The notes below the pieces were generated by a model. That model saw only the letters and a program-made list of their open reading frames with translations. It was not told the origin of the DNA and did no database searches. The position numbers and the translations under genes are program-made. DNA of 64,000 bases, taken from the sequence record LR990704. The stretch is one strand, 5' to 3'. Numbering within the stretch: position 1 is the first letter of the stretch; each line of letters begins with the position of its first letter. Below are positions 1 to 64,000 of the stretch, one piece after another. Source of the DNA: Escherichia phage vB_Eco_NR1.

Positions 1-111
1 ACGAACCGATGTTTCAGGAAATCGTTCAGAAACCTTATTTACCAATTCCTGCGCAAATAGTTTAACTTTTTCTTGGAATTCTTTAACAGTAATTGGTTTT
101 TCACTTAGCAT
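1..111 (-). CDS. hypothetical protein, partial (N-terminal 37 codons; C-terminus lies beyond window start)
   Basis: ATG at 111..109 preceded by GAGGAAA SD; open frame runs to position 1 (MLSEKPITVKEFQEKVKLFAQELVNKVSERFPETSVR); not in ORF track because under 60 aa within window. Confidence 0.4.
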   Translation of the reverse strand, partial: MLSEKPITVKEFQEKVKLFAQELVNKVSERFPETSVR

Positions 112-134
112 TTTGTTTTCCTCATTTGTTTTGG

Positions 135-180
135 TAGAGCTATAATATCACAACTCTACCATAAAGTAAACTGTTAAATT
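135..180 (-). promoter_or_regulatory. early (sigma-70) promoter
   Basis: minus strand GTTTAC, 17 nt, ATATTAT. Confidence 0.45.
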
Positions 181-479
181 GCCTTGAATTCTGATGTCTG
201 TGATTCAAAACGAATATCGCCTTTGATGACTAGCTCAGCATCAAGACCAAATACGACAATGATATGCGCGGAACCTGGATACAACGTAATGGCAATAGAA
301 TCCACCTGGTCTGGAAGCAAAGTGTTCAATACATGAGTCACTTGAGCATGGATTCGAAGCTCGGCTGCGTTATCAAGCTTTTCAAACATATTATTAGCGA
401 TAATTTGACTAAACACTACTTCTACGATTTTAGAATAAGTCGGAAACATATTTACCTCACATAATTTTCTTCGAGCCAA
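174..479 (-). CDS. hypothetical protein (101 aa), T4 cd-pseT region small ORF
   Basis: ORF track; same strand and tight packing with pseT operon. Confidence 0.6.
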   Translation of the reverse strand: MARRKLCEVNMFPTYSKIVEVVFSQIIANNMFEKLDNAAELRIHAQVTHVLNTLLPDQVDSIAITLYPGSAHIIVVFGLDAELVIKGDIRFESQTSEFKAI

Positions 480-513
480 TTAATAATATCCCAAGTTTCA
501 TGATGCCACGCCA

Positions 514-1739
<1,226 letters not shown>

Positions 1740-1973
1740 TTATTTTTTCTCAACTAATGATTGAATATAATCATGTAGGTCTTTAGATGCTTTACCCCAC
1801 TTATTTTGATATTCATTTTTGAGATTAGCACGTGATTGAGCTAATAAAACATCATTAGTTGGAGGTAAAGATTCTAATCGTTGAATCTGACGTCCATAAA
1901 TCATTGCTGCCATCTCGGATTCATAAATCAATCCTTTGAGATGTTCAAATTGATGCCATGAAATCATTTGCAT
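1740..1973 (-). CDS. hypothetical protein (77 aa)
   Basis: ORF track; contiguous with neighbours on minus strand. Confidence 0.6.
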   Translation of the reverse strand: MQMISWHQFEHLKGLIYESEMAAMIYGRQIQRLESLPPTNDVLLAQSRANLKNEYQNKWGKASKDLHDYIQSLVEKK

Positions 1974-2263
1974 TTATCCTCTTTTAACTCTTGACGATAA
2001 TAACATATCATAGTTTTCTGATCATGTACATATCGTTTTACATCATTAAGCCAAATACGAAATTCCTGAGAATCTTCAAATGGCATACCGACCCAAGCTT
2101 TACCATCAATAACTTTAACTTGCCAAGATAGTTTAGCTTCGTCATATGACTTTATTTGCACAGGCCAATTAGGATGAACTGTTTCTTTCTTTACTTCTAG
2201 AGGCTTTGTAGAACAACCAACTAGAAGACCAATAGATAATATTACTGCTGATAGTTTAATCAT
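1964..2263 (-). CDS. putative lipoprotein (99 aa)
   Basis: N-terminal signal peptide with lipobox LLVGC (MIKLSAVILSIGLLVGCSTK). Confidence 0.65.
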   Translation of the reverse strand: MIKLSAVILSIGLLVGCSTKPLEVKKETVHPNWPVQIKSYDEAKLSWQVKVIDGKAWVGMPFEDSQEFRIWLNDVKRYVHDQKTMICYYRQELKEDKCK

Positions 2264-2613
2264 TTAGAAAGGTCCTGGATGTCTTCTGCGAACTTGTTGA
2301 AGGAATTGTTGATTTGTTTTTCAACCAATCCTGGCTTACGAGCCACCACATCCGCCTTCTTTGCGTCTTTGCGCAGCTTTTCATTTTCACGCTCAATAGC
2401 AGCAATTGCCTCACGATTTTTAGTATTCATCGCATCAATATAATTATACTGAATTCGCAAATTATTTAATGCTAAAGCGTTTTCATTGGCTGTTTTTGTA
2501 ATTTCAGTAACTGATGTTTCTAATCTTTCTACCTTATTTTTTAAAATAATAGATGTTCCGCCAAATGCTATTACAAGTAATAGCAATCCAGCTGTTGTAT
2601 TACTTAATTGCAT
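2260..2613 (-). CDS. hypothetical membrane-anchored coiled-coil protein (117 aa)
   Basis: N-terminal hydrophobic helix (AGLLLLVIAFGGTSIIL) followed by charged helical region. Confidence 0.6.
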   Translation of the reverse strand: MQLSNTTAGLLLLVIAFGGTSIILKNKVERLETSVTEITKTANENALALNNLRIQYNYIDAMNTKNREAIAAIERENEKLRKDAKKADVVARKPGLVEKQINNSFNKFAEDIQDLSK

Positions 2614-3110
2614 AAAGTTTTAATAACCTCTATAATATCGTCTTGAGAAAGACCGTTAATTAAAATATGATGTTCAGCCGGAGATTTAGAAATTTTAAAG
2701 CATGCCTCAACATCTTCTGCCATATCCGATGCACTACGATTTGGATTACTAATTCCAAGACGATGCTTTCCAGTCAAAGGATTAACGATGATATAGCATT
2801 TGCAGCTATTGATATGAACATTAGGCTGAGTCTGATTAATGAACACTTCGCAATCATACTTAGCGAGTTGATTTTCTAAAAAGACTTTCATCTCTTCAAC
2901 CGCATCAGGAAGCATATCACGGGCTTGCTCAAGACGACGATTTCGATATTCTTTAATGGTCGTTTTCCGCTTGACTTGCTTAGCTAAATCTTTCTTAAGA
3001 TCGGTGATATATCCAACTCGACGATTTCCTTTGAATACAGAAATCCCATCTGTAGTATCACCGTATGCTTCAACGACCATTTCAGTAGTAATAAGTTGTA
3101 AATCCATCAT
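2604..3110 (-). CDS. alc: Alc, inhibitor of host transcription elongation on cytosine-containing DNA
   Basis: 168-aa ORF (T4 Alc 167 aa); position between pseT cluster and rnlA as in T4; sequence matches recalled T4 Alc. Confidence 0.85.
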   Translation of the reverse strand: MMDLQLITTEMVVEAYGDTTDGISVFKGNRRVGYITDLKKDLAKQVKRKTTIKEYRNRRLEQARDMLPDAVEEMKVFLENQLAKYDCEVFINQTQPNVHINSCKCYIIVNPLTGKHRLGISNPNRSASDMAEDVEACFKISKSPAEHHILINGLSQDDIIEVIKTLCN

Positions 3111-3171
3111 AAAGTCCTCATGTTATGTCAGTAAGACTACTGTAACACAACACGAGGGACTTGTAAACAGC

Positions 3172-4759
<1,588 letters not shown>

Positions 4760-4786
4760 AATAAAATGGGCCTTGCGGCCCACTCC

Positions 4787-5965
4787 TTAAAAGTATTTTT
4801 TAAAACTCATCATAACTTTATCATCAACATCATTATCAATCTGTGCAACAAGGTAAGATGACAGTTCTACTTCTTGTGGCGCGGATTGAACATTATCAGA
4901 ATTAAGATATTCACGAATCCAAGGATATGGATGTTTAACCGGAGCATCGGTAATCGGGCATGGAAGACCACACTGTTTCATACGAGATACAGTTAAGTAA
5001 TCAATAAAGCTCCACATGCTATTTGTATTTAATCCAGGAACATCGCCATCTTTAAATAAATGAACTGCCCAATCTTTTTCTTGGCGGTTAACTTCCATGA
5101 AAATATCAACTGCTTCTTGTTCACACTCTTGAGCAATTTTAACCCATTGATCGCCATCAGTACCAGATTGAAGTTGACGAATAATATATTGGGTGCCTTT
5201 AAGGTGAAGCTGTTCATCGCGTGCAATGAACTTCATAATCTTGGCATTACCTTCCATGATTTCCATGTTCTTATGGAAGTTAAAGGTACATGCGAAAGAT
5301 ACATAAAAACGAATAGCTTCCAATGCGTTAATTACATGCAAACAGAGGTAAAGAGATTTCATTAGCTCACGCTTCCAATATGTCTCATGCTCAATAGCAT
5401 CTTCAATAACGTCTTCGTCTGCATTAATTTCTTTTTGGTATTCGATATCAGCTTTAGCGTTTTCCCAATAACGAGTTTTAATCAGAACATCATCATAATA
5501 ACGTCCAATGGATTCAGCACGTTTCATAATAGCTTCATCTAATACAATTTCATCAAATACCTTCGATGGATCAGTATAAAGATTTCGCATGATATGTGTA
5601 TATGAACGGCTGTGAATAGTTTCACTAAAAGTCCATGTAGCAACCCATGTATCAAGGCTTGGGTCTGAAATTAATGACATAAGTACAGCAGATGGCGCAC
5701 GACCCTGAATGCTATCCAAAAGTGATTGATACTTCAGGTTATTAGTAAAAATATTTTGCTGATACTGAGGAAGCTTGTTAAATTGTGCAGCATCCATCAT
5801 TAAGTTTACTTCTTCAGGACGCCAGAAAAATGACAATTGCTTTTCGGTTAAATCTTCAAAAACTTTATGGCGTTGAATATCATAACGCGCAATACCAAGA
5901 CCTGAACCGAAGAACATAGGTTCTTTTAAAACATCAACTGGATTTGTATTAAAAACTGTAGACAT
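4787..5965 (-). CDS. nrdB: ribonucleotide reductase class Ia small (beta) subunit
   Basis: 392 aa continuous ORF; di-iron R2 fold motifs; no intron or I-TevIII-like ORF interrupts it. Confidence 0.95.
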   Translation of the reverse strand: MSTVFNTNPVDVLKEPMFFGSGLGIARYDIQRHKVFEDLTEKQLSFFWRPEEVNLMMDAAQFNKLPQYQQNIFTNNLKYQSLLDSIQGRAPSAVLMSLISDPSLDTWVATWTFSETIHSRSYTHIMRNLYTDPSKVFDEIVLDEAIMKRAESIGRYYDDVLIKTRYWENAKADIEYQKEINADEDVIEDAIEHETYWKRELMKSLYLCLHVINALEAIRFYVSFACTFNFHKNMEIMEGNAKIMKFIARDEQLHLKGTQYIIRQLQSGTDGDQWVKIAQECEQEAVDIFMEVNRQEKDWAVHLFKDGDVPGLNTNSMWSFIDYLTVSRMKQCGLPCPITDAPVKHPYPWIREYLNSDNVQSAPQEVELSSYLVAQIDNDVDDKVMMSFKKYF

Positions 5966-5999
5966 ATTATTCTCGCTTATTATGGTTTAAATTATTTAA

Positions 6000-6791
6000 T
6001 CACATATTGTGTATAAGCACTTCGGTCTGAAATGATGCACCCTTCTTTTGCTTCCTATACATGGTTTCAAAATATTCAATTTTGAAATTATTAGAAAGGG
6101 CCCAATCTTTTAAAATATAATTATTAATATCGTCTGATAGATTATTAGTGATAATAAATTTAGACTTCGATTGTTTAATTTTGTCTAATAATTCTAATTC
6201 ATCCTTTTCTTCCCAGCCTGAATATTTAAATTTAGTAGAAAGATACGGCGGGTCAATGAATAAATTTTTGTTTTCAAAATCCAAATCTCTGAATGATTTA
6301 TTACTAAATGTAAATCGGTGCTGTCTATTTTTAAATTCAGAAAATTTATCCTGCTGAGACTTATTAAAAGAAGTTCTGGAATACTTGGCTCTATTGGCGA
6401 AAGCCGCGTTATAATTCCCATTACTAGAAAATCGGATTAACGAACTGAATGAAAATAAATGTAGAACATAAAGATATAATCCGTTTTTGGTTTTATCGTA
6501 TTCTTTTGACAGATTATAAAAAGGTGCTGAATCTTTGTCATTCAAATTAAAATCTTCAATAATTTTAACTATATCATTAATTGAAGATGATTTCATCTTT
6601 TTATACATGTCTATAAGAGGAGTATTAATATCATTACATATAACATCTCTCTGACAATTCATAGAAAATCCAAGACCACCACAAAAAGCATCCAAAACAG
6701 GCTTATCGTCAAAGCGGTTTGAAAATTGTCTAATAAATGGCATATACTTATGTTTTGCACCTGGATATGTTATGGCAGGTAGGTCTTTCAT
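6000..6791 (-). CDS. DNA N6-adenine methyltransferase, Dam family (divergent)
   Basis: 263 aa; motif I DAFCGGLGF and catalytic motif IV FIDPPYL in alpha-class order; N-terminal YPGAK and segment YVLHLFSFSSLIRFS resemble T4 Dam; very AT-rich coding sequence. Confidence 0.8.
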   Translation of the reverse strand: MKDLPAITYPGAKHKYMPFIRQFSNRFDDKPVLDAFCGGLGFSMNCQRDVICNDINTPLIDMYKKMKSSSINDIVKIIEDFNLNDKDSAPFYNLSKEYDKTKNGLYLYVLHLFSFSSLIRFSSNGNYNAAFANRAKYSRTSFNKSQQDKFSEFKNRQHRFTFSNKSFRDLDFENKNLFIDPPYLSTKFKYSGWEEKDELELLDKIKQSKSKFIITNNLSDDINNYILKDWALSNNFKIEYFETMYRKQKKGASFQTEVLIHNM

Positions 6792-6834
6792 ATTATTTCT
6801 CGTTGTTGGTGACTCGTCCGTGAGTCAAATTATA

Positions 6835-9099
6835 TCATAATTTACAGGATGAACAATCTTCAGCTTTTGGAGTTTCTATTTCATAATCATCAGTACCAGA
6901 ACCATCACGGGTATTATGATAATAGAAATTTTTTCCGCCAAAATACCAAAAGTACAAAAGGTCATCAATCATTACAGACATTGGAACCTTTCCTTTTGGA
7001 AAAATCTGCGGGTCATAATATGTATTTGCTGAAGCTGATTGACATACCCATTTAAGCATAATAGCTACCTGCGTAAGATAAGGTTTATTACCTTTCTTAG
7101 CTAATTTCCATGTATAATCATAGAGGTCTATGTTATGCTCAATATTGGGCACGACTTGATTAAAGGAGCCCTCTTTTGATTCTTTAACAGAGACTGGTCC
7201 ACGTGGAGGCTCGATACCGTTTGTACTGTTAGAAACTTGGGAAGATGACTCACATGGCATAAGTGCTGATAATGTGCTATTACGGATGCCAAAGAGCTTA
7301 AGGTCTTCCCGCAGCGACGACCAGTCACAAACGTATTTTGGAGCTGCGATTTGGTCAATCTTTTTATTGTACCAGTCGATAGGTAATTCGCCTCGAGACC
7401 AACGAGTGTCTGAATAATATTCGCAAGGTCCTTTTTCTTTGGCGAGCTTAATGGATGCTTTAATGAGTCCATACTGTAATCTCTCAAATAGTTCATGTGT
7501 TAAATCGTTAGCATCTTCATAAGAAGCAAAGTTACTTGCCAGCCAAGCTGCATAGTTAGTAACACCTACACCGAGGTTACGACGCTTTTTAGCTTTTTCT
7601 GCTTCAGGAACTGGATATCCTTGGTAATCCAAAAGATTATCAAGAGCACGAACTTGGACTTCTGCCAATTCATTAATTTTATCTTGGTCTTGCCAGTCAA
7701 AATTATCCAGTACGAATGCAGATAACGTACACAATCCAATTTCAGCATCAGGACTATTCACATCATTTGTTGGAATAGCAATTTCACAACACAAGTTACT
7801 CTGACGAATAGGTGCCTTTTCACGAATAAACGGAGTATAGTTATTCGTATTATCAATGAACTGTACATAAATCCTTGCTGTTCCTGAACGTTCAGTCATG
7901 AGCAATTCAAATAGTTCACGGGCTTTAATACGCTTTTTACGAATATTAGGGTCTTTTTCTGCTGCTTCGTATAATTCACGGAAACGGTCTTGGTCTTTAA
8001 AATAAGAATAATAAAGCTCTCCACCCATTTCATGTGGACTGAACAAAGTAATGTAATCGTTCTTTCCAAATCGTTCCATCATCAAATCATTCAGCTGAAC
8101 GCCATAATCCATATGACGAATGCGGTTTTCTTCTACGCCTTTGTTATTTTTCAAAACGAGAAGATTTTCAACTTCCAAATGCCAAATAGGATAATAAGCA
8201 GTAGCAGCGCCGCCACGAATTCCACCCTGTGAACATGATTTAACTGCAGTCTGAAAATGTTTCCAAAAAGGAATAACACCAGTATGACGTACTTCACCCA
8301 TGCCAATCTTAGAACCTTCAGCACGAATCATACCAACATTAATACCAATTCCAGCGCGTTTAGAGATATATTCAACAATTGAAGCGGAAGCCTTATTGAT
8401 AGACTTCAATGAATCACCTGCCTCAATAACAACACATGAACTAAACTGTCGAGTTGGAGTACGGCAACCAGCCATAATAGGAGTTGGCAATGAAATCTGT
8501 CGAGTAGATACTGCTTCATAAAAACGGATAACATGTTTTAATCTATCAACAGGTTCATCTTGATGCAGTGCCATTCCAATAGTCATAAATGCAAACTGCG
8601 GAGTTTCATAAATTTGACCAGTGGTTTTATCTTTAACTAGATATTTTTCTTTTAATTGCATCGCACCGGAATAAGTAAATTCCATATCCCGCTCGTGCTT
8701 AATTTTTGATTCTAAAAATGTAATTTCTTCTGCTGAATATTTTGACAATAATTCAGGGTCATATTTACCTGCATTTACACAGTAAGAAATATGGTCAATA
8801 AATGAACGCGGTTCATACTGCCCGTAAACATGCTTACGAAGAGCAAACATTAAACAGCGTGCAGCTACATATTGATAATCAGGCTCTTCAACCGAAATAG
8901 AATTCGCAGCAGCCTTAATTACAATAGTTTGAATGTCATCAGTGGTCATTCCATCACGGAGATATGATTTAATATTTTCATATAATTCATAAGGATCTAC
9001 AGATGTTCCTTCAGCTGCCCAAGATAAAACTTTAATAATTTTTTGTGGGTCAAAGCTCTGAGAAACACCACTACTTTTGATAACATTAATTAATTGCAT
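6835..9099 (-). CDS. nrdA: ribonucleotide reductase class Ia large (alpha) subunit
   Basis: 754 aa (T4 NrdA 754 aa); ATP-cone N-terminus, catalytic NxCxE (SNLCCEI) and C-terminal CSSCKL tail. Confidence 0.97.
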   Translation of the reverse strand: MQLINVIKSSGVSQSFDPQKIIKVLSWAAEGTSVDPYELYENIKSYLRDGMTTDDIQTIVIKAAANSISVEEPDYQYVAARCLMFALRKHVYGQYEPRSFIDHISYCVNAGKYDPELLSKYSAEEITFLESKIKHERDMEFTYSGAMQLKEKYLVKDKTTGQIYETPQFAFMTIGMALHQDEPVDRLKHVIRFYEAVSTRQISLPTPIMAGCRTPTRQFSSCVVIEAGDSLKSINKASASIVEYISKRAGIGINVGMIRAEGSKIGMGEVRHTGVIPFWKHFQTAVKSCSQGGIRGGAATAYYPIWHLEVENLLVLKNNKGVEENRIRHMDYGVQLNDLMMERFGKNDYITLFSPHEMGGELYYSYFKDQDRFRELYEAAEKDPNIRKKRIKARELFELLMTERSGTARIYVQFIDNTNNYTPFIREKAPIRQSNLCCEIAIPTNDVNSPDAEIGLCTLSAFVLDNFDWQDQDKINELAEVQVRALDNLLDYQGYPVPEAEKAKKRRNLGVGVTNYAAWLASNFASYEDANDLTHELFERLQYGLIKASIKLAKEKGPCEYYSDTRWSRGELPIDWYNKKIDQIAAPKYVCDWSSLREDLKLFGIRNSTLSALMPCESSSQVSNSTNGIEPPRGPVSVKESKEGSFNQVVPNIEHNIDLYDYTWKLAKKGNKPYLTQVAIMLKWVCQSASANTYYDPQIFPKGKVPMSVMIDDLLYFWYFGGKNFYYHNTRDGSGTDDYEIETPKAEDCSSCKL

Positions 9100-9416
9100 A
9101 AGTCCTCAACTTGAAAATCGTCTTTAAACAATCGGTTAACTATATGAGCTATTATATCACCATGACACGGCTTTGGTTTACATGTGCATCCTAGCCTCAT
9201 TCCACGTAAAGGCTCTAAATGTGCTTTAGTTATTTCTCCGGATTTAATTCGACGTATAAAATCTTTTTTGAATAATTCAATGGCAGCCTCCCGGCTGCCA
9301 GCATCTTTACCGACGTAATTTCCCCAAAATGTACCACGGTGAATATTAACATCAAAGTCGGATTTGTATTTATTCACTACCCGGCATAGACGGCCCACGC
9401 TGGAATAATTCGTCAT
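9090..9416 (-). CDS. DUF4326-like protein (108 aa); start uncertain
   Basis: motifs RVVN..KSDFDV..IHRG, WGN, and [13 protein letters not shown] resemble the DUF4326 family; ATG at 9416 lies 47 nt inside upstream ORF, GTG alternatives exist. Confidence 0.6.
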
Positions 9417-9633
9417 ATTGTTTTTCCGTTAAAACAGTAATATCGTAGTAACAGTCAGAAGAAGTTTTAACTGTGGAAATTTTATTATCAAAATACTCAC
9501 GAGTCATTTTATGAGTATAATATTTTTTACCATAAATGATAATAGGCTGTTCTGGTCCTGGAACTTCTAACTCGCTTGGGTTAGGAAGTGTAAAAAGAAC
9601 AACGCCAGAAGTATCTTTAAATCGTAAAATCAT
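9370..9633 (-). CDS. hypothetical protein (87 aa), translationally coupled to td
   Basis: start ATG overlaps td stop as ATGA (aaa atg gca atATGAttttacg). Confidence 0.6.
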
Positions 9634-10490
9634 ATTGCCATTTTCCCTTTAATTGCTGGATGCGATTCATAATTTTCAAGGATAAAATCTTTCGGTTTCA
9701 TGTATTCAGTTAACCAGTAAAGCTGTGTTTCGGTGTCACAATTTCCAAACTCTATAGGCCAATCAATTTTAAGTTCACATAGTTCTTTAGGCTCACGACG
9801 TAAAATTTCTTTACATTGCTCAGTATGATTCATATAGATGTGAGTATTACCACCAGAAAATATCAAATCTCCTGGGATAAGATTACACATCTTAGCCACA
9901 ATATGCGTCAAGGCAGCGTACGAGGCAATGTTGAATGGCAATCCCAAGAAAACATCTACACTTCTTTGGTACCATTGTAAATCAAGATAACCATTACGCA
10001 CATTAAACTGATAGAACATATGACAGGGCGGTAATGCCATTTGATTGATTTCAGCTGGATTCCATGCTGAAACGATTTGACGTCGATCAGTTGGTAATTT
10101 TTTAATACGATCAATAGTTTCAACTAATTGATCCACACCACCGAAATCACGCCATTGTTTACCGTATATAGGACCAAGTTCACCACTATGATATCCTAGG
10201 TCTTTAGCCTGGTTTTCATAGTTATCGTCCCAAATAGTTTTGCCTTGAATAAGACTACCATGAGTGCGAAGACGTAAATCATTAACATTGGTAGAACCGG
10301 AAATAAACCATAAAAGCTCAGCAATGCATGCATTCCAGGCGAGCTTCTTAGTTGTTACTGCAGGAAAACCTTTACTTAAATCCCAGCGTAATTTAGTACC
10401 GAACAAAGCAATTGTTCCTGTGCCCGTTCGGTCATCGGTTTCATAGCCATTTTCAAAAATGTCTTTAATTAAATCTTGGTATTGTTTCAT
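9630..10490 (-). CDS. td: thymidylate synthase (intron-free)
   Basis: 286 aa continuous ORF; ThyA motifs (catalytic PPCH in [11 protein letters not shown]); matches recalled T4 Td exon-joined length. Confidence 0.97.
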
Positions 10491-10535
10491 TTAGTACCTT
10501 ATATAAATTATAATACATTTTATGAAGCTAAATAA

Positions 10536-10883
10536 TCAATACGGTTTAGCATCAAATTTTCTCTCAATTTCAGGCGTGAAATATAATTCTTTACCGCGTT
10601 TGGAAAAGCGACCAATAATATGATAATTATTCTCATCAAACGTGATATTACCAATATCCATAGCTTTCAACCAAATATCGATATTTCTATCCAACTTTAT
10701 GTCAAAATTCCAATACGGAGAACTATTACCGAAAATACTGCAAGCGGATTCAGTAAAACAACTACTATAAATCTTGTCTTTAGGAACTACTAATTGATAA
10801 ACGCCTTTAATAAACTGAGGACCCTGCCACTTTGGCTGTTTCTCATCTTTTTCTAATAGAATAGGGTAATAATTAAAATTCAT
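10536..10883 (-). CDS. hypothetical protein (115 aa) inserted between frd and td
   Basis: ORF track; fills the 412-bp frd-td interval; weak SD GGCGGAAAT upstream. Confidence 0.6.
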   Translation of the reverse strand: MNFNYYPILLEKDEKQPKWQGPQFIKGVYQLVVPKDKIYSSCFTESACSIFGNSSPYWNFDIKLDRNIDIWLKAMDIGNITFDENNYHIIGRFSKRGKELYFTPEIERKFDAKPY

Positions 10884-10902
10884 ATTTCCGCCACGCGTTA
10901 TT

Positions 10903-11729
<827 letters not shown>

Positions 11730-11739
11730 ATTATTTTCC

Positions 11740-11982
11740 TTAAACAGACTTTTTCACAATTTTCCAATCGGCTTTAAACTGCTCGACGTCAGAATGGTAA
11801 ATCCAAAATCCTGCGCTTTCACCGTCTTCATAAAGCGGACACCCATCACATTCATCTTCCCATCCCATGCCACGTAAAAGGTGTTCAGCTTTTTCAACAA
11901 GTTCAGAATCTTTACCGATGATATTAAAATACCATTTACCTCTAACTTCCGAATCTTTGATGCTCTGACGTTGTAATCTCAT
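11740..11982 (-). CDS. hypothetical protein (about 80 aa)
   Basis: ORF track 11740..12039; start moved to ATG 11982 with AAGGAG SD 7 nt upstream; upstream part overlaps an early promoter. Confidence 0.55.
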   Translation of the reverse strand: MRLQRQSIKDSEVRGKWYFNIIGKDSELVEKAEHLLRGMGWEDECDGCPLYEDGESAGFWIYHSDVEQFKADWKIVKKSV

Positions 11983-11994
11983 TTTATTCTCCTT

Positions 11995-12045
11995 AGTTGA
12001 TAAGGCTATAGTATCATTACCATAGCCCGTTGTAAACAATTATTT
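11995..12045 (-). promoter_or_regulatory. early promoter
   Basis: GTTTAC -35 and TGGTAATGATACTATA -10 region on minus strand. Confidence 0.5.
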
Positions 12046-12300
12046 TTGAATTTTATCGAGCCACTTACCAAGCTTAATCATTTCTTTAGTAGCCTTTTCC
12101 ATACTTCTGAACTTGACCAATAGAGGATAGGTATCGACACCCATAACTAAACTGGTTACAAGACTGTGTTCACCCACAAGCCATAACGAATACGTTTGAA
12201 TATCGAGCCCGTAATTTCTGTCTTTATGGACCCGTACACCCATCACTTCAAATTTCTCACTAGCTTTTTCTACCGCATCCAGGAAATCATCTTTAGTCAT
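12040..12300 (-). CDS. hypothetical protein (about 86 aa)
   Basis: ORF track 12040..12342; internal ATG 12300 (MTKDDF) abuts stop of upstream ORF and has AAGG SD. Confidence 0.55.
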   Translation of the reverse strand: MTKDDFLDAVEKASEKFEVMGVRVHKDRNYGLDIQTYSLWLVGEHSLVTSLVMGVDTYPLLVKFRSMEKATKEMIKLGKWLDKIQK

Positions 12301-12301
12301 A

Positions 12302-12682
12302 TTAGGCCTTAAAAGTTTTTCGCAAAAGTTCAATGATTTCATCTACATTGTTTTCATCTACAATGCAGTGAATTTTTGTTACGCCAGAAACCTTGTCTTT
12401 GACTTCATCTTCTTCAGAAGTCGGTTCTTTATACTCACGAAAACAATGAAATTCATCTTCGCAAATTTCTAAAAGTCTATCTTTGAGGTAAAAATGCTTT
12501 CCATTTGCGCATTCAATGTGTTTTACTGCTTTATATCCATTAGCGACGGAAACTTCTTTAACTTCAAACCATCCGCCATTATCTCGAATAGCTTTAACGA
12601 TTGATGAATTAGAACGTGGGCTATAATTAATAAATGTATCAATAAGTCTTGGAACAAGTTCATACTTTTTACCGGTATACAT
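12302..12682 (-). CDS. hypothetical protein (126 aa)
   Basis: ORF track; Cys/His-containing acidic protein. Confidence 0.6.
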   Translation of the reverse strand: MYTGKKYELVPRLIDTFINYSPRSNSSIVKAIRDNGGWFEVKEVSVANGYKAVKHIECANGKHFYLKDRLLEICEDEFHCFREYKEPTSEEDEVKDKVSGVTKIHCIVDENNVDEIIELLRKTFKA

Positions 12683-12726
12683 TACGGTTTCCTCATTTTA
12701 ATAGGGGCTTGATAGCCCCTTGATAA

Positions 12727-12957
12727 TTATTGTTCAATCAGTCCCATGTAAAATTCTGCGTCTTCAGAATCCATGCCATCACAATATTCATTAGCCATAA
12801 AGCGGGTAAGGTCTTCAAGAGGACCTTCAATGACAATAGAAAAATTGCAATAATTGGGATCATCGTGAATACTTGTGATACTAAGTTCAGGATAACGATT
12901 ACGAATAATTTCTTCGATATATTCAAAATCAACGATGTCAATATCAACTTTAGCCAT
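12727..12957 (-). CDS. hypothetical acidic protein (about 76 aa)
   Basis: ORF track 12727..13083 trimmed: upstream part runs through a terminator and a promoter; ATG 12957 (MAKVDIDIV) has AAAGAGGAAA SD. Confidence 0.6.
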
Positions 12958-12994
12958 ATTATTTTCCTCTTTAATCATCAGCAGTATTGCCGAT

Positions 12995-13050
12995 AGTTGT
13001 ATAGTACCATAGAAGGACAAGGATGTAAACCATTTTGTGAAAAAATTTTT
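12995..13050 (-). promoter_or_regulatory. early promoter downstream of gene 32 terminator
   Basis: minus strand GTTTAC, 18 nt, TACTAT with upstream A-rich UP element. Confidence 0.6.
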
Positions 13051-13053
13051 GAA

Positions 13054-13081
13054 ATAAAAAAAGGGGACCCTAGAGGTCCCC
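13054..13081 (-). terminator. rho-independent terminator downstream of gene 32
   Basis: minus strand GGGGACC-ucuag-GGUCCCC then U7. Confidence 0.75.
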
Positions 13082-13103
13082 AATTAATTAGTAATATAAT
13101 CTA

Positions 13104-14012
13104 TTAAAGGTCATTCAAAAGGTCATCCAGGTCCGTGTCATCAGCACTAGATGAACTGCCAGAGCTTGAGCTCATAAAATCATCTTCAGTTTTTGTATTG
13201 AAGTCATCAACATTGAATGCATCCAAATCATCAGCAACTTTATCAGCTTTCTTAGCGGCAGTTGCAGCGGCACCGCCCATCACAGCAGTTCCCATAACTT
13301 GACCGAATTTAGTGCTCAGTTCTTCAAATGATTTGAATTTATCTTTAGAAGTCATTTCAGAAAGGTCAACCATTTGTTCGAACAGTTCTTTCTGGAAAGA
13401 TTCATCGTCAATGTTTGGAATCGCAGATTGATTCAGGAATTTAGATTCATCGTAGTTACTAAATCCAGAAACCTGTTTAACTTTCAGTACAAAGTTAGCA
13501 CCTTCCCACGGACAAGTTACATCAACCGGAGTTTCACCCATTTCAACATCAACCGCAATCATCGCGTTGATTTTATCCCAGATTTTCTTACCGAAACGAT
13601 ATTTAAATACTTTACCTTCATTTTCTGGAGCAGCTGGGTCTTTTACAACAAGGATATTAGCCCAGTAAGAAGTTTTACGTTTAACAAGACTGTACTCTTT
13701 ATTGTCAGTGTTGTACAGATCATTTTTACTGATGTATTGACATACTGGGCAAGAATCGTAATCACCGTGGGTAGATGAACAATTTTCGATATACCATTTA
13801 CCATTTTTCTTGAAACCGTGATTTACAAGAATTGCGAATGGTGCTTGTTCATCATTTTTAGACGGAAGAAAACGAATTACTGCTTGACCGTTACCCGCAT
13901 TGTCGAGTTTCAGTTTCCACTCGCCTTTATCTTCAGAAGAAAAACCACCTTTATTTCCAGCCAGTTTAGCCATTTGTGCAGCGAGTTCAGCAGTAGATTT
14001 ACGTTTAAACAT
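13104..14012 (-). CDS. 32: single-stranded DNA-binding protein gp32
   Basis: 302 aa; Zn-binding [11 protein letters not shown] motif, acidic Ser/Asp-rich C-terminus; matches recalled T4 gp32. Confidence 0.97.
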
Positions 14013-14090
14013 TTTTATTTCCTTTTTAATTTAATTAACAGTTGGTGCTATGACGATGTATGACCTCATAGCTGGTCAGTGAGATAATTA
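14013..14090 (-). promoter_or_regulatory. gene 32 translational operator (pseudoknot plus AU-rich unstructured region)
   Basis: leader reads ...UGACCAGCUAUGAGGUCAUACAUCGUCAUAGCACCAACUGUUAAUUAAAUUAAAAAGGAAAUAAAAAUG, matching the known T4 gp32 autoregulatory leader. Confidence 0.7.
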
Positions 14091-14095
14091 TAATC

Positions 14096-14103
14096 TATTT
14101 ATA
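14096..14103 (-). promoter_or_regulatory. late promoter TATAAATA upstream of gene 32
   Basis: reverse complement of tatttata is TATAAATA, in gene 32 leader. Confidence 0.6.
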
Positions 14104-14111
14104 ATAAGCAA

Positions 14112-14765
14112 TTAATATTTGCAAGATTTCACAGTTTCAATAAAAACACTTTTAGCTTTCTGTGAATCAATATTTAAAATTTTTCTATAAGCCTTTAACT
14201 TTATAGAATAATTATTCCAGACTAAATTATCAGTCTGTTCATCATGTTTATCAATTATATTTAAAAATGAATCAAGCAAGATAAACGTCTCAAACGAAAT
14301 TATATTCGATTGAAGTAGTTTAAAAATATAACTTGATTGAACTTTTGGATTATACTCAAAGATTTCTTTAAAAGCAGAAACTTCAACTTTTTTACTAAAA
14401 TAATAGATATTCCTAATATCTTCTTCAAATTTAAATTTAACTTGCTTTAAGCGACCGATATATTCACGATAAAACACAAGTGCATCAGCGTCAGAGATAT
14501 CACCAATCCAAGCATCTTGGTTAGCAACCAAATTGCTTATAAAGATTAAAGCAAGTTCCTTTAATTTATATTTTTCTGATAACTTCTGGAAAAAATACTT
14601 ATCCCTTCGCTTTTGATAAGCAGCATCAGACACCCGCATGCACCAATTATACTTAATAACATCATACTTTCCATTCATATGCTGTTTTATCATTAAGTAT
14701 AATTTATAAACTGATTTACCATCAATGTATCTTTCACCACCAGCAGGCATGCGGAGTTTAATCAT
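14112..14765 (-). CDS. 59: helicase loader gp59
   Basis: 217 aa, same length and position as T4 gp59. Confidence 0.9.
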   Translation of the reverse strand: MIKLRMPAGGERYIDGKSVYKLYLMIKQHMNGKYDVIKYNWCMRVSDAAYQKRRDKYFFQKLSEKYKLKELALIFISNLVANQDAWIGDISDADALVFYREYIGRLKQVKFKFEEDIRNIYYFSKKVEVSAFKEIFEYNPKVQSSYIFKLLQSNIISFETFILLDSFLNIIDKHDEQTDNLVWNNYSIKLKAYRKILNIDSQKAKSVFIETVKSCKY

Positions 14766-15100
14766 AGCAGAAAATCTAATGTATTAGTTTTTTCACAACG
14801 AACAACAGAAGGACGTAAAAGATTTTCGTCAATAGCTTCTGACTGAATTTTTTCAATTATACCCGAAGGAATAAATTTAGCAAATTGAGTTTCAGGAATA
14901 GAATTTTCTTCCAAGAATGCTGTTGTAGCTTCAAGATAACTCATTCCAAACTCTTCTACCATTTTTTCAATAATAAATCCGTTTTCTTGACGATCAAGAA
15001 GCTTTGCTATTTCATCCTTTTCTTTCTTGATTGAAAGTTCTTTTTCTGAAAGACCGGTCTCATCGACCGGACGAATATCATTTAGAGAAAACTGTGTCAT
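14762..15100 (-). CDS. 33: late transcription co-activator gp33
   Basis: ORF track 14762..15109; MTQFSLNDIRPV start gives 112 aa as in T4 gp33. Confidence 0.9.
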   Translation of the reverse strand: MTQFSLNDIRPVDETGLSEKELSIKKEKDEIAKLLDRQENGFIIEKMVEEFGMSYLEATTAFLEENSIPETQFAKFIPSGIIEKIQSEAIDENLLRPSVVRCEKTNTLDFLL

Positions 15101-15347
15101 AAAGTTCAACTACCTCTTCAGTTTCAGCTTCAAACACATCACGGTTATCTTTATGATACAAAGCTAATAGACGATTAAACATCTTACCATCAACGCCAAG
15201 TTCATCTTTGGCACGAATTCGAATATCTTTAATCAGTTCATTATAACCGGAAATTTTCAGTTTATGATCAGATGCTTCTTTAATAAATTTAGCCAAGTCT
15301 TCGCCATGGATAGCTTCATCAAATTCAACCATTTCTTTTTTAGCCAT
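15078..15347 (-). CDS. dsbA: double-stranded DNA-binding protein DsbA
   Basis: 89 aa; matches recalled T4 DsbA; position between rnh and 33. Confidence 0.9.
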   Translation of the reverse strand: MAKKEMVEFDEAIHGEDLAKFIKEASDHKLKISGYNELIKDIRIRAKDELGVDGKMFNRLLALYHKDNRDVFEAETEEVVELYDTVFSK

Positions 15348-15355
15348 TATTCACC

Positions 15356-16273
15356 TCAAAATTCATTAATGCTATTAGTTAATTTAGAAAGACCCGCTTT
15401 TACAAAATATGAATAAATTTTGCCACGCGGTGGTAATTTATATGAATTATAGTAATTCACAATGTTTGAAGCAATATTATCAGGAATATAATCAAAATCA
15501 ATTAGAACTAAATTTTCTTTATAACGATTATATTCAGATTCAGTGAGAAGCACTTTAGCTTGCTCACGGTCATTAGCAATAGCTTCAACGATTGAAGTTT
15601 TCATTGAAGGAGTTCGTTCACCTTCAACTCTGGTAAACCAAAAGTCAGATCGTACTTTAACTGAAGCAACGTTGTCCTTTTTGTCGCCTTTAAGGATTTT
15701 AGTCATACAGTCAATTTCAGCAGAACCGCTTTTAATTTTAACCCATTTCTTATGCATCGGTGACCATTGCTTAACATTTGGGTATTTATGAAGCTGTGTA
15801 AAGTCACCATCCGATGAAATGATTAAAATCTTGTGTCCTTCTAAAGAGAACTTTTTAACAAGAACAGCAATGTGGTCATCTGCTTCATACTTATCAATAT
15901 CCATAACAATGTATGGCATATAAGCTTTCAATTCATCTATAACTTTATGACTGGATTCAAAATAACCTTCCCAGTCCCAAGTCGATTCTTCTCGTGCTTT
16001 TCCACGGTTTTTCTTATAATAATAAGCGAAATCACGACGCCAGTATCCAGATTTCGCGTTATCAATACACAGTACAATTTTAGTGTATCCAAGCGTTTTT
16101 GCTTTTTTGACATTAAACTTAATTGAGTTCAATATCAAATGACGAACCATTGATAAATTAATTTTTTCTTTATCTGGGAAGTTTACCAGAGCAGTTGAAA
16201 GCGCAATTTGACTAAAGTCAATAAAGCAAATTCCTTCTTTGTAATCTTCATCCAGCATCATTTCTAAATCCAT
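15356..16273 (-). CDS. rnh: RNase H (5-prime to 3-prime exonuclease, FEN family)
   Basis: ORF track 15356..16288; start trimmed to MDLEMMLDEDYKEG (305 aa) as in T4 RNase H. Confidence 0.93.
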   Translation of the reverse strand: MDLEMMLDEDYKEGICFIDFSQIALSTALVNFPDKEKINLSMVRHLILNSIKFNVKKAKTLGYTKIVLCIDNAKSGYWRRDFAYYYKKNRGKAREESTWDWEGYFESSHKVIDELKAYMPYIVMDIDKYEADDHIAVLVKKFSLEGHKILIISSDGDFTQLHKYPNVKQWSPMHKKWVKIKSGSAEIDCMTKILKGDKKDNVASVKVRSDFWFTRVEGERTPSMKTSIVEAIANDREQAKVLLTESEYNRYKENLVLIDFDYIPDNIASNIVNYYNSYKLPPRGKIYSYFVKAGLSKLTNSINEF

Positions 16274-16335
16274 ATGAACCTCGTTCAATTAGTGAGATTT
16301 CTATTATATACCATCCGAATCTTAAAGTAAACAAG

Positions 16336-16343
16336 TATAAATA
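16336..16343 (+). promoter_or_regulatory. T4-type late promoter TATAAATA for gene 34
   Basis: exact TATAAATA 35 nt upstream of gene 34 ATG. Confidence 0.75.
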
Positions 16344-16377
16344 CTTATTATTGAAAACACAATAGGAGCCCGGGAGA

Positions 16378-19300
16378 ATGGCCGAGATTAAAAGAAAGTT
16401 CAGAGCAGAAGACGGTCTGGACGCAGGTGGCGATAAAATAATCAACGTAGCTTTAGCTGATCGTACCGTAGGAACTGACGGTGTTAACGTTGATTACTTA
16501 ATTCAAGAAAACACAGTTCAACAATACGATCCAACTCGTGGATATTTAAAAGATTTTGTAATCATTTATGATAACCGCTTTTGGGCTGCTATAAATGATA
16601 TTCCAAAACCAGCAGGAGCTTTTAATAGCGGACGCTGGAGAGCATTACGTACCGATGCTAACTGGATTACGGTTTCATCTGGTTCATATCAATTAAAATC
16701 CGGTGAAGCTATTTCGGTTAACACTGCAGCTGGAAATGACATCACGTTTACTTTACCATCTACTCCAATTGATGGTGATACTATCGTTCTCCAAGATATT
16801 GGAGGAAAACCTGGAGTTAACCAAGTTTTAATTGTAGCTCCAGTGCAAAGTATTGTAAACTTCAGAGGTCAACAAGTACGTTCAGTACTAATGACTCATC
16901 CAAAATCGCAGATAGTTTTAATTTTTAGTAATCGTCTGTGGCAAATGTATGTTGCTGATTATAGTAGAGAAGCTGTAGTTGTAACACCAGCAAGTCTCTA
17001 TCAGGCGCAATCTAATGATTTTATCGTACGTAGATTTACTTCTGCTGCACCAATTAATGTTAAACTTCCAAGATTTGCTAATCATGGCGATATTATTAAT
17101 TTCGTTGATTTAGATAAACTGAATCCACTTTATCATACAATTGTTACTACATACGATGAAACGACTTCAGTACAAGAAGTTGGAACTCATTCCATTGAAG
17201 GCCGTACATCAATTGACGGTTTCTTGATGTTTGATGATAATGAGAAATTGTGGAGATTGTTTGACGGGGATAGTAAAGCACGTTTACGCATTATAACGAC
17301 TAATTCTAATATTCGTCCAAACGAAGAAGTCATGGTATTTGGTGCGAATAACGGAACAACTCAAACAATTGAGCTTCAGCTTCCAACTAATATTTCTGTT
17401 GGTGATACTGTTAAAATTTCCATGAATTACATGAGAAAAGGACAAACAGTTAAAATCAAAGCTGCGGGCGAAGATAAAATTGCTTCTTCAGTTCAATTAC
17501 TGCAATTCCCAAAACGCTCAGAATATCCACCTGAAGCTGAATGGGTTACAGTTCAAGAATTAGTTTTTAACGGTGAAACTAATTATGTTCCAGTTTTACA
17601 ACTTGCTTATATAGAAGATTCTGATGGAAAATACTGGGTTGTACAGCAAAACGTTCCAACTGTAGAAAGAGTTGATTCTTTAAATGATTCTACTAGAGCA
17701 AGATTAGGCGTAATTGCTTTAGCTACACAAGCTCAAGCTAATGCCGATTTAGAAAATTCTCCACAAAAAGAATTAGCAATTACTCCAGAAACATTAGCTA
17801 ACCGTACTGCTACTGAAACTCGCAGAGGTATTGCAAGAATAGCAACTACTGCTCAAGTGAATCAGAACACCACATTCTCTTTTGCAGATGACCTTATCAT
17901 TACTCCTAAAAAGCTGAATGAAAGAACTGCTACAGAAACTCGCAGAGGTGTTGCTGAAATTGCTACGCAGCAAGAAACTAATGCAGGAACCGATGATACT
18001 ACAATCATCACTCCTAAAAAGCTTCAAGCTCGCCAAGGTTCTGAATCATTATCTGGTATTGTAACTTTTGTATCTACTGCAGGTGCTACTCCAGCTTCTA
18101 GTCGTGAATTAAATGGTACGAATGTTTATAATAAAAACACTAATAATTTAGTTGTTTCACCTAAAGCTTTGGATCAGTATAAAGCTACTCCAACACAGCA
18201 AGGTGCAGTAATTTTAGCAGTTGAAAGTGAAGTAATTGCTGGACAAAGCCAAGAAGGATGGGCAAATGCGGTTGTAACGCCAGAAACGTTACATAAAAAG
18301 ACATCAACTGATGCAAGAATTGGTTTAATTGAAATTGCTACGCAAAGTGAAGTTAATACAGGAACTGATTATACTCGTGCAGTCACTCCTAAAACTTTAA
18401 ATGACCGTAGAGCAACTGAAAGTTTAAGTGGTATAGCTGAAATTGCTACACAAGTTGAATTCGACGCAGGCGTCGACGATACTCGTATCTCTACACCATT
18501 AAAAATTAAAACCAGATTTAATAGTACTGATCGTACTTCTGTTGTTGCTCTATCTGGATTAGTTGAATCAGGAACTCTCTGGGACCATTATACCCTTAAT
18601 ATTCTTGAAGCAAATGAGACACAGCGTGGTACACTTCGTGTAGCTACACAGGTCGAAGCTGCTGCAGGAACATTAGATAATGTTTTAATAACTCCTAAAA
18701 AGCTTTTAGGTACTAAATCTACCGAATCGCAAGAAGGTGTTATTAAAGTTGCAACTCAGTCTGAAACTGTGGCTGGAACGTCAGCAAATACTGCTGTATC
18801 TCCAAAAAATTTAAAATGGATTGCGCAGAGTGAACCTACCTGGGCAGCTACTACTGCGATAAGAGGTTTTGTTAAAACTTCATCTGGTTCAATTACATTC
18901 GTTGGTAATGATACAGTCGGTTCTACCCAAGATTTAGAACTGTATGAGAAAAATAGCTATGCAGTATCACCATATGAATTAAACCGTGTATTAGCAAATT
19001 ATTTGCCGTTAAAAGCAAAAGCTGCTGATACAAATTTATTGGATGGTCTAGATTCATCTCAGTTCATTCGTAGGGATATTGCACAGACAGTTAATGGTTC
19101 ACTAACCTTAACTCAACAAACGAATCTGAGTGCCCCTCTTGTATCATCTAGTACTGCTACGTTTGGCGGATCAGTTTCGGCAAACAGCACATTAACTATT
19201 TCTAATACTGGAACGGCAACTCGTCTGATTTTTGAGAAAGGACCTCAAACTGGAACTAACCCAGCGCAGACGATGACTATCAGAGTTTGGGGAAATCAGT

Positions 19301-20247
19301 TTGGTGGCGGTTCAGATACAATGCGTTCTACTGTATTTGAAGTTGGTGATGAAACGTCTAATCACTTTTATTCTCAACGCAATAAAGCTGGGAATATAAC
19401 GTTTAGTATCAATGGTACTGTAATGCCAATAAATGTTAATGCTTCGGGTTCTTTGAATGCGAACGGCGTTGCAACATTTGGTAGTTCAGTTACTGCTAAT
19501 GGTGAATTCATCAGCAAGTCTGCAAATGCTTTCAGAGCAATAAATGGCGACTATGGATTCTTTATTCGCAATGATGCTGCTAACACCTATTTTATGCTTA
19601 CTGCATCGGGTGATCAGACTGGCGGATTTAATGGATTACGTCCTTTAGCTATTAATAATGCATCTGGTCAAGTAACGATTGGTGAAAGCTTAATCATTGC
19701 CAAAGGTGCTACTATAAATTCAGGTGGTTTAACTGTTAACTCGAGAATTCGTTCTCAGGGCACTAAAACATCTGACTTATATACCCGTGCGCCAACGTCT
19801 GATACTGTAGGATTCTGGTCAATCGATATTAATGATTCAGCTACTTATAACCAGTTCCCAGGTTATTTTAAAATGGTTGAAAAAACTAATGAAGTGACTG
19901 GGCTTCCATACTTAGAACGTGGCGAAGAAGTTAAATCTCCTGGTACATTGACTCAGTTTGGTAACACACTTGATTCGCTTTACCAAGATTGGATTACTTA
20001 TCCAACGACTCCAGAAGCACGTACCACTCGCTGGACACGTACATGGCAGAAAACCAAAAACTCTTGGTCAAGTTTTGTTCAGGTATTTGACGGAGGTAAC
20101 CCTCCTCAGCCGTCTGATATCGGTGCTTTACCATCTGATAATGCTACAATGGGGAATCTTACTATTCGTGATTTCTTACGAATTGGTAATGTTCGCATTA
20201 TTCCTGACCCAGTGAATAAAACGGTTAAATTTGAATGGGTTGAATAA
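16378..20247 (+). CDS. 34: long tail fibre proximal subunit gp34
   Basis: 1289 aa (T4 gp34 1289 aa); repeated IATQ/ETRRG beta-helix motifs; TATAAATA late promoter 35 nt upstream. Confidence 0.97.
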   Translation: MAEIKRKFRAEDGLDAGGDKIINVALADRTVGTDGVNVDYLIQENTVQQYDPTRGYLKDFVIIYDNRFWAAINDIPKPAGAFNSGRWRALRTDANWITVSSGSYQLKSGEAISVNTAAGNDITFTLPSTPIDGDTIVLQDIGGKPGVNQVLIVAPVQSIVNFRGQQVRSVLMTHPKSQIVLIFSNRLWQMYVADYSREAVVVTPASLYQAQSNDFIVRRFTSAAPINVKLPRFANHGDIINFVDLDKLNPLYHTIVTTYDETTSVQEVGTHSIEGRTSIDGFLMFDDNEKLWRLFDGDSKARLRIITTNSNIRPNEEVMVFGANNGTTQTIELQLPTNISVGDTVKISMNYMRKGQTVKIKAAGEDKIASSVQLLQFPKRSEYPPEAEWVTVQELVFNGETNYVPVLQLAYIEDSDGKYWVVQQNVPTVERVDSLNDSTRARLGVIALATQAQANADLENSPQKELAITPETLANRTATETRRGIARIATTAQVNQNTTFSFADDLIITPKKLNERTATETRRGVAEIATQQETNAGTDDTTIITPKKLQARQGSESLSGIVTFVSTAGATPASSRELNGTNVYNKNTNNLVVSPKALDQYKATPTQQGAVILAVESEVIAGQSQEGWANAVVTPETLHKKTSTDARIGLIEIATQSEVNTGTDYTRAVTPKTLNDRRATESLSGIAEIATQVEFDAGVDDTRISTPLKIKTRFNSTDRTSVVALSGLVESGTLWDHYTLNILEANETQRGTLRVATQVEAAAGTLDNVLITPKKLLGTKSTESQEGVIKVATQSETVAGTSANTAVSPKNLKWIAQSEPTWAATTAIRGFVKTSSGSITFVGNDTVGSTQDLELYEKNSYAVSPYELNRVLANYLPLKAKAADTNLLDGLDSSQFIRRDIAQTVNGSLTLTQQTNLSAPLVSSSTATFGGSVSANSTLTISNTGTATRLIFEKGPQTGTNPAQTMTIRVWGNQFGGGSDTMRSTVFEVGDETSNHFYSQRNKAGNITFSINGTVMPINVNASGSLNANGVATFGSSVTANGEFISKSANAFRAINGDYGFFIRNDAANTYFMLTASGDQTGGFNGLRPLAINNASGQVTIGESLIIAKGATINSGGLTVNSRIRSQGTKTSDLYTRAPTSDTVGFWSIDINDSATYNQFPGYFKMVEKTNEVTGLPYLERGEEVKSPGTLTQFGNTLDSLYQDWITYPTTPEARTTRWTRTWQKTKNSWSSFVQVFDGGNPPQPSDIGALPSDNATMGNLTIRDFLRIGNVRIIPDPVNKTVKFEWVE

Positions 20248-20255
20248 GAGGTATT

Positions 20256-21371
20256 ATGGAAAAATTTATGGCAGAGTTTGGACAAGGATATGTCCAAACG
20301 CCATTTTTATCGGAAAGCAATTCAGTAAGATACAAAATAAGTATAGCGGGTTCTTGCCCGCTTTCTACTGCAGGACCATACGTTAAATTTCAGGATAATC
20401 CTGTAGGAAGTCAAACATTTAGCGCAGGACTTCATTTAAGAGTTTTTGACCCTTCCACCGGAGCATTAGTTGATAGTAAGTCATATGCTTTTTCGACTTC
20501 AAATGATACTACATCAGCTGCTTTTGTTAGCTTCATGAATTCTTTGACAAATAATAGAATTGTTGCTATATTAACTAACGGAAAGGTTAATTTTCCTCCT
20601 GAAGTAGTATCTTGGCTAAGAACTGCAGGAACGTCTGCTTTTCCATCTGATTCTATATTGTCAAGATTCGACGTATCATATGCTGCTTTTTATACTTCTT
20701 CTAAAAGAGCTATCGCATTAGAGCATGTTAAATTAAGTAATAGAAAAAGCACAGATGATTATCAAACTATTTTAGATGTTGTATTTGACAGTTTAGAAGA
20801 CGTTGGAGCTACCGGGTTTCCAAGAAGAACGTATGAAAGCGTTGAGCAATTCATGTCAGCGGTTGGTGGAACTAATAACGAAATTGCGCGATTGCCAACT
20901 TCAGCTGCTATAAGTAAATTATCTGATTATAATTTAATTCCTGGCGATGTTCTTTATCTTAAAGCTCAGTTATATGCTGATGCTGATTTACTTGCGCTTG
21001 GAACTACGAATATATCCATTCGATTTTATAATGCATCAAATGGATATATTTCCTCAACACAGGCTGAATTTACCGGGCAAGCTGGATCTTGGGAATTAAA
21101 GGAAGATTATGTAGTTGTTCCAGAAAACGCTGTAGGATTTACGATATATGCACAAAGAACTGCACAAGCTGGCCAAGGTGGCATGAGAAATTTAAGCTTT
21201 TCTGAAGTATCAAGAAACGGCGGCATTTCAAAACCTGCTGAATTTGGCGTCAATGGTATTCGTGTTAATTATATCTGTGAATCTGCTTCACCTCCGGATA
21301 TAATGGTACTTCCTACACAAGCATCGTCTAAAACTGGTAAAGTGTTTGGGCAAGAATTTAGAGAAGTATAA
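20256..21371 (+). CDS. 35: long tail fibre hinge (knee) protein gp35
   Basis: 371 aa; position and size as T4 gp35; SD AAGAGG. Confidence 0.93.
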   Translation: MEKFMAEFGQGYVQTPFLSESNSVRYKISIAGSCPLSTAGPYVKFQDNPVGSQTFSAGLHLRVFDPSTGALVDSKSYAFSTSNDTTSAAFVSFMNSLTNNRIVAILTNGKVNFPPEVVSWLRTAGTSAFPSDSILSRFDVSYAAFYTSSKRAIALEHVKLSNRKSTDDYQTILDVVFDSLEDVGATGFPRRTYESVEQFMSAVGGTNNEIARLPTSAAISKLSDYNLIPGDVLYLKAQLYADADLLALGTTNISIRFYNASNGYISSTQAEFTGQAGSWELKEDYVVVPENAVGFTIYAQRTAQAGQGGMRNLSFSEVSRNGGISKPAEFGVNGIRVNYICESASPPDIMVLPTQASSKTGKVFGQEFREV

Positions 21372-21377
21372 ATTGAG

Positions 21378-21400
21378 GGAGCCTTCGGGTTCCCTTTTTC
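21378..21400 (+). terminator. rho-independent terminator after gene 35
   Basis: GGGAGCC-TTCG-GGTTCCC followed by TTTTT. Confidence 0.7.
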
Positions 21401-21403
21401 TTT

Positions 21404-21411
21404 ATAAATAC
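21404..21411 (+). promoter_or_regulatory. T4-type late promoter TATAAATA for gene 36
   Basis: exact TATAAATA 23 nt upstream of gene 36 ATG, just after the gene 35 terminator. Confidence 0.75.
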
Positions 21412-21433
21412 TATTAAAATAAAGGGGCATACA

Positions 21434-22096
21434 ATGGCTGATTTAAAAGTAGGTTCAACAACTGGAGGCTCTGTCATTTGGCATCAAGGAAATTTTCCAT
21501 TGAATCCAGCCGGTGACGATGTACTCTATAAATCATTTAAAATATATTCAGAATATAACAAACCACAAGCTGCAGATAACGATTTCGTTTCTAAAGCTAA
21601 TGGTGGTACTTACGCCGCGACTGTTCGATTTAATGGAGGCGTACATGTTCCTACTATAGGTAGTAGTCAACAGTGTGGTGTTTATCCAGGTAACGGTGAT
21701 GCAGCTACTTTTGCTATGGCAAATATTGACATCGTTTCGTGGAATGGTATTGGTTTTAAATCATCACAAGGTTCAGCAGACCGAACTGTTGTAATTAATG
21801 CACGTAATGGTGATATTAGTACAAAAGGCGTTGTGACAGCAGTAGGTCAAATAAGAAGTAATGCAGTTTCTCCTGTATCAGCAAATGACCTTACTAGAAA
21901 GGACTATGTTGATGGAGCAATAAATACTGTTACAGCAAATGCGAACTCTAGAGTGTTGCGTTCTGGCGACACTATGATAGGTAATTTAACCGCGCCAAAC
22001 TTTTTCTCACAGAATCCTGCATCTCAACCTTCACATGTTCCACGATTTGACCAAATCGTAATTAAGGATTCTGTTCAAGATTTCGGCTATTATTAA
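21434..22096 (+). CDS. 36: long tail fibre distal connector gp36
   Basis: 220 aa; own late promoter TATAAATA at 21404..21411; size and position as T4 gp36. Confidence 0.93.
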   Translation: MADLKVGSTTGGSVIWHQGNFPLNPAGDDVLYKSFKIYSEYNKPQAADNDFVSKANGGTYAATVRFNGGVHVPTIGSSQQCGVYPGNGDAATFAMANIDIVSWNGIGFKSSQGSADRTVVINARNGDISTKGVVTAVGQIRSNAVSPVSANDLTRKDYVDGAINTVTANANSRVLRSGDTMIGNLTAPNFFSQNPASQPSHVPRFDQIVIKDSVQDFGYY

Positions 22097-22104
22097 GAGG
22101 ACTT

Positions 22105-25100
22105 ATGGCTACTTTAAAACAAATACAATTTAAAAGAAGCAAAACCGCAGGTGCACGTCCTGCTGCTTCAGTATTAGCCGAAGGTGAATTGGCTATAAAC
22201 TTAAAAGATAGAACACTTTTTACTAAAGATGATTCAGGAAATATCATTGATTTAAGCATTTCCACTGGCGGTAATATCAGTGGAAATATCACTCAAACTG
22301 GAGATTATTTACAGAACGGTACATATAATCTCAATGGAAATCAGTTTGTTTATGCAGGAAAATATATTGAATTTTTACCTAAAACTGCAGGTAATGGCGC
22401 TTGGGCAAATCAACACCTAAATAAAGCCCCTATTTTTACAGATTTAAGTTCAACTACTTCTACTTCAGAATACCATCCGCTAATTAAACAGCGTTATAAA
22501 GATGGGACTTTTTCTGTTGGTACGCTAGTAAACGAAGGAAGTTTTAAAATTCATTATATCAATGAATCGGGAACTTCAAAATACTGGACATTTCGTAGAG
22601 ATGGTGGATTTGTTGTTGATACAGGAAGTTTGACAGTAACAGATGGAAATATTTCTGCTTCTGGTAATATTAATTCGGCTACTGGGGTAGTTTCTGCGCC
22701 ACGTGTCAACACAAAAAATATTAACATAAGCACGAAAACCTTTATCCCGAATAATGACGCGGGTTATGACATTGTTTCTTTACCTACCTGGGTTTATAAC
22801 CCACCGGCCGATGGTTCCGACAATACTACAAATGGATTGAACTATTTGCGTAAATTACGTGCATCAAGCGCATCAAGTATTTTCCATGAAATTGTTGATT
22901 GTCGAAAAGGTAAGCCGCAAGAAATTTCTTGGTGGACTGGTGTAGGACCTTCGTCTTTCCAGTGGGCGTTTGATACCTCTGGACGTATTACTGCAGGTAA
23001 ATCTATTTCTGTAGGTCTTCCTGATAGTGGTACAAATGGTCGTTATCCTTTAGATTCTGCAATTTCTATTGGTATTGCGATTGGCGATAACGATACCGGT
23101 ATTAAATGGGTCCGCGATGGCGTTTATGACCTGATGGCTAACGGTATTTCATCTGCTACCATTTTGAATAATGGTATTAATAGTACTAAAAAATTGATGG
23201 TTGGTTATAGTCGAGATTCCGGTTCTACTTGGGATTTCCCAAATAATAACCAAGCAATGTTTACTGCGCGTACCGATGTTGATGGTAATAATAACGGCGA
23301 TGGACAGACTCATATCGGATATAGCAGCAATGCTAAGATGTATCACTATTTCCGTGGTACAGGTCGTATGTCCGTTAGTATGGGTGATGGGCTTCTTGTT
23401 GAGCCTGGCATTTTAGATATTAAAACCGGTTCTAATAGCGTTGCTATTAGAGCAGACGGAACAATTAACTCCACCCAGCGTATTTCTATGCGTACGGGCT
23501 TGTTTTTAAATGGTGATGATAATACTAATGCTTTATCGTTTAAAGCTCCTTCCGGTGTAGATGGTACCAAAACCATTAACTGGGATGCAGGTACTCGTAA
23601 TGGTCAGAATAAAAATACCGTAACCATTAAAGCATGGGGTAATTCATTTAACGCTGAAAAGGGTAATAGAGAAACTGTATTCGAAGTTTCAGATTCACAA
23701 GGTTATTATTTCTACGCTCAACGTACTAATCCTGCGTCAGGTCAAACAGTAGGTCCGGTTAACTTTAAATTTAACGGAACTGTCGAAACAGGCCATATCA
23801 TAGGCCTTGGTAATATAAGTGCCTCCGGTACAGGTTCTTTTGGTGGCAATGTTACTATGTCTAACGGTTTGTTTGTCCAAGGTGGTTCTTCTATTACAGG
23901 CCAAGTAAAAATTGGTGGAACAGCTGACGCATTAAGAATTTGGAATGCTGAATACGGCGCAATTTTCCGTCGTTCTGAAAGTAACTTTTATATTATTCCA
24001 ACTCTTAAAGATGCTGGAGAATCAGGTGGTATAAGTAATCTTAGACCATTGATAATAGAACTGAACACCGGCACAGTTAAAATGTCGCATGATGTTCATT
24101 TAGGAGATTCTGGATCTGGTACAGGATTATTACAAGTAAGTAATAGTCTTAAAACTATTAAAATGATATGTCCAGTAACTATTAATGAACGTAATGCAGC
24201 GCTTACTCTAGATTCTCCTTCATCTTCTTCTGCTAATTATTTACAAGGTTCTAAAGCTGGAATTAGATCGTGGTATGTTGGTCTTGGTGGCGCTGGAAGT
24301 GATTTATCGCTTTATAGTCAATCATATGGACACGGTCTTGTTATAAGCGATAATTTCGTGTCAATCAGTAAACCTCTTAAAGTCGGAAATGCCCAACTAG
24401 GAACTGACGGTAATATTACCAACGGTTCTGGTAATTTTGCTAACTTAAACACCACGCTAAATCGTAAAGTTAATTCTGGATTTATTACTTATGGAGCAAC
24501 TGCTGGATGGTATAAGTTTGCAACAGTAACAATGCCACAATCCACTTCTACGGTCTTCTTTAAAATAGCCGGTGGTTCTGGATTTAATAGTGGATTATTC
24601 ACACAATGCAATATTGCTGAAATTGTTTTACGTACTAGTAATGAAAGACCTGCTGACTTAAATGCTGTATTATACACAAGAACAATTGCAGCTGCATTTA
24701 AAAATATTGCAGTTAATAACGTCTCTGGAGATACATATGACATTTATGTTTATGCCGGAACATATTGCAATCAATTAACTTGTGAATGGTCATGTACCGA
24801 AAATGCTACTGTTAGCGTTATTGGTATTAACTCATCTACCCAATCACCTGTGGATGCTCTTCCAGATACAGCAGTTGATGGGCAAGTTGCTAATGTTCTT
24901 AATAACTTGGTTGATCGCGGCAAAGTTAAGCGTTATGAAGCCGATTCTGAAATAGCTATTAATAACCAAACTGGTATTCGTATTAGAAGCAACAGCGATA
25001 AAACTGGTTCTGTTGCTACAATGCTACGAAATGATGGCAGTAGTTTTTATATTCTGTTTACAGATAAAAATGCCACCGATGGCGAAGCAACTGTTAACGG

Positions 25101-25905
25101 TGATTGGAATAGTAAGCGTCCTTTCGCAATTAACTTAACAACAGGCGAAGTATTAATGAATAACGGCATAGCTGTTCGCAGTGCTGCTTTATTCTATAAT
25201 AGCATAAATGTCAAAGATAATGGTTCTATTAACTTTGATAAGTCTGGTGCTAACCCAAGAAATATGAGAATATTTCATGCTGGCGATGCTTCTCGTGGTA
25301 ACCGTATTGAAATTGCCGATGAAACTAACTATATTGCTTACTTTGAAAAAGCTCCAGGTGGAGCTAACCGCTTTGTAGTAAATAATGCTACTGTAGCTGG
25401 TGTTAACCAAATGAATTCATTTGGTATTAATATCAATAACGCACTTGGTGGAAATAGTATAGCATTTGGTGATAGCGATACTGGTATTAAGCAAAATGGC
25501 GATGGATTATTAGACATATATGCGAACAGCGTACAAGTATTCCGTTTCCAAAACGGTGATTTGTACTCATATAAAAATATAAATGCTCCAAACGTTTATA
25601 TTCGTTCTGATATTCGCTTAAAATCTAATTTCAAACCTATCGAAAATGCACTTGATAAAGTTGAAAAACTCAATGGTGTCATTTATGATAAAGCTGAATA
25701 CATCGGTGGAGAGGCAATTGAAACTGAAGCGGGTATTGTAGCTCAAACGTTACAAGACGTTTTACCAGAAGCCGTCCGTGAAACAGAAGACAGCAAGGGT
25801 AATAAAATACTCACTGTTTCTTCTCAAGCCCAGATTGCTCTTCTGGTTGAAGCTGTGAAAACGCTTTCTTCTCGTGTAAAAGAACTTGAATCTAAACTTA
25901 TGTAA
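22105..25905 (+). CDS. 37: long tail fibre distal subunit gp37 (T2-type, with C-terminal intramolecular chaperone-like domain)
   Basis: 1266 aa; N-terminus MATLKQIQFKRSKTAGARPA as in T4 gp37; C-terminal about 100 aa carry an S74-like motif SDIRLKSNFKPIENALDKVEKLNGVIYD. Confidence 0.95.
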   Translation: MATLKQIQFKRSKTAGARPAASVLAEGELAINLKDRTLFTKDDSGNIIDLSISTGGNISGNITQTGDYLQNGTYNLNGNQFVYAGKYIEFLPKTAGNGAWANQHLNKAPIFTDLSSTTSTSEYHPLIKQRYKDGTFSVGTLVNEGSFKIHYINESGTSKYWTFRRDGGFVVDTGSLTVTDGNISASGNINSATGVVSAPRVNTKNINISTKTFIPNNDAGYDIVSLPTWVYNPPADGSDNTTNGLNYLRKLRASSASSIFHEIVDCRKGKPQEISWWTGVGPSSFQWAFDTSGRITAGKSISVGLPDSGTNGRYPLDSAISIGIAIGDNDTGIKWVRDGVYDLMANGISSATILNNGINSTKKLMVGYSRDSGSTWDFPNNNQAMFTARTDVDGNNNGDGQTHIGYSSNAKMYHYFRGTGRMSVSMGDGLLVEPGILDIKTGSNSVAIRADGTINSTQRISMRTGLFLNGDDNTNALSFKAPSGVDGTKTINWDAGTRNGQNKNTVTIKAWGNSFNAEKGNRETVFEVSDSQGYYFYAQRTNPASGQTVGPVNFKFNGTVETGHIIGLGNISASGTGSFGGNVTMSNGLFVQGGSSITGQVKIGGTADALRIWNAEYGAIFRRSESNFYIIPTLKDAGESGGISNLRPLIIELNTGTVKMSHDVHLGDSGSGTGLLQVSNSLKTIKMICPVTINERNAALTLDSPSSSSANYLQGSKAGIRSWYVGLGGAGSDLSLYSQSYGHGLVISDNFVSISKPLKVGNAQLGTDGNITNGSGNFANLNTTLNRKVNSGFITYGATAGWYKFATVTMPQSTSTVFFKIAGGSGFNSGLFTQCNIAEIVLRTSNERPADLNAVLYTRTIAAAFKNIAVNNVSGDTYDIYVYAGTYCNQLTCEWSCTENATVSVIGINSSTQSPVDALPDTAVDGQVANVLNNLVDRGKVKRYEADSEIAINNQTGIRIRSNSDKTGSVATMLRNDGSSFYILFTDKNATDGEATVNGDWNSKRPFAINLTTGEVLMNNGIAVRSAALFYNSINVKDNGSINFDKSGANPRNMRIFHAGDASRGNRIEIADETNYIAYFEKAPGGANRFVVNNATVAGVNQMNSFGININNALGGNSIAFGDSDTGIKQNGDGLLDIYANSVQVFRFQNGDLYSYKNINAPNVYIRSDIRLKSNFKPIENALDKVEKLNGVIYDKAEYIGGEAIETEAGIVAQTLQDVLPEAVRETEDSKGNKILTVSSQAQIALLVEAVKTLSSRVKELESKLM

Positions 25906-25908
25906 AAG

Positions 25909-25926
25909 AGGGCTTCGGCCCTCTAA
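25909..25926 (+). other. stable UUCG-tetraloop hairpin between genes 37 and 38
   Basis: AGAGGGC-TTCG-GCCCTCT; no following U-run, so likely RNA structure or stability element rather than strong terminator. Confidence 0.5.
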
Positions 25927-25935
25927 GGATTTTTA

Positions 25936-26721
25936 ATGGCAATTGTAGGTGTTCCTGGCTGGATTGGTGAATCTGCCGTGAATGAAACTGGACAGCGTTG
26001 GATGGATGCTGCGATGAGAGCAGTTCGTGTTTCAGTTCCTGGTTGGATGAGCTCAATGGCTGGGCAATCTAAAGAAGTATATTATAGCATTGGTGCTAGC
26101 AATTCTTACAATAAAGACACACTAATAAATTGGATAAAAGCCCAAGGAAGTACTCCTGTTGTTATTACTATTACAGGAAATATCGTTTCTTCATCGACAG
26201 GTCAACCATGCTTAGATTTTCCTAGCTCATTAACTAATGCATACGTGACACTTAATATCAATTCAGGCGTGCATGTTTGGGGTCGCGGCGGGAATGGTGG
26301 AAATAACTCTGCTGGCGGAGCAGGAGGAACTGCAATAAATAACGGAATTGGAACTAGATTACGTATTAATAACAATGGTGTTATCGCAGGTGGCGGTGGC
26401 GGCGGTGGCGGCGGATACTACTCTCCTTTTTCACAAATGAGATTGACTTTTGGCGGTGGAGGTGGTCGTCCATTTGGTGCTGCTGGTGGGTCTGCTAATA
26501 TGGAACAGGGTGCTACTGCTGGTACTATTTCTGCGCCCGGTAAAGGGTCTGTCAATGGTATCTATAATGGCGGGAATGGTGGTGATGCCGGTGCCGCAGG
26601 AGGTAAATGTAATATTCGCGGTCAAGGATCAGAATATAACGGCGGCGCTGCTGGTAAAGCTGTTACTGGTAATGCTCCAACTTGGACTAAAGTTGGCACA
26701 ATATATGGTTCAAGAGTATAA
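25936..26721 (+). CDS. 38: receptor-recognising adhesin gp38 (T2-type, glycine-rich motifs)
   Basis: 261 aa with multiple poly-Gly motifs (GGGGGGGGGYYSPF, FGGGGGRPFGAAGG, GGNGGDAGAAGG); T2/T6-type rather than T4-type (183 aa). Confidence 0.92.
   Translation: MAIVGVPGWIGESAVNETGQRWMDAAMRAVRVSVPGWMSSMAGQSKEVYYSIGASNSYNKDTLINWIKAQGSTPVVITITGNIVSSSTGQPCLDFPSSLTNAYVTLNINSGVHVWGRGGNGGNNSAGGAGGTAINNGIGTRLRINNNGVIAGGGGGGGGGYYSPFSQMRLTFGGGGGRPFGAAGGSANMEQGATAGTISAPGKGSVNGIYNGGNGGDAGAAGGKCNIRGQGSEYNGGAAGKAVTGNAPTWTKVGTIYGSRV
26389..26415 (+). repeat. GGY codon tract encoding nine consecutive glycines in gp38 (glycine-rich motif)
   Basis: ggtggcggtggcggcggtggcggcgga. Confidence 0.8.
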
Positions 26722-26753
26722 TTTTTGAATAAATATCCTTAAAAGGAGGGTCT

Positions 26754-27410
26754 ATGGCAGCACCTAGAATATCATTTTCGCCCTCTGATATTCTATTTGG
26801 TGTTCTAGATCGCTTGTTCAAAGATAACGCTACCGGGAAAGTTCTTGCTTCCCGGGTAGCTGTCGTAATTCTTTTATTTATGATGGCGATTGTTTGGTAT
26901 AGGGGAGATAGTTTCTTTGAGTACTATAAGCAATCAAAGTATGAAACATACAGTGAAATTATTGAAAAGGAAAGAAATGCACGCTTTGAATCTGTCGCCC
27001 TGGAACAACTCCAGATAGTTCATATATCATCTGAGGCAGACTTTAGTGCGGTGTATTCTTTCCGCCCTAAAAACTTAAACTATTTTGTTGATATTATAGC
27101 ATACGAAGGAAGATTACCTTCAACAATAACTGAAAAATCACTTGGAGGATATCCTGTTGATAAAACTATGGATGAATATATAGTTCATTTAAATGGACGT
27201 CATTATTATTCTGACTCAAAATTTGCTTTTTTACCAACTAAAAAGCCTACTCCCGAAATAAACTACATGTACAGTTGTCCATATTTTAATTTGGATAATA
27301 TCTATGCTGGAACGATAACCATGTACTGGTATAGAAATGATCATATAAGTAATGACCGCCTTGAATCAATATGCGCTCAGGCGGCCAGAATATTAGGAAG
27401 GGCTAAATAA
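26754..27410 (+). CDS. t: holin T
   Basis: 218 aa; single TM segment near N-terminus, large periplasmic domain; matches recalled T4 holin; SD AAGGAGGG. Confidence 0.95.
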   Translation: MAAPRISFSPSDILFGVLDRLFKDNATGKVLASRVAVVILLFMMAIVWYRGDSFFEYYKQSKYETYSEIIEKERNARFESVALEQLQIVHISSEADFSAVYSFRPKNLNYFVDIIAYEGRLPSTITEKSLGGYPVDKTMDEYIVHLNGRHYYSDSKFAFLPTKKPTPEINYMYSCPYFNLDNIYAGTITMYWYRNDHISNDRLESICAQAARILGRAK

Positions 27411-27683
27411 TTATTTGTTCGTATACATCTCTAGATATCGATATACACCCTCAAAACCCTCGTTGAATTCGTCGATGAGGGTTTTCTTATCTTCTTGAGT
27501 TAATTCAGAAACAATTTTACGGAATGAATTCTGATTTAATTTTCTACCTTCATGCGTTACTCCAATCTCATTCAGAAATGCAATAAAATTAGCACGATTC
27601 TCAACAATATCTTCTCTGGAAAATTTAATCAAAATAGACGCAACAGTAATAATTTCACGAACTGTATCAATATTTTTATTCAT
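27411..27683 (-). CDS. asiA: anti-sigma-70 factor AsiA
   Basis: 90 aa; matches recalled T4 AsiA. Confidence 0.97.
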   Translation of the reverse strand: MNKNIDTVREIITVASILIKFSREDIVENRANFIAFLNEIGVTHEGRKLNQNSFRKIVSELTQEDKKTLIDEFNEGFEGVYRYLEMYTNK

Positions 27684-27844
27684 TAACTATACCACTCAAT
27701 TAGTTGACTTTGTTATAATATCATCAGACGCTTGATTTGTAAACTGGTCTGTGTTATTTTCTTCAAAAATTTTTTCTACGAATTCCTTGAACGACTTACG
27801 TTCCTGAGCTACATTATGCTCGATTACCTTTTCAAGATTATGAC

Positions 27845-28123
27845 TCATTCGAAATAATCTTCAATTTCATAATCATGGACATAAATCATTATAGTTTTTA
27901 ATACATCATCGATACTTTTTCCTGGAGCTGGAATTACGTAAAAATATCCTGCTTTTGAGAGGTCTTTATAAGTTCCAATCAAGAAATCATTATTCTCGAG
28001 ATGTAGTTCTTCAACTAATTCATTAACAATTGAGTGGTATAAATTTGGTAGAAACTTATATAGCTTTTCTAGAATATCAATTTTGATTGTGTATTGAACC
28101 ACGGATTGAGAATCAATAATCAT
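27845..28123 (-). CDS. arn: anti-restriction nuclease Arn (McrBC inhibitor)
   Basis: 92 aa, acidic; size and position as T4 Arn. Confidence 0.85.
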   Translation of the reverse strand: MIIDSQSVVQYTIKIDILEKLYKFLPNLYHSIVNELVEELHLENNDFLIGTYKDLSKAGYFYVIPAPGKSIDDVLKTIMIYVHDYEIEDYFE

Positions 28124-28206
28124 AGACCTTCCCCTTATGTTTCTGTTTGCGATTAGATTCTTTAAACGCTTTCTTCTTATCCTTATGGACAGAAGCTTTA
28201 TTAAAA

Positions 28207-28425
28207 TTATGTTTTGCGACTAAATTGTTCATAGTGCTGAATTACCTCTCTTAAACACTTGCATGTGAATGAAAACTTTTTAGCTACACCACATTCAAAT
28301 ATATGTTCTCTTAAATCGCGTGTATCAGTATATCCCATCTCAACAATAAAATGCCGTATTAGATTTTTATCTTTATCATTGAGAGAATTAAAATAATCAG
28401 ATTTTGAATTAATTTCCCTGGCCAA
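28207..28425 (-). CDS. hypothetical protein (72 aa)
   Basis: ORF track; arn-motA interval small ORF. Confidence 0.55.
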   Translation of the reverse strand: MAREINSKSDYFNSLNDKDKNLIRHFIVEMGYTDTRDLREHIFECGVAKKFSFTCKCLREVIQHYEQFSRKT

Positions 28426-28705
28426 ATTGAATCACCTTCAGTTGACGTTTTAACTCTTTTATCATCTCTTCGTTCATCGCAATATAAAGATCGCGTAGAG
28501 CAGGTTTTAGCATTCCATTTACCGGAGAACTAAATGGGCATACATAATCTTTTCCTACAAGCTTTTTGGTGAATTCCATATTACAGAACTTAAATCCCGG
28601 CTCATTGGTATAAATTCCCCAATTAGTTGACATCATTTTATTAGCATATTCCAGCGCCTGGATTTGATTCATAATTCCATCAATTTGAAACTTTTTAATA
28701 TTCAT
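28409..28705 (-). CDS. hypothetical protein (98 aa)
   Basis: ORF track. Confidence 0.6.
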   Translation of the reverse strand: MNIKKFQIDGIMNQIQALEYANKMMSTNWGIYTNEPGFKFCNMEFTKKLVGKDYVCPFSSPVNGMLKPALRDLYIAMNEEMIKELKRQLKVIQFGQGN

Positions 28706-29166
28706 TAGTAAAGGTCCTCAGAGTAAAGCTCTTTTTCATTACCACCACGTTCAATACGTACTTGTCCAGCGTAAGTTGCAATAATCATTGCTTCTTCACG
28801 CGTCCAATAATTACTATATTGATCAATAAACCCTTGGTCATCATCACAAACTTGTTGAGTAACTAATTGAGGTTTAACTACATCTAAAACTTCTGCCATA
28901 TCTTTAGAATAATGACGAGCACCTGGAATAATAAGAGTTCGTCCATCTTTTAATTTAAAACGATTAGCTGCACAGACAATTCGTCGTTGATACTTTTGGT
29001 TTTCATCCCAATACACAGTCTGCCAACAGATTTCAGGAACTTCATCTAAAACATTTTGTTCTGTATATTCACCACCGTAAGAAGCTAATTTAGCAGCCAG
29101 ACTTTCCGGAGTCTCACGAGATAAAGCTTTATCTAACAGAGCTAAACGTTCTTTAAAAGTTTTCAT
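28705..29166 (-). CDS. hypothetical protein (153 aa)
   Basis: ORF track; stop/start overlap with neighbours. Confidence 0.65.
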
Positions 29167-29492
29167 TTAAACCATCCTTTAATACGTTGCCACAAAGTTT
29201 TCTGTTGAGCTTTGTTAACACCAATTGAACGAATAACCGGTTGAGATTCCTGGAATTCTTTATAATCGGCAAGGTAAATTTCGTAAGCTGCATCTGTAAA
29301 GGAACTTATCGCTGCCATGAAATTATTGCGAATACCTACTGGAGCATCTTTACTTTCACGAATAATCATGTATTTACCAGTCTTAATCTTTACGATAGTT
29401 CCAAGATAAGCTCCGTGGTACCAGATGTCCCAACCCTCTTGAGTAGGTTCTGCACAACGACGAAGTTCATTAACAATTTCTAACTTGTTCAT
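29163..29492 (-). CDS. hypothetical protein (109 aa)
   Basis: ORF track; ATGA-type overlap with downstream ORF. Confidence 0.65.
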
Positions 29493-29502
29493 TATTTATT
29501 CC

Positions 29503-30138
29503 TCACAGTTCAGATGCTACAGTGATTACTGCTTCAATGTTTTCTACCGAGCGTTTAATGTCAAGATACACATTACCGTTTTTAGCGATTTTACATGACA
29601 TTCCGATGTCAGTAAATTTCTGAATATGATGTTCCATCATTTTGTATCCAAAAATTCGCATGTTTCCATTGTTGTTAATTTCAAAATTACGAATTCCGTG
29701 AGTGCGTTTTTCTAAAATGGCAAGATAATTACTACGATAAGTTTCAACCTTTTTAAGAACAAATCCATTTTCATCTAAAAGTTTTAACATGAGGTCTTTA
29801 TCTTCTTCCATATCGGAAGTAATCTCGCGAGCTTTACGAGTTGCTCGTTTTTTCAGTAGTTCCGGAGCATTTTCCTGTGCATATAAAGTTGCTGCATTTG
29901 AAATAATATCCTGAGCTTCACCAGTAATGATTAATCCATCACCAGATTTCTCCACCAGGCCTTTTTTAATCAATACCCCAATATTACTATTAACTACTGC
30001 GTTACCTAAATCTGGATGCACCTCACGAACTTCTGCAGCTGTAATGAAATCTTTCTTAGCAATAGTAATTAAAATCGCAGCAGTTTTTTCATTCAGAACA
30101 TCGTTAGAAGCTTTGATGATGTAAGTTACTTTAGACAT
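29503..30138 (-). CDS. motA: middle-transcription activator MotA
   Basis: 211 aa as in T4 MotA; early promoter and terminator immediately upstream. Confidence 0.95.
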   Translation of the reverse strand: MSKVTYIIKASNDVLNEKTAAILITIAKKDFITAAEVREVHPDLGNAVVNSNIGVLIKKGLVEKSGDGLIITGEAQDIISNAATLYAQENAPELLKKRATRKAREITSDMEEDKDLMLKLLDENGFVLKKVETYRSNYLAILEKRTHGIRNFEINNNGNMRIFGYKMMEHHIQKFTDIGMSCKIAKNGNVYLDIKRSVENIEAVITVASEL

Positions 30139-30169
30139 TTTCTAATCTCCGTAATTCTGTATCAGTAGT

Positions 30170-30225
30170 TGATAGTTGTATAGTACCACAGTATGCTTTG
30201 GTTGTAAACCGTTTTGTGAAAAAAA
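30170..30225 (-). promoter_or_regulatory. early promoter for motA
   Basis: minus strand GTTTAC, 18-nt spacer ending in TGG, TACTAT, A-tract UP element; shares the conserved leader CAACTATCAACTACTGATACAG. Confidence 0.6.
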
Positions 30226-30235
30226 AAAAATTTTG

Positions 30236-30265
30236 AAATAAAAAAGGGAGAGCCTCGGCTCTCCC
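30236..30265 (-). terminator. rho-independent terminator downstream of 49-aa ORF/gene 52
   Basis: minus strand GGGAGAGCC-gag-GCUCUCCC then U-run. Confidence 0.75.
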
Positions 30266-30270
30266 TAAAA

Positions 30271-30420
30271 TTACTGCATGACTGTGATAACTGTCATGAT
30301 AACACGTTGAATGCCGAACGCAAGAAGACCTCCTGCTACGGCTGGAACAACACCTACCCCCGCTAGTAAAATGCTACCAGATACTAATGCAGCGCTTGTA
30401 ATACCAATGAATGGACTCAT
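30271..30420 (-). CDS. small hydrophobic protein (49 aa)
   Basis: manual translation MSPFIGITSAALVSGSILLAGVGVVPAVAGGLLAFGIQRVIMTVITVMQ; ATG overlaps gene 52 stop (ATGA); followed by a terminator. Confidence 0.55.
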   Translation of the reverse strand: MSPFIGITSAALVSGSILLAGVGVVPAVAGGLLAFGIQRVIMTVITVMQ

Positions 30421-31745
30421 TTGATTTCCTCTAAATCTTTGGTGTATTCGGTAACTACATCAGTAGTTTTCCAATATTCGTTTTCTTCTTTTTTAGCTTT
30501 AGCTTCTTCATCAAGTTTCTTTGCTTCATCGGAAGTCATATGAAAAATATTCATTCCAACTAGTTTATCAACATAAGAAGAATACATATCGATTTTCGAA
30601 AGTTCTTCGGTCAGTTCTTTACGAGTTTTACCCTGTACAACGATTTCACCTGAAATTACTTTCTTAATGAAATGTGCTTTGGCAAAGGCTAAACGAAAAG
30701 CTGACTCAGTTTCTTTAATTTTGTTATCAATTCGTTTTTGGACATAAGTTTTACGAACTTCAACAAAGTCTTTAATTAAATCAACTACGTTATCGTAAAC
30801 TTGTAGTTTTCCTTTCTCATTAATAACCGTAATATTCTGAGAACGACGCTCAATCAACCCGAAGTCTTTCATAATTTTTGCATGGCGTTCTTCTTCGTTA
30901 TCGCCCAAAGAGTATTCTTTGCGGAATTTAACTTTGAAGCCAAAACCGTGCTCACCGCAAGCATCATCCCATGTAATGAAGCCTTTATCTTCAAGTGGGT
31001 CTAAGATTTTACTCACGTAAGTTTCACGATCATACTTATATGGAATCTCAGTGATATGCATTTGAGTTCGTGAAGTAAACTTATATGTTCCACGAATTTC
31101 ATACTGCCCATCAATTTCAACGACTTCACCACGAAATTCTGGGAATTCTACCTTCGGTTTAGTTACTTTCTTTCCTTGAAGAGCTTGCAGTACAGCTTTC
31201 TTGACAGAAGAAACACTATGAGGAAGAATGTAAGTTGCATAACCAGTTGCAATACCGGAAACACCATTAAGAAGAACAGTAGGAATAATAGGCAAATAGA
31301 AAGCAGGCGGAATGTGTTCTTTATCTTGATGTACCGGAGCATATTCAGTATCTTTATATACGTTATAGAAATTTTTACTTACACGAGCAAAAATATAACG
31401 ACTAGCTGCTGCCTTTTGGACAGTACGAGAACCGAAGTTTCCTTGACCATCTAACAAAGGAAAGTTATTATTCCAAGTATTAGCCATCAAAGCCCCTGCA
31501 TCTTGTGCAGAGTTTTCACCATGGTGATATCCAAGGTCCGCTACACCACCTGCAATAGAAGCAAGTTTGTGAAACTTATCTTTATTTCCTCGTGCCAAAT
31601 CAAGAGCTCGAGCAATAACAAATCGTTGAACTGGCTTAAATCCATCAATCATATTTGGAATAGCACGATTTTCAACCGTGTACATAGCATAAGCCAATGC
31701 TTCATTATCAATGATACTTTTTAAATCGCGATTATTCAGTTGCAT
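30417..31745 (-). CDS. 52: DNA topoisomerase II medium subunit gp52 (GyrA-like)
   Basis: 442 aa as in T4 gp52; breakage-reunion domain with GFKPVQRF-containing N-terminus. Confidence 0.95.
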   Translation of the reverse strand: MQLNNRDLKSIIDNEALAYAMYTVENRAIPNMIDGFKPVQRFVIARALDLARGNKDKFHKLASIAGGVADLGYHHGENSAQDAGALMANTWNNNFPLLDGQGNFGSRTVQKAAASRYIFARVSKNFYNVYKDTEYAPVHQDKEHIPPAFYLPIIPTVLLNGVSGIATGYATYILPHSVSSVKKAVLQALQGKKVTKPKVEFPEFRGEVVEIDGQYEIRGTYKFTSRTQMHITEIPYKYDRETYVSKILDPLEDKGFITWDDACGEHGFGFKVKFRKEYSLGDNEEERHAKIMKDFGLIERRSQNITVINEKGKLQVYDNVVDLIKDFVEVRKTYVQKRIDNKIKETESAFRLAFAKAHFIKKVISGEIVVQGKTRKELTEELSKIDMYSSYVDKLVGMNIFHMTSDEAKKLDEEAKAKKEENEYWKTTDVVTEYTKDLEEIK

Positions 31746-31749
31746 AAAT

Positions 31750-31890
31750 TTACCATACTAGTGAATGTAGTGCCATAATAACATCAGAAATGAAAAGCAC
31801 GACTTGAATCAATCCGAACATTACTCCATAATATAGTGCTACTAATAAAGTAGCAAGGGCTAATGAATAGCCCAAGATTTTCTTAATCAT
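31750..31890 (-). CDS. small hydrophobic protein (46 aa)
   Basis: manual translation MIKKILGYSLALATLLVALYYGVMFGLIQVVLFISDVIMALHSLVW; start embedded in stop of upstream ORF (AATGATTAA). Confidence 0.45.
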   Translation of the reverse strand: MIKKILGYSLALATLLVALYYGVMFGLIQVVLFISDVIMALHSLVW

Positions 31891-32041
31891 TAGTAGATAA
31901 CAACACAAATGTTAAATATGCACACATACCCTGAGCTAAAGCTTGCGAAAACACACTGCTAGCATCGATACAGATAGTTAAAACACATGCTACTATCCAA
32001 CAAATAAATGAAATAACTCCTAATAATTTTGCAATATTCAT
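31883..32041 (-). CDS. small hydrophobic protein (52 aa), position of T4 ac/stp locus
   Basis: manual translation MNIAKLLGVISFICWIVACVLTICIDASSVFSQALAQGMCAYLTFVLLSTND. Confidence 0.45.
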   Translation of the reverse strand: MNIAKLLGVISFICWIVACVLTICIDASSVFSQALAQGMCAYLTFVLLSTND

Positions 32042-32128
32042 ATTTTCCTCACTGGCGTCCGAAGACGCCTTTAGTTTTAAGATTATTACGATAGAACTGC
32101 ATCACGTGTTCGTTGTGGAAATTACTCA

Positions 32129-32587
32129 TTAATATGCCTGCAAAACGAATTTAAAGTTATCAGCCAACATACGGTTCATTTCTTCAAGTGTTTGATACTC
32201 GGAATGATGATTACGGGTAAACGCCAAAGCTAACTGACCTTTACCAAATCCTGTCGTCAGAGGTTTCATCTTAGAAGCAGGCAGATAAAATACTGTGTAT
32301 ACCATATTGTTATTTGCAATAGTACGTGCAAGCTGAGACCGACGTTGACGAATATGACTTAGAACTGCACTGAATCCTTGCTTAGAACGCTGATTACCTA
32401 CATAAAATCGTGCAGACACACATGGATTACTAAATGGACGACCATCTAATTTACTTACTAAAAAGTAAAATCCAGGTTTAGATAAAATATCTTTATGCGG
32501 AGTTCCTAAAAACCATTCACCACCCTTGATTGTACCAATAACAGTAGCGCCTGCATCATTTAGATCAGTAACAGTCATATATTTCAT
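32129..32587 (-). CDS. ndd: nucleoid disruption protein Ndd
   Basis: ORF track 32129..32635; start trimmed to [10 protein letters not shown] (about 151 aa) as in T4 Ndd. Confidence 0.88.
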
Positions 32588-32647
32588 ATTAATTTCCTCT
32601 AAATTATTTTCTACTCCAAGGCCGCATGAATACACGCGGCCATTAAA

Positions 32648-32863
32648 TTAATCGTCGCAGTCGACGCTCAATTCCCAGAATTCTTCTACGGTATAAGTTT
32701 CAGTATCATTTTCAATACAAAAACGTTCATTACTGTTATTTGCTAAAGTAGCATTAACTGTCGGTTTCTCGCTAGTGCTCTTAAGAGGTGAAATGCGAAT
32801 TAACTGATCACCGTTATCTAAACAGAAAATTTCACCAACTTTTACATCTTTAAAACTTTTCAT
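32648..32863 (-). CDS. hypothetical protein (71 aa)
   Basis: ORF track. Confidence 0.55.
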   Translation of the reverse strand: MKSFKDVKVGEIFCLDNGDQLIRISPLKSTSEKPTVNATLANNSNERFCIENDTETYTVEEFWELSVDCDD

Positions 32864-32978
32864 AATTCACCTCAAGGAGTATAAAATCCAAATGCAGTTG
32901 TTGACCATCCCATCCAATATGGAAAATTTGCACCAATGTAAAACATAAGAATATAAAACCAAATGTTTAGTAAATTCA

Positions 32979-33197
32979 TCATTTTACACCATTCCAAATT
33001 GTTTCAACTACGGATTTTAAACCATTTTGATGAATATCCATTCCGACTACCGCCATCAAATAGATTCCAACTACAACTGAACCTAAGGCAAAAATAAGCA
33101 TGAAAATGAATAAAGCCGGAAAAATATTATCGAAAAACCATTCAATAAATGTAAAAGCACTGCGTTTACGCTTCATATTTTCCTCACATAAATCCAA
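32979..33197 (-). CDS. small membrane protein (72 aa)
   Basis: two hydrophobic segments (FPALFIFMLIFALGSVVVGIYLMAVVG). Confidence 0.55.
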   Translation of the reverse strand: MDLCEENMKRKRSAFTFIEWFFDNIFPALFIFMLIFALGSVVVGIYLMAVVGMDIHQNGLKSVVETIWNGVK

Positions 33198-33314
33198 AAT
33201 AAGCGTTTAACATATCAATCATTAAAACGATTGGGAATATACTCAAAACTATTAGTATTATAACTACATTCCATATAGCTTTAACAATCTTTTTCATTTT
33301 CTGTTCCTCCGTAG

Positions 33315-33375
33315 TTGATAGGGTAATAGTACCACGGAAGAACAGTCCTGTAAACAACTTTTTTAAAAATATTCG
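33315..33375 (-). promoter_or_regulatory. early promoter
   Basis: GTTTAC and TGGTACTATTAC on minus strand. Confidence 0.55.
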
Positions 33376-33540
33376 TAATAAATGTGAATACCAACTACTA
33401 CCGCTGAAACCTGTGCAACCCACCACGCACAAGCAATAAGTACAGAATTCAAAATTTTCATAATAACCTCATTACAAAAGTAAATGTTAAACAAATTACT
33501 GGAATACTAATTAACCAAACAAAACACCACCATAGTGAAC

Positions 33541-33816
33541 TCATAGCTCAATCTCAGCGATTTTCATTTCATTACTATTAATAGCTGCTTTAAGACTATC
33601 TGAAAGAATTACATTCCAGTGGTCATTCATATGACCATTAACTAAGCGTGTAATTTCTTCGGGAGTTGAAAAATAAGGCGTATCAGACTCCCAATGCGAT
33701 AGTCCCAAGCGAGTATAAATCATACCTTCATCATCGCTAGAATATTCAACTGACACAAACTCATCAGTTATTTTATGTTTAGCGTAATAAAATTTAAATT
33801 TCATTTTATTCTCCAA
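33541..33816 (-). CDS. hypothetical protein (91 aa)
   Basis: ORF track; early promoter immediately upstream (33830..33890). Confidence 0.6.
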   Translation of the reverse strand: MENKMKFKFYYAKHKITDEFVSVEYSSDDEGMIYTRLGLSHWESDTPYFSTPEEITRLVNGHMNDHWNVILSDSLKAAINSNEMKIAEIEL

Positions 33817-33829
33817 ATCCGTATCAGTA

Positions 33830-33890
33830 GTTGATAGTTGTATAATACCACGGTCCTTGTGGTATGTAAACCGTTTTGTGAAAATTTTTA
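33830..33890 (-). promoter_or_regulatory. early promoter
   Basis: GTTTAC, spacer, TGGTATTATAC plus conserved leader. Confidence 0.6.
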
Positions 33891-34445
33891 AATGGAAAGA
33901 TACCAGCCGTTGTAGTTGCTTTTTCTTACAACCTTACGAAGGTCTTCTCTATCACCAATGAACTTCGGAGTGTACTGGATGACACCTGGATGAATTTCTT
34001 TAGTGTTGAATATAATTATACAGTCCGCGACTTGATGATTTAGAATGGGCCCTAGATTTATTCCAGAACCATATGGATACTCTCCGCTGCATCCCGTTGT
34101 TACCGAAATCCAACGCGAGTCAGTTTGATGTGTCTTAACTTCTACACGGAGCCCACAGTATTTTGGATGTGCCAAAACATCCCATGCATATGTGTACGGA
34201 TCATCGACATCTTCTTGACCTTTGTTAACATATCCACTCAACCAATCTGCTACCACATACTCGGCATACACAGCGATACGGCATCTTTCGATAACTTCTG
34301 CCTTATCCTGATTTGGATTTTGTTTTAAAGAGTATCTTGCTGTATCAGCAATTTTGACCTTCATTTCACTAGTCAAGTCACTGTTCGATAGGGTAAATGT
34401 CGGAATCTGAAATAGTCTCTGTAAACCCGGATTCGTTTTCTGCAT
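33888..34445 (-). CDS. denB: endonuclease IV (DenB)
   Basis: 185 aa as in T4 DenB; position between ndd cluster and rIIB. Confidence 0.88.
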   Translation of the reverse strand: MQKTNPGLQRLFQIPTFTLSNSDLTSEMKVKIADTARYSLKQNPNQDKAEVIERCRIAVYAEYVVADWLSGYVNKGQEDVDDPYTYAWDVLAHPKYCGLRVEVKTHQTDSRWISVTTGCSGEYPYGSGINLGPILNHQVADCIIIFNTKEIHPGVIQYTPKFIGDREDLRKVVRKSNYNGWYLSI

Positions 34446-34501
34446 TAAACTTTCCTTTTACGTCGGAATCACTGATATTCATACAAAATCATAGTTTCCC
34501 T

Positions 34502-34523
34502 TAAAACAAAAGGGCCGAAGCCC
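34502..34523 (-). terminator. hairpin terminator (GGGC-UUCG-GCCC plus U-rich tail)
   Basis: minus strand GGGCUUCGGCCC followed by UUUUGUUUU. Confidence 0.55.
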
Positions 34524-34527
34524 TTAT

Positions 34528-34722
34528 TTATTTGAATTGTGCAATTCTTTTCTCTAAACATTCAGCATAAGATTTCATTGAGATGAACTGTGAAAGTAGC
34601 AGTTCTTGCTCAACTGCACTAACCGTTAGAAACTTTGTGCTTTCTAAAAATTTACTCAGTGCATTAATTTTGAGCATTAATTGATCGTATTCTTCTTTTA
34701 CTCGTGCTTGATAACCTAACAT
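34528..34722 (-). CDS. hypothetical protein (64 aa)
   Basis: ORF track; flanked by GGGCCGAAGCCC hairpins. Confidence 0.55.
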   Translation of the reverse strand: MLGYQARVKEEYDQLMLKINALSKFLESTKFLTVSAVEQELLLSQFISMKSYAECLEKRIAQFK

Positions 34723-34750
34723 AATTTTCCTTAGTTAAGGGCCGAAGCCC

Positions 34751-35689
34751 TTATTTAAATTGTTCAGTAACGTCTTCAACTACTTCGTATTGGCAGGTAC
34801 GCATTTTAGCATCGTTGTAATCAATCGGAATTGATACTACATCGCGTGGATGTACTTTAACTTTTACAACTCGGCTGGTTGAACCACCGAAGTGACGAAT
34901 ATAAGATTTAGAACACACATGCAGACCACGAGAACAAGTTTGTGTATCATCGTCATTCACACGAGTACGCGGCATTTTAACTACTTTACCCGGACTGTTA
35001 TCAAAGGTGTTTGAGTGACAGTCAAAGTAATTGCTGCGAACTACTTTCCAAGCATAGAAGTAACCATCTTCTGTAATTTCAATATCGTTTGCTACCAAGA
35101 AATCAAAGAGTCGAGATACCGCTTTTTGGCTTGGGTTTTCCAGCAGATTTTCCAAGAACGGAAAATAAAATTCAAAGTTTTCGCCTTTTTCCATCGAATC
35201 AAGAATACGATCAACTAAACCAGACCGCAATTCAATATTTTGATAGAACAAGCTTCCACCTTCAATTCGAACATCGCCGGAAATATATTTTTCAACAGCG
35301 CGACGAACATTAATTTTTTGTGCAGCTTCTTCCAGCTTATCTGCTACAAGCAGATTAAGAATTTCTTGGAAGTTTGAATGAGTATTAGGAGTTGCGTTAT
35401 AAGTTACACCGTCAACAGTAATTGAAATGAATTTTTTAGATGCATTCCAAATAATGTCAGATTTAGCAACTGGAGCAATAACTGCATCGTTATTAACTTT
35501 AACTGTAATATCACCACTAATAGTAACTTTAGGGCGTTTAGCTTCTTCAGCATTTTTCAAAACACGACGGATTGTGTCAACCGATACATCCTTCCAATAA
35601 GCTAATTCCTGCTGAGTGTAATTACCACTTGAATACAGTTTAACAATTTCAGCTTGTTCGTTTTTGGTCAGGCATTTAATATTGTACAT
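34751..35689 (-). CDS. rIIB: rIIB protein
   Basis: 312 aa as in T4 rIIB; N-terminus MYNIKCLTKNEQAEIVKLY. Confidence 0.95.
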   Translation of the reverse strand: MYNIKCLTKNEQAEIVKLYSSGNYTQQELAYWKDVSVDTIRRVLKNAEEAKRPKVTISGDITVKVNNDAVIAPVAKSDIIWNASKKFISITVDGVTYNATPNTHSNFQEILNLLVADKLEEAAQKINVRRAVEKYISGDVRIEGGSLFYQNIELRSGLVDRILDSMEKGENFEFYFPFLENLLENPSQKAVSRLFDFLVANDIEITEDGYFYAWKVVRSNYFDCHSNTFDNSPGKVVKMPRTRVNDDDTQTCSRGLHVCSKSYIRHFGGSTSRVVKVKVHPRDVVSIPIDYNDAKMRTCQYEVVEDVTEQFK

Positions 35690-35700
35690 AATTTTCCTTA

Positions 35701-37878
35701 TTAGGCCGCAAGGGCCTTCATAGTTTTAGCGATTTGGGAAACTTCATCATCACTTAAAGAGTTGCGATAACCGATGAAGTCGGAAACAATACGGAATTTC
35801 TTGGTAAACTCAGCAACCATTTTATCACTATTTTTTGAAGCATTACGTGATAATTCATCAAAAAGATTAGTTACCGTCCAGATGTCATGACCGATGGTAT
35901 CTTTTCCACCATTAAAATATACACCGCGCAATGAACTAACTATATTAGCGAGTCGTGTATATTCTTCAGAAACTTCATCTGTACTGAAGTACTTCATCAT
36001 AAAATCTAGTTCAGGATGCTTGATAATTTTATCAATATATCGTTGAGCTGAACTTGAATAACCTACATACTTATCATAATCTACATCATCAAAAGCATCT
36101 ACATATAAATCACGCAAAGCTTCAAAAATACATTGGCACTGACCGAGCTCTTTTACCTTTTTCTGCAAAAGCGGACGAATAACATAAAATTCATTAATGC
36201 CAATAAGATTAGCCATACGAATCAAAATATTCATAGATGGATGACAAAGCGATGTAGTACCATCCATAGAGAAAATATCAGAACGATGCATATACGCTAC
36301 ATAACCAGTAATTTCATCTGCTTCTGACGTAAGTGTAAATAGTTCCTCTTTTTCCCATCGCCCATCTTTAATTTCAAATTTAAATGCTGTAGCAGCTTTA
36401 GGACGAGGAGCTTTACTTTTAACTACCTTTGGAATATAGCTTTTAACTAAAGCTTCAATTTCTGACAAATAATGAATGTTAACTTCATCACTTTCAAACA
36501 TCGCCATAATGTCAGGAAGCAAATCAATCTGTGATTCTACTTCCGGATTAATAAACAGAAGACGCTCATTGTGATGAATATTTAAGGTGTTATTAAATTC
36601 ACTATCATCTAATGCACGTGCTAATCCACGGACAATATTAACACGATTTTTAATATTATCAATAACAATATTAATTTTTGTCGTATTAATACCAAACAGA
36701 CGATAACTTGATGCAACGGCTGAAGTTTCATGACTTTGCTTAATACGCTTCAGTCGAGGGTCAAGATTTACTTCATACACCACGCCTGCATTACATAACT
36801 TACTGTCAGGTTCAAACATGCTCTGCATTTTCTTATATGACAGATTTTTAGTCGTGAATTTGACTGAATTACTAATCATATAATCTCGAGCAGAATACCC
36901 CATCTTCATCAATTCACGATATGTATGACGAGGAGATGTAGATTCTTTAAATCGTTTTACATCTTCATTAAATGCTTTCTCACTGAGTTCTTTAACTCGT
37001 TCAATAATATTTTTACGAGTGCGATCATCCAGTGAAAGAGCCTCGCGAGATGGAGCAATATCAAGTGAACCCATTGGAAACTTAATGTAATTCACTTCAT
37101 TACGAATGCTTAGCCAGTTACGGTCTCTAATAACACCATCGATAGGATAAACAATACCACCATAGATAGCATATAATCCACCACGATCAGGCCAGTATCT
37201 TTCTGGATTTACACCGTAATAGTCATCAAAATCCGGAAAATAATCAATTTCGCGGTCAAGACCATTAATGATAGCCAAATCTTTGAACGGTCGCATGATA
37301 TAAGAAACTTCATAAGCAAAGTTTCTAAAGTCTTTTTCTTCAACTGGAACTACGATTTCAATACCAGTTTTATCATCTGGACCCATTTCTTTTACGAATG
37401 TAGGTTTAATTTGTGGACCATCGCCATCCATGTAAGCTACATAACCACGAATTTCACCTTTATGATAAGAAGTAATACTAAATGTATCAGTATAACTAAA
37501 CGGAGATTTAGAACCTAACCCAAATCCGCCAATGAAATCGTTAGATTCAGCCTTAGATGAACTGAAGTATGAATTATACAAACCAGGAGAATTATCATCA
37601 CCCTGAATATCAAAATCACTCATACCCGGACCAAAATCTCGACAAACAAATCGTGGATCTAATCGTCCTGGAACTTGAATGATAAATTTTTCAGGATTTC
37701 CATTAAGTGCATGAGCATCAATCATGTTAGTAATCAATTCACGGACTACTGCGCGAATCTTGTTTGTATACAAATCAGATGATAGAATTTTAAATACTTT
37801 AGGATTTGCTGCGATGCTAAATGCTTTTGATTTAGAACCATTACCAAGAATTGTTTCTTTTTCAGTGGTGATAATCAT
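35701..37878 (-). CDS. rIIA: rIIA protein
   Basis: 725 aa as in T4 rIIA; HATPase-like N-terminal region ([10 protein letters not shown]). Confidence 0.95.
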
Positions 37879-37888
37879 AATTTCCTCA

Positions 37889-38092
37889 TTAATTCATATT
37901 ACGTTTAATAACTTCAGCAACTTCTAGTAGTTCATCTTTAGTTGCGGTGTCGGATTGAATTTTATCTCTAATATCCTTAAAGCGGTTTTTAAATTCTTCG
38001 GCTTCTCCCATATCGAAAAAGCGTTGAATGATTCTATATTCTCGATGAACTGCTTTATCAAAAAGTTCTAAATTTACTTTATATGATTTCAT
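37889..38092 (-). CDS. hypothetical protein (67 aa), rIIA.1-like
   Basis: ORF track; immediately upstream of rIIA, downstream of an early promoter. Confidence 0.65.
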
Positions 38093-38109
38093 TCCAATAT
38101 CCTCATTTG

Positions 38110-38160
38110 CCCAATTAATTATACCACATCCTTGTGGTAAAGTAAACTACTGGCTCATCC
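38110..38160 (-). promoter_or_regulatory. early promoter for rIIA.1/rIIA (overlaps 3-prime end of gene 39)
   Basis: minus strand GTTTAC, 18 nt, TATAAT. Confidence 0.6.
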
Positions 38161-39967
38161 ATTCTTTACGAAGGTCAGCATTATCTCCCATGAGCATTTC
38201 AAAAAGCTCTTTCCAGTTCTCAGGAAGTTTAACAACATCATATACCGGATTTTGAATCATCTCACGATATTCAGATTTTTCCAAAGAGCCAAGTCCCTTA
38301 ATATAACGGATGCTATGTTTAGGTAGAGCATCTTTAGCACTCTCATATTCAGCGACTGTATAAAACCATTCTTGTTTTTTACCGACCTGAGCGATGATTA
38401 CAGGAGTTTTGACAAAGCGAATTCTTCCTTGCTCAAACAATTCTGGCCAATTACTAAAAAATCCGAGCAGAGAAGGATAAATGCTTCCTAGACCATCATG
38501 GTCAGCATCAGTCATAATAGCAATATTGCGATAATTCAAGTTTTCAGCTTTTTCACCAAGAACTAGACCAGTGATTGCGCAAATATCAAATAGTTCTTTG
38601 TTTTTAAGCATATCGGCATATGACATACCCCAGCTATTAAGAACTTTACCGCGCAATGGATAACCACCATGAAGTTCTTTATCGCGAACATCAATAAGAT
38701 ATCCGATAGCTGAATCACCCTCAGTCAAGAACAATGTAGTGTCAGCATCTTTACCGCAAAGATTCGCTTTAATATGTTTATGAACCTTAGCTTTAGAAGC
38801 CTTTTTAGCTGCTTTAGTTTCTGCTGCTTTTTCTGCCGCCAATTTACGAGCCAAAGCAGCTTCAATAATCGGCATCAGAATTGCTTCATTATTTAGAATA
38901 GCGCGTGAAATCTTTTTAGCGTCAAGTTGAATATGACTACGAATTTCGCCAAATGGAGAAGTCAAACGCTCTTTAGTTTGAGAATCAAATCGCATGTTTT
39001 TCATATCACGGACAAACATAACGATAGTCAAACATTCTTTGACACGTGCTTTAGTTACATCAATTTTGAACTTACGTTTGATTTGTGGAATAAGGTCTTC
39101 ACAAATATCATCCATAACACAGTCAATGTGATGGCCACCATTCTTAGTGTGAATGTTATTCACATAAGTTAATTGGCGAAATCCATCCGGTGAACGACCA
39201 ACAGCAATAGAACAATTTTCTTGTTCTTGAACAATAGCATGTTCATCATACTGTCGTGCATATTTCTTAAAATTGCCCTGAACCTTTTTACCATTAAAGG
39301 TAAATTGAATATCAGGATAAACAACAGCAAGTGTCTGGAGACGATCTAGTGTAATGTCAAGATAAACTTGGGACAGCTCATTAGTTTCAAATGACATAAA
39401 ATCAGGAATGAAAGTAACACGAGTTCCTTTCCATTTTCCTGGAATAGTTTCCCATGATTTATTTTCCATGCCATTTGAACAACGAACTACAATATTATTT
39501 TGACCATCGCCAGTTTCACCGACAAACATCACAGAAAAAATGTTAGTTAAACTAGAACCAACACCATTCATACCACCGGTGACACGTTCTTTATCATCAC
39601 CAAAGTTACCACCCGCTTTTGGAATAGTCCAAGCAGCAACTGGACCAGGAATTTCTTCACCGGTAGGTGTTTTAACCATCGCCTGTGGAATACCACGACC
39701 GTTATCTTCAACTGTTACCTGATTATTTTTAATGGTAACATTAATTTTATTCGCGAATTTAAACTTAGTACGAATACCTTCATCGACTGAGTTATCGATA
39801 ATTTCATCAATAAGCTTAACAAGACCAGGTACATACTGAACACTTTCCCATTTACCAAACAGAAAGCGCTCATGCATTTCATTAGCAGAAGAGCCAATGT
39901 ACATGCCGCTACGCTTTTTGATATGTTCAATATCGCTCAGAATTTTAATTTCATTCTTAATCATCAC
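38147..39967 (-). CDS. 39: DNA topoisomerase II large subunit gp39, unsplit (GyrB-like; includes the part encoded by gene 60 in T4)
   Basis: 606-aa continuous ORF with ATPase N-terminus and Toprim-containing C-terminal part; no bypass element or inserted ORF. Confidence 0.95.
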   Translation of the reverse strand: MMIKNEIKILSDIEHIKKRSGMYIGSSANEMHERFLFGKWESVQYVPGLVKLIDEIIDNSVDEGIRTKFKFANKINVTIKNNQVTVEDNGRGIPQAMVKTPTGEEIPGPVAAWTIPKAGGNFGDDKERVTGGMNGVGSSLTNIFSVMFVGETGDGQNNIVVRCSNGMENKSWETIPGKWKGTRVTFIPDFMSFETNELSQVYLDITLDRLQTLAVVYPDIQFTFNGKKVQGNFKKYARQYDEHAIVQEQENCSIAVGRSPDGFRQLTYVNNIHTKNGGHHIDCVMDDICEDLIPQIKRKFKIDVTKARVKECLTIVMFVRDMKNMRFDSQTKERLTSPFGEIRSHIQLDAKKISRAILNNEAILMPIIEAALARKLAAEKAAETKAAKKASKAKVHKHIKANLCGKDADTTLFLTEGDSAIGYLIDVRDKELHGGYPLRGKVLNSWGMSYADMLKNKELFDICAITGLVLGEKAENLNYRNIAIMTDADHDGLGSIYPSLLGFFSNWPELFEQGRIRFVKTPVIIAQVGKKQEWFYTVAEYESAKDALPKHSIRYIKGLGSLEKSEYREMIQNPVYDVVKLPENWKELFEMLMGDNADLRKEWMSQ

Positions 39968-40013
39968 TTATCCTCGTTTGGTTTCGGGAATATTATACTC
40001 CGGTAATCATAAA

Positions 40014-40037
40014 GCTAAAGGCCCGAAGGCCTTTTAT
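40014..40037. terminator. bidirectional-type hairpin AAAGGCC-CGAA-GGCCTTTTATTT upstream of gene 39
   Basis: symmetric A-run / stem-loop / T-run; strand assignment ambiguous. Confidence 0.45.
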
Positions 40038-40303
40038 TTAAAACGAATAGTTGAATCCTTAAAGAACAGCCCAGAACACACGGTTCCTTCTACTTTCTGC
40101 CCAGTAGGTCCAATAGCACGAAATCCAGTATGTTGGAAATCATTTTCAGAACAACCGAACCAATTATATCCAGTGATTTCAATATTAGTAAAACCACTTG
40201 AAGACAAAACTTTGGTTGCATTATCAGCATCAGTACATCCTACTAAAGACACTGCTAATACTAATGCTGCAATAGAACGATTAATATATTTCATAATTTT
40301 CAC
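40034..40303 (-). CDS. putative lipoprotein (89 aa)
   Basis: signal peptide plus lipobox (AALVLAVSLVGCTD). Confidence 0.65.
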   Translation of the reverse strand: MKIMKYINRSIAALVLAVSLVGCTDADNATKVLSSSGFTNIEITGYNWFGCSENDFQHTGFRAIGPTGQKVEGTVCSGLFFKDSTIRFK

Positions 40304-40671
40304 TTAAATTTAATGGCTTGAAGAAGACTAATAATTCTCAAGCGACTTCTTTCATCTTTAACTGTAAAAGAAAGAGGGTCACCAGATTTCATAGTAATAG
40401 TACATTCAAAATCAAAATCTTCGGAAACTTCTTTGAAGAAGTCAAATTCTTCATCATAAATTAGAACATTACTCTGACAACTATGAAGAATTTTTCCATC
40501 ATTTCCAGATGCTGTACTAATCATTGTAACATTATGACCTTTCATATCTTCAACGATAAATTCACTAGTCAATATTACAGCATTAATAGAACTATTCCTA
40601 TTACTAGCAGAAAGTAGATATTTCTGTTCTTCACCTTCACGAATGCAATATTTCTTACCGATTTTAAACAT
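40300..40671 (-). CDS. hypothetical protein (123 aa)
   Basis: ORF track. Confidence 0.6.
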   Translation of the reverse strand: MFKIGKKYCIREGEEQKYLLSASNRNSSINAVILTSEFIVEDMKGHNVTMISTASGNDGKILHSCQSNVLIYDEEFDFFKEVSEDFDFECTITMKSGDPLSFTVKDERSRLRIISLLQAIKFK

Positions 40672-40673
40672 AA

Positions 40674-40850
40674 TTACCCTTTAAGTAAGTCGTAAAAACC
40701 ACCATTCACATGCTTAGGAGCAGAAGGCCGACGAGTAGACAAACGATGACATTTAGGGCAAACATCATTTTCTCGTTCAGAAATCTTTTTAATTTTTTCA
40801 TATTCATGCCCGCAATCTTCGGATTGGCATTTATAATCATACATTGGCAT
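40674..40850 (-). CDS. zinc-ribbon micro-protein (58 aa, FmdB-like CxxC...CxxC)
   Basis: manual translation MPMYDYKCQSEDCGHEYEKIKKISERENDVCPKCHRLSTRRPSAPKHVNGGFYDLLKG; fills gap exactly between flanking ORFs. Confidence 0.55.
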   Translation of the reverse strand: MPMYDYKCQSEDCGHEYEKIKKISERENDVCPKCHRLSTRRPSAPKHVNGGFYDLLKG

Positions 40851-40852
40851 AA

Positions 40853-41278
40853 TTATTCCTTAAAGTGTGCTTTCAGCATTTGATACAAGGACCATGCCTG
40901 TTCATTATTTTTAATAGTAACTTTCATGACAGGAAATTCTGTGAAATCTTCTATTTGTTCTTGCTCTTTCTCTTCCTGCTCTTGCTCTTCAGCTGCCTGG
41001 TATGGATTTTCAACTTCATCAAAGAATTCAGCTTCGCTAGTAGAAAGCCAAATAAAATCTTCATCCAAAATATCTTTACCGGAGGATAATGCCAATCTTC
41101 CAGTAGATGACATAATTTTAGTTGGACGACCAAGATAGTCAATATCTATAACTTTAAAAGGTTCCATACCTAAACGTCGTGCATAAATTCCGTTTTCAGT
41201 ATGGTCTTTAATAAAAGCTTCTTGAGCTTGTTTATTTTTAAATTGATACCATTTATTAACTTCAAATCTAATAGCCAT
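40853..41278 (-). CDS. hypothetical protein (141 aa); position and size of T4 goF (comC-alpha)
   Basis: ORF track; acidic [12 protein letters not shown] tract; identity to goF from position and size only. Confidence 0.6.
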
Positions 41279-41493
41279 TAATAAATTTCCTTCCAGTAAG
41301 TTGTACCGTCTTCAGTGATTTCACGGAATACACCATAAATCGGTTGTTTATCACCAACCTTTTCATACACATAAACCGAAGTCAAGTGAGTAAACTTGAT
41401 GGTGTGTTCCTTTTGAACTACTACCAAATCTGGATCGAATAATACATCTTCAAATTCGTCATTAGTGCAATTCTGAACAATTTTACGTTTCAT
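41278..41493 (-). CDS. hypothetical protein (71 aa); position and size of T4 cef
   Basis: ORF track; identity by position and size only. Confidence 0.5.
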
Positions 41494-41506
41494 TACAATT
41501 TCCTCA

Positions 41507-41788
41507 TTAATTGAACATTGGAGCGATGCGTTTCAGAAGAGTAGCAGCACCTTTGGCAAATTTTACATCATGAAAAACAGTTTCTTCTTCCGTTACAACA
41601 CGAGCTTTAATGTTTTCACAATCCCAATTTTTGCGAACAATCTTCAAAAGCTGCAGTAAATCTTTACATTCAGCAATATCGATAACACATCCACGAGAAT
41701 CTTCCATTATCGCACGATAACCGTAAGCCATACCATAATCATTAAAAGATTGCTCGATGATAATTAAGTTTTCCATTTTATTCTCCAA
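41507..41788 (-). CDS. hypothetical protein (93 aa)
   Basis: ORF track. Confidence 0.6.
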   Translation of the reverse strand: MENKMENLIIIEQSFNDYGMAYGYRAIMEDSRGCVIDIAECKDLLQLLKIVRKNWDCENIKARVVTEEETVFHDVKFAKGAATLLKRIAPMFN

Positions 41789-41799
41789 GTTGTTTTCTG

Positions 41800-41870
41800 T
41801 ATCAGTAGTTGATATTGATATAGTACCATAATCAACTACTGATGTATATAGTTTTATGAAAAAAATTTTA
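41800..41870 (-). promoter_or_regulatory. probable early promoter (degenerate -35)
   Basis: conserved TGGTACTATAT -10 and leader CAATATCAACTACTGATACAG but no clear GTTTAC. Confidence 0.4.
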
Positions 41871-41874
41871 AACT

Positions 41875-42366
41875 TTATGCATAGCGAGCTTTGCTGTAGT
41901 GTTTAATCCAACTTTCAGGAATGACTTTGTATGTTCCTAAAAATACCGCGTTGTATAACTTAACGCCATCTTCTACCCATTGATCAGTAATGTATGCACA
42001 CATAGCGCGAGTACGGTTAACAACACCTTCCTCACCTTCAGTAAATTCAAACTCATAAGGAGCAACGAACTTGATAGCTTGACCGAGTTTCCACTTAAAG
42101 TCTACACCTACATGCGAAGTATCAATCGTTTCAATTCCTTTAGCGGGAACAGCTTTCAAAAACGCAGGCTCAAGAAATTTCCATCGAACATAACCAAACT
42201 GAGGTTTAGACATTCCATCTTTAGGAATGATACGCACTTTTACTTCAGAATCTTCATCTTTAACACCATGTTTAAGCTGAATGCTTACGACTTCAACCAA
42301 TTTTCCTGCTGCCTTAGAACGGGATTTATCAGATACACGAGCAATTTCACCGATATTAATATTCAT
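41875..42366 (-). CDS. motB: MotB-like protein (163 aa)
   Basis: size (T4 MotB 162 aa) and position between cef region and dexA; assignment among three candidate ORFs is by size. Confidence 0.6.
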   Translation of the reverse strand: MNINIGEIARVSDKSRSKAAGKLVEVVSIQLKHGVKDEDSEVKVRIIPKDGMSKPQFGYVRWKFLEPAFLKAVPAKGIETIDTSHVGVDFKWKLGQAIKFVAPYEFEFTEGEEGVVNRTRAMCAYITDQWVEDGVKLYNAVFLGTYKVIPESWIKHYSKARYA

Positions 42367-42439
42367 AATTATCTCTCACTTGTTAAAAAGATTTTATACT
42401 CTGCAGGACCATTATACTCTGGTCCCAAGAGTTTGTAAA

Positions 42440-42946
42440 CTAGCTTACACGAACATTAATCACTGCGCTGCGAGGAACTACGGAGTACTCTCCAGCATGA
42501 ACTACATTAAGAAGTTCAACGCCATCTTCAATCCACTGGTCAGTTACCCAACCGCCGACCGGATTCGCGAATGGACGACGAATGTAAACTGCCTTACACA
42601 ACAAATCAGTCGGGTCTTCAATTTTTTCAACTGGTGCCACATACATAGAAACTAAATCCATATCAATATGGGATTTTTCCTCTTCTTCTTCTTTTTCAAT
42701 TTCTGTCAATAGACTAAAATCTTTTTCATAAATAATAAGCGATGACACCATTCCATAATAGTTTCTAATTTCAATATACATCATGCCGATAAGAATTCCG
42801 CTATTAACACTAATAACAGTAAAAGGATATCCGCCAGTTAAAGCAAGAAGTTCACAAAACTTATTATGAGCTGTATTAGACAGTACCGGAAAATTCTTAA
42901 TTTCATCAAATTTTTTCAATTGATAAACAGCATTATTTTTAATCAT
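42440..42946 (-). CDS. hypothetical protein (168 aa) sharing a C-terminal module with the MotB-like ORF
   Basis: C-terminus RPFANPVGGWVTDQWIEDGVELLNVVHAGEYSVVPRS parallels RAMCAYITDQWVEDGVKLYNAVFLGTYKVIPES of 41875..42366. Confidence 0.6.
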   Translation of the reverse strand: MIKNNAVYQLKKFDEIKNFPVLSNTAHNKFCELLALTGGYPFTVISVNSGILIGMMYIEIRNYYGMVSSLIIYEKDFSLLTEIEKEEEEEKSHIDMDLVSMYVAPVEKIEDPTDLLCKAVYIRRPFANPVGGWVTDQWIEDGVELLNVVHAGEYSVVPRSAVINVRVS

Positions 42947-42956
42947 AATTTTCTCT

Positions 42957-43508
42957 TTAATCTAAGGTAATAAAGCCTTTTAATTCGGCATGCGATTTGC
43001 GGAACATTACTTGATGTCCGCCAATGATAACTTGGTCATCTGGCACTTCATAAATCGCAATGTACATTCCACGTTCTTTTAAGTCTTCACGCTCTTCTCG
43101 AGTGAACCATCTCATCATATCATATTCACTAGCGAAAGCAAAATGATATAATGCAATAAACCATAATGGAATATAATTTTCAATTCGTGAATAATCTTTA
43201 TTCCATTTAGTTTTAATAACATCATTAGCATTTTCAACTAATAACTTATCATCGTGTGGAATAGGAATACTTTCATGGCTTTCATAATTATCGCTATGAT
43301 GATGAAATGATGATGAATTAATACCACAAAATTTTAACCAAGTTCGAGTTTTCATAGAATCAAATCCACGATAAGGAGTTGATTGAACGCATAACTCTTG
43401 CCTAATTTTCATTATACCACTATCATCATTTAATGCACTAAACGATGATTCAACACGATAAATTTTCATTTTATTATCCTCAGTAGCTATGGTGTTATAG
43501 TACCACAA
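42957..43508 (-). CDS. hypothetical protein (183 aa)
   Basis: ORF track; early promoter just upstream. Confidence 0.6.
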   Translation of the reverse strand: MWYYNTIATEDNKMKIYRVESSFSALNDDSGIMKIRQELCVQSTPYRGFDSMKTRTWLKFCGINSSSFHHHSDNYESHESIPIPHDDKLLVENANDVIKTKWNKDYSRIENYIPLWFIALYHFAFASEYDMMRWFTREEREDLKERGMYIAIYEVPDDQVIIGGHQVMFRKSHAELKGFITLD

Positions 43509-43545
43509 CCAACCGAGGAAGTAAACAACTTTTTATCGTTTTGTT
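43485..43545 (-). promoter_or_regulatory. early promoter
   Basis: GTTTAC, 18 nt, TACTAT. Confidence 0.55.
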
Positions 43546-44216
43546 GGAAGAGACAGAGGATCGCAATCTTCCTCTGATGGAGCATCTTCAAGACCCATAG
43601 CATATCGCAAAGCGTACTTCATCATCAGGATGTCTTTCGCACAGTCATGAATAGAATCATGTGCAACGAATCCATCTAAAGTTCCCTTTGGAAGAGGACA
43701 TGTGGTCATATCACGAACAAGCAAAAGTGCTTCAATTCTGGTACGAATATCACGCTGATTCCAGAATTTACACGGTTCTAACTTAAATGTGTCAAGCTCA
43801 TTCTCAGAAACACCATTAAGGCGTTGAATATCACGAATGAGATCGACTAAAATTGGAAAATCAAACGACATTCCACGGCACCAGCCTTGAGATTTCCAAG
43901 GATCGATATTATGTGCATTGATGTAATCATTAAATTTTGCAATACCATCGATAGTGCTTACATCTTCATCGGATGGTGCAATATTTTTTCGAGCTTCAGG
44001 AGATTGATTCTTCCACCATTCGATAGTGCTTTTAGTAAAAAGACGATGTCCTTTTTGGCTTTTTAAATCAAATTTGATTTTAATGCCACGTGAAACTAAT
44101 TCATCAAATGTTTCAACTACTTCTGGATTAGGGTCAAAGGCAATAACAGCCAAATCAATAACAGCTGCTTTTTCACCGCTTCCCATTGTTTCAAAATCTA
44201 TAATAAAATCAAACAT
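43533..44216 (-). CDS. dexA: exonuclease A (DexA, DEDDh 3-prime to 5-prime exonuclease)
   Basis: 227 aa as in T4 DexA; N-terminal FDFIIDFETMG acidic exonuclease motif. Confidence 0.9.
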   Translation of the reverse strand: MFDFIIDFETMGSGEKAAVIDLAVIAFDPNPEVVETFDELVSRGIKIKFDLKSQKGHRLFTKSTIEWWKNQSPEARKNIAPSDEDVSTIDGIAKFNDYINAHNIDPWKSQGWCRGMSFDFPILVDLIRDIQRLNGVSENELDTFKLEPCKFWNQRDIRTRIEALLLVRDMTTCPLPKGTLDGFVAHDSIHDCAKDILMMKYALRYAMGLEDAPSEEDCDPLSLPTKR

Positions 44217-44473
44217 TAAATTTTCCTCGCTAAATCACGAATTTGACCTACAGTATAGTCTTGAATATAAACTTTATTGATAGGCTCATCAATAAATTTT
44301 GCCATAGATTCAATGTCTTTTTGTATTTCTTCAAGACTGTATACTATCTTTAAAGCTTTTTCGCGAATAGTAACATTATCAGGTCCTGGATTTTCTTCAA
44401 TGACAGCTTTAACATTTGTCATAAGAGATTTAAACTGGTACCAACTCAACTCAATCATTAATAATCGCCTCAT
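44216..44473 (-). CDS. hypothetical protein (85 aa)
   Basis: ORF track. Confidence 0.55.
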   Translation of the reverse strand: MRRLLMIELSWYQFKSLMTNVKAVIEENPGPDNVTIREKALKIVYSLEEIQKDIESMAKFIDEPINKVYIQDYTVGQIRDLARKI

Positions 44474-44711
44474 AAAGATAGCTAATTTCGCCTAAAACGT
44501 AATCATTGATTGTAACAGTTTTCACTTCACCGCAAAAGAATTCTAACGCAATTAAATCTCGTTCAATTTCTTCTAATTGAAGCATCAACTTATTAGATTC
44601 AATTTTTACAGTTTCACGATTTTTACCATGAGCAATTTCATAAATTTCGCTCACTTTATCTTGAAGCAGATAAAACTGATCTTTAGTTATTTCCACGAAT
44701 AGCTTCCTCAA
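44451..44711 (-). CDS. hypothetical protein (86 aa)
   Basis: ORF track; start may be downstream of listed one. Confidence 0.55.
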   Translation of the reverse strand: MRKLFVEITKDQFYLLQDKVSEIYEIAHGKNRETVKIESNKLMLQLEEIERDLIALEFFCGEVKTVTINDYVLGEISYLYEAIIND

Positions 44712-44943
44712 ATTTAATTAGTAATTTACAGACACTTTCATCTAGTGTAATTACCGTATCTGTATTACTGTGATATGATTGTTTTTCAATTCGTTTAATT
44801 GCTAATATAGTATCACTTATAAGATAAAGCTTATGAAGGAGCTCAGCTCCTGTTACCATAACATCGAGATTATCTTGCTTATTAGTATGCTTCCTTATAC
44901 CATCTATTAGACGATTTAAATATTTTGAATTGATGTTAATCAT
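44683..44943 (-). CDS. hypothetical protein (86 aa)
   Basis: ORF track. Confidence 0.55.
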   Translation of the reverse strand: MININSKYLNRLIDGIRKHTNKQDNLDVMVTGAELLHKLYLISDTILAIKRIEKQSYHSNTDTVITLDESVCKLLIKFEEAIRGNN

Positions 44944-44949
44944 ATAGCC

Positions 44950-46269
44950 TCACACATAAAATACATCATAACGACCACGAGTTACACCAACATAAAGAAG
45001 TTGTTGGGCCAATTCAGCATCTGCATAATGAATACAAGGCGTATAAATGAAAGCACGGTCTACAGACATGCCCTGCGCTTTATGGAATGTTGATGCAGGA
45101 AGTGCTTTCACTTTACTAAACTGTGATTTAGCATCCCAAAAATCACTCCACGGAGCTTTTCCGCCTTTATTCCAATTTTTATAAGTTTCTGCAGTTTTAC
45201 CTAAAAATAGGTTAAACTTATACAATTCTTCATCAGATGAAATTATTTTAATCTTTTCACGATAATATTCATCATCGCCGTAAGTTTCTACTGTTAAATC
45301 CCAATGACGAATTAGATATTCCCCAGGAACACCACGAGCTTTAACAAACGTTGATGTATACTCTGCTTCTATAATACGAACTAATTGTCCGTTATTAAAA
45401 ATAATTTCTGATACAGGCTTTCCATCAATTTTATATGTTTTAATTAATGGTTCCTGCATTACAATAATTTCACCGACAATAAAATCTTTATCAGTTTCAA
45501 AAATCTTTTTACGAATAATGCTATTTAACTTGTCAACAGATTTATTCGTAAATGCCATTACACGATTTTCAAACAAATCATCTAGTGATTTGACGATTGA
45601 AAAATAATTTACCATAAAATCGCGTAAAGCGGTATCACCAGTAAATCCACGTACTCCATGCCCGTCAACAACTTTATCATAAATCCACTTACCGTTACGA
45701 ACGTCAGTAGCTACATCAATAATAGGAGCATTACTGCGTTTAACTTCAGTAAGTTCACACTGATAAAAATCTTTGTGTGTAAAAAATGGACTGATATAAG
45801 CAGTATTTTCTCCTGGATCAACAGGTCTAATTTGCTTATTATCACCTATTCCAATTATAGTACACCAAGGTGGAATAGTTGAAAGCAGAATTTTAAATAG
45901 CTTTCTATCATACATTGACACTTCGTCGCAGATTAATACCCTGCATTTAGCTAAATCTGGTACTTCCTTCTGCTCAAAAAGAACATTTTCTTCATATGTT
46001 ACTGGGTTAATTTTAAGAATACTATGAATAGTACTTGCTTCTTTCCCTGATAGTTTTGAAAGAATCTTTTTAGCTGCATGAGTAGGAGCTGCTAAAATAA
46101 TACCAGTTTCGCCTGTTGATATTAAAGCTTCAATGATGAACTTAGTAAGAGTAGTCTTACCGGTACCGGCAGGTCCATTAATAGTTACATGGTGTTTCTT
46201 TTCTTTAATAGCCTTCATAACAGTGTTAAAGGCATTTTTCTGGCCTTCTGTCAAATCATCAAATGTCAT
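44950..46269 (-). CDS. dda: Dda DNA helicase (SF1B)
   Basis: 439 aa as in T4 Dda; Walker A GPAGTGKTT, Walker B LICDEVSM. Confidence 0.95.
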   Translation of the reverse strand: MTFDDLTEGQKNAFNTVMKAIKEKKHHVTINGPAGTGKTTLTKFIIEALISTGETGIILAAPTHAAKKILSKLSGKEASTIHSILKINPVTYEENVLFEQKEVPDLAKCRVLICDEVSMYDRKLFKILLSTIPPWCTIIGIGDNKQIRPVDPGENTAYISPFFTHKDFYQCELTEVKRSNAPIIDVATDVRNGKWIYDKVVDGHGVRGFTGDTALRDFMVNYFSIVKSLDDLFENRVMAFTNKSVDKLNSIIRKKIFETDKDFIVGEIIVMQEPLIKTYKIDGKPVSEIIFNNGQLVRIIEAEYTSTFVKARGVPGEYLIRHWDLTVETYGDDEYYREKIKIISSDEELYKFNLFLGKTAETYKNWNKGGKAPWSDFWDAKSQFSKVKALPASTFHKAQGMSVDRAFIYTPCIHYADAELAQQLLYVGVTRGRYDVFYV

Positions 46270-46577
46270 CGGAAAGTCCCTGCAATTGGAATACTAACAA
46301 TACGCCCAGTATCTAAAATTCGTTGATATAATCTTCGTGTATCTACGTCAGGCTTAACATGTTTAACTTCTATTTTATTAAACCAAAACTTGCGTGGAGT
46401 CTCAACTAGTCTTGGAATTCCCATACCTAAAGCTAGTTTATATTGGTCTTTGAGAGTAGTAAAAACTCTATCAGCAATCTCTCTTTCAAAAAACACAGCA
46501 GGACGATGTTCATCAAGTGGAACTGGCGCCGTAAATCCGTCTTTGTCTCGGTAAACTATCGCATATACATAAACCAT
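46266..46577 (-). CDS. hypothetical protein (103 aa)
   Basis: ORF track; ATGA-type overlap with dda. Confidence 0.6.
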   Translation of the reverse strand: MVYVYAIVYRDKDGFTAPVPLDEHRPAVFFEREIADRVFTTLKDQYKLALGMGIPRLVETPRKFWFNKIEVKHVKPDVDTRRLYQRILDTGRIVSIPIAGTFR

Positions 46578-46578
46578 A

Positions 46579-47325
46579 TTATCCTCGGATAAGTTTAAAA
46601 ATTGAACAATTTAGCGGGTATCCTCTTTTCAGTTTAAGTTTATCAATAAAAGACAAGTTTTGATACCGCTCTACACCTTGAATAATTTTATCACACATAT
46701 CATATTGCATTTCTGCTTCTGACAACTTTTTCACAATTTTCCAATCCGAGCCTTTAAGAAGAACGTTCAGTTTAACAACTTCAGCGCCTTCTGCTATGCG
46801 AGAACCATCAATACGAGCTTTAAGTGCTATAATCCTTAGCTTAATGTCAGAGGTCTGTTTTGATTTAGAAAGCTTAGAAATGTGTTCAATTCGATTTTCA
46901 CGTTTTTTCTGTATAGCTTTAATTTGATTATAAGTCTTTTTGATTTTAGCCCATTTCTTTTCATCTAAATTTAGTTTATGAACTTTTTTCGCAGATGAAC
47001 GACCAATTCGCAAAGCAAACAAATCACGTTTTTCAATTAACTCCTCTAAAGTATAATCAGAACGAAATGTATTATACTTTTTCTTTACTGCAATAACATT
47101 CCCTTTAATGTATCCAACGTTATTATCAAAACGTTCTAATGATAATTTCTCTCCTTCAATACGATTATCAAAAGGTTCTCCTGAATAGGCACAAACTTTT
47201 TGATCTAAAATATTCTTAATGTAATTGAAGTCTAAGTTAAAATCTTTAGAACGTCTTTTTGCAGATGCCTGAGTGTGCTCTAAACGACGTTTAATTTTAC
47301 GAATTTGATTATTAGACAGCTTCAT
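46579..47325 (-). CDS. basic protein (248 aa) at the position of T4 srd; contains an HNH_3-like motif
   Basis: position between dda.1-like ORF and modA; segment KVCAYSGEPFDNRIEGEKLSLERFDNNVGYIKGNV resembles HNH_3/AP2-type endonuclease signature; Lys/Arg-rich. Confidence 0.5.
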   Translation of the reverse strand: MKLSNNQIRKIKRRLEHTQASAKRRSKDFNLDFNYIKNILDQKVCAYSGEPFDNRIEGEKLSLERFDNNVGYIKGNVIAVKKKYNTFRSDYTLEELIEKRDLFALRIGRSSAKKVHKLNLDEKKWAKIKKTYNQIKAIQKKRENRIEHISKLSKSKQTSDIKLRIIALKARIDGSRIAEGAEVVKLNVLLKGSDWKIVKKLSEAEMQYDMCDKIIQGVERYQNLSFIDKLKLKRGYPLNCSIFKLIRG

Positions 47326-47349
47326 ATTTTTCTCACATCTTACGGACGG

Positions 47350-47410
47350 TTAACTACTTATACTATAACATTTTTACTTTAACTTGTAAACAACTTTATG
47401 AAAAATGCTT
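47350..47410 (-). promoter_or_regulatory. early promoter upstream of srd-position ORF
   Basis: GTTTAC and TATAGTATAAG on minus strand. Confidence 0.5.
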
Positions 47411-47447
47411 TAAAACTTTCATGGTATAATGAATCTAAGTCCTTCCA

Positions 47448-48050
47448 TTATAGATTAAATCCTTCAAAATCAAGAGTATAGATAGTGTATGTTGAATACT
47501 TTTTGTATTCATATCTATCTGCAATTCTAAATACACTTCCAGCTGGTATCATTACTTCTTGTTCATCTGAAACTAATTCCATATTACGATAACGATGGCT
47601 ATCCGGAAACTTAAAGTTTGGATTGTATTCTTTACAGCGTAGAGCTTTTATAGCATACTCCTGGAAATTGAATACCATAGGAGCTTTGAATTCAAAAATA
47701 ACCTGTGTGTTATACTCTAAACCGGAAGCAAAATGTAGAGCTATATTTTTATCATATGAAGCTGATACGACTTTATCAAATGTAATAATATCAATTCCTT
47801 GATTTAACACCTGCTTAGTCTCGACTGGAACACCTCTCCAAAGAGGTTTATCGTTTGGAACCAAACGAGATTTGATTATTTCATTTAACCAAGTATGGTC
47901 ATCTGGCTTATTAGTAATACAATGAATTAAAAGTTCAATTTCAGATAAATTAAACCCTTCAGAAAGTAATTCTTCACGAATAGAAGCACGCACCGATGCA
48001 TCCATTGATTTTATTTTAAAATCTTTTAGTTGCATTACTGAGTATTTCAT
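47448..48050 (-). CDS. modA: ADP-ribosyltransferase ModA
   Basis: 200 aa as in T4 ModA; R-S-EXE type signature (WRGVP, SAS, EQEVMIP). Confidence 0.85.
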   Translation of the reverse strand: MKYSVMQLKDFKIKSMDASVRASIREELLSEGFNLSEIELLIHCITNKPDDHTWLNEIIKSRLVPNDKPLWRGVPVETKQVLNQGIDIITFDKVVSASYDKNIALHFASGLEYNTQVIFEFKAPMVFNFQEYAIKALRCKEYNPNFKFPDSHRYRNMELVSDEQEVMIPAGSVFRIADRYEYKKYSTYTIYTLDFEGFNL

Positions 48051-48670
48051 TTAACTACCTCAATATCATAAACTTTAAATGTTCCAAATGAATCGTGTAA
48101 TTTTTCTTTTGAAATAGAAGTTATTTTATACTTTCCAATTGGAATCATCCATTCTTGTTCATGCACAATCATCATTAAGTTATCAGTACGCTCTGAATCT
48201 AACCCATCAGTATCTTCATATGTATACTTAAACTCAGTATTAGGAGAAGAAAGTATAATATCGCTGATATGGTCAGAGTAATTAAAAGCTTTATCAGTTT
48301 TTAAACGAAGTATTGTTTCAGTGAAATATTCAGCATAAGAAAAAGAACACGCTGTATGCAAACTAGTAGTAAATGAATCTACCCTGTTCGTTGAAAACAC
48401 TTCTCCAACCTGTAAATCTTTAATAAGTTCTTTTGTCGATTTTGATATACCACGATATAATTGATAAGGTGATTTAGTTAAATGCTTTTTAACGATTTTA
48501 TTCAACTGCCGATGAAGAGCTTCATTCTTTTTAGCTTCCATACATTGCCAAAGAACAGACTGCTCGAAGTCAGTAAATTTTTCACAGACTTTTTTATACA
48601 TATCATATTGAAAATCAACGCTTTCAGCTTTTATAGATAACTGTTCAACATCTGCAGGATTAATAATCAT
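48047..48670 (-). CDS. modB: ADP-ribosyltransferase ModB
   Basis: 207 aa as in T4 ModB; YRGIS, STN, EQEWMIP motifs; ATGA-type overlap with modA. Confidence 0.85.
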   Translation of the reverse strand: MIINPADVEQLSIKAESVDFQYDMYKKVCEKFTDFEQSVLWQCMEAKKNEALHRQLNKIVKKHLTKSPYQLYRGISKSTKELIKDLQVGEVFSTNRVDSFTTSLHTACSFSYAEYFTETILRLKTDKAFNYSDHISDIILSSPNTEFKYTYEDTDGLDSERTDNLMMIVHEQEWMIPIGKYKITSISKEKLHDSFGTFKVYDIEVVK

Positions 48671-48689
48671 GATAGCCTCCGTATACTTC

Positions 48690-48745
48690 AGAAGCTATCA
48701 TATCATCGTTAGAAAGGAAAGTAAACAACTTTTTGAATTATTTTG
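48690..48745 (-). promoter_or_regulatory. early promoter for modB-modA
   Basis: GTTTAC, 18 nt, TATGAT. Confidence 0.5.
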
Positions 48746-48920
48746 CCCAGGGAGCCCAAGGCGGAGGGTCAAGATGGTATGAAGCTAGTTCTTCTAGAAG
48801 AGCATCTGGGGCTTCAATTCCATAATTCTGTAATACTATACGGTACTCTTTCTTATAATCACTAGAATCATTCTGGATATTCGTAGAATGATTATCTTCT
48901 AACATCTCAAATAAATCCAT
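48738..48920 (-). CDS. hypothetical protein (60 aa)
   Basis: ORF track. Confidence 0.5.
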   Translation of the reverse strand: MDLFEMLEDNHSTNIQNDSSDYKKEYRIVLQNYGIEAPDALLEELASYHLDPPPWAPWAK

Positions 48921-48928
48921 ACTAATTC

Positions 48929-49399
48929 CTAGCGATAAAAACCAAATTTACGATTAGTTTCAATGATCTTTCTTTCTTCTTCGGACATTCTCCAGCGTAG
49001 TCCAACATCAAAATGAGCCCAGACCATCCTAACAAATGCATTTATATCTTTAATATCTTCAATAATGAATGTTTTACTTTTAGAAGGTTGACTCGCTAAT
49101 TTAACTTTATCGTCTTCAAACATGTCAAAAAGACCATATTCATGAGCTCTTTTATAGCCTTTAATAGTTAAAGCTTCAGAAGAAGAAAATGGTGAATCTG
49201 TATTCTGCAAAATATCTTCAGTATGCTTTATAATTAGAATAACATTTTCTGGATATTTTCTTTCTTTTATATCTTTAATTAAAATATCCGGATTTTCTGC
49301 TAAAGGAATAATTAACGAGCATTTTTTATCAAGTGTATTTACTGATTTACCTTCTTTAGACATAAATTCTATTGAATAATGTTTTGCTACTTCAATCAT
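48929..49399 (-). CDS. hypothetical protein (156 aa)
   Basis: ORF track. Confidence 0.6.
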
Positions 49400-49552
49400 G
49401 TGATTTCCTTTTGCCTACTAATGGACCATCAGGAATTTTGTTTTCCTGGATATATTTCTCATTTTCTTCCATCATTTTACTGCCAATTTTAAGAAGCAAA
49501 TCCAAGGCTTCATTTGCTTTAGCCTTTGCCTCTTCTAACGTCATATCTTTGG

Positions 49553-49756
49553 TCATGATTTATCACCATAGATGTCTCTCATCAATTTAAGCGCTGAGCG
49601 TTCTAATTTCTTTTCTTTCTCAGCACTAATCATTGATTTCATCCATTCTTCTGACTCGTTCTGTATTTCTTTATTTGCCTGTTCAACCCAACCATCATCA
49701 ATATACATTGAGTTTGGTCTATTGAACCATTCAAGAATCTTCTTGAGAGCTTTCAT
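49553..49756 (-). CDS. hypothetical protein (67 aa)
   Basis: ORF track. Confidence 0.5.
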
Positions 49757-50228
49757 TTATTTTACCTAAAACAATAGTAGGAGCATCGTCAAATTTATGA
49801 ATTTTTAGTAAATTTGGATTTAAATTATTCCATAAAGAGGTAATAAAATATGATAGCGCACTTTCGTCCGTAATTATAAATTTATTTCCTTTATCTATTT
49901 TCCAATCATATATTGAATCATATGAATAGAAGGATAACGGTTTATTATTATAATATGCTTCACTAACATCAATATAGTTAGATTTAGTAAATGCTTGAAT
50001 TGCCATAAATGGAGAATTTTGTACAGTTTCAATAATTCCGATCTTTTTAAGTTTTATTTCAACATCTTCTGGAATTGGCATTGAAATAAAATCTTCTACT
50101 AGATACATATTATTGTCATATCTTTTATCAATCATTACTGCTACGGTAATTGGAACATCCTTAACAAACGCCATACTAATACTATTGATAGACATTTCAA
50201 ATAAAATTGCTTCCATAATTTTCCTCAA
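49731..50228 (-). CDS. hypothetical protein (165 aa); position of T4 mrh
   Basis: ORF track; identity by position only. Confidence 0.55.
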
Positions 50229-50566
50229 TCACAAGATGTAGATGAACAACTAGAATCACAAGAACTTCCACATGAATCGCCCGTCCATACATGAACAGGA
50301 ACATTAGTATCATATGAATCAGAACTAGACTGTGTTTTCTGTGTGTTAGATGATGTAGTAGGTACTGACCAGCGCCAAGGATTTTTATAATATTCTTGGG
50401 CTTCTTCATAAGTCATAGTAACTGCTTCTACTGTTCCATCTCCCATATAAACATACTCAACTACAGTTAAAGGAAGGTAGTCATTTGAAATAGGAACTAC
50501 ACCTTCTCCGGGAGTTGTAGAGAAAAAATCTGTAAAGAAACTTTTAAACCAATTAAAGATAAACAT
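50225..50566 (-). CDS. hypothetical protein (113 aa) with Cys/Ser-rich C-terminal tail
   Basis: C-terminus [18 protein letters not shown]; N-terminal hydrophobic segment. Confidence 0.55.
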
Positions 50567-50772
50567 TACAAAAAGCCTCTCTTGAATTCGACTTGCTTTT
50601 CGCCATAATCATATCGAATCTCTGCATTAAATTCGACAGAACCATCTGCGTACATCATAAATGAATGAACAACAACTTCTGTAGACCATGGTTGCAGTTC
50701 ATATTTCTTCATTACATGCCGTGAAATGATAATATCTAAATCTTCATTTGGTTTAATCCAACGATTTAACAT
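50566..50772 (-). CDS. hypothetical protein (68 aa)
   Basis: ORF track; early promoter immediately upstream. Confidence 0.55.
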   Translation of the reverse strand: MLNRWIKPNEDLDIIISRHVMKKYELQPWSTEVVVHSFMMYADGSVEFNAEIRYDYGEKQVEFKRGFL

Positions 50773-50789
50773 AGTGCTCTCCTCTATAA

Positions 50790-50837
50790 GATAATTCTAT
50801 TATACCATACTCATTTTGGAAAGTAAACCATTTAAAT
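50790..50837 (-). promoter_or_regulatory. early promoter downstream of soc terminator
   Basis: GTTTAC, spacer, TGGTATAAT. Confidence 0.55.
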
Positions 50838-50862
50838 GAAAAAAGGACTCCCGAAGGAGTCC
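50838..50862 (-). terminator. rho-independent terminator downstream of soc
   Basis: minus strand GGACUCC-uucg-GGAGUCC then U6. Confidence 0.75.
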
Positions 50863-50868
50863 TTGAAT

Positions 50869-51114
50869 TTATTCACCAGTTACTTTCCACAAATCTTCAT
50901 TTGCAGCAATCCATTCAGTACGTTGATTTTCTTCATATACTGTAGAATATGCTGCTTTTTCTGAAGGGAATGTCTGGTAATGTGCACCAGAAATTTTGTG
51001 AACGTCAGAATAAAGAGGGAAAGCTACGGAAATTTCCTTTCCTTCAATTTTCTTATTTCCATCTAATTTCTGCTCAAATGTTTTGATATTAACATAACCG
51101 CGAGTACTAGCCAT
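50869..51114 (-). CDS. soc: small outer capsid protein Soc
   Basis: 81 aa matching recalled T4 Soc; late promoter TATAAATA upstream and terminator downstream. Confidence 0.95.
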   Translation of the reverse strand: MASTRGYVNIKTFEQKLDGNKKIEGKEISVAFPLYSDVHKISGAHYQTFPSEKAAYSTVYEENQRTEWIAANEDLWKVTGE

Positions 51115-51144
51115 GTAATTCTCCTTTTATTTAAATTACATGAT

Positions 51145-51152
51145 TATTTATA
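51145..51152 (-). promoter_or_regulatory. late promoter TATAAATA for soc
   Basis: TATAAATA on minus strand about 30 nt upstream of soc ATG. Confidence 0.65.
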
Positions 51153-51197
51153 ATAAATTCTCGCGGCTTTTAAGTCGTCGTTTATTTAAACGAGCTA

Positions 51198-51716
51198 TTA
51201 ATAGCCTCGGTCTTGACGAGCGAAATTTTCAGCATTTTTCAGATAATAAAGTTTAAATATTTCTTCAGCTGACATTCCAAGAGCAATAAATTTATTCATG
51301 AAAAAGTGAAATTGGTCAATCAGTTCAAATTTAATTTCAAGCTGATCTTCAGGAGATAAGTCTTGAATTTTCTTGGATTGCATTTCAGAATAACGTTTCT
51401 TCCAAGGTTTCCATACGGCAGAAGCTTCTTTTTCACCATTACTCATACCACCAAGAGAAGTATATAGTTCGCGAGTTTCATCTGCGATATAATCGTCTTG
51501 GTTTCGCAACCAAGCAAGAACTTCTCCTGCAGTTTCAAGTGAATCAGGATGACGATTTGTTTCTGGTTTATCATTAGCCAAACGAATCTGTAAATGCCGC
51601 TGCATATCAAGCATAACCTGCAGTGGGTCAATATTGTGCATAATATTCTCAGCATATGCACGATTTGCTTTATCAACACCTTCGATCAAATGAGCACATT
51701 CATTAAAGTAAGCCAT
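51198..51716 (-). CDS. 56: dCTP/dCDP pyrophosphatase gp56 (MazG-like)
   Basis: ORF track 51198..51809 trimmed to MAYFNECAHLIEG (172 aa; T4 gp56 171 aa); upstream part overlaps a MotA-box promoter. Confidence 0.85.
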   Translation of the reverse strand: MAYFNECAHLIEGVDKANRAYAENIMHNIDPLQVMLDMQRHLQIRLANDKPETNRHPDSLETAGEVLAWLRNQDDYIADETRELYTSLGGMSNGEKEASAVWKPWKKRYSEMQSKKIQDLSPEDQLEIKFELIDQFHFFMNKFIALGMSAEEIFKLYYLKNAENFARQDRGY

Positions 51717-51775
51717 TATTTTTCCTTTCAATTCATGGGTTAGTAGATTAATTATACAATAAATATATAAAGCAA
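51717..51775 (-). promoter_or_regulatory. MotA-dependent middle promoter upstream of gene 56
   Basis: minus strand tTGCTTtA, 11 nt, TATAAT. Confidence 0.5.
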
Positions 51776-51787
51776 TAAGGAGGACAT

Positions 51788-51988
51788 ATGGTACAAAAAT
51801 TAATGGCACTTGTTAATGCCATAAAAGGTAATAAAAAACGTATAGCTTTTACTATTTCTGCTATGGTAGGAATTTTACTCTGGAACTTTATTCTATCACC
51901 TGTTGCAATTGCGCATGGTATTAATATTCCAGTAGTTACTCTTGATACATTTGTAGATTTAGCATTTGCTTTAGTTGGGTTGATTTAA
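51788..51988 (+). CDS. putative small membrane protein (66 aa) on opposite strand between 56 and 61
   Basis: AAGGAGG SD 4 nt before ATG; two predicted TM segments; ORF fits the 56-61 intergenic gap exactly (4-nt overlap with gene 61 end). Confidence 0.4.
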   Translation: MVQKLMALVNAIKGNKKRIAFTISAMVGILLWNFILSPVAIAHGINIPVVTLDTFVDLAFALVGLI

Positions 51989-53013
51989 ATCTTAGCATAT
52001 TTAGATAGCCGCATTTTAGCCATCAACCCCTGGGCAATATTATTTTTCATATATTCCATAATTTGTTCAGGGGTTGCACCTTCCTTTCTAATCATATCAT
52101 TGACATCTTTTGATTTCCAGGGAGATTTATCCCAAAACATAACCCTTTCTCCTGCATCAACTAATTTAGTCATTCGTTTGATAGTGTCAGGGTGACGAGG
52201 TTCATTATCTAAAACCCACACTCGTCTATCTTTAAATGGAACAACTTCTAGGTCTAATTGACCACCTGTAATAGCTATACCATTTTCAATAAAAAGTGAA
52301 TCTATAGGTCCTTCTAGAACATATACATCACCATCTTTAACTCGTTCAACACCGTAAATTTTTGTTGCCTCAGGATAAGCTTTAATGGTGATATATTTTT
52401 GAGGAGCATCTTTCTTTAATGCACGTCCTTGAAAAGACTCAGCTTTTCCATTAGCATTATAAATTGGAATAACAAGACGAGGCTCAGAAATTTCCTTTTT
52501 GTATGTTCCCGGTGCTATGCTATTAACTAATTTAGGCCATTCGGTTGTAAACCAAAGATATTTCCATTTATCCTTTGGAATACAACGAGCTTTTACATAT
52601 TTTATAATTGGATGGTCTTCCGCCAGTTTATCTAATCTAACACATGACGGAAGAGATTTAATTATTTTCTTCTCAGGTTGCTTAGGAAGTTCTTTAGGTT
52701 TTTCTACTGGACGACTTTTACCTTTTTCTTTTCTTATTTCAAAGATATACTCACGATATAAATCGGGTTCAAACTCCTTTAAATATATTCCGATTGGTGC
52801 ATGATAGTTACAGTTATAACAATGAATATTTCCTTCATTATTATCACCATAATACCATCCACGAGCTTTATTCTGGTCGGTTTTTGAATCTCCACAAACA
52901 GGACATCTAAACCGCAATTTAAAAGTTGAACTATTATTTACTTGTGTGAATTTAGGTAAATGAGCCAATGCACGGTATGCAAACTCATTATCAATCCAAG
53001 GTATTGATGACAT
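51985..53013 (-). CDS. 61: DNA primase gp61
   Basis: 342 aa as in T4 gp61; N-terminal zinc ribbon CPVCGD...CYNCNYH and Toprim region. Confidence 0.95.
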   Translation of the reverse strand: MSSIPWIDNEFAYRALAHLPKFTQVNNSSTFKLRFRCPVCGDSKTDQNKARGWYYGDNNEGNIHCYNCNYHAPIGIYLKEFEPDLYREYIFEIRKEKGKSRPVEKPKELPKQPEKKIIKSLPSCVRLDKLAEDHPIIKYVKARCIPKDKWKYLWFTTEWPKLVNSIAPGTYKKEISEPRLVIPIYNANGKAESFQGRALKKDAPQKYITIKAYPEATKIYGVERVKDGDVYVLEGPIDSLFIENGIAITGGQLDLEVVPFKDRRVWVLDNEPRHPDTIKRMTKLVDAGERVMFWDKSPWKSKDVNDMIRKEGATPEQIMEYMKNNIAQGLMAKMRLSKYAKI

Positions 53014-53180
53014 TTTTACTCTTCTTTTTCTTTAGATTCCTCTTTCTTCTTTTTAGGAATCTGTTCAGGACCTTTATTTACTACAGCACCTGACGTTGTT
53101 CCAGTAGAGATATTTTCAGGATTACCACCTGAATCTCCAGCGACCATATCTTCTTTAATAAATTCTTTATATGTTTTCAT

Positions 53181-53229
53181 ATTAACCTCTATTCATAAAA
53201 GCATTAAAAATTTGGTCATCAATAGATGG
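53181..53229. repeat. 44-48 bp direct repeat, copy 1 (3-prime end of 118-aa ORF)
   Basis: attaacctctattcataaaagcattaaaaatttggtcatcaataga nearly identical to copy at 53539..53587. Confidence 0.8.
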
Positions 53230-53538
53230 CGCAGTAATATTTTCTGCATCATTTAGCAAATCATTAATTTCATCAGATAGCATAACACATGTACCTTTAT
53301 TTCCTGTAATTGTTACTGCACAATTACGAACGTTTTCTTTATCAAATTTTAGGTTAATATTTTCGTAGTGAAAATCCTTTAATGCCGAATATATCTTTAA
53401 AATGAAATTGTCTTTTACTACAATAAACCCAACCTCACTATTAAAACGCGGTTCATGGAAACTGTAATAAACCTTTTCATCTATAAAATCGTATGAAATT
53501 TTTTCCATTTTTAAATATGAAAATTCAGAACTATACAT
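53182..53538 (-). CDS. hypothetical protein (118 aa), paralog of adjacent 210-aa ORF
   Basis: shares VKDN-containing repeat and C-terminal SIDDQIFNAFMN(R/K)G with 53540..54172. Confidence 0.6.
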   Translation of the reverse strand: MYSSEFSYLKMEKISYDFIDEKVYYSFHEPRFNSEVGFIVVKDNFILKIYSALKDFHYENINLKFDKENVRNCAVTITGNKGTCVMLSDEINDLLNDAENITAPSIDDQIFNAFMNRG

Positions 53539-53587
53539 ATTAACCTTTATTCATAAAAGCATTAAAAATTTGATCGTCAATAGAAAC
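53539..53587. repeat. 44-48 bp direct repeat, copy 2 (3-prime end of 210-aa ORF)
   Basis: attaacctttattcataaaagcattaaaaatttgatcgtcaataga. Confidence 0.8.
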
Positions 53588-54172
53588 TTTTACTTTAGGC
53601 TGTTCTTCAAACAGTAATTCATATCCACATATTACAATTTTGTGATCGATACCAAAATACACAGAAGCAATATTATTAATATTATTTTCAGTGAAATCTA
53701 AATCAACATCAATATCTTTTTGACTAACGCTCAAAGGATAATTAATACGAATAATTCGATTATCTTTAACAAAGATTCCACCGACATACTCTGTGCTGCG
53801 TTTAAAGTTTACACGTTTCCTAAATGAAAAATATTCAGGTTCTTTATGGGCTCGACTCATAGGGCTTAAAGTGTATTCCGAATATGAAATATCAAATCCT
53901 ACACCTTCAATATGAGCCAAAGTATCATGATTAAACCAATTATAATCGTATGCCAAATCCATTAAATTGTAATATGTGAAAGGCACCGGATTAACATCAT
54001 ATGTTGTACCTTTAAAATCTGCCCAGGCAACGATTTCGTTATCTTTAACAATTACAAAAATTGTGCCAATAAGATATCCACGGTTATTTTCATCAGGTGT
54101 TATATTATAACATTGTGCATCAGGAAATTTACCGTATTTAAACGGTGGATTTTTGTGCATATAATAAATCAT
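53540..54172 (-). CDS. hypothetical protein (210 aa) with internal VKDN repeats
   Basis: ORF track; repeated motif (GTIFVIVKDNEIV, GGIFVKDNRIIRI). Confidence 0.6.
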   Translation of the reverse strand: MIYYMHKNPPFKYGKFPDAQCYNITPDENNRGYLIGTIFVIVKDNEIVAWADFKGTTYDVNPVPFTYYNLMDLAYDYNWFNHDTLAHIEGVGFDISYSEYTLSPMSRAHKEPEYFSFRKRVNFKRSTEYVGGIFVKDNRIIRINYPLSVSQKDIDVDLDFTENNINNIASVYFGIDHKIVICGYELLFEEQPKVKVSIDDQIFNAFMNKG

Positions 54173-54173
54173 A

Positions 54174-54467
54174 TTATTCGCCTGTGATTTCGGTTACGAT
54201 ATTTTTGTTATTAAAGTTTTTATCGCAATACAGAACATAATTATACTGCATTACACCACCAGACTTAAGTTGTTTTTGCACTTCAGCTTTCATTTCAGGA
54301 CGATCGCGCTCAACGATATTCATAATATCCGCTTCAATTTGAGTTTCAACTTCAGTCTGATCTGCAGTCATAGACCATTCACACAAATCTTTATCATAAC
54401 CTGCCATAGCAGGCTGAGCAGCACAAGAAGCCAAAGTAAAAATTGTAGCAAAAATAAATTTTTTCAT
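54174..54467 (-). CDS. sp: spackle periplasmic protein Sp (lysozyme inhibitor / superinfection exclusion)
   Basis: 97 aa with signal peptide (MKKFIFATIFTLASCAAQPAMA) as in T4 Sp. Confidence 0.88.
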   Translation of the reverse strand: MKKFIFATIFTLASCAAQPAMAGYDKDLCEWSMTADQTEVETQIEADIMNIVERDRPEMKAEVQKQLKSGGVMQYNYVLYCDKNFNNKNIVTEITGE

Positions 54468-54527
54468 GATAATCTCCTCAGTAGTTTATGTTTATATAGT
54501 ATCTCAATTTCCAACAAAAGTAAACAG

Positions 54528-54785
54528 CTATTTTAAAACTTCTGCGTAATCACATGTTACAAACTGTTTCTCTAGCTTAACGATTTTACGAAAATACCTT
54601 TTATACTGACGAATCTGCCTCTTCGTAGGACGTACAGCAAACTTAATAAATTCCACTCGACCAAATGGAGGACTTTCTTCTGCTGGAATATCTAACACCA
54701 ATTCCCACGTATCTACAATAAGTGCTTTGAATTGAGTATTTTTCCTGACGTTATACGGAGTAGGTTTAAATAAAACAATATGCAT
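54528..54785 (-). CDS. hypothetical protein (about 85 aa)
   Basis: ORF track 54528..54827; ATG 54785 with GAGGA SD directly after dmd stop is more plausible than the listed start inside dmd. Confidence 0.55.
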   Translation of the reverse strand: MHIVLFKPTPYNVRKNTQFKALIVDTWELVLDIPAEESPPFGRVEFIKFAVRPTKRQIRQYKRYFRKIVKLEKQFVTCDYAEVLK

Positions 54786-54786
54786 A

Positions 54787-54969
54787 TTATCCTCGGCAAT
54801 CCACTTCGCACACTTTCTTGTCATCAATGAAAGCTTTAACTAATGCTTTATTAACTTCAGCATATTGAGTAGTAGCCCATTGAACGTCATCTTTCATCAT
54901 TGTGATTTCTTTAGTAAACATGCTTTCATTCTTAAACCACCCCATAAAAACTACCTTTACCAATTCCAT
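54787..54969 (-). CDS. dmd: Dmd, antitoxin against host RnlA/LsoA RNases
   Basis: 60 aa matching recalled T4 Dmd (MELVKVVFMGWFKNE...). Confidence 0.9.
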   Translation of the reverse strand: MELVKVVFMGWFKNESMFTKEITMMKDDVQWATTQYAEVNKALVKAFIDDKKVCEVDCRG

Positions 54970-54989
54970 AACAATCTCCTCATTTAACC

Positions 54990-55040
54990 AACAAGACTAC
55001 TATACCATAGTCTTGTCAGTTTGTAAACTAAAATTTTAAT
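54990..55040 (-). promoter_or_regulatory. early promoter for dmd (overlaps 3-prime end of gene 41)
   Basis: GTTTAC, 18 nt, TATAGT. Confidence 0.55.
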
Positions 55041-56455
55041 TCATTTGCCAAAGCATCTAACTGAGCTCGAGTGGATTCATTTCTTTGATAGCGATTCTGT
55101 TCAGCCTGAATCTGTTGTGAACCTGCTACTTCACTCACTTCGGTTGGAGTAGAATCTTGTTCAATTTCTACCCATTTTTGATTTCCTTTTTGAACACCCA
55201 TCAAAAACTTATTCCACTTATTCTTATCACCATATCGTGATTTGATTTGCTTAATAAGTTGTTGTTCAGCAGCTGCCAACTCCTCGGTTTCAATGACCGC
55301 AAGCATAAAATCAGCTGTTGCTGGAAGACCAGCAGATTCTGCGATATCACTCATGTTAACATCGGAAGAGTCCCAAGCTTGTTTACCGACCTGTGCTGCA
55401 GTCCAAAGAACAGTTTCGGTTTCAACAGCCAGAGCACGCAATTCCTCTGCAATAGCTTTAACAGTTGTGTAACTATTTTCTGAATAAACTCTGATGCGGC
55501 AAGATTTACAAATACCTAGATAGTCGACAATAATGATTGTTGGAACAAAATTCTTCTTGAGCTTCAATTCATTCAAGAGAGACCTGAATGTGTTAGCGTC
55601 TGCTCCACCAGTAGGATACTGTTTAACGATTAAACGACCAAGGGTAGATTTCTCACGCCATTTTTCCATTTTTCCTTTATATTCAGCGTAAGAAATATGC
55701 CCATCATCAATGTCATCAAGAGAAACATCAAGCATGTTAGCGTCAATACGCTTAGCACAGACTTCTTCTGCCATTTCCATGGAAATGTAAAGAACATTAT
55801 GTCCGAGCTGCAAATAATCTGCTGCCAATGAACACAATCCTAATGACTTACCAACGTTAACGCCAGCCATTAAAACGTTCAGTGTTCCAGTCTCAGCTCC
55901 GCCTTTAGTAATTTTGTTCAGAATTCTGAGTTTAAATGGAACCTTACGAGCTTTATTCATATAAGATAGCCAACGTGCTTCGTAGTCATCCATCCAATCA
56001 TGACCAACGTAACTATCAAATGAAATTGATAATGCTTGGCGCATGATGTCAGGAATAGCACCAACATCCGGCATTTTCTTATTTCGTTTTTCCGGAGGAA
56101 GTTCAGCATTAGTTTGAATTTCGATTATTTTAGACGTAGCATTAAACATCGCCCTTTGCTGAACATATTTTTCTGTTTCTTTTATTAACCAACTGTGGTC
56201 TTCCGGAGAATCAGCCAGTTTTGAAATAAGTGTTTTTACACCAGAATATTCTGTTTCAGTAAATGAACTATTTTCTAATGCAACATTTAACGCATTAATA
56301 GATGGAACGCTATGATACTCATTGACATGGGATTTAATTAATTTGAATGTATTTTTAGCTGGACCACTTTCAAAATATTCTGAATCCATATATGGCCAAA
56401 CTTTTGAAAAATAAGCTTGATCAAATATGAGATGAGAAAGAATAATTTCTACCAC
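55028..56455 (-). CDS. 41: replicative DNA helicase gp41 (DnaB-like)
   Basis: 475 aa as in T4 gp41; Walker A GVNVGKS. Confidence 0.95.
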   Translation of the reverse strand: MVEIILSHLIFDQAYFSKVWPYMDSEYFESGPAKNTFKLIKSHVNEYHSVPSINALNVALENSSFTETEYSGVKTLISKLADSPEDHSWLIKETEKYVQQRAMFNATSKIIEIQTNAELPPEKRNKKMPDVGAIPDIMRQALSISFDSYVGHDWMDDYEARWLSYMNKARKVPFKLRILNKITKGGAETGTLNVLMAGVNVGKSLGLCSLAADYLQLGHNVLYISMEMAEEVCAKRIDANMLDVSLDDIDDGHISYAEYKGKMEKWREKSTLGRLIVKQYPTGGADANTFRSLLNELKLKKNFVPTIIIVDYLGICKSCRIRVYSENSYTTVKAIAEELRALAVETETVLWTAAQVGKQAWDSSDVNMSDIAESAGLPATADFMLAVIETEELAAAEQQLIKQIKSRYGDKNKWNKFLMGVQKGNQKWVEIEQDSTPTEVSEVAGSQQIQAEQNRYQRNESTRAQLDALANELKF

Positions 56456-56464
56456 ACTTACTCC

Positions 56465-56827
56465 TTAAAAGAATTTAAATTTTTTCTTTGACCTTTTATT
56501 AAATGCATCTTGCAGTTGCATTGTAATACATTTTTCTACATGAGGAGCTAACTCAGCTTTTCTTTCTTGGTCAAGAACAGCAAAGTCCATTACGACTTTT
56601 CCATCAACCCAATCTAATTTTGTCACATACACAATGTGTGTAGAACCATCTTCTAGTTTAATGACAATCTCCTGGATAACATTTTCCATAGCGGATTTAA
56701 TTATCTTAAGAGACTCATTAAAAAGACGTTCTTTTCTTTCTTCTTCCCCCTCCGAAGAGGGGGATTCATCGATAATTTCTAGATCTAAGTCTAAATCATC
56801 TTTATTCATTAAATTCTTCCATATCAC
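56465..56827 (-). CDS. hypothetical acidic protein (120 aa) at the position of T4 gene 40
   Basis: ORF track; lies between 41 and uvsX; identity by position only. Confidence 0.55.
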   Translation of the reverse strand: MIWKNLMNKDDLDLDLEIIDESPSSEGEEERKERLFNESLKIIKSAMENVIQEIVIKLEDGSTHIVYVTKLDWVDGKVVMDFAVLDQERKAELAPHVEKCITMQLQDAFNKRSKKKFKFF

Positions 56828-57983
56828 TTAACTGTTCGAGGTCAGTTTCTAAATCAGCAGCTGATTTACTTTTACTTTCTGGAGATTTAAATTTTTCAAC
56901 CTTTGAGTTAATCAATTCATCAACTTCAGCTTCAACAATTTCATTACTATCAATAGCACCTAATTGATAAGCACGTTTAATAGCATCTCGGAATGGTTGA
57001 TGCTTAAATAAAGGACCCCAGAATGTAGTGCAGTTAGTATCTTTTGCACGCCAAGATTTTTCTTCGCGAATCATCTCGCCGGTTTCTTCGTCAAGAAATT
57101 CACGAGCATACCAACCATTCTTAGGTTTTACTACAAATCCTAATTCTAGAGCCATATCTAACAATCCAGAATAAGGATCGATACCACCGTCAAATTTAAC
57201 ATCAATAAAGAATTTACTTTTTTCTTTAACGGTACGAGATTTTTCTACATTTAGAACAAATTGATACCCCTGAAGATCAGAACCATCTTTAATCTGACGC
57301 TTACCGATAATGAATACAGTATCAGCCGAATACATTACGCCTGTACCACCTGTCATCACGGTTTTACTAAACATTTCAATTGTTTCAATTGTATGGTTAA
57401 CCGCAACACATGGAATATTTTTAATGCTAAAATAAGGAGTAACAATACGGAATAATGACTTCAGTGATTTAGCACGAGTCATATCTGCCACAGATTTTTC
57501 ATTCAAGGCATCTTCCGTTTCTTTCTTAGAAGCCATATTACCGATTGAGTCGATGAATACAATAACCTTTTCACCACGCTCAATAGCTTCAAGCTGGTTC
57601 ACCATATCAATTTTCAGTTGTTCAACTGACTGAATCGGCGTATGAATTACTCGTTCCGGGTCAACTCCCATGGATCGCAAATAAGCTGGAGTAATACCAA
57701 ATTCGCTATCATAGAATAGACAAACCGCGTCAGGATATTTGTTCAAATATGCCGCAACCATAGTCAAAGACATATTTGATTTAAAGTGTTTAGAAGGCCC
57801 TGCGAAAATAGTTAAACCAGACTGCATACCGCCATCAATCGCACCAGAAATAGCAATATTAAGCATTGGAATTTTTGTACGAATTACATCCTTTTCATTA
57901 AAGAATTTAGATGTAGTCAGTTCAGCAGTCATTTTAGAAGTGGAAGCTTTAATCAAACGGGATTTTAAATCTGCAATAGACAT
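56802..57983 (-). CDS. uvsX: UvsX recombinase (RecA-like)
   Basis: 393 aa; RecA fold Walker A GPSKHFKS; matches recalled T4 UvsX. Confidence 0.95.
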   Translation of the reverse strand: MSIADLKSRLIKASTSKMTAELTTSKFFNEKDVIRTKIPMLNIAISGAIDGGMQSGLTIFAGPSKHFKSNMSLTMVAAYLNKYPDAVCLFYDSEFGITPAYLRSMGVDPERVIHTPIQSVEQLKIDMVNQLEAIERGEKVIVFIDSIGNMASKKETEDALNEKSVADMTRAKSLKSLFRIVTPYFSIKNIPCVAVNHTIETIEMFSKTVMTGGTGVMYSADTVFIIGKRQIKDGSDLQGYQFVLNVEKSRTVKEKSKFFIDVKFDGGIDPYSGLLDMALELGFVVKPKNGWYAREFLDEETGEMIREEKSWRAKDTNCTTFWGPLFKHQPFRDAIKRAYQLGAIDSNEIVEAEVDELINSKVEKFKSPESKSKSAADLETDLEQLSDMEEFNE

Positions 57984-58060
57984 TCATTTTTTCCATAGGC
58001 ATCATTATATTTTCCTCACTGGTTAAAGATAGAGTAATTATAACACAATAAATTTAGGCA

Positions 58061-58909
58061 TTAATCAACTGCTATTGGATGAATAGCATTAAACTTATGA
58101 AATGCTTCTGATTTTTCTTTGCGCGAAACACACATGCGAAGAACCTTTAATGGCTCGTCTTCTTCACCCAACGATTTTCGTTTTTCAATATTAGAAGTTT
58201 TCCAACGAGCTTGCTCTGGAAACTCTCTATTGATTTGCTCAAGCGCTCTATTATGTTTAGAATTACTGCGAATTGAACTACACCCACCAGGAGCTTGTGC
58301 TTTTCCAGATACAACCAGATATTTGAACAAGGCCAAATGCGGATAACCTTGATTAATTAAATTGAGAAATGCATACATATCTTCGCACAAATCAATTTTT
58401 CCATACCCAATTTGTTCTGTTGTAAGTTTTCCAAGGTCATACCATGTATTCGTGAATCCATATGAATTTTCACGATAATTACCCCAAGATGAAGTAATTT
58501 TAAAAATTGGTAGACGAGCATGGCCATGATAATACCCGCAATCCATGGCATCTTCGACGTATTGAATCAATTCATAGAACTGTTCACGGGTTAATTGATT
58601 GACTTTATCTACACAACGACGGTCATCTCTTTTTCGCATTGAACTCATACGAATAGTAGTATCATCGTCAATCATCCAGATTCGTTGACCTGCATACATA
58701 TCAGTAATTGCTTTACGAGTACCAGCAATTCCATTTACATCGTCAGGAATAGTTATAATTTTAGCTCTAGACCCATAGGCATCATAATAAGCTTTTTCTT
58801 CATGTTCACGCACTACAATATGGGGTTCATAATTAGTCGGAAACATATCAAGGGCAGAAACTGCCCCGACACGCTGATAACTTGGAATTACGAATTGAAT
58901 CATTTCCAC
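58061..58909 (-). CDS. putative HMC-DNA glucosyltransferase, GT-A fold (T2/T6 beta-alpha-gt-like)
   Basis: 282 aa; N-terminal VIPSYQR and DDD (DxD) motif typical of GT-A glycosyltransferases; sits where T4 encodes GT-B beta-gt. Confidence 0.6.
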   Translation of the reverse strand: MEMIQFVIPSYQRVGAVSALDMFPTNYEPHIVVREHEEKAYYDAYGSRAKIITIPDDVNGIAGTRKAITDMYAGQRIWMIDDDTTIRMSSMRKRDDRRCVDKVNQLTREQFYELIQYVEDAMDCGYYHGHARLPIFKITSSWGNYRENSYGFTNTWYDLGKLTTEQIGYGKIDLCEDMYAFLNLINQGYPHLALFKYLVVSGKAQAPGGCSSIRSNSKHNRALEQINREFPEQARWKTSNIEKRKSLGEEDEPLKVLRMCVSRKEKSEAFHKFNAIHPIAVD

Positions 58910-59640
58910 TCACCTTTATAGTCTTTTTTCACAATATGAGTTTCGCCAGTATTCCACCAATGATCAACCAAGTAAAAATGACGAGAATATACATGAAGAC
59001 TTCCAACATTCCATATAATAGAACCTGCTTTATACTGACGAGTTGAATCGCCTGCATTCAAATCAGATACTAATTTATCTAATACGTATTTTTGCCATGC
59101 ATAATCATTACGGAATCCGAAGACCACGTCATTTGAGCGCATGCTTACTACTGCATTGACTTTCTTATCACGAATCAGGTACTGTACTGTATTAGTACAC
59201 ATGAAATCTGACATACCATCTTTATTGTAGTCAAATTGCATGGATGGACGAGTATAAATCATGATACCACGCCGAGAATCAGGATTTTGACCAAGTTCAG
59301 CTAAACACATATCATACTGGGCATAGTTATCTTCTGACCAAATAGCCCAACCATAATTCGAGTTAATTTCGCCTTTAGAAGATGCTACCTGCTGCCAAAT
59401 CTTTGGTGTTTCACCTGGAATATCTTTAACAAACAAGCTCTTAGATTTATACCATTCAAGTTCGCGCTGAATGTATTCATCATTAAGAGCACCAAAAATA
59501 AACGGTTCATCTGCTACAAATGATGCGCCAATAATTTCAATAGTTTTAACACCAGTTTTATCAACTACGAAATCTTTTTCTTTTAATGCAAGCCCCAAAT
59601 GAAGACGGATTTCTTCAACTGTCATAGAGTCACTAATCAT
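58900..59640 (-). CDS. 42: dCMP hydroxymethylase gp42
   Basis: 246 aa as in T4 gp42; thymidylate-synthase-like fold. Confidence 0.95.
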   Translation of the reverse strand: MISDSMTVEEIRLHLGLALKEKDFVVDKTGVKTIEIIGASFVADEPFIFGALNDEYIQRELEWYKSKSLFVKDIPGETPKIWQQVASSKGEINSNYGWAIWSEDNYAQYDMCLAELGQNPDSRRGIMIYTRPSMQFDYNKDGMSDFMCTNTVQYLIRDKKVNAVVSMRSNDVVFGFRNDYAWQKYVLDKLVSDLNAGDSTRQYKAGSIIWNVGSLHVYSRHFYLVDHWWNTGETHIVKKDYKGEWK

Positions 59641-59647
59641 TTAAACC

Positions 59648-59797
59648 TCAATTGATACATTCATATTTAACTTGTAACAGTAATAAACTCCAACCTAAAA
59701 TAATAGTTGGAATCATAAGAGGAACCGTTACACTATAGTATATACTTATTATAATCATCAAGATTAAAAGCAACACTGCTATAATTTTGCTTTTCAT
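59648..59797 (-). CDS. small hydrophobic protein (49 aa), imm.1-like
   Basis: manual translation MKSKIIAVLLLILMIIISIYYSVTVPLMIPTIILGWSLLLLQVKYECIN; ATG overlaps imm stop (ATGA). Confidence 0.5.
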   Translation of the reverse strand: MKSKIIAVLLLILMIIISIYYSVTVPLMIPTIILGWSLLLLQVKYECIN

Positions 59798-60045
59798 TCC
59801 TTCTCTCTGATGATAATTACCTGATTTGGTTGTGCAGACTTTTTAGTTTCACCCGCAATTGACCAAATAAATGTAATAAACCAACCAATAATTGACCAGT
59901 TAAACAGTAAAGATGTGAAAAAGATTCCTACTGTCGATTTTGACCCACGCATCAAAGCAATAAACCATGGAAGCATGTATATAATAATAGCCAACACACC
60001 TGAAACTAAAACCATAAAAATTGAACCTGCTACTAAAGTTTCCAT
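59794..60045 (-). CDS. imm: immunity protein Imm (superinfection exclusion, membrane)
   Basis: 83 aa, two TM segments; matches recalled T4 Imm. Confidence 0.88.
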   Translation of the reverse strand: METLVAGSIFMVLVSGVLAIIIYMLPWFIALMRGSKSTVGIFFTSLLFNWSIIGWFITFIWSIAGETKKSAQPNQVIIIREKE

Positions 60046-60052
60046 GTTTTCC

Positions 60053-60433
60053 TCACTTAGTCAAATTTTTTACACATGAATTATAAGAATTCACTACATA
60101 CTCCATCGGAGCATTTTTACCAGTACGCCATTGGTAATTATTAGCCCAATTAGCCCAAAGCTCGGCGCAGTAGTTTTCAATTTTTTCTTCGCGTGTAATT
60201 ACATCCGAATTACGATATGCTTGAGCAGATTCATCTGGACGAATAGCTTCGTCAAAATTCGCCTGCATTTGTTCGACTGTTTGCTTTGGAGCTTCTTTAT
60301 AACACTTGACATTAGGATTATAAAATTTGCTTGAACAGTTTACAATTTTTCCTACATCAGACTGATTTACTACCGGTCCTTGAGCTACACAACCAGTAAG
60401 ACCTAATGCAATAACCAAAATAGCGATTTTCAT
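60053..60433 (-). CDS. putative lipoprotein (126 aa)
   Basis: signal peptide and lipobox LTGC (MKIAILVIALGLTGCVAQ); several Cys in mature part. Confidence 0.6.
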   Translation of the reverse strand: MKIAILVIALGLTGCVAQGPVVNQSDVGKIVNCSSKFYNPNVKCYKEAPKQTVEQMQANFDEAIRPDESAQAYRNSDVITREEKIENYCAELWANWANNYQWRTGKNAPMEYVVNSYNSCVKNLTK

Positions 60434-60443
60434 AATAATTTCC

Positions 60444-60692
60444 TCAAATGCAAGTAGTAATTACTCCAGTAGTGCTTATGCAGGTATTACCCATTTGCAC
60501 ACCTAAAGATCCATTTGTATTCACATGAAGATTATCATCAATTTTAACTGATATTTTACCATTAGTGTGAATAACGGTGCTAGATTCAATCACAGGTTGA
60601 GTATCATTTTCAACACTAACAAATGGAACTGCTGCTAATGCAACTAAACAAACTGCTAAGCATCCCATAACAATTTTCATTTTATTCTCCAA
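60444..60692 (-). CDS. putative secreted protein (82 aa)
   Basis: N-terminal signal peptide (MKIVMGCLAVCLVALAAVPFVSVEN); early promoter upstream. Confidence 0.6.
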   Translation of the reverse strand: MENKMKIVMGCLAVCLVALAAVPFVSVENDTQPVIESSTVIHTNGKISVKIDDNLHVNTNGSLGVQMGNTCISTTGVITTCI

Positions 60693-60704
60693 ATCTGTAT
60701 CAGT

Positions 60705-60770
60705 AGTTGATAGTTGTATAGTACCATGGAAGAACAGTCTTGTAAACAGTTTTGTGAAAATTTTTTAGGG
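60705..60770 (-). promoter_or_regulatory. early promoter downstream of gene 43 terminator
   Basis: GTTTAC, 18 nt, TACTAT, A/T-rich UP element, conserved leader. Confidence 0.6.
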
Positions 60771-60827
60771 AATTCTAAATGTCCAGAATCATCTGTTTTT
60801 CATAAGTATAGATTTATATTACTTGTA

Positions 60828-60850
60828 TGAAAAAGGGACCCGGAGGTCCC
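60828..60850 (-). terminator. rho-independent terminator downstream of gene 43
   Basis: minus strand GGGACC-uccg-GGUCCC then U5. Confidence 0.75.
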
Positions 60851-60863
60851 TAGATTTATTCTA

Positions 60864-63560
60864 TCAGCCAAACAGGAAGTCTAACGAAGCTTTTTCTTCA
60901 TAGTCCATACCAGCCGATTCACACATGCCTGCAAGCGGTTTAACAAACGATTTTTGGAACAAAGTTGAGTAGTCAATCCAAGACAGTACGTCAGAACGAA
61001 TTTCTTTTGGAAGTTCTGTACCCGACGGCCAAGCAATGCATTTGTCACCAAATGGATTTCCTTCACGCAATGGAAGAACCATTACTTTATTTCCATCCAA
61101 AATTGGAGCTACACCTAAACCGCTAACAGCTCGACGATAAGTTAGCACACCACGAATATGGAACGGACATTTAAATCCTGGCCAACCTTTATCATCATAT
61201 TTCGCTATATCGTTCGCAGTTTTTACTTCAGCAATAACTTTATAGTCAAGTTGACGATATTCTTTCTCGAAGTTCTTGTAATATTCTTGGACAGACTCTT
61301 CACCTTCCTGAAGAATACGACGAATACTTTCTTCGAGAGCTTCTTGCACTGCCTTTGGTGTTGAACTCTGCTGAGTTTCCATACCCATGATTTTTAGATG
61401 CGGTTCAGCAAATCGCTTATCTTCCATATCATAAACGTTCAGAGCATAACGCTTTTTCGCTTTCCAAAATCCACCAACGCCCTTTGAACCAAGCGGAGGG
61501 CAAGAAATAGCTTCACGGTCCATATGCATCAGATGCTCGCGGTTATTCATATAATCACATAACTCACGATATGCAACATCAATCATAGGTTCCATCTTTT
61601 TCTTACCGAACTGATTCATGAATTCAACTAAATCGTTCTGCTCTTTGAATCGGTCAAGACCAACTTTTTCAATAACTTTATCTACACAAACATATACCGA
61701 ATCAGTATCACCTGCTGCAATGAAATCTTCACCATTAGTTCCGCATACTTTATTCAGATATTCATTAATTTTACGAGCAATCCACTGAATACCAACTTGG
61801 CCGAAAATTGTGATAGCAGTAGCATTTCGCAAATCATAGTAACGGAAATGAATATTACCAAGAGCACCATAAAGACTGTTAATAAGAATTTTACGGTTCA
61901 GCTGATTTGTGTTAGCAAGTGTAGCCGCTTTTTCGCATTCCTCAATCAGACTATTGAGAACAGATTCAGTATAATTCGATAGTTCATTTAAGAAATCATC
62001 ACTGAACTTAACATATCGTTCAACTTCTGGTTTAGTTGAACAGGACCCTGCGCCTTTCATAATAATCTTTTTAATAGCTTCGGCATTCATTTCTTCAGCG
62101 AACATTTTCTTTTTCCAATCTTTACGCTGGAAAAATACTTTAGCGATTTCCTTTGGAATGATACCTTCTTGATGCTTATCATACATCCATCCATTCGGAG
62201 AACAAGAATATTCATCACTCGGTTTAGGAGCTGTTCCTGCGATATATTCATGAATTGGATGAACTTTAAACTGCCCACGAATAGTCTCAGGACTAATGTT
62301 AACCTGACGAATAATGCTCGGATACAGAGACGTCAAGTCAAAACTCATAATATATCGACGAGCAATTGGTTTAGGTTCAAATACAAATGCACCCGGAAAA
62401 CTTTGTTTAACGTGCGAACCTTGTTGAGGAATAACCCTGTGTTCACCTTTCAATGAGTTAAAAATAATAGCATCCCAAGTTTTAATAGGACTCATTACAC
62501 CAGAAAAAGGCATTTTAGCGTAATAAGACATACTTAAAACTAGATCGATAAACCCGCGAATTTTATCAATTGCTTGAACTGATTCTACGTCAATGATGTT
62601 ATAACTAATGTATCGTTGATGATTAGTCTCACGAAGTTTATTAATAGGACCGTCGTATGGTAATTTACCTTTTTTGGTTTCATGTTGAGCAACTGATTCC
62701 AAAGAGAATGACGGCAAATTAGTAAAAGCGAATTTCTTGTACAAATCTAAATAATCAAGAATAGATACGCCATCAATAGAATAAATTTCTTTGCTACCGT
62801 ACATATTTTGAATTAGTTTAGATTTTACTCGACCGATTGGAGAGAAGCGTTTCATACTGCGTTCACCTAGAATCATTTTAACACGATTCATGATATACGG
62901 AACGTCAAACCCCTCAATATTCCAACCAGTAAAAATAGCAGGTCGTTTCTGTTCCCAGAGATTAATATATTCCATGAGCATATCACGCTCATTATCGAAT
63001 GGCATATAAATTACTCGGTCAAGAATTTCTTGAGGAACTTCATCACCACCTTCACAGTCAAGCTTAGCAGCTAACTTTGCATCCCATTTTGATACTGAAC
63101 CGTACATTGAATTCAAAAGGTCGAAAACATAAAAACGGTCATCAATTGAATCGTAATGAGTGATAGCATCAATTTCATATTCAGCTTTCATTGGGTCAGG
63201 AAATTTATCACCAGTAACCTCAATGTCACAGTTAGCTACACGAACAAATTTTCGGTCATAAACAATTTCTGAACCATACGTATCACTGATATAAGCGAGT
63301 TTAAAATCGTTCATACCGAGAGCTTCGAGACCGATGTCTTCCATTCGCTTCATCCAATCTCGAGCATCTTTCATTGATGGAAATTTTTGAGGAGCGCAAT
63401 TTTTACCATAAATGTCTTTGTATTTTGACTCTTCCTTACAATGCCTAAACATAGTCGGAAGATATTCTACTTCACGAGTACGTTCCTTTCCGTTTTCATC
63501 AATATAACGTTCAACAATGTTATTTCCGACTGTTTCAATAGAGATATAAAATTCTTTCAT
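60864..63560 (-). CDS. 43: DNA polymerase gp43 (family B)
   Basis: 898 aa as in T4 gp43; exo and pol motifs (ITGWNIEGFDVPY, YGDTDS). Confidence 0.97.
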   Translation of the reverse strand: MKEFYISIETVGNNIVERYIDENGKERTREVEYLPTMFRHCKEESKYKDIYGKNCAPQKFPSMKDARDWMKRMEDIGLEALGMNDFKLAYISDTYGSEIVYDRKFVRVANCDIEVTGDKFPDPMKAEYEIDAITHYDSIDDRFYVFDLLNSMYGSVSKWDAKLAAKLDCEGGDEVPQEILDRVIYMPFDNERDMLMEYINLWEQKRPAIFTGWNIEGFDVPYIMNRVKMILGERSMKRFSPIGRVKSKLIQNMYGSKEIYSIDGVSILDYLDLYKKFAFTNLPSFSLESVAQHETKKGKLPYDGPINKLRETNHQRYISYNIIDVESVQAIDKIRGFIDLVLSMSYYAKMPFSGVMSPIKTWDAIIFNSLKGEHRVIPQQGSHVKQSFPGAFVFEPKPIARRYIMSFDLTSLYPSIIRQVNISPETIRGQFKVHPIHEYIAGTAPKPSDEYSCSPNGWMYDKHQEGIIPKEIAKVFFQRKDWKKKMFAEEMNAEAIKKIIMKGAGSCSTKPEVERYVKFSDDFLNELSNYTESVLNSLIEECEKAATLANTNQLNRKILINSLYGALGNIHFRYYDLRNATAITIFGQVGIQWIARKINEYLNKVCGTNGEDFIAAGDTDSVYVCVDKVIEKVGLDRFKEQNDLVEFMNQFGKKKMEPMIDVAYRELCDYMNNREHLMHMDREAISCPPLGSKGVGGFWKAKKRYALNVYDMEDKRFAEPHLKIMGMETQQSSTPKAVQEALEESIRRILQEGEESVQEYYKNFEKEYRQLDYKVIAEVKTANDIAKYDDKGWPGFKCPFHIRGVLTYRRAVSGLGVAPILDGNKVMVLPLREGNPFGDKCIAWPSGTELPKEIRSDVLSWIDYSTLFQKSFVKPLAGMCESAGMDYEEKASLDFLFG

Positions 63561-63596
63561 AGATATTCCTTAGTTTATAGCCCGAGTTATTAGGCT
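63561..63596 (-). promoter_or_regulatory. gene 43 translational operator hairpin (gp43 autoregulation)
   Basis: minus strand AGCCU-AAUAACUC-GGGCU (5-bp stem, 8-nt loop) immediately 5-prime of SD AAGGA and ATG, as in T4. Confidence 0.7.
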
Positions 63597-63638
63597 CTTG
63601 ATATATTATACTCCAATTAAGGGGCCGAAGCCCCTTGC

Positions 63639-64000
63639 TTAATTACCAATCGTATATTTAGGAACGAGTTTCCATTCATGTTTTTGTTTAAAAGAAATAA
63701 CTCGGAAGTTATTAGTTAAATCTTTCATAAAAGTTCTTTGACCAGGAACGATTTCAATCAGTCCCCAATCTTCTAATAGCCATGCAATCGAATCACGACG
63801 AACTTCATCTTCTTCTGTCATTTCAACTTGGCGACCATCCATACGAAGCATTTCTTTAAAATGAACGATATAGTATAGTCCTTTTTTCTGAAGAATATGA
63901 CAGGACTGATACAGAACTTTATCTTTATTATTAGCAATTCCCATACGAGTCAAAGTTTCTTTTACTTTCAGAAAATCTTCAGGTTTTTTAAGAGTAATTT
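63639..64000 (-). CDS. regA: translational repressor RegA, partial (N-terminal about 2 codons lie beyond window end)
   Basis: frame stays open to window end and translates to ...ITLKKPEDFLKVKETLTRMGIANNK... matching recalled T4 RegA (122 aa). Confidence 0.85.
   Translation of the reverse strand, partial: ITLKKPEDFLKVKETLTRMGIANNKDKVLYQSCHILQKKGLYYIVHFKEMLRMDGRQVEMTEEDEVRRDSIAWLLEDWGLIEIVPGQRTFMKDLTNNFRVISFKQKHEWKLVPKYTIGN

What the first reader, a model, noticed from the sequence alone, without database searches (positions are those of the whole stretch)
60053..60692. Two exported proteins between imm and DNA polymerase gene 43
A 126-aa lipoprotein (lipobox LTGC, Cys-rich) and an 82-aa signal-peptide protein sit directly beside the superinfection-immunity gene imm and have their own early promoter and terminator. 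Periplasmic phage proteins in this neighbourhood (Imm, Sp) mediate superinfection exclusion or lysozyme inhibition, so these are candidate additional envelope-acting exclusion or anti-lysis factors. I do not recall ORFs at this position in T4.
Basis: partly seen in the sequence, partly recalled or inferred. Interest (0 to 1): 0.5.

Follow-up and report, generated by a model that had tools for sequence, protein, structure and literature searches.

The report
T4 imm.1 lipoprotein plus accessory ORF
The larger gene is imm.1, a catalogued but uncharacterised T4 lipoprotein gene that sat next to the superinfection-immunity gene imm in every T4-like phage examined, and the smaller one is an optional exported protein in a variable cargo slot.

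Summary
Both ORFs are real, expressed-looking genes of a T2/T6-like Tequatrovirus.

**126-aa ORF (60053-60433, minus strand).** It is T4 gene imm.1 (Pfam DUF5481, phrog_1754, 99% identical to T4). It passes the lipoprotein lipobox rule. In T4 it is early in both RNA and protein, and it is dispensable in a CRISPRi screen. No function is published.

New here: homologues of this lipoprotein lie directly beside imm, on the same strand, in every T4-like lineage examined. That is 24 of 24 IMG/VR loci and seven genera. The pairing survives relocation in Mosigvirus, where the order is imm.1-imm-sp, and it survives reversal of gene order. It is absent from 18 of 18 loci with distant Imm-domain proteins. 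My best inference is a periplasmic partner of Imm in excluding superinfecting phage.

**"82-aa" ORF.** It most likely starts at the ATG at 60680, giving 78 aa. It is absent from T4 through a clean 247-bp indel bounded by an ATGAAAAT repeat. About 65% of Tequatrovirus records carry it. Other phages hold unrelated, non-exported genes in the same slot, so its position beside imm says little about its function.

No MliC/PliC or Spackle resemblance was found. There is no separate downstream terminator.

The parts
60834..60851 (-). Intrinsic terminator of gene 43 (GGGACCTCCGGGTCCC followed by TTTTT). It lies upstream of the module, not downstream of it.
   Evidence: 7-bp stem, 5 GC pairs, T run; it starts 13 nt after the gene 43 stop; conserved in T4.
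60718..60746 (-). Predicted early promoter: TTTACA, 17-nt spacer, TACTAT with an upstream TG, preceded by an A/T-rich tract. It would drive ORF78 - imm.1 - imm - orf49 (and gene 42).
   Evidence: 9/12 match plus TG; sequence read; invariant against T4, where it directly precedes imm.1; T4 imm.1 is early in RNA and protein (PMC9697503 supplements). The promoter itself is inferred, not shown.
60444..60680 (-). ORF78 (phrog_4189): a 78-aa accessory protein with an N-terminal hydrophobic signal or anchor and a beta-rich 56-aa C-terminal part carrying 2 Cys.
60434..60680 (.). 247-bp segment absent from T4 (ORF78 plus a 10-nt spacer). It is bounded by the 8-bp direct repeat ATGAAAAT, read on the minus strand, at 60426-60433 and 60673-60680. 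That repeat is the first 8 nt of both imm.1 and ORF78.
   Evidence: alignment with T4; sequence.
60053..60433 (-). imm.1: a 126-aa lipoprotein precursor (lipobox LTGC, Cys15, Val at +2). It has a low-confidence (possibly disordered) tether of about 35 residues and a helical C-terminal domain. Tyr38, Cys89 and Cys120 are invariant across the superfamily.
   Evidence: DUF5481, 5.4e-72; phrog_1754.
59794..60045 (-). imm, the superinfection immunity inner-membrane protein (83 aa). Its Shine-Dalgarno overlaps the imm.1 stop codon.
   Evidence: (PF14373, 7.7e-16); mechanism from bioRxiv 10.64898/2026.03.06.709160.
59648..59797 (-). orf49 (called gp42.1 in RB51; phrog_3610): a very hydrophobic 49-aa microprotein, likely two membrane helices. 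It overlaps the imm stop by ATGA and is not annotated in T4 RefSeq.

Best explanation
**Shown**
- The 126-aa ORF is the T4 early gene imm.1 (DUF5481 / phrog_1754).
- It encodes a small exported protein with a canonical lipobox.
- It is co-oriented with imm and spaced 7 nt from it. The imm.1 stop codon lies inside imm's ribosome-binding site.
- Homologous lipoprotein genes flank imm in all T4-like lineages sampled.

**Inferred**
[quoted passage not shown] A flexible linker presents a disulfide-stabilised helical domain in the periplasm.
- There it acts on the same event as Imm, which sits in the inner membrane and binds the tape-measure protein gp29 of an incoming phage, and as Sp, which inhibits the gp5 lysozyme. 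That event is the arrival of a superinfecting tail tip.
- Imm.1 would either engage a component of that tail tip or support Imm, adding to exclusion or to protection of the envelope from secondary adsorption.
- It is an auxiliary factor, not required for Imm activity from a plasmid or for single-infection growth.

**The 78-aa ORF**
- It is a separate, optional, exported or membrane-anchored beta-rich protein.
- It is carried in a recombination-prone cargo slot behind the early promoter. T4 lacks it, most simply through a deletion between two ATGAAAAT repeats.
- Its function is unknown. Its position does not tie it to imm.
For: **Identity of imm.1**
- Pfam DUF5481 at 5.4e-72 and phrog_1754 at 5e-44.
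- 99.2% protein identity to T4 imm.1 at the syntenic site.

**Export**
- The PS51257 lipobox rule is met.
- All 9 lipobox-bearing members checked have the motif L/V/T-x-G-C, and none has Asp at +2. Two lineages (P0019, P0020) replace the lipobox with an AHA-type signal-peptidase-I site. The constant feature is therefore periplasmic location.
- Two Cys are invariant across the superfamily.

**Expression**
- T4 Imm.1 is classed early-RNA and early-protein.

**Linkage to imm**
- tblastn counts for Imm.1 (501 records at >=95% identity plus 155 at about 33%) mirror the Imm identity classes (501 at >=90% and 156 at 60-80%).
- In Mosigvirus the pair has moved to the 41-61 region, as imm.1-imm-sp.
- All four metagenomic lineages checked keep DUF5481 immediately upstream of Imm_superinfect.
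- In Gelderlandvirus, Jiaodavirus and Muldoonvirus a phrog_1754 lipoprotein gene lies upstream of imm. In Gaprivervirus and Dhakavirus it lies downstream (E-values 1.6e-15 to 4.5e-52).
- In an IMG/VR sample, 24 of 24 T4-like Imm loci have the lipoprotein gene adjacent. None of 18 loci with distant Imm-domain proteins does.

**Selection**
- In two comparisons, 11-12 synonymous against 0 non-synonymous differences within Tequatrovirus.
- Identity falls to 35-55% between lineages where Imm stays at 80-83%. This is the pattern expected of a specificity-bearing partner.

**Imm mechanism and sufficiency**

**ORF78**
- The indel is clean.
- It is present in 325 phage records.
- The slot has at least four alternative states.
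- dN/dS is about 0.35.
Against: **Against a role for Imm.1 in exclusion**
- No experiment links Imm.1 to exclusion.
- Knock-down in T4 gave no fitness effect (score -0.77, "Not Fit"). That assay does not measure superinfection.
- Plasmid-borne Imm alone excludes T4, so Imm.1 is not essential for Imm.
- Conserved adjacency can also reflect shared regulation or shared membrane-targeting needs rather than a shared function.

**Weak points in the structural and homology evidence**
- The structure model is only moderate (mean pLDDT 62; N-terminal 47 residues below 50). It gives no informative fold match.
- Profile-profile comparison of the mature parts of the DUF5481 group against the longer lipoproteins reached only 72% probability, over the N-terminal motif. 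Superfamily homology therefore rests mainly on the PHROG profile.
- Lipidation and outer-membrane localisation are predictions.

**ORF78**
- Cleavage versus anchoring is unresolved.
- The structure model is poor (pLDDT 52.6).
Confidence: 0.45

Rival explanations
1. Imm.1 is a periplasmic or outer-membrane protein whose job is unrelated to blocking incoming phage. Examples would be modulating lysis timing or lysis inhibition, protecting against a host envelope stress or defence, or helping membrane insertion of small phage proteins. On this view it travels with imm only because both are early, envelope-targeted genes sharing one promoter.
For: Knock-down gave no fitness phenotype. Imm works without it. 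The module also carries a third membrane microprotein of unknown role (orf49). No fold or sequence match points to any tail-binding protein.
Against: The pairing persists through a relocation to a different genome region and through reversal of gene order. That is hard to explain by promoter sharing alone. In Mosigvirus the pair sits next to sp, the other known exclusion gene.
Confidence: 0.3
2. Imm.1 is a receptor-masking lipoprotein of the T5 Llp / Cor type. It would bind the phage's outer-membrane receptor from the periplasmic side and block adsorption or triggering.
For: It is a small, early lipoprotein predicted to go to the outer membrane. The Serratia PS2 homologue gives a weak hit to the Cor PHROG (8e-4), but only over the signal peptide (residues 1-40).
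Against: The imm.1 gene is 97-100% identical in DNA across T2-, T4- and T6-type phages (the T4 protein is 99.2% identical to the window's). By established knowledge these use different receptors (OmpC, FadL/OmpF, Tsx). T4 exclusion does not block secondary adsorption (review PMC6832632). There is no sequence or fold similarity to Llp or Cor beyond the signal peptide.
Confidence: 0.05
3. One or both proteins are periplasmic lysozyme inhibitors, either MliC/PliC-like or Spackle-like.
For: Both are predicted to be periplasmic and expressed early. Spackle is likewise a small, disulfide-containing helical periplasmic protein, and it lies next to imm.1-imm in Mosigvirus.
Confidence: 0.07
4. ORF78 is a functional member of the imm module, a fourth exclusion component, rather than unrelated cargo.
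For: It is co-transcribed with imm.1 and imm and is predicted to be exported, like them. It is retained in about 65% of Tequatrovirus records.
Against: It is absent from T4, T6 and many RB phages, which exclude normally. The slot holds unrelated, non-exported ORFs in RB51 and in locus L009. The Dhakavirus homologue sits in the e.1 (NUDIX) region, far from imm. Selection on it is more relaxed (dN/dS 0.35).
Confidence: 0.1

Closest known systems
T4 Imm.1 (NP_049661 / UniProt P18057; Pfam DUF5481; phrog_1754)
   Same: Same gene: 99% protein identity, the same position upstream of imm, the same promoter region and the same lipobox (T4 LAGC, window LTGC).
   Different: One extra C-terminal residue (126 against 125 aa). 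In the window a 247-bp cassette (ORF78) separates it from the promoter. The RefSeq product name "iduronate sulfatase" is unsupported: no NCBIfam model approaches its cutoff and no Pfam sulfatase family matches.
T4 Imm (PF14373) and Spackle, the two characterised T4 superinfection-exclusion proteins
   Same: Early genes with envelope-located products. Imm is the invariable neighbour of Imm.1. In Mosigvirus imm.1, imm and sp are contiguous.
   Different: There is no sequence or fold relationship to either. Imm is a polytopic inner-membrane protein that binds the tape-measure protein. Sp is a soluble inhibitor of the gp5 lysozyme. Imm.1 is a lipoprotein with no known ligand.
T5 Llp and the Cor family of outer-membrane lipoproteins (receptor-blocking superinfection exclusion)
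   Same: Small, phage-encoded, early-expressed lipoproteins predicted to sit in the inner leaflet of the outer membrane.
   Different: There is no homology beyond the signal peptide. Imm.1 is nearly invariant among phages that use different receptors, and T4 exclusion leaves adsorption intact. A receptor-masking mechanism is therefore unlikely.
phrog_4189 small proteins of Tequatrovirus and Dhakavirus (for ORF78)
   Same: ORF78 is a full-length member (4.8e-30), and identical copies occur in many sequenced phages.
   Different: The family has no Pfam model, no known function and no fixed genomic position.

Membership tests
Pfam DUF5481 / PHROG 1754 (T4 Imm.1 family) | Full-length match to the family profile above the curated cutoff | tested here: met
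   PF17578 scores 239 bits against a cutoff of 27 and covers 103 of 103 profile positions. phrog_1754 matches at 5e-44.
Pfam DUF5481 / PHROG 1754 (T4 Imm.1 family) | Position immediately adjacent to imm on the same strand | tested here: met
   A 7-nt gap to imm in the window. The same holds in T4, in Mosigvirus, in four metagenomic lineages, in five other genera and in 24 of 24 T4-like IMG/VR loci.
Bacterial lipoprotein precursors (PROSITE PS51257; signal peptidase II substrates) | K/R within the first 7 residues, an uncharged h-region, the lipobox [LIVMFWSTAG]2-[LIVMFYSTAGCQ]-[AGS]-C, and Cys at positions 15-35 | tested here: met
   ILVIALGLTGC with Cys15 and K2. The Pfam LPAM_1 hit is weak (E 0.44). 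Two family lineages lack the Cys and have an AHA site instead.
Bacterial lipoprotein precursors (PROSITE PS51257; signal peptidase II substrates) | Actual lipid modification and outer-membrane sorting | not testable with these tools
   Requires globomycin sensitivity, palmitate labelling and membrane fractionation. The +2 residue is Val (not Asp), which by the E. coli Lol rule predicts the outer membrane.
MliC/PliC periplasmic lysozyme inhibitors | Beta-barrel or beta-sandwich fold with the family motifs; Pfam MliC/PliC match | tested here: not met
T4 Spackle (Sp) | Sequence or fold similarity to Sp | tested here: not met
   BLASTP of Imm.1 against the Mosigvirus Sp homologue gives E 0.59. A PDB profile search with the Imm.1 family returned 0 hits.
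Llp / Cor receptor-blocking lipoproteins | Profile match beyond the signal peptide; co-variation with receptor specificity | tested here: not met
   The only match is a signal-peptide-only hit of the PS2 homologue to the Cor PHROG (residues 1-40, E 8e-4). The imm.1 gene is 97-100% identical in DNA across T2-, T4- and T6-type phages.
PHROG 4189 (ORF78) | Full-length profile match | tested here: met
   E 4.8e-30, covering profile positions 1-71 of 71. The Dhakavirus homologue matches at 1.5e-10.
Sec signal-peptide proteins (ORF78) | n-h-c tripartite signal with an AXA cleavage site, as opposed to an uncleaved anchor | tested here: inconclusive
   K2; a hydrophobic run at residues 3-21 (Kyte-Doolittle 2.73); ALA at 14-16. 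Natural variants lengthen the hydrophobic run by 7-aa duplications. No dedicated predictor was available.
Known anti-phage defence proteins (PADLOC) | Significant match to a PADLOC model | tested here: not met
   Only chance-level hits (E 0.0044 and 0.039; 12-14 bits).

The most novel reading that the evidence does not exclude
Imm.1 is a third, so far overlooked component of T-even superinfection exclusion. It would be an outer-membrane-tethered periplasmic protein that recognises a lineage-specific part of the incoming tail tip (tape-measure protein, gp5/gp27 hub or spike). It would work with inner-membrane Imm, and perhaps with the 49-aa microprotein, as a trans-envelope trap. Its deep divergence between lineages, set against the conservation of Imm, would then determine which related phages are excluded.
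Probability: 0.2. Interest if true: 0.6.

Novelty: new member of a known kind. Interest (0 to 1): 0.35.

Why it matters
T4 superinfection exclusion has been explained by two proteins. Sp acts against the gp5 lysozyme. Imm, according to a 2026 preprint, acts against the tape-measure protein.

A lipoprotein gene accompanied imm in every T4-like lineage examined here, yet it has never been tested. That suggests the system has an unstudied periplasmic arm. With T4 genetics and existing Imm assays the idea is directly testable.

The result also corrects several points:
- The gene is not new to T4.
- The RefSeq name "iduronate sulfatase" is unfounded.
- The small neighbouring ORF is swap-slot cargo, not evidence of a larger exclusion cluster.

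Tried and rejected
**Fold searches with the Imm.1 model**
- BFVD: only its own family.
- afdb50 was unavailable.

**ORF78 structure**
- The model is too weak (pLDDT 52.6).
- BFVD gave only its own family, plus weak hits (E 0.03-0.13) to 65-68-aa proteins of other T4-like phages.

**Sequence searches**
- PDB profile searches found nothing significant.
- An apparent resemblance of ORF78 to the gp5-type beta-helix (9f4a, E 3.1) was tested against shuffled T4 gp5C. It was no better than composition and periodicity allow: 19 of 1000 shuffles scored at least as high, and octad-order shuffles reached 13 bits. I rejected it as homology.
- NCBIfam and PADLOC returned nothing useful.
- Rfam had no hits in the whole window.

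**Family comparisons**
- hhalign of the mature Imm.1 groups gave only 72% probability.
- The search for related loci with the 11-sequence superfamily alignment failed for lack of a conserved stretch. I approached from the Imm side instead.

**Literature**
- One paper lists Imm.1 as a T4-group marker (PMC5885020).
- Otherwise only the omics and CRISPRi supplements mention it.
- Lu & Henning 1989 and Lu et al. 1993 are not held.

Full report
**What is in the sequence**

The last 7 kb of the window is the uvsX-to-43 segment of a T4-like phage, all on the minus strand:
- uvsX (56802-57983)
- a 282-aa TAGT-type glucosyltransferase (58061-58909)
- gene 42 (58900-59640)
- a 49-aa hydrophobic ORF (59648-59797)
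- imm (59794-60045)
- the 126-aa ORF (60053-60433)
- the "82-aa" ORF (60444-60692)
- gene 43 (60864-63560)

Megablast of 59600-60900 finds 518 phage records. Nearly all are Tequatrovirus, and 497 cover at least 80% of the query at 90-99.6% identity. So the region is ordinary, much-sequenced T-even DNA.

**The 126-aa ORF is T4 imm.1**

- It matches Pfam DUF5481 at 5.4e-72 and phrog_1754 at 5e-44.
- The T4 reference genome annotates imm.1 (NP_049661, 26636-27013) in exactly this position, between imm and 43. The proteins are 99% identical.
- RefSeq calls the T4 protein "iduronate sulfatase". No Pfam or NCBIfam model supports that name.

**Export signal and structure of Imm.1**

- The N-terminus MKIAILVIALGLTGC satisfies the PROSITE lipoprotein rule, with Cys15 and Val at +2.
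- Four further Cys lie in the mature part.
- AlphaFold2 with a shallow alignment gives a low-confidence (possibly disordered) stretch of about 47 residues. It is followed by a four-helix C-terminal domain with pLDDT 70-86 (mean 62).
- In BFVD it matches only its own family.
- There is no similarity to Spackle or to any solved structure by sequence.
- The MliC/PliC idea is not supported.

**What is known about Imm.1**

- In the T4 time-resolved omics data it is classed early at both RNA and protein level (PMC9697503, supplementary files 4 and 6).
- In the CRISPRi-ART genome-wide screen it is labelled "Unknown". Knock-down is "Not Fit" (score -0.77, p 0.98), meaning dispensable for ordinary growth (PMC11879866, supplementary file 15).
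- One comparative paper lists it as a T4-group marker and guesses at exclusion (PMC5885020).
- I found no functional study.

**The family and its linkage to imm**

The DUF5481 family proper is tiny. An exhaustive HMMER search of 1.84 billion representative proteins returns six.

tblastn finds Imm.1 in 656 phage records: 501 at >=95% identity and 155 at about 33%. These numbers mirror the Imm identity classes, which are 501 records at >=90% and 156 at 60-80%.

| Lineage | Arrangement |
|---|---|
| Mosigvirus (the ~33% group) | Pair relocated between genes 41 and 61; order imm.1 - imm - sp |
| Three divergent metagenomic lineages (four loci: L004/L005, L006/L007, L008) | 43 - DUF5481 - Imm - 42 |
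| Fourth metagenomic lineage (L009) | Same, with a Frd.3-like ORF inserted ahead of the lipoprotein gene |
| Gelderlandvirus S16, Jiaodavirus, Serratia PS2 | 147-149-aa lipoprotein gene immediately upstream of imm |
| Gaprivervirus SP18, Dhakavirus IME08 | 166-167-aa lipoprotein gene just downstream of imm |

The last two rows are genera where tblastn with T4 Imm.1 finds nothing. All five of their lipoproteins match phrog_1754 full-length, at 1.6e-15 to 4.5e-52.

They share several features with Imm.1:
- the lipobox
- a post-lipobox motif (G-D/E-V-V-x-A-x-E-V-G-K)
- a conserved Tyr
- two invariant C-terminal Cys

A direct profile-profile comparison of the mature parts reached only 72% probability. 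The deep homology therefore rests mainly on the PHROG profile.

Two lineages (P0019, P0020) have lost the lipobox Cys and carry an AHA-type signal peptide instead. Periplasmic location, rather than lipidation, is the constant feature.

As a less biased test I fetched 42 Imm loci from IMG/VR and scanned them with an HMM of the superfamily:
- 24 of 24 loci with a T4-like Imm have the lipoprotein gene adjacent on the same strand. It is upstream in 16 and downstream in 8.
- None of the 18 loci with distant Imm-domain proteins has it. Most of those are on contigs of about 40 kb.
- Those 18 loci have no other credible lipoprotein neighbour either.

**Selection pattern**

- Within Tequatrovirus, imm.1 shows 11-12 synonymous and 0 non-synonymous differences in two comparisons. 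dN/dS is 0-0.03 in most comparisons and at most 0.25.
- Between lineages whose Imm proteins remain 80-83% identical, Imm.1 falls to 35-55%.
- Strong constraint within a type, with deep divergence between types, is what one expects of a protein matched to a lineage-specific partner.

**Mechanistic reading**

- A 2026 preprint shows that Imm binds the helical-bundle domain of the tape-measure protein gp29 and so blocks genome translocation. It also shows that plasmid-borne Imm alone excludes T4 (bioRxiv 10.64898/2026.03.06.709160).
- Sp inhibits the gp5 lysozyme (PMC7677548, abstract listed).
- T4 exclusion does not prevent secondary adsorption (PMC6832632).
- Against that background, the most economical reading is that Imm.1 is an auxiliary, outer-membrane-tethered periplasmic factor acting on the same incoming tail tip, or supporting Imm.
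- This is inference from synteny, localisation signals, expression timing and selection pattern. No experiment shows it. I put it at roughly 45%.
- A receptor-masking role of the Llp/Cor kind is unlikely. The imm.1 gene is 97-100% identical in DNA in T2-, T4- and T6-type phages. Those phages use different receptors (established knowledge).

**The small ORF**

- The ORF list starts it at a TTG (60692) that lies inside the GGAG Shine-Dalgarno. All named database entries, and most clusters, begin at the ATG at 60680 (MKIVMGC...), giving 78 aa.
- It belongs to phrog_4189, has no Pfam family, and occurs in 325 phage records. That is about 65% of the records with Tequatrovirus-type Imm.1.
- Alignment with T4 shows a single clean 247-bp indel (60434-60680). 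It is bounded by the 8-bp repeat ATGAAAAT, which is the first 8 nt of both ORF78 and imm.1.
- In T4 the same promoter and ribosome-binding site are therefore fused directly to imm.1. A deletion between short repeats is the simplest history.
- Residues 3-21 are strongly hydrophobic, with a possible ALA|A cleavage site. Natural variants lengthen this segment by 7-aa duplications, and one of them creates a canonical LAAC lipobox. Whether it is a cleaved signal or an anchor is unresolved.
- The remaining 56 residues are predicted as six short beta strands with two C-terminal Cys, at low confidence (pLDDT 52.6).
- They divide into seven octads with significant 8-residue hydrophobic periodicity (40 of 5000 shuffles reach the observed value). 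An apparent similarity to the gp5 beta-helix is no better than shuffled controls.
- dN/dS of about 0.35 indicates a genuine but less constrained gene.

**The slot ORF78 occupies is variable**

- It is empty in T4.
- It holds an unrelated 83-aa non-exported ORF (phrog_18567) in RB51.
- It holds a Frd.3-like acidic ORF in a metagenomic relative.
- The Dhakavirus homologue of ORF78 lies in the e.1 (NUDIX) region instead.

Its position next to imm.1 is therefore weak evidence of function.

**Transcription**

- The only terminator (60851-60834) directly follows gene 43 and precedes a promoter-like site: TTTACA, 17-nt spacer, TG-n-TACTAT (60746-60718).
- No terminator-like site lies between that promoter and gene 42.
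- The stop codons of ORF78 and imm.1 lie within the Shine-Dalgarno of the next gene. imm and orf49 overlap by ATGA.
- The two ORFs are thus the first two genes of an early operon that continues into imm. They are not a self-contained unit.
- The promoter call is a consensus match, and the number of such matches in the region is not above chance. It gains weight only from its identity with T4 and from the early expression of T4 imm.1.

**Verdict**

- One gene is the known, uncharacterised T4 gene imm.1. The other is a common accessory ORF.
- The useful new point is the strict, rearrangement-proof association of the Imm.1 lipoprotein family with imm across T4-like phages. It nominates Imm.1 as an untested periplasmic component of superinfection exclusion.

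Noticed in passing
window 59648-59797 (-): A very hydrophobic 49-aa ORF overlaps the imm stop codon (ATGA). It belongs to phrog_3610 and is annotated as gp42.1 in RB51. T4 RefSeq does not annotate it although the DNA is nearly identical. It is conserved at 52-61% identity in distant lineages (dN/dS about 0.3) and follows imm in 12 of 24 T4-like IMG/VR loci. It may be a third member of the imm module.
   Followed up: partly
L002 3995-5030 (Mosigvirus JN02): In RB69-like phages imm.1, imm and sp (spackle) are contiguous between genes 41 and 61. The two known exclusion genes and imm.1 form one cluster there, whereas in T4 sp lies about 6 kb from imm.
   Followed up: partly
window 60434-60692; L058 1294-1545; L009 450-662: The slot between the post-gene-43 early promoter and imm.1 has at least four states: empty (T4), ORF78 (window), an 83-aa phrog_18567 ORF (RB51) and a Frd.3-like 70-aa ORF (metagenomic). 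The terminator-plus-early-promoter arrangement resembles the mobile regulatory cassettes described for T4-type hyperplastic regions (from memory, not checked).
   Followed up: partly
window 60615-60680 (ORF78 residues 1-22) and alignment A1: Natural alleles of ORF78 differ by tandem 7-aa duplications (CLVALAA) inside the N-terminal hydrophobic segment. One allele (HY01 type) thereby gains a canonical LAAC lipobox and is labelled "Lipoprotein" in UniRef.
   Followed up: no
window 60444-60611 (ORF78 mature part): The 56 mature residues split into exactly seven octads with 8-residue hydrophobic periodicity (lag-8 autocorrelation 0.29; 40 of 5000 shuffles). This is reminiscent of the gp5C beta-helix, but sequence similarity to gp5 is not above shuffled controls. 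A trimeric beta-helix is an untested possibility.
   Followed up: partly
window 58061-58909 (-): A 282-aa TAGT-family glucosyltransferase (phrog_842, beta-glucosyl-HMC-alpha-glucosyltransferase) sits where T4 has beta-gt, and there is no segA. The phage therefore carries the T2/T6-type DNA-glucosylation gene set, not the T4 one.
   Followed up: no
T4 NC_000866 26636-27013 (L001 6637-7014): RefSeq names T4 imm.1 "iduronate sulfatase", and this name has propagated to other phage records. No Pfam or NCBIfam model supports it, so it looks like an annotation error.
   Followed up: yes
L004, L009 versus window (imm and imm.1): Between lineages Imm stays 80-83% identical while the adjacent Imm.1 drops to 35-55%. 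Within Tequatrovirus Imm.1 is almost invariant. The two neighbours evolve at strikingly different rates.
   Followed up: partly
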